From: Planctomycetota bacterium
Lineage (GTDB): Bacteria > Planctomycetota > Phycisphaerae > UBA1845
DNA: 31,688 nt
Direction of reading: 5' to 3'
Assembly (NCBI GenBank): GCA_024277835.1
Contig: JAJRUK010000295.1
Span: 1 to 31,688 of the forward strand
Positions 1 through 31,688 of this stretch are shown in pieces. The stretch's first letter is position 1. Each line of letters starts with the position of its first letter. The notes beneath the pieces were generated by a model. The model searched no databases and was not told where the DNA came from. It saw only the letters and a list, made by a program, of their open reading frames with translations. The position numbers and the translations under genes were made by a program.

Positions 1-749
1 GAATCCTCTTCCACCGGACAGTTTGAATCGTCCGCAAGGTATCGCTGCGAGCGGATCATCTCGGGCACGGTATGGATCGCCAGCATCAGCTCGACATGAA
101 GATCGCGACCTTGCGACTCGGCGCGATCGATGTGACCATACCCAAGCGTGTGGCCTACCTCGTGAGCGATGACGTTCGCGAACATTCGCACCCATTCGTC
201 CACGGAGAACGGCCCCGCAAGAGCTAGAACTTCGTCGCCAAAGATGATCGCTTCATTGGCTCGGACAACGTTGCAGGGGTCGTAATCGCCTTCGCCAATC
301 TGACCCGGTGCGTTCGGCGAGCTTGTTTGTGCGACAAGGACGCTCGTAACGTTGCCCTGTTGCGTGGATTCTCCGTTGCTGACGTTGACCGCAGCCGCGG
401 GAAGCGAGCAGAGGATCGTCCCAACTTCATCGCGGACGGCGGATATGAATTCATCCGATACTTCTGCGAGTGTTCCACCGCCCGAAAGCTCGAACGCCGC
501 GAAATCCAGCCCCTCAACGAACGCACCGTCCGATAGATCGCTCGCGCCGCCGGACCAGTCAATGACGACCCGATCGGTCGCGAGCTGGCCCGCCCGGTCG
601 TCGTCTTCGCAACTAACGGGGTAGGCTGCGCTTAGAAAGAGCGCCTCCCCCACCTGCGACCCACAACCACAAATGACCGATAAACTGACCCCAAATAGAC
701 CTATCGCCAACCGCCTCGCGGGCAGTCGGTCCCTCATTTTTCGCTTCAA
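1..749 (-). CDS. Putative lipoprotein zinc metallopeptidase (metzincin/matrixin-like), 3' end runs off the window
   Basis: My translation of an open minus-strand frame not in the ORF track: (LKRK)MRDRLPARRLAIGLFGVSLSVICGC-GSQ...FANVIAHEVGHTLGYGHIDRAESQGRDLHVELMLAIH... It has an HExxHxxGxxH Zn motif, a downstream Met (possible Met-turn) and a lipobox-like ICGC. Start is TTG 749 (AGGAGG 6-7 nt upstream) or ATG 737. Confidence 0.75.
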   Translation of the reverse strand, partial: MKRKMRDRLPARRLAIGLFGVSLSVICGCGSQVGEALFLSAAYPVSCEDDDRAGQLATDRVVIDWSGGASDLSDGAFVEGLDFAAFELSGGGTLAEVSDEFISAVRDEVGTILCSLPAAAVNVSNGESTQQGNVTSVLVAQTSSPNAPGQIGEGDYDPCNVVRANEAIIFGDEVLALAGPFSVDEWVRMFANVIAHEVGHTLGYGHIDRAESQGRDLHVELMLAIHTVPEMIRSQRYLADDSNCPVEED

Positions 750-942
750 CTTCCCACCTCCTAAGGCGGAACCTCGCACCGGATCAAGTATCCGGGCGAT
801 GATGACGGGCGAGCGCAGACCGCATGACGCACTCAGTACCGTAGAAAGGAAAACCCCTGTAATGTTGTTGACATCCGAGCGTGGAAAATCAACAAATCCG
901 CGGTCGGACAGCCCCCGCGAGCACGATTATCGAACCCACCCC

Positions 943-971
943 TTACGGGCGACAATCCCTCGGACTATAAT
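943..971 (+). promoter_or_regulatory. Possible sigma70 promoter for oleAB
   Basis: Perfect TATAAT at 966-971; weak -35 TTACGG at 943-948 with a 17-bp spacer; about 50 nt upstream of the oleA ATG. Confidence 0.35.
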
Positions 972-1022
972 GCCCGACCGGGTTACGGACCCTGGGACCA
1001 ATGAAGGACCGGATTAGACCAG

Positions 1023-2075
1023 ATGTTGCGATATAACCACGTACGCCTTGAGGGATTCGGATACGCGCTGCCCGAAGAGATAGTGCCATCGATTGACATT
1101 GAGCAGCAGCTCGCCCCGGTCTACGATCGCTTCGGGATGCACGAGGGTCGCCTCGAAATGATGACCGGCATTCGCGAGCGTCGATTCTGGGAGGAGGGTA
1201 CGCTCCCCAGCGACGGTGCGACGCGTGCCGGACGCAAGGCGCTCGAAGTAGCCCGCGTCGATCCAGGCAAGATCGAATGCTTGCTCAATACGTCGGTCTC
1301 ACGCGACTGCCTCGAACCCGCTACCGCGTCGGTCGTCCATAACAATCTTGGTCTGCCTCTAAAATCGATCATGTACGACATCTCTAACGCCTGTCTGGGT
1401 TTTTTGAACGGGATCTCGTCGCTTTCAAACATGATCGAACTCGGTCAGGTGAAACGGGGGCTGATCGTTGCGGGCGAGAGCAGCCGGCAACTTGTTCAAA
1501 CGACGATCAAACAGCTTCTCGCCAAAGGCCCGAAGCTGACCAAGAAAGAGTTCAAAGCGGCGTTCACTTCGCTGACCATCGGGTCGGGGGCGGTGGCGTG
1601 TGTTCTTGCGCATGACTCGGTCGCACAGGCGGACCACCGCGTTCTTGGCGGGGCGATTTTATCTGCCACCGAACATAACCACCTCTGCCGCGGCAGTGCG
1701 GATACGGGCTTTTCGCCCGATGCGGAAATCAGTATGCAGACCGACGCGGAGCGATTGCTGAACGGCGGTTGCGAGCTGGCGGCGAAGACGTGGGACGCAT
1801 TTAAGGAATCAATGAACTGGCGAGATGGCGACATTGGCCGGACGTACTGCCATCAGGTCGGATCGATGCATCGCGACCGCCTGTACGAAGCGATCAAACG
1901 CGACGCCGCAAGCGATTTTTCGACGTTCGACTTTCTTGGCAACGTCGGATCGGTGTCTGCGCCGATCACGATGGCGATGGGCGTCGAAAACGACCCGCCC
2001 GAACCGGGGACCAACATTGCGATGCTCGGAATCGGGAGCGGACTGAGTTGTGTCATGCTCGGCGTTCGCTGGTAA
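1023..2075 (+). CDS. oleA: OleA-type acyl-CoA condensing thiolase (FabH-like, olefin/beta-lactone pathway)
   Basis: OleA-type motifs NTSVSRDxLEP (catalytic Glu), NACLGF (catalytic Cys), HQV, GNxG, and C-terminal LGIGSGLxCxMxxVxW; directly followed by an OleB-like hydrolase. Confidence 0.85.
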   Translation: MLRYNHVRLEGFGYALPEEIVPSIDIEQQLAPVYDRFGMHEGRLEMMTGIRERRFWEEGTLPSDGATRAGRKALEVARVDPGKIECLLNTSVSRDCLEPATASVVHNNLGLPLKSIMYDISNACLGFLNGISSLSNMIELGQVKRGLIVAGESSRQLVQTTIKQLLAKGPKLTKKEFKAAFTSLTIGSGAVACVLAHDSVAQADHRVLGGAILSATEHNHLCRGSADTGFSPDAEISMQTDAERLLNGGCELAAKTWDAFKESMNWRDGDIGRTYCHQVGSMHRDRLYEAIKRDAASDFSTFDFLGNVGSVSAPITMAMGVENDPPEPGTNIAMLGIGSGLSCVMLGVRW

Positions 2076-2084
2076 CCTGTCGCC

Positions 2085-2960
2085 ATGCCCGATGCAAAGA
2101 GCATTCTCGCCGAGACCTATCCCTTTACGTCGCGTTACCTCGACATCGACGGGCAGCGTATGCATTACGTTGACGAAGGCGAGGGGCCTCTTGTCGTTTG
2201 TGCGCATGGCAATCCGACCTGGTCGTTTTACTACCGCGAACTTATCAAAGGGTTGAAAGATCGTTGTCGCGTTGTGGCGATGGACCACATCGGGTGCGGC
2301 CTCTCCGATAAACCGCAGGACTATTCCTATACGCTTTCGACGCACGTTCGCAACTTCGGTCGCTTGATGGACCATCTCGGCGCGAAGGACGTGACGATTG
2401 TTTGTCATGATTGGGGCGGACCGATTTCGCTCTCTTGGGCGGTGAATCATCCAGACCGGGTCGCTCGGGTTGCCGTATGCAACACAGCCGCGTTTTTCGG
2501 TGGTGTGATGCCGTTTTCGATTCGCTGCTGCCGGTGGCCTATCTTTGGGGCGATCGCGGTTCGAGGGCTGAATCTCTTTGCATTAGCGGCGGTCGCAAAG
2601 GCTTCGATGAAACCGGAGCGGATGAGTGGGGACGTTAAGCGCGGGTACTTGCTGCCTTATGATAGCTACGCAAACCGTGTGGCCGTTCATCGCTTTGTTC
2701 AGGATATCCCGCTTTCGCGAGGCGGTGCGAGCTACGACGCAACGGTTGATCTTGAACAAAAGCTCCCGGCGCTGGCAGACAAGCCGATGGTCATCTTCTG
2801 GGGCGAGAAGGATTTTTGCTTTACGACGAGTTATCTCGATCAGTGGATCAAGCGTTTTCCAAACGCGACGGTCCATCGGTTCCCCGACGCGGGGCATTAC
2901 GTCGTTGAGGATGCGCACGAGCGAATGTTGCCGGTACTCCGCGATTTTGTCGGCGCATAA
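2085..2960 (+). CDS. oleB: OleB-like alpha/beta hydrolase (haloalkane dehalogenase-like beta-lactone decarboxylase)
   Basis: HGNPTWSFYYR, DHIGCGLSDKP, nucleophile elbow HDWGG and C-terminal AGHYVVED; 9 nt downstream of oleA. Confidence 0.8.
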   Translation: MPDAKSILAETYPFTSRYLDIDGQRMHYVDEGEGPLVVCAHGNPTWSFYYRELIKGLKDRCRVVAMDHIGCGLSDKPQDYSYTLSTHVRNFGRLMDHLGAKDVTIVCHDWGGPISLSWAVNHPDRVARVAVCNTAAFFGGVMPFSIRCCRWPIFGAIAVRGLNLFALAAVAKASMKPERMSGDVKRGYLLPYDSYANRVAVHRFVQDIPLSRGGASYDATVDLEQKLPALADKPMVIFWGEKDFCFTTSYLDQWIKRFPNATVHRFPDAGHYVVEDAHERMLPVLRDFVGA

Positions 2961-2962
2961 AA

Positions 2963-2988
2963 ACTCCGCAGCGAGATGGCTACGGAGT
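2963..2988. terminator. Hairpin between convergent oleB and rpsR, probable bidirectional terminator
   Basis: ACTCCGCAGC-gagatg-GCTACGGAGT stem-loop (one mismatch); A-run upstream gives a T-tract on the minus strand. Confidence 0.5.
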
Positions 2989-3017
2989 CTTAGATATTTG
3001 AATCTAACCGTCGCTGA

Positions 3018-3266
3018 CTACTGACCGGCGTAGGGGATCAGGGCCATGAGTCGCGCACGTTTGACGGCACGCTTGAGCGCTGCCTGCTCCTGAGCGTTCG
3101 TTCCCGCGCGACGGCGAGACATCAGCTTGCTCGTGGGCGACATAAACTTTCGCAGAAGCTCAACCTCTTTGTAATCGACGACGTCGCCAACCCAATCTTT
3201 TCCGGCGCGCTCGGTAAAGCGACTGGACGTGTGAAAGCTCTTGTCGTTCTCTTCTCTTCTTGCCAT
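3018..3266 (-). CDS. rpsR: 30S ribosomal protein S18 (cysteine-free form)
   Basis: VDYKEVELLRKFMSPTSKLMSRRRAGTNAQEQAALKRAVKRARLMALIPY matches the bS18 core. Confidence 0.92.
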   Translation of the reverse strand: MARREENDKSFHTSSRFTERAGKDWVGDVVDYKEVELLRKFMSPTSKLMSRRRAGTNAQEQAALKRAVKRARLMALIPYAGQ

Positions 3267-3290
3267 GCAAACCTCGTGAAGGATCAGTCG

Positions 3291-3512
3291 TTAACTTTTT
3301 GGCTGATTCGCCTCAGCCATTGCTTTTTCAAACTCGTTTTGATCGGCGACTTCGGACTCGTCGATCAGCATGATCGGAATCCCATCGCGGATCGGATACT
3401 TGCGGCGCGTTTCGGCGTCGGTCGAAAACAACCAGTCGCCAACCTGCACCAGCGGCACGTGGGCCACCGGACACTCCATAATCTTCAGCAATTCCGCATC
3501 GACCTGGGTCAT
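3291..3512 (-). CDS. Trm112-like (UPF0434/YcaR family) protein
   Basis: LLKIMECP...YPIRDGIPIMLIDES signature. Start reassigned to ATG 3512 (MTQVDAELL) from the ORF-track 3581. Confidence 0.8.
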   Translation of the reverse strand: MTQVDAELLKIMECPVAHVPLVQVGDWLFSTDAETRRKYPIRDGIPIMLIDESEVADQNEFEKAMAEANQPKS

Positions 3513-3686
3513 GTCCGACTGTTCTCCACACCGCCTCGCCCCCAGCAGCGCACCCGCGCCGCCCGGAGTCGAGCACGGCATTATACAGCCACTTCACACC
3601 CATGCAACCGACCCCAACGGCCCCCCGACTCGTCGCTGGCCGCTCACATCGCTTACGCAAGCTTTTGTATTGGAAGGGGTTACGTG

Positions 3687-3726
3687 AAACGCCCAAACAT
3701 CCAAACGTCGAAAAGTCCAAACCGAC
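3687..3726 (+). repeat. Degenerate 8-bp tandem array (AAACGTCC-like x5)
   Basis: aaacgccc aaacatcc aaacgtcg aaaagtcc aaaccgac; a related array lies at 31054-31093. Confidence 0.7.
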
Positions 3727-3980
3727 GGAGAGGGGCTTCGCCCCTGCAAGAGGCCTGGGGTGCTCGGACGCTTGGCTCGGTAGGGCGTCAGGCGACCGAG
3801 GGGTCTGAAATCTACCGCTACAGCATGGTAGCGTTCCGATCGACCATCGCATGCACCAGCGAAGTACTGGACACAGGTCGCGATGCCAAACTACACGCCC
3901 CAGCGCTTCACCTTTTGCTCGGTGAGCATACTCAGCATGGACGATTTGACCGGGTGGGGCTGTTGCGTAAGTTCGGAGGC

Positions 3981-4409
3981 ATGAGCGATTCGATCCCGGA
4001 GACACTTGGGACAGCGATCTCGTTTGCGTCTGCACTTGATCGGTGCGCGTTTGATGAGGCTGGTCCTTTTCTTTGTGATGAGTGCGTCTACCTGATGGGA
4101 GGTGGTCGGACCGTTGGGGGCGCTGCGATTGTCGATAGCTATCGCGAAAACGCGGAGTGGGCGAAGACGTCACTCGACGAGCTTAACTACGAAAGCGACG
4201 TTCGACTTCTTGATGATGGGCGGGCGGAAATTATTTATACCGACCATATCTTTCATCGGGGTCAGCGACATACCTATCGATGTTGTCAGATCTTGTCGTT
4301 TGATCAGGACGGATTGATCTCGCAGATTGAACATTCCGAAATTGATCGACAACGAGAAGAACTTGATGCCTTCCTGGGGCGGTGCGGGGTGGATCGCAAT
4401 TCTTCGTAG
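3981..4409 (+). CDS. SnoaL/NTF2-like fold protein
   Basis: C-terminal 142 aa of the 392-aa track ORF (MSDSIPETLGTAISFASALDR...): N-terminal helices followed by alternating beta strands, typical NTF2 size; GGAGG just upstream of ATG 3981. Confidence 0.55.
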   Translation: MSDSIPETLGTAISFASALDRCAFDEAGPFLCDECVYLMGGGRTVGGAAIVDSYRENAEWAKTSLDELNYESDVRLLDDGRAEIIYTDHIFHRGQRHTYRCCQILSFDQDGLISQIEHSEIDRQREELDAFLGRCGVDRNSS

Positions 4410-4565
4410 ACGTTGCTTGGATGCTTTCGGGGGCTGGTTGGGCGGACTTTCGCCGGTGTTGGTTCGGGGATAGACTTGGGTTGATTCGTCTATCGGTACG
4501 CGAGCGGGTCGGCGCGCGTAACTCCGCGCGGGCTTGTGCGTTTAGCACTCAAGTGTGGCGGGCAA

Positions 4566-4598
4566 CCCCCCTCGATCCCGCCTTAGCAGTGGGGGGAC
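4566..4598 (+). repeat. REP-like C6...G6AC intergenic element, copy 1
   Basis: CCCCCCTCGATCCCGCCTTAGCAGTGGGGGGAC; related to 28647-28677. Confidence 0.55.
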
Positions 4599-4698
4599 GG
4601 AAGAGCAAGCCCGCTTAAGCTGACTGTTACCTGCTCTAAAACCGCGCGACTCAGGGCTGGTCTTTTTGTTCGCTCAAGGGCACAAGGAATTCACTACC

Positions 4699-6702
4699 AT
4701 GAAAGATCGATTTTCTCGGATTGCGCGGGGCCTCTTTGTTGTTCTTGCTTACGCGACGATCTTCGTTCCCGGGTGTGCTGCGACGGGGACGAGAGTCTCC
4801 AAAACCACAAAGCCCGGCGAATCGGCGTGGGTTGAAGCTCATTACGTCAAACGCGAGTATCGGGTTGCGATGCGCGACGGTGCGAAGCTACATACCGCCA
4901 TCTACTCGCCGCGAGATATTTCGCAGACATACCCCTTCCTGATGTATCGAACGCCCTACACGTGCGCTCCTTACGGCGAGGACGAATACCCTTCGCACCT
5001 TCGACCGGGCAAAGCGATGTGGGAAGAGGGGTTCATTATGGTGTTTCAGGATGTGCGCGGGCGGTTTATGTCAGAGGGCGACTTCGTCAACATGACGCCG
5101 CATATCGACAACAAGAAGACCGATCGCGACGTTGACGAAAGCTCGGACACGTACGACACGATCGAGTGGCTTCTTGCGAATGTTGCGAACAACAATGGCC
5201 GAGTGGGTCAGTGGGGGATTTCTTATCCGGGGTTCTACACCGCGGCGGGGATGATTGATTCGCATCCGGCGTTGAAAGCGTCGTCACCGCAAGCGCCGAT
5301 CGCGGATTGGTTCTTCGACGATTTCCATCATCACGGAGCTTTCTTCTTGCCGCATACGGTTGGTTTTTTTAAGTCGTTCGGCGTTGCCCGACCGGAGCTG
5401 ACGAAAGAGTGGCCTGATCGACTTGAGTATGGAACGCCGGATGGGTATCAGTTCTACATGGACCTGGGTCCGCTGAGCAACGTGAATGAAAAGTATTATC
5501 ACAATGAGATTGCGTTCTGGAATGAGTCCATCCAGCACCCGAATCACGATGCGTACTGGCAGTCGCGGAACATTCTTCCGCACCTCAATCATGTGACGTC
5601 AGCGGTTTTGACGGTTGGGGGCTGGTTTGATGCGGAAGACCTGTATGGCCCGCTGCAAATCTATCGGCAGGTCGAAAAACGAAACCCGGATGCGACGAAC
5701 ATGCTGGTCATGGGCCCCTGGTCGCATGGTGGTTGGTCGCGGGGGAAAGGCGATCACCTTGGCAATGTCCATTTCGGGGAGAACTGGTCGGAGGACTATC
5801 AGGCGAATGTGGAGCTTCCATTTTTTCGGCATTACCTCAAAGGGGAGGCAGGGCATGGTCTTCCTGAGGCGCTAATGTTTGAGACCGGGGTGAATCGTTG
5901 GCGTCGGTTTGATGCTTGGCCTCCTGTTGAGGCGCAGCCGGCGACGGTTCATTTCCAGTCGGGTGGCGGTTTGTCGTTTGACCAGGTGCTGAGTCGTCGC
6001 GATTACGATCAGTTTGTGAGCGACCCGAATAAGCCCGTTCCTTTTACGGAAGATGTTTCGACGCGGATGACGCGGGCGTACATGACGGACGATCAGCGAT
6101 TCGCGGGCCGGCGACCAGACGTGCTGGTGTATCAAACGGAAGTGCTTGAGGAAGATGTGACGCTGGCGGGGCCTATCGTTGCGAATCTTTGGGTTGCAAC
6201 GACCGGGACGTCGGCGGATTGGGTCGTGAAGATTATCGATGTGTTTCCCGGAGATGCGGAGGACAATGAGTACACGCGCGAGGGGATGCATATGGGCGGG
6301 TATCAGATGATGGTACGAAGCGAGGTGATGCGGGGGCGGTTTCGCAATAGCTATGAGCATCCCGAACCGTTCGTCCCAAACGAACCGACGAATGTACGGT
6401 TGCCGCTGCAGGACGTGCTGCATACGTTCCGCAAGGGACACCGGTTGATGGTGCAGATTCAGAGTACGTGGTTTCCGCTGGTCGACCGAAACCCGCAACG
6501 ATACGTTGAAAATATCTTCTTCGCGACGGAAGACGACTTCCAGGAATCGACGCATCGGGTGTTTTGCTCTGGCCAACACGCAACGACGCTAGAAGTTCAA
6601 ATCCTCCCCCCCGACCCCGACCTGGACCCCGCCACGGACCCCGACCTAGACCCCGACCTGGACCCCGCCTGTGACGCCAACGCTGACGGCGAGTCGAATT
6701 AG
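4699..6702 (+). CDS. CocE/NonD-family serine hydrolase (alpha-amino acid ester hydrolase / glutaryl-7-ACA acylase-like), probable lipoprotein
   Basis: RDGAKLHT, RTPY, QDVRGRFMSEG, nucleophile motif GISYPGF, GGWFDAED, GPWSHGGW; signal peptide ending FVPG-C. Start placed at ATG 4699 (AAGGA upstream). Confidence 0.88.
   Translation: MKDRFSRIARGLFVVLAYATIFVPGCAATGTRVSKTTKPGESAWVEAHYVKREYRVAMRDGAKLHTAIYSPRDISQTYPFLMYRTPYTCAPYGEDEYPSHLRPGKAMWEEGFIMVFQDVRGRFMSEGDFVNMTPHIDNKKTDRDVDESSDTYDTIEWLLANVANNNGRVGQWGISYPGFYTAAGMIDSHPALKASSPQAPIADWFFDDFHHHGAFFLPHTVGFFKSFGVARPELTKEWPDRLEYGTPDGYQFYMDLGPLSNVNEKYYHNEIAFWNESIQHPNHDAYWQSRNILPHLNHVTSAVLTVGGWFDAEDLYGPLQIYRQVEKRNPDATNMLVMGPWSHGGWSRGKGDHLGNVHFGENWSEDYQANVELPFFRHYLKGEAGHGLPEALMFETGVNRWRRFDAWPPVEAQPATVHFQSGGGLSFDQVLSRRDYDQFVSDPNKPVPFTEDVSTRMTRAYMTDDQRFAGRRPDVLVYQTEVLEEDVTLAGPIVANLWVATTGTSADWVVKIIDVFPGDAEDNEYTREGMHMGGYQMMVRSEVMRGRFRNSYEHPEPFVPNEPTNVRLPLQDVLHTFRKGHRLMVQIQSTWFPLVDRNPQRYVENIFFATEDDFQESTHRVFCSGQHATTLEVQILPPDPDLDPATDPDLDPDLDPACDANADGESN
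6613..6672 (+). repeat. Five 12-bp tandem repeats encoding DPDL/DPAT units at the C-terminus of the CocE hydrolase
   Basis: gaccccgacctg gaccccgccacg gaccccgaccta gaccccgacctg gaccccgcctgt. Confidence 0.85.
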
Positions 6703-7000
6703 TTGAGCAGGCGATGGCAACAGAGCGGATCTGCGCCTGGGGAGCATAATCGGCGACTCTCCCGGCGTTTCGGAGGTCGCGGGGGCCTATTGGCGATAAA
6801 AGCGCGGTTGAAGCATACTCAGGGGTGCATAGAATGTTGCGTCTGCCCCAACGCTGTGGGGAGGTCGGCGACCGCGGTCGTCGCGACCGAGATGCCCGAG
6901 GCTGTTTGCACCGCCGGGGCATCGTGATTTTGATCCCGCATCAATTGCAAAGGAAGGTCGCTTTGGAGTTCCTACAAAGAATCCGGCGACACAGCTAAGC

Positions 7001-8662
7001 ATGAGTGATTTTCTGGTAGCTACATCGCCTGATCTTACGGGGTACGTCAGCCTCGTGAAGGTTGGGATTGTCGTTCTGCTGACGTTTGGCTGGGCCTATA
7101 GCGCTCAGTGGGTCGATCGCGATACGGACGTCGTGAAGACGCGGCGCGAGTATTGGAACGTCATTGTTCTCAGCGGCGGTCTCGTCGCGTTTTTTGTATT
7201 GCTTGTTGCGCCTTGGGAGGGCAACTTGTTTGCTGGCGGGGTTCTCGTCTGGGCGGCGATCGCGGGGGGAGCGATCGTTGCATACCTGTTCCATCGCAAC
7301 GCGCGCGTGACTCTAGACAATCGCGTCTGGACGATTGGCCATCTGAAGAGGTTGTTGTCCGGAAGCGGAAAAAAGGTTGTTTCGGATAAGGGGATGCGCG
7401 TCGAGATCGAGGACCACGATGGGAAGCATGCTGGCCTACCCGACGAGGCGGAGGAAGGTCGGGACTTCGACGCTGTGCAGGATTTTCTGTTTGATGTTCT
7501 CTGGCGACGGGCGAGCGATGTGGAAGTTGTTCCGACCAAGGAACGGTATCGAGTTGTTTACAAGATTGACGGGGTCGCGGAAGAGCAGGAAGACGGCCTT
7601 TCGCTAGAGGCGGGGGAACGGGTGTTGCGTTTCCTTAAGAAGACGGCGGGGCTGAATGTTGAGGAGATTCGCCGACCTCAGAGCGGCAAGATTTCTTGCG
7701 GTCTTCTTTCTGAAGGAGGCAAGCTCGGAGATACGGACATTCGCACTTCGGGGTCGATGGCGGGCGAGCGTTTGACGCTCAAGGTACGCACCGGTCCCGT
7801 GCTTGTCAGACTACCCGAGCTGGGGCTTGCCTCGAAACGACTCGAAACGTTGACGGCGCTCATTGCACAATCGAAGGGACTGGTTCTATTCTGCGCACCA
7901 CCGCATCACGGTACGACTACAACGCAGTACTCGGTCCTCAAGAGTCACGATGCGTACATCAACAATATCCACTCATTAGAGCGTGATCCGTTGATGGACG
8001 TGGATAATGTTACGCAAAACGCTTTTGAAGGGGCGAACACGGACGTCAATTTTGCGCGTTCCTTGCAGTCGGTGCTCCGTCGCGAGCCAGGGATCGTGCT
8101 CGTAGACAACTGCGAAGATCACGAGACCGCGCTGATCGCAGCGCGGGCGGCGGCTGAGAACCGTAAGATGTACATGGGACTTGAAGCGAAAGACTGTTTC
8201 GGCGGTCTTTCGCAATTCATGAAACTTCTGAACGACAATGAGCTTGCTGCCAAGAGCGTGATCGGGATCGTTGGGCAGCGTCTTGTCCGGGTTCTTTGTA
8301 AGGACTGTCGAGAGGCGTTCGTCCCGGATGCAGCCACCTTGAAGAAGCTGAACCTTCCGGCTGACAAGATCGAGCAGTTTTACCGCCCGCCAACGGAACC
8401 TCAGCTTGATCGCAAGGGTCGCCCGATTCTGTGCAAGAACTGCCGGGGTTCAGGGTACTTCGGTCGAACCGGGGTCTTTGAAGTGCTCACGGTGGATAGT
8501 GCGGTGGCGGCTCTGATCAAAGAAGGCGCACCGATGAGCCGCATCAAACCGCAGTGCCGAAAGAACAAGATGTACTACTTGCAGGAGGAAGCCCTTCTGA
8601 AAGTGATCGACGGAACGACGAGTATGAAGGAAGTGTTGCGTTGCCTGGGCGACGGCAAGTAG
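7001..8662 (+). CDS. PilB/GspE-family ATPase-like protein with N-terminal transmembrane helices and degenerate catalytic motifs
   Basis: RRASDVEV, RVVYKIDG, RRPQSGKI, QRLVRVLCKDC...CKNCRGSGYFGRTGVFEVL, KVIDGTTSMKEVLR match the PilB/GspE scaffold; three hydrophobic segments in the first ~100 aa. Confidence 0.85.
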   Translation: MSDFLVATSPDLTGYVSLVKVGIVVLLTFGWAYSAQWVDRDTDVVKTRREYWNVIVLSGGLVAFFVLLVAPWEGNLFAGGVLVWAAIAGGAIVAYLFHRNARVTLDNRVWTIGHLKRLLSGSGKKVVSDKGMRVEIEDHDGKHAGLPDEAEEGRDFDAVQDFLFDVLWRRASDVEVVPTKERYRVVYKIDGVAEEQEDGLSLEAGERVLRFLKKTAGLNVEEIRRPQSGKISCGLLSEGGKLGDTDIRTSGSMAGERLTLKVRTGPVLVRLPELGLASKRLETLTALIAQSKGLVLFCAPPHHGTTTTQYSVLKSHDAYINNIHSLERDPLMDVDNVTQNAFEGANTDVNFARSLQSVLRREPGIVLVDNCEDHETALIAARAAAENRKMYMGLEAKDCFGGLSQFMKLLNDNELAAKSVIGIVGQRLVRVLCKDCREAFVPDAATLKKLNLPADKIEQFYRPPTEPQLDRKGRPILCKNCRGSGYFGRTGVFEVLTVDSAVAALIKEGAPMSRIKPQCRKNKMYYLQEEALLKVIDGTTSMKEVLRCLGDGK

Positions 8663-8678
8663 GACGAATTAGAAAACC

Positions 8679-10532
8679 ATGCTATTTACAATCGCTGTAT
8701 CGGTACTCGTGATCGCCATCCTGTTTCGCCAGGCGACACTCGGTTTTTATAGCGCCTTACTCATGGCGGTGCTGACGGTTTGCTGCGGAGTTGCGGCGAT
8801 GGGGATGCACGAATGGGTCGCGGCGGAATTCGTGTCGAAGTATGTCAGTGAGGATTATGCGATGGCGGTCGGTCTGGCAGTCCCGTTTGGCATGATGCTG
8901 TTTGTGCTGCGCATCGTCGCCGACAAACTAATGCCTCGAACGTGCCTGCTCCCAGCAATGATTGATCGAATCGGGGGCGGGATTTGCGGTTTCTTCACAG
9001 CGATGACGATGGTCGGGATTGCCAGCCTGAGTCTTCAGATGCTTCCGTTGGGACGAGCGACGCTTGGTTTTCAGCGGATTCCAAGCTACGCAAAATCGAC
9101 CGACGGAACGCCTCTTCCCGCGCAGGACGCACCCGAGCGAGACTTGTGGTTTACACCGGATCGTTTTGTCGTGGAGATGACATCGCTGCTCTCAAGCCAG
9201 GTGTTCAGCAGTTCGCGAAATTTTTATCGCGAGCACCCCGATTATGTTGGTTCCATGGGGTCTGCCACAGCAGTGCCAAGCGGCGTCTCCATCTTCGCCC
9301 CGCCCAATAGCGTCACATTCGTTTCAACGGGCGAACCGGACGTTGTCTATTCGTTCAAAAAGGGCAAGAAAAACAACAACAGGAACAGCAATACACCGGA
9401 CGTACCGGATGAGTACAATCCGATTGAGCCGCGTAGCGGCTATGAGTTCCGATCGGTTCGGGTGAAACTCGGAAAATCTGCGGAACGCAAGAAGAAACAC
9501 CTGTTCACGATCAGGCAATTTCGACTCGTGGGCCAGGACGCAAACGGAAGACCCCATGTCGTTCCAGCGAGTGCGATCCAGCAGGCGAGCACTGACGAAT
9601 CGGTGAACAGACACATCCGAGTCATGCAGGAACGAAAGGGCGATCGCCCGATTCTTGATGACGTGCTTAGTCCGCGCGAAGTGAACAGCGAGGTCGAGGT
9701 TGTCTTCGAGGTGCCAACCGGATTCCAACCTTCGTTCCTCGAGTATAAACTAGGTGCGCGGGTGGACGTCAACTTCGCATCGTCACAAGGCGGGACACCG
9801 AACAGGCCTTCCCCGTCGGAGACAGACACGGCGAATGATTCGCGAACAGACGCGGGACGAAGCGGCGGGGGCAGGACGGTGGCTGCCCCGGTTACAGATG
9901 GTTCGACATCAGCCAATAGCAGCGGGCGATCGGGTCGACGCCGACGTGGCGGCAACGTCCGGAGGGCGACGACGCGAGCTGATCTGTCCTTTTTCGGCGA
10001 CGCGATGCCCATGGAGCTAAAATCGTACCAACAAGAGCCAAACGTCGAAATCAGTCGCGGCCTGCTCAAGAACGGACATATCGTTGGTGAGGTTGCAAAG
10101 CAATCGACGGGATCGGATGCGTCGATCACGAAATTCGCCGTCCCGTCTGACAAGCGTCTGTTGCAACTCAATACCCAGTTTCTTGGGGCCAAGAGCATCT
10201 TCGGAAAGGCCCTTGGGCAAGCGGTCAAAGTCGCGGGGAACTTTTTTGTAACGGACGAGGATGGCGCTCGTCACAAAATCATCGGGAAGTACGCAATCGC
10301 TTCGGTCAACGGGACGAAGTTTATCGAGGTACAGTATTTCCCAGAGCAGGCGGGGACGGTTGGCGGAATCGGCGTGTTCTCGAAAATCAAAGACCAATAT
10401 CTCACCGGCGACTACACGCTGGTTTATCTTTTTCTGGTTGAACCCGGCAAGCTCATCACGGACTTCAATACGGGCGGGAGTGCGACGCGGGCGGATGATC
10501 TTCGCAGCGCGAATCTCGTTGCACCCAAATAG
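8679..10532 (+). CDS. CvpA-like membrane domain fused to a large extracytoplasmic beta-rich region
   Basis: Four hydrophobic helices in the first ~125 aa with DRIGGGICG (CvpA DRxLGxxxG pattern); later EVEVVFEVP motif, a Ser/Gly/Arg-rich linker and a second beta-rich domain. Confidence 0.6.
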   Translation: MLFTIAVSVLVIAILFRQATLGFYSALLMAVLTVCCGVAAMGMHEWVAAEFVSKYVSEDYAMAVGLAVPFGMMLFVLRIVADKLMPRTCLLPAMIDRIGGGICGFFTAMTMVGIASLSLQMLPLGRATLGFQRIPSYAKSTDGTPLPAQDAPERDLWFTPDRFVVEMTSLLSSQVFSSSRNFYREHPDYVGSMGSATAVPSGVSIFAPPNSVTFVSTGEPDVVYSFKKGKKNNNRNSNTPDVPDEYNPIEPRSGYEFRSVRVKLGKSAERKKKHLFTIRQFRLVGQDANGRPHVVPASAIQQASTDESVNRHIRVMQERKGDRPILDDVLSPREVNSEVEVVFEVPTGFQPSFLEYKLGARVDVNFASSQGGTPNRPSPSETDTANDSRTDAGRSGGGRTVAAPVTDGSTSANSSGRSGRRRRGGNVRRATTRADLSFFGDAMPMELKSYQQEPNVEISRGLLKNGHIVGEVAKQSTGSDASITKFAVPSDKRLLQLNTQFLGAKSIFGKALGQAVKVAGNFFVTDEDGARHKIIGKYAIASVNGTKFIEVQYFPEQAGTVGGIGVFSKIKDQYLTGDYTLVYLFLVEPGKLITDFNTGGSATRADDLRSANLVAPK

Positions 10533-10623
10533 GCCCCGGCCCCCTACCGCTTTTCACCCTGATCACTACCACAACTCTTTCCCGTTTGAATCTTGCTCGA
10601 TCGCCCCGTAGAATCGCCCCATC

Positions 10624-11667
10624 GTGCCGAATCTGATCCACCATATTGTTGATACTTCCAAGACCGACGTCGGCTCGGTTACGCCGCTTGTGCAGGGATT
10701 GATTGCAGAGCTGGCGGATCGTGGGTTCTCATGTTCACTCAACCATGCGATGGATGATCCGCACGAAACAGGCATCGAAGCGACGCGCGAGGCGGATGTC
10801 GTTCATATCCATGCGTGCAACTACGAAGCGATGATCGGGGCGGCGTGGCTTGCGAAAAGACTTGGGAAGCCGTTTGTCATCTCACCTGCGGGTGAGCTTG
10901 CGGCAGCTGCCATTCGTCGGCATCCCTGGCGGGTACGTTGGCGCGGGATGCTTTACGAGCGGCGAACCATTGGACGCGCATCCGTGATGCTCGGTCAAAA
11001 CGACGCGGAGGCAGAAGCCCTTCGCCAGCGATACCGTCGCGAGGTGTCGGTCTTGCCCTACGGGATTTCTTCGGAGAGGGCCAACGTCGAACGAAAAGCC
11101 CCCGACGTCGCACCGTCGGCAGGTCGAAACGACCGGTGCGTTCTGATGCTCGCTCCGATCGAGCCAAAAACTGGATGTGCAACGCTGCTAAAAGCGTTCG
11201 CGGAAATCGGTCCGGACGCCAACGACTGGCGTCTGGTGATTGCGGGCAGCGATCGTGGTGAGTATCGAAAGATGCTCGAGGCCGCGATTCGTCGAAAGGG
11301 CGGCGGTGATCGTGTCGAGCTTCTGACAGCCAACGATGAAAAAGCCGAGGATGCGCTTCTTGCTAAGGCGGACGTACTGGTTGCACCATCATTGGAAGCT
11401 GGTCATGCAACGTCGATTTTGAAAGCGGCCTCTCTTGGTGTACCCATTTTGGCGAGTCGGCAAGTATTGCCGGATGCGCTGGATAAGGCTGTGGTTGCTT
11501 GCGAGGCGGATCGGGCGGGAATACGTGAGGGACTTCGCCGAATGGTCAAACTCACAGACCAGGAGCGGTCGGAACTCATCGAGCGAGCCAAAGGCGTGAT
11601 CCGCGAGACGCTCGATTGGCGAATTCTGGCGGATCAGTACGTTAGCTTGTACAACTCGCTCGCATGA
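10624..11667 (+). CDS. Glycosyltransferase family 4 (GT-B) fold protein with atypical catalytic motif
   Basis: ADVVHIH, KPFVISPAG, VLPYGI, LVIAGS, ADVLVAPS...GVPILAS and DWRILADQYVSLY match the GT4 layout; GTG start. Confidence 0.8.
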   Translation: MPNLIHHIVDTSKTDVGSVTPLVQGLIAELADRGFSCSLNHAMDDPHETGIEATREADVVHIHACNYEAMIGAAWLAKRLGKPFVISPAGELAAAAIRRHPWRVRWRGMLYERRTIGRASVMLGQNDAEAEALRQRYRREVSVLPYGISSERANVERKAPDVAPSAGRNDRCVLMLAPIEPKTGCATLLKAFAEIGPDANDWRLVIAGSDRGEYRKMLEAAIRRKGGGDRVELLTANDEKAEDALLAKADVLVAPSLEAGHATSILKAASLGVPILASRQVLPDALDKAVVACEADRAGIREGLRRMVKLTDQERSELIERAKGVIRETLDWRILADQYVSLYNSLA

Positions 11668-11707
11668 AAGCGGCGCGTTTGGCGCAGCGTATGTTGCGGA
11701 CGAAACC

Positions 11708-13849
11708 ATGAACCCCTCTATCATTTCAGCAGACAAAAAGAACCGTGCCCCCGATCAGGCGTTTCGCGCGCGTGAATTCGGACGGGTTGTCGCGCTGACG
11801 CGAAATCATCGACGGGGGTTGATCTTTGGATTGATCATCACGGTCGGGTTTGCGGGCTTGCACACCATTAGCATCGCGGGCACGTTTCCGATCTTTCAGG
11901 TGCTTCTCGAAAAAGAAGGACTTCATGGGTGGATCGACCGGGCAGTGGTTGAAAATCGCCTTGGACTGACGATCGCCCCGCTATCCGACGACGACGTCGC
12001 CCGGATCATTAAAGTCGAAGAAGGCGGGGTCGCAGCCGAAGCAGGGATTGGGGCGGGGGATGAAATCCACAGTCCGACCGAACTTGCGATTCGACCATTC
12101 TTCGACTCGCTCGCGAATACGGAAGATGGCGGCGAGATTCTCATAGTTGCAGGTCCGCCGGGGACATTGCGAGAAATCCCCTTACACCCGAACGCGCCCG
12201 AAGTGCAGACAAAGCTGCTGCAATGGGTCGCAACGTATCTGCCACCGGATGGTCCTGACTCGAAACTCAAGACGCTGGGCGGAATTTTGATCGCCGTCGT
12301 TTGCATCGTGATTTTCGCGAACATTCTTCGCTTTGCTGGTGAACTATTGGTAGCGACAGCCGTGTTGCGATCAATGATGGACCTGCGTGACCGGTTGTAC
12401 GAACGGATTCTGCATCTGCCCATGTCCTACTTTTCGGGAGGCGAGACGTCTGACCTTGTTACGCGATTCGTTCAGGACGTGCAGGAGATTCAGCGAGGAT
12501 TGGTGACGTTATTCGGTAAGGCCATCCGCGAGCCGATGCGGGCGATGTTTTTGATCGCACTTGCGCTGGCGTTCGATTGGCGTGTGACGATGACGATCGT
12601 GGTCGTGGTTCCGTTTACGGTCGTGATCTTCCTTGCGGTCGGGCGGAAGGCGAAAAAAGCGAATCGCCGATTGCTCGTTGCCTATGGAAACATGATCGGT
12701 GCGTTAACGACGAGTCTTCAGAATCTTCGCGTAGTCAAAGCGTACACCGCCGAGTCGCACGAGCAGAAATGCCTTGACACCGTCGATAAACGGATGCTCG
12801 CGCAACAGATCAAACTCGCACGACTCGATGCGTTTCTTAGTCCAATGATGGAGACGCTTGCGGTGTTGGCGGGAAGTCTTCTGACAGTTTGGCTTGCGAG
12901 TCGTGTCTTGGATCAAACGCTGTCGCTGTCGAAATTCGCCGGTCTGGGTGTTGCGCTGTCAATGCTGTTTGATCCGCTTCGGAAACTTACGGACGTTTAT
13001 GTACGTATTCAGCGATCGACGGCCGGGGCGGAACGCATCTTTTCGATTCTAGATCACCCGCCCGAGACGAGCGACTGCACGGACGCGAAAAACATCGAGC
13101 TATTGCAGCGAACGATCGACATCGACGACGTTTCATTTACGTATCCCGGTGCGTCGAAGCCAGCGCTCGACGGCGTGTCTCTGACGATCGAAAAAGGCGA
13201 GACGATCGCGATCGTTGGCCCCAATGGATGCGGAAAAACGACGCTGGTGAGTATGCTGCCGCGACTGTTCGACCCGGACTCGGGAGAGATTCGCTTCGAT
13301 GATCGATGCACCAAGAAAGCGACGTTATTGAGTTTGCGACGACAGATCGGACTCGTCAGTCAGGACGCGGTCGTCTTCGCCGGAACGCCCATCGAAAACA
13401 TCACCTACGGCACACACGGCGTTGACCGCAGTCGCGTTGAAGAAGCTGCGGCAAAGGCGTACGCCGACGAGTTCATTCGCGAGCTGCCCGGGGGCTACGA
13501 AGCAGCCCTCGGCGAGCGCGGGACAACGCTATAGGGCGGGCAACGGCAGCGACTCGCGATCGCGCGTGCGATCTATCGCGACGCCCCGATCCTCATTTTC
13601 GACGAAGCAACTAGCCAAATCGACGCGGAGTCCGAACAAAAGATTCAGACCGCGCTGCGCGAATTCTCCAAAGAACGAACGACAATCATCATCGCCCATC
13701 GCCTCAGCACGATCCAATTCGCCGATCGAATTGTCGTTATGGATGCCGGGAAAGTCGTCGATGCGGGAACGCACAAACAACTCTACGACCGGTGCAAACT
13801 CTACAAAACGCTGTGTGATACGCAATTTGTCGCAGAGGCGGCTGCGTGA
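11708..13849 (+). pseudogene. MsbA-like ABC exporter (TMD+NBD) with a PDZ-like insertion, interrupted by an in-frame TAG at 13532-13534
   Basis: Walker A GPNGCGKTT and Q-loop LVSQD precede [40 protein letters not shown]...[23 protein letters not shown], which continues in frame for 104 further codons to TGA 13847-13849. Confidence 0.85.
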
Positions 13850-13863
13850 AGCATCGAACGGAT

Positions 13864-13887
13864 GCACCGGTTACAAACCGGTACCAC
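13864..13887 (+). repeat. REP-like palindrome GCACCGGTTACAAACCGGT(A)CCAC, solo copy
   Basis: Matches the copies at 14851, 23032, 23080, 29061 and 29108. Confidence 0.85.
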
Positions 13888-13939
13888 ACAGGATATGTTC
13901 CCGTTCAATACAAGAGTGGCAGTCTGATTTCGACGTCTG

Positions 13940-14821
13940 TTATCGCCGTGCTTGCACATAGCACATTAGTTTGTACGCGAGGCGGGCGGCGAGGAATTCT
14001 GTGACTGCTTGGCCGGGGATTGGCATGACCTCGACGACGTCCGCACCGACGACGGTCTTCTCAGCCGCGACGAGTCGCAGCAGGCTTGTTACCTGATACC
14101 AGTCGAGTCCGCCGGGTTCGGGGGTTCCGGTTCCGGGAGCGAAAGCAGGATCGAACCCGTCGATGTCGATCGTGATATAGACCTTCTCGCCGAGTGTATC
14201 GAGAACGCGGTCGACCCAGTCGTCATCGGACAGGGTTTGCCTTGCGGTGATGGGAGTGATTGGATTGGTCTTGGAACGCTTTAGGAATTTGTGCTCTTCC
14301 GCGCAAACGTTTCGGATTCCCACCGGAACAATCGTCGCCCCGTACTCATGGACCCGCCGCATGACGCTGGCGTGAGAATAGGGCGTACCTTCGTAGGTGT
14401 CGCGCAAATCAAGATGGGCGTCGATTTGAAGGACCGAGAGTTTTTTGTGCTTGGTCATCACCGCTCGGATCAAACCCGACGTCACGCCGTGCTCGCCGCC
14501 GAGACCAAACAAAAACTTGCCGTCTTTGACCACTCTTCGTGCAGCCTTGAAGATTGATTCGTGCATCGCCTGGGGACTCGCCATCTCCGGCGCTAGCGGG
14601 TCGAGCGTTGCGACCCCTGCCTTGAAAAACTCCGCCTCCAGCTCCTCGTCAAAAAGCTCGACCTGCTGGGATGCTTTAATGATCGAAGCCGGTCCATGTC
14701 GAGTCCCGGGAAGAAAGCTCGTCGTAGAATCGTAAGGGATCGGCAGAACGGCAAATTGCGATGTCTTGTAATCGCTGAATTTCGGTTCCAGACCAAGAAA
14801 GTTGTCGGGGACGGTGGCCAT
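13940..14821 (-). CDS. speB: Agmatinase / ureohydrolase
   Basis: GGEH, DAHLDLRD, HAS, DIDGFDP and PGTGTPEPGGL ureohydrolase metal-binding motifs. Confidence 0.92.
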   Translation of the reverse strand: MATVPDNFLGLEPKFSDYKTSQFAVLPIPYDSTTSFLPGTRHGPASIIKASQQVELFDEELEAEFFKAGVATLDPLAPEMASPQAMHESIFKAARRVVKDGKFLFGLGGEHGVTSGLIRAVMTKHKKLSVLQIDAHLDLRDTYEGTPYSHASVMRRVHEYGATIVPVGIRNVCAEEHKFLKRSKTNPITPITARQTLSDDDWVDRVLDTLGEKVYITIDIDGFDPAFAPGTGTPEPGGLDWYQVTSLLRLVAAEKTVVGADVVEVMPIPGQAVTEFLAARLAYKLMCYVQARR

Positions 14822-14850
14822 TGGTTTTGATCTCCAAAGCTACGACCGAT

Positions 14851-14874
14851 GCACCGGTTACAAACCGGTGCCAC
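14851..14874 (+). repeat. REP-like palindrome GCACCGGTTACAAACCGGTGCCAC, solo copy
   Basis: Identical to 29108-29131. Confidence 0.85.
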
Positions 14875-14909
14875 ACTTTGTGGCTTCGCCAAGGGGAACC
14901 GAATGCTTG

Positions 14910-16046
14910 CTAAATCTTGCGAAACTCTTCGAGTTGACCCGATTCGGTGAGGGCTTTCTTGCCGGCTGCTTTCAGCGTCGCGGTCATTTCGCCAAGTCGC
15001 GAGTAGAGTTTTCGCTGGCTGCGCTTCTTGCAACGCACCAGCGCGTATTGAGCGATCAGCGGCAGCGTGATCGACGCGCATGAGTACACCACGACGTTGT
15101 TCACGCGAGCATCTTTGACCTTGCCCCAGCTCTTCGCCTCGCTCGGAGTCGCCCCGGACAACCCGCCCCAATGCGGCGAGTCCGTCGTCAGTTGCAGAAA
15201 ATAATCGTGGCCGCCCTTGGACGGGTCCATAAGAATTTGATGCAGCGTTGGCTGAGTTTGAAGGTAGAAGTTCTTCGGAGAACCGCCGCCCACCTCAATC
15301 ACGCCATTTTTCTCAGCGTCGCGAACGATCGCAGTCGTTTCGATAATGTCGAGCATCGGATTCAGATGCACCTCTTGCTCGAACAGATGCGGAACGATCA
15401 GATTCATCCCGATCGAAGAATCGCCCGGCGACGACGTAAAAATCGGAACGTGATGCTTCGCCGCACAGGCCACGAAAGACTTCTCAGGATGCGGCGCAAC
15501 CTCGCCGACGCATTCTCCGAGCTTCTGATGAAGAGTCGCCGTCGAAAAAGGCTTGGAAACGTCGATCGATTTGACCGCTTTCATGATGACCTTGTCGGTG
15601 GCCATCAGCGTGTCTTCGTCGGCGATGAAAACATCGTAAATCCGCGCAACCCCAATCTCGCCCAGCTCATTATCATCCACGTCAGGACTGCCCTGAACCA
15701 TCGGGAAATCGAAGGGTCGATGCAAATCGTGATAGAGATTCGCCCCGGTCGAAATAATAAAATCAATAAACCCCGCATCGATCAACGAAATCAGCACACC
15801 GCTCATGCCAATCGGCGTCATCGCCCCCGCAAGCGTCAACCCGACCGTAGCGTTGTCATCGATCATGCGAGCGAAGAGCTGAGCCCCCTCCGCGAGTCGC
15901 CGTCCGTTGAATCCGCTGCGAGCGTAGACGTTGTCGATCATGTCGGCGACAGCTTCGTTTCCGCCAAGGGCGAGCGGCTCAATCGTCGGCGCATTAAGCC
16001 AATCCGCCTCGGTCGCTTTCGCTGTTTTTTTCTGACATGGGTGCAT
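14910..16046 (-). CDS. Deoxyhypusine synthase-like protein (probable homospermidine synthase, SpeY-type)
   Basis: LTLAGAMTPIGM, ISTGANLYHD, GDSSIG, GGGSPKNF, TTDSPHWGGLSGATPSEAKSWGK (catalytic Lys). Start reassigned to ATG 16046; the track's extra 78 aa overlap pdaD in another frame. Confidence 0.88.
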   Translation of the reverse strand: MHPCQKKTAKATEADWLNAPTIEPLALGGNEAVADMIDNVYARSGFNGRRLAEGAQLFARMIDDNATVGLTLAGAMTPIGMSGVLISLIDAGFIDFIISTGANLYHDLHRPFDFPMVQGSPDVDDNELGEIGVARIYDVFIADEDTLMATDKVIMKAVKSIDVSKPFSTATLHQKLGECVGEVAPHPEKSFVACAAKHHVPIFTSSPGDSSIGMNLIVPHLFEQEVHLNPMLDIIETTAIVRDAEKNGVIEVGGGSPKNFYLQTQPTLHQILMDPSKGGHDYFLQLTTDSPHWGGLSGATPSEAKSWGKVKDARVNNVVVYSCASITLPLIAQYALVRCKKRSQRKLYSRLGEMTATLKAAGKKALTESGQLEEFRKI

Positions 16047-16071
16047 GTTGGAATCTCGCGAGCGATGACGT

Positions 16072-16626
16072 TTAAAAAATGAAGACCGCGGCGGCGACGC
16101 AGGTTGTCCACAATCCACGTTTGTCGCCTTCGACAGTCTGCACGACGGCCTTCGTTTTGACGACAAGACCCTGCGCTTTGTAGATGTCCTTGCGCTCGTT
16201 GTATGCTTTGTCGGGGTCCAAGTCGATGCCTTGTGTCGTCGCGAGCATCGACGCAGCCATGTCTTCGACGTAGTCAGCACAGACGCGCTGGGTCATGCCA
16301 AACCCGTGATGCTCGGAGATGTACCCGTGAAGTTCAGGGTCAGCGGGTAGTGCAAGCCCAACGCCCGCACATGTAAGCCGGTTCGGTTCATTGGTCCGGG
16401 TTTCGGCGAGAACGCAAAAGACGATTTGTCCGGGCAGAAGCTTGGCGAGTCCGCGCGGGCGCGAGACGATTTGGCACTTGGGGGGATAGATACTGCTGAC
16501 GCGAACGAGGTTGTAGGACGCAATGCCAGCGTCGCGGAGGGCTTCTTCAAAACTCTGGAGGTTGTTGCGGTGCTTGCCGACGCCCTTGGTGAAAAACATC
16601 TGCTTGGGAACAAAAGGATCATTCAA
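16072..16626 (-). CDS. pdaD: Pyruvoyl-dependent arginine decarboxylase
   Basis: SFEEALRDAGIASYNLVRVSSIYPP with the Ser-Ser self-cleavage site; GYISEHH; WTTCVAAAVF. Confidence 0.92.
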   Translation of the reverse strand: MNDPFVPKQMFFTKGVGKHRNNLQSFEEALRDAGIASYNLVRVSSIYPPKCQIVSRPRGLAKLLPGQIVFCVLAETRTNEPNRLTCAGVGLALPADPELHGYISEHHGFGMTQRVCADYVEDMAASMLATTQGIDLDPDKAYNERKDIYKAQGLVVKTKAVVQTVEGDKRGLWTTCVAAAVFIF

Positions 16627-16779
16627 TGCTTGGCTCTCCGCGTGCTGAGGACGCTACTCTATCAACTTATGCCAAGCATTGTAGCGACCGCGGCGTGGCG
16701 GACAAGGAAACGGATTTCGCGCGCGAGTGCGCACGACTCCCAAGCCGAAACAAGCACCAATCCCCTGCGGAGCGGTTGG

Positions 16780-19128
16780 CTACTCCCCTTCCGGGTTTCT
16801 TTCATCGCGAAGCGAGTCGGCATCGGGATCCTCGATATGGAACCCGTATTCAAAGCGTTTGCCTACGTAGGCGATGACCGATTCGTAGGCCCGGCGTAAG
16901 TCCGGGTTTCCTTCGAGATCCAACTGAACGCCTTGCCCGCCGCGGCGATTGTTGTGCGAACCGCCTCCTCGCCCGGACTGCCCCTGGTCCTTTTGGATCC
17001 GCTCGATTTCCTCGACGCCCTTGTCGATGACCGCCTTCCAGACGCGAATCAGAAGGTCCTCCGCCTCAGATCCGTGAACAACAGCGGCAACCTCCATAAG
17101 CTTTTCCTGACGCTTGGCCTCGTAGAGAAGCGGCGGGAAAATCCCCCGTCGCTCGACTTTGGTTTGCCGCGCATCCTTGAGGAAATCGCGCGTCTGGCTG
17201 AGGTATTGACTTGTAATGCTTCTCGCGGCGCGAGCGAAGATCATCGGATCACTTAGCGGCTTCCCTTCGTACTTGTATCCTGATGTTTTCTTGAGAATCT
17301 CCATATGGGCAGCCGCGTAGGTCGCGAGGTTCCGTTCTTCGGAACGCGATACGGAACGAAAGCTCTTGATGGCTGCATCGTAATGACCAGACCGAAGCTG
17401 GATCATTGCGTTCAAGACGCGCACGCGATCTTGGTCGGCCTGCGTGAGCTTACGCATGCTGACCTTGTCAGTCCATTTCTTGATGGCCGTCGACGCGCCC
17501 TCCACATCGGTGTCCAGCATCTTGGCGATGTCTCGAATCTCGGGTCGTGCTTCGGCGTAAAGAGACCGCATGTCCAATCCGTCGAGCCGGTCCGCCTGAA
17601 CTTTCCTTCGCTCAACGGAAGCACGTTTGACATCAGAAAGGTTGAGGGCCAAGTTCGTATCGAGTCCTGCAAGCTTGGCACGCACGGGTTGAGAATCAAA
17701 TTGTCCGGTGATTCTGCTACCGGAGAGCATCGTCAGGACCTGCTTGTCGTCGTCATTGGTCTCAATCCGATCAATCTGGTCCAGAGAGACAGATCGTTTC
17801 CCGAGGCGACTTTTGAACGCTGCTTCACCCTCGATAGACTCGAGAATAAGATGACAAGCGTCGGTATCGAACACGACCGTTTCGCCCGAGGGAGCATCGG
17901 CCCCATGCCCTGCAGTGCCAAACGCAATCACGCTCACGTCACTAAACGCGACGCTGAATTCCTCGCCTGCGCGCTCCTGAAACTTGAACTCGCCCTCCAA
18001 CGTTTCACCGCTAAACCTGTTTCCGCGTTCCAGGTACAGGTCCGCGCCATCTTCGTTGTGCATGATGTACGCGATGGCTTTTGACGGGATCGAAAACTCA
18101 CCCAAGCTCGATTTCCAATGGATCGTCTCCGTCTTGATGGTCCCCAAGTAACGGTCGCCGTTTTCAAAATAGAGCGTGGCATTGTCCTCGCGCCGTGCAA
18201 ACTCCGAGATATTCACCAACCCGTTCTTGTTGGTCACACTCTCCATGAACGGTGAGAAGTCCGTGCCTTTGTCAATCTTGCCGAGAAGAAACGCATTGCG
18301 AACGATCTCGCCCGTCAGCTTCGCCGGAACCAGCGCGCTGTACCGTGCGCCTCCCGTATCCTCGCGACCCTCGGGAGGCTTCATCAGTGTGACCGTCCCG
18401 ACCAGGAACCCGTCGCGAGTGACGCACGGTCCACCGCTGTTGCCGGGGCGGACCAGGGCGTCGGTGTAGATCATGCGGAGACGTCCGCCGGGCGTGCGCG
18501 GAAGATCAATAATATTACCCTTTTCGATTTGGACTTCCGCGCCCTTGCCAGCGCTCGCCTGCCGATCACCCCCGGGGAACCCCAGCGACCACGTTTCTTC
18601 GAGCTTCCTCAGACGCGACTCGGGGAGAAGTCGCAAAAAATTCGGCGAATGGAGTTTCCCACCGTCTTCATCATAAATCTGAAGCAACGCCTGGTCCGCA
18701 GGTTCGTTTTGATAAAGCACGGCCGCCTCGTACGTCTTCTCATCGTCTGTACCGGAGTTTAGAACGACCTTCCACGAAAGCTTGCCGCCTTCATAACCGG
18801 CCTTGAACTTCTCGATCGGACTCTTGCCGTGGGTTGGGTCAACCACGTGGTTGTTCGTGATCGCCAGCCCGGTACGATTGATGAAAAACCCGGACCCCGT
18901 GCTAAGCGGTGTGTCCGCCTGGCTGCGTTCCGAACGATACGTCCAGACATAAACCGTTGCCTGCTGAACATGTTCTTGAACGGCAGGCCTGAGGTCCGCG
19001 GCGATCACGGGTTGCGGAAGGAGGGCCACTGCGAAGAGGGCGAGAACAAGTCCGCCGAACCATCGATCAGACCGACTGCCACAAACTTCACGCAACCCTA
19101 CACGACGAAACGAATTGGTGAGACTCAT
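16780..19128 (-). CDS. Secreted trypsin-like (S1) serine protease with C-terminal repeat and helical domains
   Basis: Signal peptide (LVLALFAVALLPQPVIA-A); GSGFFI, TNNHVV (His), ADQALL (Asp), GNSGGP (Ser). ATG 19128 preferred (GGAGG upstream). Confidence 0.8.
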   Translation of the reverse strand: MSLTNSFRRVGLREVCGSRSDRWFGGLVLALFAVALLPQPVIAADLRPAVQEHVQQATVYVWTYRSERSQADTPLSTGSGFFINRTGLAITNNHVVDPTHGKSPIEKFKAGYEGGKLSWKVVLNSGTDDEKTYEAAVLYQNEPADQALLQIYDEDGGKLHSPNFLRLLPESRLRKLEETWSLGFPGGDRQASAGKGAEVQIEKGNIIDLPRTPGGRLRMIYTDALVRPGNSGGPCVTRDGFLVGTVTLMKPPEGREDTGGARYSALVPAKLTGEIVRNAFLLGKIDKGTDFSPFMESVTNKNGLVNISEFARREDNATLYFENGDRYLGTIKTETIHWKSSLGEFSIPSKAIAYIMHNEDGADLYLERGNRFSGETLEGEFKFQERAGEEFSVAFSDVSVIAFGTAGHGADAPSGETVVFDTDACHLILESIEGEAAFKSRLGKRSVSLDQIDRIETNDDDKQVLTMLSGSRITGQFDSQPVRAKLAGLDTNLALNLSDVKRASVERRKVQADRLDGLDMRSLYAEARPEIRDIAKMLDTDVEGASTAIKKWTDKVSMRKLTQADQDRVRVLNAMIQLRSGHYDAAIKSFRSVSRSEERNLATYAAAHMEILKKTSGYKYEGKPLSDPMIFARAARSITSQYLSQTRDFLKDARQTKVERRGIFPPLLYEAKRQEKLMEVAAVVHGSEAEDLLIRVWKAVIDKGVEEIERIQKDQGQSGRGGGSHNNRRGGQGVQLDLEGNPDLRRAYESVIAYVGKRFEYGFHIEDPDADSLRDERNPEGE

Positions 19129-19271
19129 CGTCCACCCTCCCAAAAAGAAGCTACCGGCGACCTAATGAACGAAAACTTGCCTTCACCTGATAGCAGAAAC
19201 AGTCAGCGGTGTCCAACTTGCCCCCCAGCTACCAATTCGGCGCGGCGGCCTGCGTTTAGGGAAAAGAAACC

Positions 19272-19886
19272 TCAGTTGACAAGCAAACGCACAATCTGTG
19301 GGTGGATAGCGGCGAGTGCTTGGCCGCGGTGGGAAATGCGGTTTTTCTGTACTGGGGGAAGCTCTGCGGCGGTTCTGTCCTGATCGGGGATGAAAAAGTG
19401 GGGGTCGTAACCGAATCCGTTGTGGCCTCTCGGTTCGTCGATGATGACGCCTTCGATTGTACCGCTGCTTGTGGCGACGACGACTTTGTCGGAAGTTGCA
19501 AGCGCCATGGCACATCGAAAACGCGCGGTGCGATTCGCCTCCGGGATTGCTTGAAGTTCGCGAATAAGCCTTGCATTGTTGGCCATATCATCAGCATCCT
19601 CGCCAGCATACCTTGCGGAGTAGACACCCGGAGCGCCGTCGAGCGCATCGACCTCTAACCCGGAATCGTCGGCGAGCGCCCATAACCCCGACGCGGCTGC
19701 GTAGTGAATTGCCTTCTTGCGCGCGTTCGCATCGAACGTATCGCCATCCTCAACGGGTTCTTCAATGGCGTCGATATCGGTAAGGCCAATCACTTCGACG
19801 CCCAGCGCTTCGAGCATCGCACGGACTTCGCGAAGCTTTCCCTTGTTGGAGGTTGCGATGAGAAGCTTGTTCACGAGATCGGACAT
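19272..19886 (-). CDS. rdgB: Non-canonical purine NTP pyrophosphatase (RdgB/HAM1)
   Basis: IATSNKGKLRE, ADDSGLEVDALDGAPGVYSARY, GFGYDP, KNRISHRGQAL. Confidence 0.95.
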   Translation of the reverse strand: MSDLVNKLLIATSNKGKLREVRAMLEALGVEVIGLTDIDAIEEPVEDGDTFDANARKKAIHYAAASGLWALADDSGLEVDALDGAPGVYSARYAGEDADDMANNARLIRELQAIPEANRTARFRCAMALATSDKVVVATSSGTIEGVIIDEPRGHNGFGYDPHFFIPDQDRTAAELPPVQKNRISHRGQALAAIHPQIVRLLVN

Positions 19887-19889
19887 CCG

Positions 19890-20735
19890 TTACGGTGTTT
19901 GTTGGTTTGGAAGTTTGACGAGAAACGACGGGACGGGCGTACGTGAGCCGTCCGGTCCAATGACGTAGACGATGCCGCCGTTGACGTAATTGTACTTGAG
20001 AAGCTCGTCTTGCTGCAACTTCGCGACCTGGCGACTGTACTGGCGAAGGTAGGTCTGCCCCTGAGAGTCGTCGACCACCGCGTCTGATCCGAAGAGGCCG
20101 ACCGTGACGACACTCGATGCGTCGGCGTGATGGTAATACGCATCATACCCCTTGCCTCTAAGAAACTCGCAATAATCCGCGGCCGCCTGCTTGAACTCCG
20201 AAAAGTTGTCGACGGCTTCAAAGGCTGCGACCTGCAGCGTATACGTCCCCGTCACGTTGCTTAGGTTCCACGCGGGGTTTCCCGCGTTGGGCGTGGGGAT
20301 TCTTGCCGGAAGGGCAGCGATGAAGTACCGGCGACCTTTCCCATCGCCGAGTTGCTTGATGAGGTCCAGGTCGCGTCGCATTTGTGCGGGCATGTCTCGC
20401 ACACCGGTCTTGGGATCGGTCGCTCTCTTGTAGTAGCCATAATACAGACCGGTCTTGCCCGAGTCGCTGAAGGTGAAGACATCTCGCGCGCGAATCCCCG
20501 GAGTCCGCTTGAGCGCTTCTGCAAACTGAGCGATCTGAGTTTGGCGACCGGGGCCGGTAAGCTCTAAGCAGCGAATGGTCCAGGGTGCGCCTTTCGCCCC
20601 AAAAAAAGAACCCCCCGCTCGACCAGACTTACCGCCCGACACACACCCCCCGAGCGACAGCAACACAGCGCCAATCGCGCAAAAGCAAACCGCGGCGCGA
20701 GCGGTGTTGATTTGTGTGCGCCCGACAAACGTCAT
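19890..20735 (-). CDS. Hypothetical lipoprotein, possibly SPOR-like domains
   Basis: Lipobox LSLGG-C; YTLQVAAF...AAADYCEFLRGKGYDAY...VTVGLF resembles a SPOR beta-alpha-beta pattern; tightly packed between rph and rdgB. Confidence 0.55.
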   Translation of the reverse strand: MTFVGRTQINTARAAVCFCAIGAVLLSLGGCVSGGKSGRAGGSFFGAKGAPWTIRCLELTGPGRQTQIAQFAEALKRTPGIRARDVFTFSDSGKTGLYYGYYKRATDPKTGVRDMPAQMRRDLDLIKQLGDGKGRRYFIAALPARIPTPNAGNPAWNLSNVTGTYTLQVAAFEAVDNFSEFKQAAADYCEFLRGKGYDAYYHHADASSVVTVGLFGSDAVVDDSQGQTYLRQYSRQVAKLQQDELLKYNYVNGGIVYVIGPDGSRTPVPSFLVKLPNQQTP

Positions 20736-21457
20736 TATCCGATCCGCTTCCGCAGTGCTTTTGCTTGCTCGGCGAGGAGCTGTTTGATTCCGCGAGACGC
20801 TAGCTTCAACAGCTTGTCGAGGTCGTCGCGAGAAAAGGTCGCCTCTTCGCCAGTGCCCTGGACTTCGACGAACTTGCCGGACTCGGTCATGACGACGTTC
20901 ATATCCACCTCAGCCGCGACGTCTTCGGGATAGTCAAGGTCCAGCAAGAACAATCGCCCCACTTTCCCAATGCTGACCGCCGCGACAGCCTCGCGAACCG
21001 GGGAAGCAGTTAGTATTTTTTCACGCCGTGCCCACTTAACCGCATCGCAAAGGGCGACGTATGCGCCGGTGATACTCGCAGTTCGAGTGCCACCATCTGC
21101 CTGCAAGACATCGCAATCAAGAAGAATCGAGTTCTCACCAAGTGCGTCCAGATCGACGACCGCCCTGAGCGAACGTCCGATGAGGCGCTGGATTTCCTGC
21201 GTACGCCCGTCGAGCTTGGTTCGGTTGCGGCGGCGGCGCTCGGAGGTCGCACCGGGAAGCATGTCGTACTCCGCCGTGACCCAGCCACTACCCTGCCCCT
21301 TCTTCCAACGCGGAACCGACGCTTCAAAGCATGCGGTGCAGAGTACAACGGTATCGCCCGCCTCAATCAGAACCGAACCGGCTGCGTTCTTGGTATAACC
21401 GCGAGTGATTTTGACGGGCCGAAGATCATTTGGTTTTCGCTTGTTTTTTCGAGCCAA
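20735..21457 (-). CDS. rph: Ribonuclease PH
   Basis: [61 protein letters not shown] start at 21457 with GGGAG upstream is preferred over 21502. Confidence 0.95.
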
Positions 21458-21532
21458 TCGTAACTCCCTGGGGATGAGGTCATTGTCCAACAACAGCAGC
21501 AAGCCCCGACGATACGTCGCGCTTCGTCGCTG

Positions 21533-22021
21533 TCAATCCTGGTTTGCATTGAACGACTCAAGGCAAGCAACGGCAGAGGCTCCCATTGCGGAAAAGCTCA
21601 GGCGGCGCGTGTTTGCGTCGATCGATTCAACTTCGATTCGCAGATGATCTTCGGGGATCGCTTCACAGACCCGGTCAGCCCACTCGACCGCAACGACAGC
21701 GTCCTCGGCAATGAATTCATCGAACCCGAGCGCGACAAGCTCGGCGGAACCTTTCAGGCGATAGGTGTCGATGTGAATGAGAGTCCGCTGCCCTTCGTAT
21801 TCGTTGATCAGCGTGAACGTGGGACTGGTGACCTGTTTCGGATCGGTCGCACCGTTTCCAGACGCAACACCTTTGACGAACTGGGTCTTGCCCGCGCCGA
21901 GGTCGCCGACGAGCGCTATGACCAACCCGCCAGAGAGCGATCGTCCGAGTCGCTGCCCCAACTCAAGCGTTTCTTGAGGCGAATGCGTTTGTAATTGCAC
22001 GGTCTGAGTTGGCGAAGTCAA
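21533..22021 (-). CDS. tsaE: tRNA threonylcarbamoyladenosine biosynthesis ATPase TsaE
   Basis: LVGDLGAGKTQFVKG, VTSPTFTLINEY, HIDTYRL, VEWAD. Confidence 0.95.
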   Translation of the reverse strand: MTSPTQTVQLQTHSPQETLELGQRLGRSLSGGLVIALVGDLGAGKTQFVKGVASGNGATDPKQVTSPTFTLINEYEGQRTLIHIDTYRLKGSAELVALGFDEFIAEDAVVAVEWADRVCEAIPEDHLRIEVESIDANTRRLSFSAMGASAVACLESFNANQD

Positions 22022-22926
22022 TGGACAAACCCCTTTGGCGCAAGCGTTTCAACTGTTCCGTCAATCCGGGCGAGAGCGTAGCCCGACTGAGTGATTTTGC
22101 CAACCTCCAGCAATGGCCCGGGATACGCCCGAGCGTCACCTTCAACGGCAAGAAGCAACTCGAAGTCTTCCCCGTCGCAAAGCACGTGCTCCAGAGGCGT
22201 CTTATCACCTTCCGAAGCGGATCGCTGCGCGTCGGCGCTGGTCACGGCGTTGAGCAATGTTTCGTCGAGCGTTGCCCCAACGCTCGACGCTTCGCACATT
22301 CGCGAAAGGTCCAGCGACAGACCGTCGGTGATGTCGATCATGGCGTGAAGGTGTAGGCCGAGCGTCTCGGCGAGCAGCTTTGCTTCGTCGATGCGCGGTC
22401 GAAACCGAAGATGCTCACCGCGCAGACTTCCGCCGAGCGGGCCGGTGACATAGAGCTTGTCGCCAACCTTCGCACCGGATCGAAGAATCGGCGCGACACC
22501 TTCCCACGGGGCTGCGACAATCGCGACGTCGATCGCGAGTGACTCCGCCCACTTGGTCGTATCGCCGCCCGCGACCACAACGCCGAATTCATCAGCGACG
22601 GCGTAGATTCCCGCGTACAACAATTGCGCGTCTTCCATCAAGAAAGTCGATGGGAAGGCAACGGAGATCGTGACTGCACAGGGCCGAACAGCCATCGCAG
22701 CGCAGTCGCTGAGCGAACAGGCAACGGCCTTTCGCCCGATGAGGTTCATGGGCTGCGTTTGGGTATCGAAATGAACGCCGTCGAGCAGCAGGTCTGACGA
22801 AAAAAGAAGTTCCTTCCCATCAACGCGCAGGATGGCCATGTCGTCGCCGATTCCGCAACGCAGTGCAGGTGAATCGGTGGCGCGACACGAAAGCCAATCC
22901 ACAAACGCTATCTCGGAGAAACTCAT
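22018..22926 (-). CDS. thiL: Thiamine-monophosphate kinase
   Basis: GIGDDMA, GVHF, SDCAAMA, GGDTT, RSGAKVGD, AMIDITDGL, GEDFELL. Confidence 0.93.
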   Translation of the reverse strand: MSFSEIAFVDWLSCRATDSPALRCGIGDDMAILRVDGKELLFSSDLLLDGVHFDTQTQPMNLIGRKAVACSLSDCAAMAVRPCAVTISVAFPSTFLMEDAQLLYAGIYAVADEFGVVVAGGDTTKWAESLAIDVAIVAAPWEGVAPILRSGAKVGDKLYVTGPLGGSLRGEHLRFRPRIDEAKLLAETLGLHLHAMIDITDGLSLDLSRMCEASSVGATLDETLLNAVTSADAQRSASEGDKTPLEHVLCDGEDFELLLAVEGDARAYPGPLLEVGKITQSGYALARIDGTVETLAPKGFVH

Positions 22927-22968
22927 GGGAGGAAATGGTAGCAGAAACCGGGGCCGGGGATAAGAAAA

Positions 22969-22992
22969 GCCCGCGAGCGTAAACTCGCGGGC
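22969..22992 (-). terminator. Intrinsic terminator downstream of the zinc-finger gene
   Basis: Perfect 9-bp stem GCCCGCGAG/CTCGCGGGC with a 6-nt loop, followed by TTTTCTT on the minus strand. Confidence 0.7.
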
Positions 22993-23014
22993 ATTCGTCG
23001 TTCTTCATGCATCG

Positions 23015-23135
23015 CAGGCAGTTGAAAAAGTGTGGCACCGGTTTGCAACCGGTGCGAAGTCTACTGTTTCAATGCCGTTCACCGGGTACAAGACCGGTGC
23101 CGCACTCCAGCAGTCCCAAACAACAGGTCCGCTAG
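23015..23135. mobile_element. Degenerate MITE-like element containing an inverted REP pair
   Basis: Left end CAGGCAGTTGAAAAA (23015-23029), REP copies at 23032-23055 (reverse) and 23080-23105 (forward, degenerate), right end CAACAGGTCCGCTAG; same layout as 29032-29148. Confidence 0.55.
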
Positions 23136-23662
23136 ACGGTGTACTGTCCGCGTCCCTTGCGCTTGAGTGCTGGCATTTCCGGAAGCGCGTTGCTTACTGC
23201 CTTCGTAAGATTTTTGGCGCTTGTTCGGTAGCCAGCCTCCAGAACGGAGGCGGAGATTTCTCTGGGGCTTAGCGGTCGCGCGGCAGCCTTGAGAACTTTG
23301 ACGATCAGGAATTTCAAGGAGCCTTCCTGTCCGCCCGATCCTTTCGGTCGGCCTCGCTTTCGCATTCCGGGGACGACGACGCTTGACTGACCAAGCGACC
23401 GCATTGCGTTTTCGATACCCGCGATTTGTTCGTCAATCGAGTTGCGCTGCGAAGCCAACTCTCGCAAGTACGCCTGCATCTCGCCAAGAACCCGACCCGC
23501 TCCGGTCGATGCGTTGTATGCCGCGAGCGTTCGAATCGACGAACCGCCCGTCGATTTCTTCGCACCGCCCGCACCATGAATCGAATTCATGTGCCTTCCA
23601 AGGTGGGCCGGGAGTGCGAACTTTCGATCACACTTCGGGCACTTCAGTTTCTTTCGTGCCAT
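23132..23662 (-). CDS. C2H2 zinc finger / AT-hook-like / winged-helix DNA-binding protein
   Basis: CPKCDRKFALPAHLGRHMNSIH = C-x2-C-x3-F-x5-L-x2-H-x4-H; central coiled-coil-like helix; KRGRPKG; C-terminal LIVKVLKAAARPLSPREISASVLEAGY...GRGQY; GGAG upstream of the ATG. Confidence 0.75.
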   Translation of the reverse strand: MARKKLKCPKCDRKFALPAHLGRHMNSIHGAGGAKKSTGGSSIRTLAAYNASTGAGRVLGEMQAYLRELASQRNSIDEQIAGIENAMRSLGQSSVVVPGMRKRGRPKGSGGQEGSLKFLIVKVLKAAARPLSPREISASVLEAGYRTSAKNLTKAVSNALPEMPALKRKGRGQYTV

Positions 23663-23946
23663 TTCATATACTCCAATTCGTATCTGTTGACGCTAAGTGG
23701 GTAGACGCCGGTAGTCCACCTGCTTGACTATGAAAATAAACATTCCACAGGGTTTTGCAAGCGATCCCAGAAAAGTTCTTGGAAAACAGTAGGCGCGGAT
23801 GGACCGGGATAAACAAGGGAAAGCCCGCGAACGACTGGTTGTCAGCTAGCGAGACTCCGTCTCCTGGAAGGATGCACTGCGACCGAATAGTAAAGTGCTG
23901 TTGGAAGAGTTAGCGCATTTCGCCATCTGCGACCATAAGTCGCCTC

Positions 23947-26193
23947 TTACCTGCGACGTCTTGCTTTTCCCCTAGATGCTCGCCTTGTTCTTTGTCTACC
24001 ATCACGTTTACCGCGATCGCGGTTCCCTTTGCCTCGCGCGCCGTCCGGAGATACGATGGACGACATAACAAGCGATAAATCTAACTGACGCGTCCGAACA
24101 TCAACTTTAGCGAGAACCACCTGCAGTCGGTCGCCAATCGCAATCCGAATGCCGCTCCGCTCACCAAAGACCGCGCCACCACCAGAGGCAAGCTCCCACC
24201 AGTCGTCCGGCAGCGATTCAAACCGGACCAACCCGTCAATCAAATACTTATCGAGTTGCACGAAGACTCCCATCTTCGCCACACCGGTCACGATCCCCTT
24301 AAACTCATCACCAACCCGATCGGCAAGAAGCTGGAGTGTCAAAATTGTCCTTAACTCGCGTTCGGCACTTTCTGCGCGACGTTCGTTGGCGCTGCACTGA
24401 CTGCCTAACTCGGTCAGCTCCTCCACACTTGGAACATGTTTGCGCTTTTGCTCCCGCTTCAATTCTCCGCGAGCATAGAGGTCAACGAGGCGGTGAATAG
24501 TCAGGTCCGGGTAGCGGCGGATCGGGGAAGTGAAGTGGCAATAATGCTCGCTGGCGAGGGCGAAGTGGCCTACCAGTAGCGGCGAATACTCCGCCTGCCG
24601 CATCGATCGCAAGACGGCAAAGTGAAGGGGATACGCTTCGGGCTTGCCGCGTACGCTATCTAGGAGGGCTTGCAGTGCGAACCGATCCGCCCCGCTCTCA
24701 AGATCATACCCGAGCATTCGCAAGAGCTTCTGCAAACTGCCGTCGGCGAGTTCGGGAGGCGCATCGTGAATCCTACGAAGATGCGGCACCTTAAGTTCGG
24801 TTAGCGTGCGCGAGACCGCCTCGTTCGCCTCGACCATGAACATTTCGATAATCGTATGCGAGAAACTCGTGTCGGCGGGAACGACATCAACCGCGTGCCC
24901 TTGTTTATCAAAGACAAGCTCCGCGTCGGGAATCTCAAGCTGCAACATGCCATCCTTAAGGCGACGCTTTCGGATGCGGCGGGCAAGCTTGTCCATCTCC
25001 TTAATAAGAGCGACGACCTTCGCGCTGGTGCGACCAGGCTTGCCGCCCAGAACCTGCGTTACTTGATCGTAGGTGAGACGCTTGGTCGACTTGATCACGG
25101 TGTTGGCGAGTCTTGTCTCTTTGACGTTCCCGTGAGAATCGTAGGTGATAAAGGCGCTCTTGGTCAGGCGAGCTTCGCGTTCCTGCAATGAACAAACGCC
25201 GTTCGACAAAACCTCGGGCAACATTGGAATCACGGTGCGAGGCAGATAGACGCTGGTCGTTCGTTTCTTCGCTTCCTCGTCGATCGGACCATCTTCGCGA
25301 ACGAAGTGGGCGACGTCCGCAATGTGGATGCCCAGCTCGACGCAATCGCGAGCGAGTGTCTTGATTGAGATGGCGTCGTCGAAGTCGCGGGCGTCGGTGG
25401 GGTCGATGGTCAAAATGGTCTCACCCCGTAAGTCATCGCGATGCAGCAACTCCTTCTCGACATCGAACGCGGTTGCGACCTTTGCTGCGGCTGTTTCGAC
25501 GAGCGGCGGAAAAGCTGTGGGAAGTTGATACTGCTCGATGATACCCAGTGTTTCGATGCCGGGTTGACCAAGGTCGCCGAGGACTTTGACGATAACCCCG
25601 CGGGCGGGTCGGTTGTCCTTGGGAAACTGCGTGACCTCAACGACGACCTTTTGGCCCGGGCTTGCATTCTTGGCGCGAGCGTCCGGGACAAAAATCGGCG
25701 CATGGAACGTAGTCCCGTCCGGGATAACCGACAGCTTCCCCGCGTTGTCGCGCAATTCTCCGACGAATCGGTTTTGCCCGCGTTCTAAAATCTCGACAAC
25801 GCGGGCGTCGTAGACCGTGACGCCTTGCCGCTTGCCCTTTTTCTTCACGGACACAACGACGCGATCGCCGGTCATGGCCCCACTGGAACCCCCGCGCGGG
25901 ATGTACAAATCGCCGTGGGCATTGCGTTCTTCCGGAATCACAAAGCCGAATCCACGCAGATTCGCTCGATATTCTCCGATCAAGCGAGGTCTAGGCGGCG
26001 GAAGCGTCAAGAGTCCCCGCGCAGCGAGGACAATGCGCCCCTCTTTCCTCAGCAGTTTACACGCATCGGAGAAATCGCCCTGTTCGTCAACATCGATCGC
26101 CAGCGCAATAGCGATCTCTTCAAGCAACTGTGGGGAATACCCCTTCGCGCCGACGAATCGAAGAATGCGCTCGGCAAAGTCGCTGGTTGGCAT
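23947..26193 (-). CDS. rnr: Ribonuclease R
   Basis: GFGFV cold-shock domains, TIDPTDARDFDDAIS catalytic motif, HFTSPIRRYPDL, C-terminal S1 domain and basic tail. Confidence 0.93.
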   Translation of the reverse strand: MPTSDFAERILRFVGAKGYSPQLLEEIAIALAIDVDEQGDFSDACKLLRKEGRIVLAARGLLTLPPPRPRLIGEYRANLRGFGFVIPEERNAHGDLYIPRGGSSGAMTGDRVVVSVKKKGKRQGVTVYDARVVEILERGQNRFVGELRDNAGKLSVIPDGTTFHAPIFVPDARAKNASPGQKVVVEVTQFPKDNRPARGVIVKVLGDLGQPGIETLGIIEQYQLPTAFPPLVETAAAKVATAFDVEKELLHRDDLRGETILTIDPTDARDFDDAISIKTLARDCVELGIHIADVAHFVREDGPIDEEAKKRTTSVYLPRTVIPMLPEVLSNGVCSLQEREARLTKSAFITYDSHGNVKETRLANTVIKSTKRLTYDQVTQVLGGKPGRTSAKVVALIKEMDKLARRIRKRRLKDGMLQLEIPDAELVFDKQGHAVDVVPADTSFSHTIIEMFMVEANEAVSRTLTELKVPHLRRIHDAPPELADGSLQKLLRMLGYDLESGADRFALQALLDSVRGKPEAYPLHFAVLRSMRQAEYSPLLVGHFALASEHYCHFTSPIRRYPDLTIHRLVDLYARGELKREQKRKHVPSVEELTELGSQCSANERRAESAERELRTILTLQLLADRVGDEFKGIVTGVAKMGVFVQLDKYLIDGLVRFESLPDDWWELASGGGAVFGERSGIRIAIGDRLQVVLAKVDVRTRQLDLSLVMSSIVSPDGARGKGNRDRGKRDGRQRTRRASRGKARRRR

Positions 26194-26273
26194 ATAATGC
26201 TCCGGGTTAGCGACTGTGTTGGAATCGTGGTGATCCCCAACGCAACCGCCACGTACAAAGAAGTGAGAACCTC

Positions 26274-26609
26274 ATGGAAGACATCCTAGAACTCGCATCG
26301 AAACTTGGCAAACGGATCGCCAGCGACGATCGGGCGACCGCCTTCACAAAAGCACGCCAGGCACTCGAGGCCAACCTCGAAGCGAGACAACTACTCGCCG
26401 ATTACGAGGAATCGCAGCACAAGATCGCCGAACTGGAGGCGACTGGCAAACCGCTCGAACCCGACGACAAGCGCAAGATGGCAGACCTGCATTCAAAGGT
26501 CGTCGGAAACGAAGTGCTCAAAGACCTGCTCAAGACCCAAACCGACTTCCTTCAAATGATGACGCTCGTCTCCCAGAAGATCGAATCCGAAGCGATAGGC
26601 AGCGGTTAG
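26274..26609 (+). CDS. YlbF/YmcA-family protein
   Basis: 111-aa all-helical protein with LGKRI, a KPLEPDDKR turn and final NEVLKDLLKTQTDFLQMMTLV helix typical of the family. Confidence 0.7.
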   Translation: MEDILELASKLGKRIASDDRATAFTKARQALEANLEARQLLADYEESQHKIAELEATGKPLEPDDKRKMADLHSKVVGNEVLKDLLKTQTDFLQMMTLVSQKIESEAIGSG

Positions 26610-27018
26610 CATCGCATCCTGAGGCAATGCGACCACCATCCGATGACGCCGTGCGCAAATTCCGCGCGATCGAGCACGCTCCTGGAGCTGGTCAGCTCAA
26701 GTCGTACCAGTCAAACACTGCGCCCATAGCGTTTCGCCGATCGAGTCGGCCAATCTGGCGCACAAAAAACTCCCCTCAAGAAAATTCTGCGCTGGCGACG
26801 ATACATGGCATACTTGTTACCCAGTTTGCCTATCTTCGCCATTCGACGCAAAGTCAAATCGGCAAGAAAATCAGACAGGACGGTGAAATCGAAACCGAGT
26901 GGGAGACTCGGCGAGTTTGTTTGAAAAGAGCGGATCGCTCCAGGACCGGGCAGGAGGCCCTTCGTGTCGCAAGGCCTCCTGGTACGGTTCGACGAGACTT
27001 TTGAAGGAGTGTTTCGCA

Positions 27019-27750
27019 ATGGCTAATCCGACGATCGTAGATGAGTTCATGGCCCCCCTTTTGGCGGGTAATCGCACCGCGTGTCGCGACTTCGTTTTTG
27101 GGAAGCTTGAGCAGTTCGAGAACCCCGTAGACGCCTACAGCCAACTCTTGTGGCCTTCGATGGAAAAAATCGAAAAGCTCTACAAGGGCGACCGGATCAA
27201 CACCGCGACCGAACACATGGCCACCCGCATTCACCGGGCGATCGCGGATCAGCTGCAAGTGAAACTACACAAAGCGCCCTCTAACGGTAAGAAAATCGTC
27301 ATTATGTGTGCCGAGGCAGAACCGGAAGAGCTTGGGGCACAGATGTGCTCCGACCTGTTCGAATCGAACGGGTGGGAAGTGTACTTCCTGGGTGGCGGCG
27401 TTCCCAACGACGAGGTCTTGACGCTGATCGGTCAGATTCGCCCGGAGATTTTGTTGATCTTCGGAACACAGCCCGCGGGCGTCCCTGGTGTTCGGCGATT
27501 GAACGATATGATCCGGGAAATCGGGGTTAATCCGACGATGAACATCATGGTGGCCGGAGGTGTCTTTAACCGCGCGGATGGGCTTTGGAAGGAAGTAAAC
27601 GCGGATATCATCGCAAAAAACATGGCTCAGGCGCTGCCGCTGGCGACCGAAGCTGAGCCGAAAGACCCCAGCACTATCGTCAAACCTACCACGAAAAAGC
27701 GTCGCCGTCGCCGCCGACTGACACCTCTCGCGGTGGCTGAGGGGGCATAG
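27019..27750 (+). CDS. Cobalamin-binding-fold protein (helical cap + Rossmann domain) lacking the canonical His
   Basis: LLWPSMEKIEKLY...INTATEHMAT cap region, then CAEAEPEELGAQMCSDLFESNGWEVYFLGGGVP and IMVAGG. ATG 27019 has AAGGAG upstream and is preferred over 26899. Confidence 0.8.
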   Translation: MANPTIVDEFMAPLLAGNRTACRDFVFGKLEQFENPVDAYSQLLWPSMEKIEKLYKGDRINTATEHMATRIHRAIADQLQVKLHKAPSNGKKIVIMCAEAEPEELGAQMCSDLFESNGWEVYFLGGGVPNDEVLTLIGQIRPEILLIFGTQPAGVPGVRRLNDMIREIGVNPTMNIMVAGGVFNRADGLWKEVNADIIAKNMAQALPLATEAEPKDPSTIVKPTTKKRRRRRRLTPLAVAEGA

Positions 27751-28063
27751 TTTTCACAGGCGAAGAAGGTGACTCAACCCCCCGCCGAACAATCTCATGT
27801 GAAATGTTGACCGATCGGCGTACTGTGCCGGGCGCGCGGGCGAGTTCGTTTGTACTCGCGCCGATCGCTGCTTGTGTGTCAAAAACATTTCGAGATTCTG
27901 CGGTTGTCGGCGGTCACGACGCGAGATGTTTTTGCATGATGAGCAAACGTCGCGCGTGAGTTCGCTCGGCGGGACTGCGTCACATGAACGCGGCGGTCTC
28001 GCTATTGCTCAGCGTACCAAGCTGCCGATGTGCATTTTGTAAGTAAATTTAAGGGAAAAACGC

Positions 28064-28092
28064 TTGATTGTCGGCGTGAAGTTGATTAGATT
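28064..28092 (+). promoter_or_regulatory. Putative sigma70 promoter of the HU-family gene
   Basis: TTGATT (28064-28069), 17 bp spacer, TAGATT (28087-28092), preceded by an AT-rich UP-like tract. Confidence 0.5.
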
Positions 28093-28152
28093 CCGGCGAA
28101 GCGGGTCAAGGATTGGCAACGCAACGTCACTGATACTGAAAGGAACTTGTCC

Positions 28153-28521
28153 ATGGCAAAGAAGAAGAAAGCAAAGAAAACAACGAAGGCAAAAAAGGGC
28201 GCAAAGGGAATGGTGAAGGGAAAGTCTCGATCCAAGTCTGACATCTTCGGCGCGCTCGCCGAAGCCAACGAGCTTACACGCAAGCAGATTTCCAGCGTGT
28301 TTGAAGAACTATCCGGACTGATTCAAAGCGATATCGGCAAGCGCGGACCGGGCGTGTTTACCGTTCCTGGTCTCATGAAGATCAAGGTTGTTCGCAAACC
28401 CGCGACCAAAGCGCGCAAGGGCATTAACCCGTTTACGGGCGAAGAGATGATGTTCAAAGCAAAGCCCGCACGCAACGTCGTGAAGGTTCAAGCACTCAAG
28501 GGCCTAAAAGAAATGGTCTAG
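28153..28521 (+). CDS. HU-family DNA-binding protein with Lys/Ala-rich N-terminal tail
   Basis: KSDIFGALAEANELTRKQ, PGLMKIKV, ARKGINPFTGEEMMFKAKPARNVVK; ATG 28153 with AAAGGA upstream. Confidence 0.9.
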   Translation: MAKKKKAKKTTKAKKGAKGMVKGKSRSKSDIFGALAEANELTRKQISSVFEELSGLIQSDIGKRGPGVFTVPGLMKIKVVRKPATKARKGINPFTGEEMMFKAKPARNVVKVQALKGLKEMV

Positions 28522-28566
28522 CGCTTCTTCGCTGCAACAACTTGTAGCAAGAAACGATTGAACGTT

Positions 28567-28611
28567 GAAAGCGGCGATGAGAACGATTGTTCTTGTCGCC
28601 GCTTTCTTTTT
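28567..28611 (+). terminator. Intrinsic terminator after the HU-family gene
   Basis: GAAAGCGGCGAtgAGAAC-gatt-GTTCTtgTCGCCGCTTTC long stem followed by TTTTT. Confidence 0.8.
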
Positions 28612-28646
28612 GTTGAGCGACTCGTTCTCTTCGCAAACAGAAGACA

Positions 28647-28677
28647 CCCCCCTGAATCCCCCTTCGTAAGGGGGGAC
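28647..28677 (+). repeat. REP-like C6...G6AC intergenic element, copy 2
   Basis: CCCCCCTGAATCCCCCTTCGTAAGGGGGGAC; related to 4566-4598. Confidence 0.6.
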
Positions 28678-28738
28678 GACGAAGGTCGCAATCTCAGGTC
28701 TAGGCTCCTTTGCGTACAGGATTCTTTACGTAGCTTCT

Positions 28739-28915
28739 CTACGTCTTTTCTTCCTCGGGCGTATCGAAGTTTCGATTGCGTCGCTTGCGAACCGCCTCGC
28801 GCAACAGATACTCGATCTGCGCGTTGACGCTTCGCAACTCGTCTTTCGACCAGCGCTCAAGCTCTGCATGCAACTCGCGCGGGAGTCGAACCAAAAATGA
28901 CTTACGCTCTGCCAT
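28739..28915 (-). CDS. Arc-like ribbon-helix-helix DNA-binding protein
   Basis: [39 protein letters not shown] fits the Arc/RHH pattern (beta strand, RL, RSxNxxI); downstream of SPFH. Start is ATG 28915 or GTG 28924. Confidence 0.8.
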
Positions 28916-29031
28916 GCGTGCCACGGATCATGATCGTCGCTCGCATCACCGACCAATGGCGAGCGAGCGACGAACATCAGGAAACACTTTATTTATAGTG
29001 TTTTCACACTCACACTTCCGCCGCGGTCTAG

Positions 29032-29148
29032 CAGCCTGTTGATAAACGAAGTTTTTCTATGTGGCACCGGTTTGTAACCGGCGCTAGACCCCGCAACAGG
29101 AGAAATCGCACCGGTTACAAACCGGTGCCACACTTTTTCAACAGGCTG
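29032..29148. mobile_element. MITE-like element (117 bp) with 15-bp terminal inverted repeats, CTAG flanks and an internal inverted REP pair
   Basis: CTAG|CAGCCTGTTGATAAA...TTTTTCAACAGGCTG|CTAG (14/15 inverted match); internal GTGGCACCGGTTTGTAACCGGCGC (29061-29084) and GCACCGGTTACAAACCGGTGCCAC (29108-29131). Confidence 0.7.
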
Positions 29149-29154
29149 CTAGGC

Positions 29155-30054
29155 CTAGTTGTATAGCGTCCCGGCGTTGACCACCGGTTGCGCCGCCTTG
29201 TCCCCGCAGAGCACGACGAGGAGGTTGCTCACCATCGAAGCTTTTCGCTCTTCGTCCAGATGGATCGTATCTTTTTCATCCAACCGCTTGAGCGCCATCT
29301 CGACCATGCCGACAGCCCCATCAACGATCCGCGTACGAGCGGCGACGATCGCTTCGGCTTGCTGACGCTGGAGCATCGCCCCTGCAATCTCCGGTGCGTA
29401 CGCGAGGTGACTGATCCTTGCTTCGCCGACGTGAACGCCCGCTTTGGCGATGCGCTCGGTCAACTCTTTTTCAAGCTGTTCGGACACTTCATCCATGCTT
29501 CCACGCAGCGACAGCTCGTCATCGACGGTCGTATCGTAGGGGTATGCGCTAGCGAGATGACGCAGCGCCGACTCACTTTGCACCGCCACGTAGTCTTCGT
29601 AGTCTTCAACATCAAAGACAGCTTTGGCAGTATCCGTCACTCGCCAAACGACAACAACGGCGATCTCGATTGGGTTGCCGCGTCGGTCGTTTACCTTGAT
29701 CGTACTACCGTTGAGGTTGTGAGCGCGCAACGAAACCTTATTCTTGGTGAGCAGCGGGTTCGCCCACCAGAATCCACTTGCTTTCACGGTCCCTTTGTAC
29801 TTTCCGAACAAGATCAGCACCGTGGCGACGTTTGGTTGCAGGGTGAAGAATCCAAAGAGGCACACGAACCAGACGGTGACCAAAATTGCCAAAAAGACGA
29901 GCGTCCAAATCGCAGCCGTGTCGCCGCCGTTGCTAACGTTCAATCGGTTTACGAGGGTATAAAACCAATACCCAAAGCCCACGATTGCAGCCAGGAACGC
30001 AGGAAGCACGACCCATCCGCTGACTGCTCCGATCTTCTTTTCTGTGTTTTGCAT
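29155..30054 (-). CDS. SPFH / band 7 domain membrane protein
   Basis: Two N-terminal TM helices; LFGKYKGT, GFWWANP, KVNDRRGNPIEIAVVVVW, QSESALR, HLAYAPEIAGAMLQRQQA, VVNAGTLY. ATG 30054 has AAAGGA upstream. Confidence 0.92.
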   Translation of the reverse strand: MQNTEKKIGAVSGWVVLPAFLAAIVGFGYWFYTLVNRLNVSNGGDTAAIWTLVFLAILVTVWFVCLFGFFTLQPNVATVLILFGKYKGTVKASGFWWANPLLTKNKVSLRAHNLNGSTIKVNDRRGNPIEIAVVVVWRVTDTAKAVFDVEDYEDYVAVQSESALRHLASAYPYDTTVDDELSLRGSMDEVSEQLEKELTERIAKAGVHVGEARISHLAYAPEIAGAMLQRQQAEAIVAARTRIVDGAVGMVEMALKRLDEKDTIHLDEERKASMVSNLLVVLCGDKAAQPVVNAGTLYN

Positions 30055-30086
30055 ACCAAGTCCTTTCATATCTTTAATATATCAAA

Positions 30087-30115
30087 ACTATATCACATTT
30101 GAACGAATCACGCAA
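30087..30115 (-). promoter_or_regulatory. Sigma70 promoter of the SPFH gene (extended -10)
   Basis: Minus strand TTGCGT (30115-30110), 17 bp spacer, TATAGT (30092-30087) with TG one base upstream of the -10. Confidence 0.65.
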
Positions 30116-30192
30116 GCCGTCCAACTGGTTTCGTACAATTCTGGACATGAGTTATCGGACGAAAGGCGGCTATACCCGGGTTTTTCGATTTC

Positions 30193-30406
30193 TATGCGTC
30201 TTGAATAACGGACTGATCACGAAGCTGCGGGGACCGAGAACCATGAATTGTTCTTCGACCCGGTTGAGGACGTGTCTTCAAGGCTGGTCGTGCGACAAGG
30301 TGAGGTCGCATCCTTACGGTCGTTGCTCGGTCTATTTGGTCGATCGACTGTGGACAAAGTTTTCTGAACGGGTAGTTATGTTCGCGTCGAAAGACAGATA
30401 CGCATG
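30193..30406 (+). ncRNA. Candidate 6S RNA (ssrS) or other structured RNA upstream of ygfA
   Basis: Nested complementarity found by eye: ATGCGTCT/AGATACGCAT, GAATAAC/GTTATGTTC, GACCGAGAAC (30232-30241)/GTTGCTCGGTC (30322-30332), apical CGACC..TTGAGGA-cgtg-TCTTCAA..GGTCG, side hairpin TGCGAC/GTCGCA, GTC-GAAA-GAC tetraloop. Position matches the known ssrS-ygfA linkage. Confidence 0.45.
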
Positions 30407-30488
30407 GCGGGCTGATGATGGAGGGGTGCGCGGATCGCGCCCGGGCTGATGACATCGCGTTGCCCATTACTATTTTGATGTTGATCCC

Positions 30489-31055
30489 GTGAAACCGGAA
30501 CTCAGGCAACGGCTTCGGAAAGTGATGGCTGGCGTTTCGCCGGAGGAGCTTAACACGCGTTCTCTGCGCGCAGCTCACCGCCTTTTTCAAGAGCCGGAGT
30601 ATATCAAGGCGGAGATCGTGATGGTCTTTTTGTCTATGGAGACAGAGGCAGACACGACCCCGATCGCTTTGAGGTGTTGGCAGGACTCGAAGCGCGTGCT
30701 CGCACCGAAGGTCAGTTGGAACCAGCGGCGGATGCTTCCTTTGGAGATTCGATCGCTGACCGACGACGTTGTTTGTTCCAATATGGGGATTCGCGAACCG
30801 GTCGCGGGGATTCCGTTCCCAGTGAATATGATCGATCTTCTCATCGTTCCCGGACTCGGGTTCGACGAGTATGGAAATCGCCTCGGCCGGGGTCGTGGGT
30901 TTTACGATCGGTTTCTTGCCCATCCCGAATTTCGCGGGGTTGCGTGCGGGGTTTGCCTCGAATCGCAGATCACACCGCGCCTTCCCGTGGGTCCGCTCGA
31001 TCGTGAAGTGGATATGGTCGTGACGGATGCGAGCGTTCGGCGGTTTGGGGAGTAA
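30489..31055 (+). CDS. ygfA: 5-formyltetrahydrofolate cyclo-ligase
   Basis: GIREP, IDLLIVPGLGFDEYGNRLGRGRGFYDRFL, DREVDMVVT; GTG start. Confidence 0.92.
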   Translation: MKPELRQRLRKVMAGVSPEELNTRSLRAAHRLFQEPEYIKAEIVMVFLSMETEADTTPIALRCWQDSKRVLAPKVSWNQRRMLPLEIRSLTDDVVCSNMGIREPVAGIPFPVNMIDLLIVPGLGFDEYGNRLGRGRGFYDRFLAHPEFRGVACGVCLESQITPRLPVGPLDREVDMVVTDASVRRFGE

Positions 31056-31093
31056 ACGTCCAAACGTCGAAAAATCCAAACGTCCAAACCATG
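31054..31093 (+). repeat. Degenerate 8-bp tandem array (AAACGTCC-like x5)
   Basis: aaacgtcc aaacgtcg aaaaatcc aaacgtcc aaaccatg; begins inside the ygfA TAA stop codon. Confidence 0.7.
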
Positions 31094-31298
31094 CGTCCAC
31101 CTGCTGTGGAGCGAGGTTCTGGTCGTTGCGATGCACGGGCGAGCAGCGGTCGCCTGATACTTCAGCGATGCTCGACGACGCGTCCTTCTCAAAAGCACTG
31201 AAACCAACAGCAAGTCTTTACTTGCATCCAACCAAATGACTAATTCGTGAACTGTATCGGGAGAAGGTTACGCTCGACCAAGCTCAAACATCCCCCCC

Positions 31299-31328
31299 TT
31301 GACGAACAGGTGTCAATTCTGGTAAGCT
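31299..31328 (+). promoter_or_regulatory. Putative sigma70 promoter (extended -10)
   Basis: TTGACG (31299-31304), 18 bp spacer, TAAGCT (31323-31328) with TG one base upstream of the -10. Confidence 0.5.
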
Positions 31329-31515
31329 GCGCGACCGGAGATCGTTACCGAGCACCTGCAAAAAACCTTTGAGATGTGACAGCGGGATTGCGCTACGCCC
31401 AAGAGTGAGCAACCACGTTGGGTGGTGCTGGCTGTCTGCCCGGAGTTGCCCACGGTGGCGGCGCGTGCGGATGAGATGCTACACGAACCGGGCTGACGGA
31501 ACGAGGAGAAAGATC

Positions 31516-31688
31516 ATGTTATTGGTGAGACCTAGACGTTTGGCAATCTCTGCTGTCTGCGGAACGATCGCAATACTGGCAGCTTCACCCGCGTCTGCGC
31601 AGGAGTGCTCCAACCAGGGCATCATTGACGCTTGCACATCGCTTTGCGAAATTTCAGCCGATCTTTGTGGCGGGGTATGCGGAGCAGC
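31516..31688 (+). CDS. Secreted cysteine-rich protein, N-terminal fragment (runs off the window)
   Basis: GAGGAG RBS, then MLLVRPRRLAISAVCGTIAILAASPASA-QECSNQGIIDACTSLCEISADLCGGVCGA...; AxA signal peptidase site; five Cys in the first ~29 mature residues. Not in the ORF track. Confidence 0.65.
   Translation, partial: MLLVRPRRLAISAVCGTIAILAASPASAQECSNQGIIDACTSLCEISADLCGGVCGA

Follow-up and report, generated by a model that had tools for sequence, protein, structure and literature searches.

A Rok-like winged helix joined to a classical C2H2 zinc finger in a candidate architectural protein of Planctomycetota

What might a single classical C2H2 zinc finger be doing at the very front of a small, strongly basic bacterial protein? 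The question is raised by one gene in a window of 31,688 nucleotides (the whole stretch of DNA that was analysed), which belongs to a 3.05-Mb metagenome-assembled genome (MAG) that is 85.9% complete and 57.5% GC. H-NS-like silencers are known from few lineages (H-NS, MvaT, Lsr2, Rok, and MucR), and for most phyla we know of no agent that tames foreign DNA and bridges the chromosome. The PVC group is noted for condensed nucleoids, and if a widespread planctomycete family has a domain like that of Rok, the Rok fold would extend to that group and a concrete chromatin candidate would be at hand. The gene, its product (hereafter the finger protein), and its probable ribosome-binding motif are laid out as follows.

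23132..23662, minus strand: coding sequence, 176 aa, pI 10.9, 18.7 kDa; stop codon at 23132-23134
23671..23674, minus strand: GGAG, a Shine-Dalgarno-like motif 8 nt upstream of the ATG, read from the sequence

Both M1 and the MA+K start are conserved in the alignment of homologues, and comparison with an 89% identical orthologue in locus L021 gave a dN/dS of 0.06. The gene is real and under strong purifying selection. An artefactual ORF, considered as a reading of 23132..23662 (minus strand), was dropped on the strength of this conservation and dN/dS.

Within the window, the gene sits in a string that is shared with loci L021, L022, L027, and L032.

20735-26193, minus strand: RNase R - finger protein - thiL - tsaE - rph

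Twenty genome loci encode the full four-module protein, all of them in uncultured Phycisphaerae/Planctomycetota MAGs. The full order is kept in five of these 20 loci, thiL-tsaE lies directly downstream of the finger gene in nine, and the context is different in 11. The tsaE gene overlaps thiL by 4 nt, and the string extends into two more conserved genes at 19890-20735 and 19272-19886. A housekeeping setting of this kind favours vertical inheritance and disfavours a mobile origin; the reading of the gene as mobile-element cargo was dropped in view of the synteny and of a gene GC of 57.8%, equal to the 57.5% of the genome. Since the neighbours are housekeeping genes that are functionally unrelated, and since 11 of the 20 loci differ, no cognate target operon is apparent.

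The preliminary description had called the gene monocistronic, with its own terminator. Gaps of 284 and 205 nt separate it from its same-strand neighbours and make the first part plausible; the second part fared less well, given the following elements.

23035..23055, minus strand: hairpin and then a T-run, 3′ of the finger-protein stop codon; a copy of a REP-like palindrome
22969..22992, minus strand: GC-rich hairpin with a 10 bp stem, then TTTTCTT; a candidate intrinsic terminator by pattern match only
14852-14870, 23036-23054, and 29109-29127: copies of a 19-nt palindrome

Terminator-like hairpins 3′ of the gene number two against a shuffle mean of 1.7, which is no excess, and one of them is the REP-like copy. 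The 19-nt palindrome, CACCGGTT(ACAA/TGCA)AACCGGTG, occurs three times in the window versus 0.01 expected, and is a REP-like dispersed element whose copy at 23036-23054 doubles as the "terminator" hairpin. A scan for σ70-type promoters across 22900-24000 returned 0 sites, in a phylum for which such a scan is uninformative.

The first module of the protein is the finger itself.

23576..23647, minus strand: classical C2H2 zinc finger, residues 6-29 (C8, C11, F15, L21, H24, H29), from Pfam zf-C2H2, AF2, and conservation

Residues 8-29 read C-x2-C-x3-F-x5-L-x2-H-x4-H, with a ligand spacing of C8-x2-C11-x12-H24-x4-H29. They fit the classical consensus, as had been proposed at the outset, and the histidine spacing of x4 falls inside the x3/5 given then. 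Pfam zf-C2H2 (PF00096) scored 22.9 bits (E 1e-4) by hmmscan on the protein, under its gathering threshold of 25.2 bits, and 25.8 bits, above that threshold, in a six-frame search of the genome, where this was the only clear C2H2 finger in the 3.05-Mb MAG. The same family matched 34 of 37 homologues (best E 4.9e-6), and the ligands, together with F15 and L21, are kept in at least 90% of homologues. Conservation was counted over 156 family representatives of 150-320 residues. The four ligands on which the preliminary description had staked its finger are kept in nearly every representative having the segment (C 123/125, C 125/127, H 140/142, H 142/145), and the helix positions −1, 2, 3, and 6 (M/L, A, H, and R) are nearly invariant. 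An AF2 model, built with a 37-sequence alignment, gave a beta-beta-alpha finger with strands at 6-7 and 14-15 and a helix at 18-27 (pLDDT 88-92), and a whole-length family profile matched only eukaryotic (natural) and designed C2H2 fingers among PDB sequences. Zinc binding by the N-terminal finger is predicted from the sequence.

Between the finger and the C-terminal domain lie two disordered linkers, a long helix, and an AT-hook.

23504..23575, minus strand: Gly/Ser-rich disordered linker 1, residues 30-53, pLDDT below 50
23387..23503, minus strand: long amphipathic helix, residues 54-92, a putative coiled coil, AF2 pLDDT above 90
23318-23386, minus strand: disordered linker 2, residues 93-115, pLDDT below 50 around the hook
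23339..23359, minus strand: AT-hook core KRGRPKG, residues 102-108, inside disordered linker 2

Linker 1 is basic and carries extra GRP hooks in most homologues of the alignment; neither the window's own protein nor its nearest relatives have retained these hooks. A 3-4 hydrophobic repeat runs unbroken along the helix, with heptad a/d positions read from the sequence as L59, M62, L66, L69, R73, I76, I80, I83, M87, and L90, of which L69 is kept in 150 and R73 in 132 of the 156 representatives. A homodimer structure prediction for residues 50-96 scored 0.41 against a mark of 0.42 and was weighed neither for nor against a dimer. The hook, K102-R-G-R-P-K-G108, has basic flanks and lies in a segment with pLDDT below 50, and 123 of the 156 representatives retain G104, 130 retain R105, and 101 retain P106. 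Many homologues have 2-10 GRP/RGR motifs. Tandem GRPAGRV repeats enlarge linker 2 in P0047 (228 aa) and in others, which have up to ~10 GRP/RGR motifs. The order of modules given in the preliminary description (finger, flexible linker, heptad helix, AT-hook, winged helix) is upheld by conservation, Pfam, and structure prediction.

The last module in that order makes up the C-terminal domain.

23135..23317, minus strand: winged helix, residues 116-176, Rok/HARE-HTH-like, from Pfam, AF2, Foldseek, and profile alignment

The AF2 model places a three-helix, one-hairpin winged helix at residues 116-175 (pLDDT ~90), in which N151 and T153 open helix 3, while R168 and R171-G-Q-Y lie in the wing. Strongly conserved residues of the domain, over the 156 representatives, are G144, L152, V156, L160, K/R168, G172, and Y174. 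The winged helix that had been suspected from its pattern is thus borne out by predicted fold and conservation; the HARE-HTH profile (PF05066) named alongside it reached 14.8 bits, under its Pfam gathering threshold of 25.9, and covered only profile positions 1-36 of 71. It matched 25 of the 37 homologues (best E 4.4e-5). Its score is about equal to that of WH_Rok (PF23159), which gave 13.5 bits (E 0.078) over residues 120-174 and profile positions 5-58 of 58. The WH_Rok gathering threshold, 27.6 bits, was not reached by the finger protein; the profile matched 29 of the 37 homologues (best E 9.7e-5), all below the Pfam cut-off, and a genome-wide WH_Rok search returned nothing at E<=1 in this genome.

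The HARE-HTH matches bear on one alternative explanation, that the protein is an RNA- or RNA-polymerase-associated factor, whose HARE-HTH-like domain would dock on RNA polymerase in the manner of the N-terminal domain of the Gram-positive delta subunit, or whose finger would bind RNA. Besides the 25 homologues with HARE-HTH matches, 10 of the 37 match HTH_12, the winged-helix family of RNase R; chain E (subunit not confirmed) of an S. aureus RNA polymerase-promoter complex is among the structural matches at Z 7.4; and RNase R, TsaE, and RNase PH (rph), in the synteny kept by part of the family, are RNA-metabolism neighbours. The tail of the delta subunit is acidic, however, whereas the finger protein is strongly basic with AT-hooks, the synteny is absent in 11 of 20 loci, and residues that contact DNA in Rok are present. 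We regard such a role as very improbable.

Those DNA-contact residues emerge from comparison with Rok structures. In Foldseek searches of the PDB, using both the full model and a separate model of residues 97-176, the Rok entries 5ZUZ and 5ZUX ranked first and second (E 1e-2 and 4e-3, probability 0.99-1.00, TM 0.46-0.56). A profile of 23 C-terminal domains also aligned end to end with Rok 5ZUX/5ZUZ (E 0.06). The two top rows of that profile search (E 0.04), from 2-oxoisovalerate dehydrogenase, are short local matches and were regarded as spurious. In the Rok alignment, N154-M-T156 pairs with N151-L-T153, K171-P-Y-R174-G-Q-Y pairs with R168-K-G-R171-G-Q-Y, and the R105-R112 tail of Rok (RRRRGTAR) pairs with the RGRP hook; the residue numbers in the 5ZUX alignment agree with those of the Rok paper (PMC6212790). 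Work on Rok has shown that N154, T156, K171, and R174 hydrogen-bond minor-groove bases or hold the backbone, that tail residues R108-A111 sit in the minor groove, and that N154D, K171A, and R174A weaken DNA binding (PMC6212790). The Rok signature (N and T opening helix 3, K/R...R in W1) is complete in the window's own protein. Across the 156 sequences, 65 have D at position 151, 47 have N, and 24 have T; position 171 holds R in 97 of them and F in 45. Considering that D is common at the position of Rok N154, and that N154D abolishes binding in Rok, not every member of the family can bind in the manner of Rok.

Geometry ranks the candidates in another order. In geometric searches of the PDB, the best of the matches listed was linker histone H1.8, with Z 9.3 and an rmsd of 1.8 Å over 64 residues at 22% identity, followed among the matches listed by Z-alpha, forkhead, and Fur domains (Z 8-9.3); the aligner itself rates Z 8-9 as common for the winged-helix fold. 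Rok was not among the 50 matches listed by these searches. By geometry alone, the modelled C-terminal domain is a generic winged helix of the H1/forkhead type. In view of the sub-cut-off profile scores, the geometry ranking, and the variable positions 151 and 171, the domain is termed Rok-like here and is not counted as a proven Rok family member; the evidence suggesting a Rok link is convergent but individually weak.

The same ranking raises the conceivable alternative of a linker-histone-like compaction protein, which would bind as H1/H5 does, using both the wing and helix 3 in the major groove, and would have its basic, hook-bearing linkers for charge neutralisation, neither preferring AT-rich sites nor silencing foreign DNA. 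Several further H1 entries at Z 8-9 stand beside H1.8 among the matches listed, and the flanks of the domain are basic and disordered in the AF2 model. Of course, Z values of 8-9 are common for this fold; moreover, the 25 Pfam families that the 37 homologues match most often include no linker-histone family, and the RGRP hook, like the N-x-T and K..RGQY motifs of Rok type, indicates the minor groove. A protein of the linker-histone kind is accordingly judged improbable.

How widely the protein occurs, and in which forms, also bears on its role. A word-indexed search with the finger protein found 39 relatives, and an exhaustive one brought 636 representatives of 50% clusters at E<=1e-3, 176 of them at E<=1e-10. 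In a class sample of 401 genomes, 137 had a match; the sample includes the unpublished G660, whose one finger-less match enters the count but supports no claim made here. The protein was found in 18 of 22 genomes of the window's own family, mostly full-length and single-copy, and it is single copy in the genome studied here; it is a near-universal, core gene of that family. All 22 genomes of a sister family also have a match, and other families of the class mostly match profile positions ~40-190 only, that is, without the finger. A phylum-wide sample contained the finger-less form in 43 of 401 genomes, with up to seven copies per genome. These finger-less ORFs, of ~130-250 residues, comprise one heptad helix at the N-terminus, a basic linker in which GRP is often found, and the same winged helix, which ends in RGxY. 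Since the finger-less form is spread across Planctomycetota, the finger is a lineage-specific addition, on the Phycisphaerae branch, to an older coiled-coil/hook/winged-helix protein. The three-module protein of the preliminary description needs amending to this extent: its modules are present, but the finger-less form is the older and wider layout, and the finger came later.

Several relatives depart from these two forms. Loci L043-L046 (G723:C74, G473:C92, G586:C129, and G497:C1) encode proteins of 99-127 aa with a finger, GRP hooks, and one C-terminal helix, without the winged helix; three of the four share another helix motif, LGLRDM.LEQL...AR.EA. These short proteins may be modulators or minimal DNA binders. 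P0040 (202 aa, from a JGI metagenome) has the same finger and coiled coil, with a winged helix of the MarR/HVO_A0261_N type in place of the Rok-like one, which makes it a domain swap within the family. P0004 (271 aa), 85% identical, has a 95-residue N-terminal extension unique among members, probably a mis-called start in that assembly. No relative was found among the viral contigs searched, NCBIfam has no family for the protein, and the public names of relatives are "C2H2-type zinc finger protein" or "hypothetical protein". A search of sequencing runs turned up no RNA run, and DNA runs from vent or marine metagenomes came up at a small share only. Among the full-text papers searched, none describes the family or ties Rok or nucleoid proteins to Planctomycetes.

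Another means by which such a protein could act is as a sequence-specific dimeric transcription factor, in which the coiled coil would form the dimer, helix 3 would read an operator in the major groove, the finger and hook would add specificity, and the regulon would be small. Most bacterial winged-helix proteins are specific regulators; domains of the Fur, MarR, and IclR types are among the structural matches listed (Z 7.5-8.9); the finger's recognition positions are near-invariant, as expected for one fixed target; and P0040 carries its MarR/HVO_A0261-type domain. Set against these points, the finger protein lacks any domain for sensing or for binding a ligand, degenerate AT-hooks in multiple copies and a very high pI are typical of architectural proteins, no target neighbourhood is conserved (11 of 20 loci differ in context), and it is Rok, not the regulator families, that gives the best matches by sequence and by Foldseek. 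A dedicated regulator of this kind seems unlikely, if less so than either of the two alternatives above.

The explanation towards which we lean, with modest confidence, is that the finger protein is an H-NS/Rok-like architectural DNA-binding protein with an added finger. H-NS-like and Rok-like proteins share a layout of oligomerising helix, flexible linker, and DNA-binding domain, and families of the H-NS-like kind characteristically have paralogues and truncated derivatives (PMC6936261). The finger-less paralogues, the short forms that lack the winged helix, and the presence of up to 10 GRP/RGR motifs make the behaviour of this family H-NS-like. Under such an arrangement, the coiled coil of helix 54-92 would join protomers into at least dimers, and flexible AT-rich DNA would be gripped in its minor groove by the RGRP hook acting with the surface of N151, T153, and R171. 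The finger, which has basic residues on its flanks and a basic MARKK lead-in before it, would most likely be a second, short-range DNA-reading head of the GAGA-factor type. In GAGA factor, a single C2H2 finger plus basic regions bind DNA, and under the usual C2H2 contact rules a histidine at position 3 with an arginine at position 6 would perhaps mean a preference for G bases. With DNA-binding modules on both sides of the coiled coil, two duplexes could be bridged, the DNA compacted, and transcription silenced. DNA binding, the groove and sequence preferences, and the silencing role are suggested here by residue patterns and models, and the single C2H2 finger may instead bind protein or RNA.

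Would such a protein have a place to fill in this genome? Profile searches found no H-NS, Lsr2, or Ros/MucR in it, in a MAG that is 86% complete and where absence is therefore no proof; the Ros/MucR profile (PF05443) had no match in the genome, though a Caulobacter control matched. Membership of the finger protein in Ros/MucR was dropped, as no ROS_MUCR match occurred in the genome or among the protein's own Pfam matches. HU/IHF-type proteins are encoded in the genome. One HU/IHF-family gene (Bac_DNA_binding, 54 bits, a 143-codon frame) lies at 28231-28518 on the plus strand, ~4.5 kb from the finger gene, and a second, stronger copy is on contig C350. With HU present and H-NS, Lsr2, and MucR not found in the 86%-complete MAG, the H-NS-like niche appears open. 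The standard deviation of GC over 1-kb segments of the genome is 1.9%, a composition so even that no obvious AT-rich targets are visible in the MAG. The Rok-preferred pentamers AACTA and TACTA occur at observed/expected ratios of 0.41 and 0.25 against base composition, as all CTA/TAG words are likewise low; after third-order Markov correction the ratios are 0.88 and 1.06, and nothing is specific to the Rok pentamers.

A nucleoid protein or xenogeneic silencer was what the preliminary description had guessed. The Rok-like winged helix with its contact residues, the paralogues, and the lack of any H-NS, Lsr2, or MucR found speak for that guess at the level of sequence, and the sub-threshold Rok scores speak against it. 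The analogue it named was H-NS/Lsr2; Rok is closer than either. A bolder version, which we offer as a tentative possibility and would not yet back, is that Planctomycetota have their own undescribed H-NS-like class, with a Rok-type winged helix and true AT-hooks, and that Phycisphaerae captured a C2H2 finger. The product would be a two-headed bridger, with finger and hooks on one side of the coiled coil and hook and winged helix on the other, that serves as a xenogeneic silencer or nucleoid organiser; it would give the first case in bacteria of a classical C2H2 finger that works in DNA binding as part of a core chromatin protein.

What appears new here is an H-NS/Rok-like architectural protein, a new domain combination in a new phylum as rated from sequence and models, together with the end-to-end alignment of its C-terminal half with Rok, in which minor-groove residues are kept. 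The fused classical finger, with invariant contacts, offers a rare chance to study such a finger in a bacterium, and the protein bears on how prokaryotes combine "eukaryotic" DNA-binding modules, namely C2H2 finger, AT-hook, and H1/forkhead-like winged helix.

Among known systems, linker histone H1/H5 and forkhead domains are the best geometric matches of those listed (Z 8-9.3, rmsd 1.8-2.5 Å over 62-67 residues) and likewise have basic disordered flanks. They are eukaryotic, bind via the major groove and the wing, and have no sequence-family match to the finger protein. With classical TFIIIA/Krüppel C2H2 proteins it shares the C-x2-C-x12-H-x4-H pattern, the F and L, and the predicted beta-beta-alpha fold, and, like GAGA factor, it has a single finger with basic flanks. 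Unlike classical C2H2 proteins, it is bacterial, its single finger stands at the extreme N-terminus and is fused to a coiled coil and winged helix, and its contact positions (−1 M/L, 2 A, 3 H, 6 R) are fixed and not variable. Ros/MucR of the alpha-proteobacteria shares the functional idea of a zinc-finger-bearing, oligomerising, AT-preferring silencer; there is no sequence match, however, and the finger protein's finger is classical, N-terminal, and accessory. H-NS, MvaT, and Lsr2 likewise combine an oligomerisation domain, a linker, and a minor-groove domain and have paralogues and truncated derivatives, and the AT-hook-like RGR motif of H-NS and Lsr2 recalls RGRP; the folds of both of their domains are unrelated to those of the finger protein, and none of the three was found in this 86%-complete genome.

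Rok, the repressor of comK in B. subtilis, differs in coming from another phylum, at ~22% identity and without a C2H2 finger, and has RRRRGTAR where the finger protein has a canonical RGRP AT-hook; its critical N154 and R174 are D or F in many members of the finger-protein family. Rok homologues have been reported mainly in Bacillus (PMC6212790). Even so, the two proteins are similar in size (18.7 kDa for the finger protein vs. 21.8 kDa for Rok), they align from basic tail to wing with N-x-T and (K/R)-x-x-R-G-Q-Y common to both, and they present the same order of coiled-coil helix, flexible basic linker, and C-terminal winged helix.
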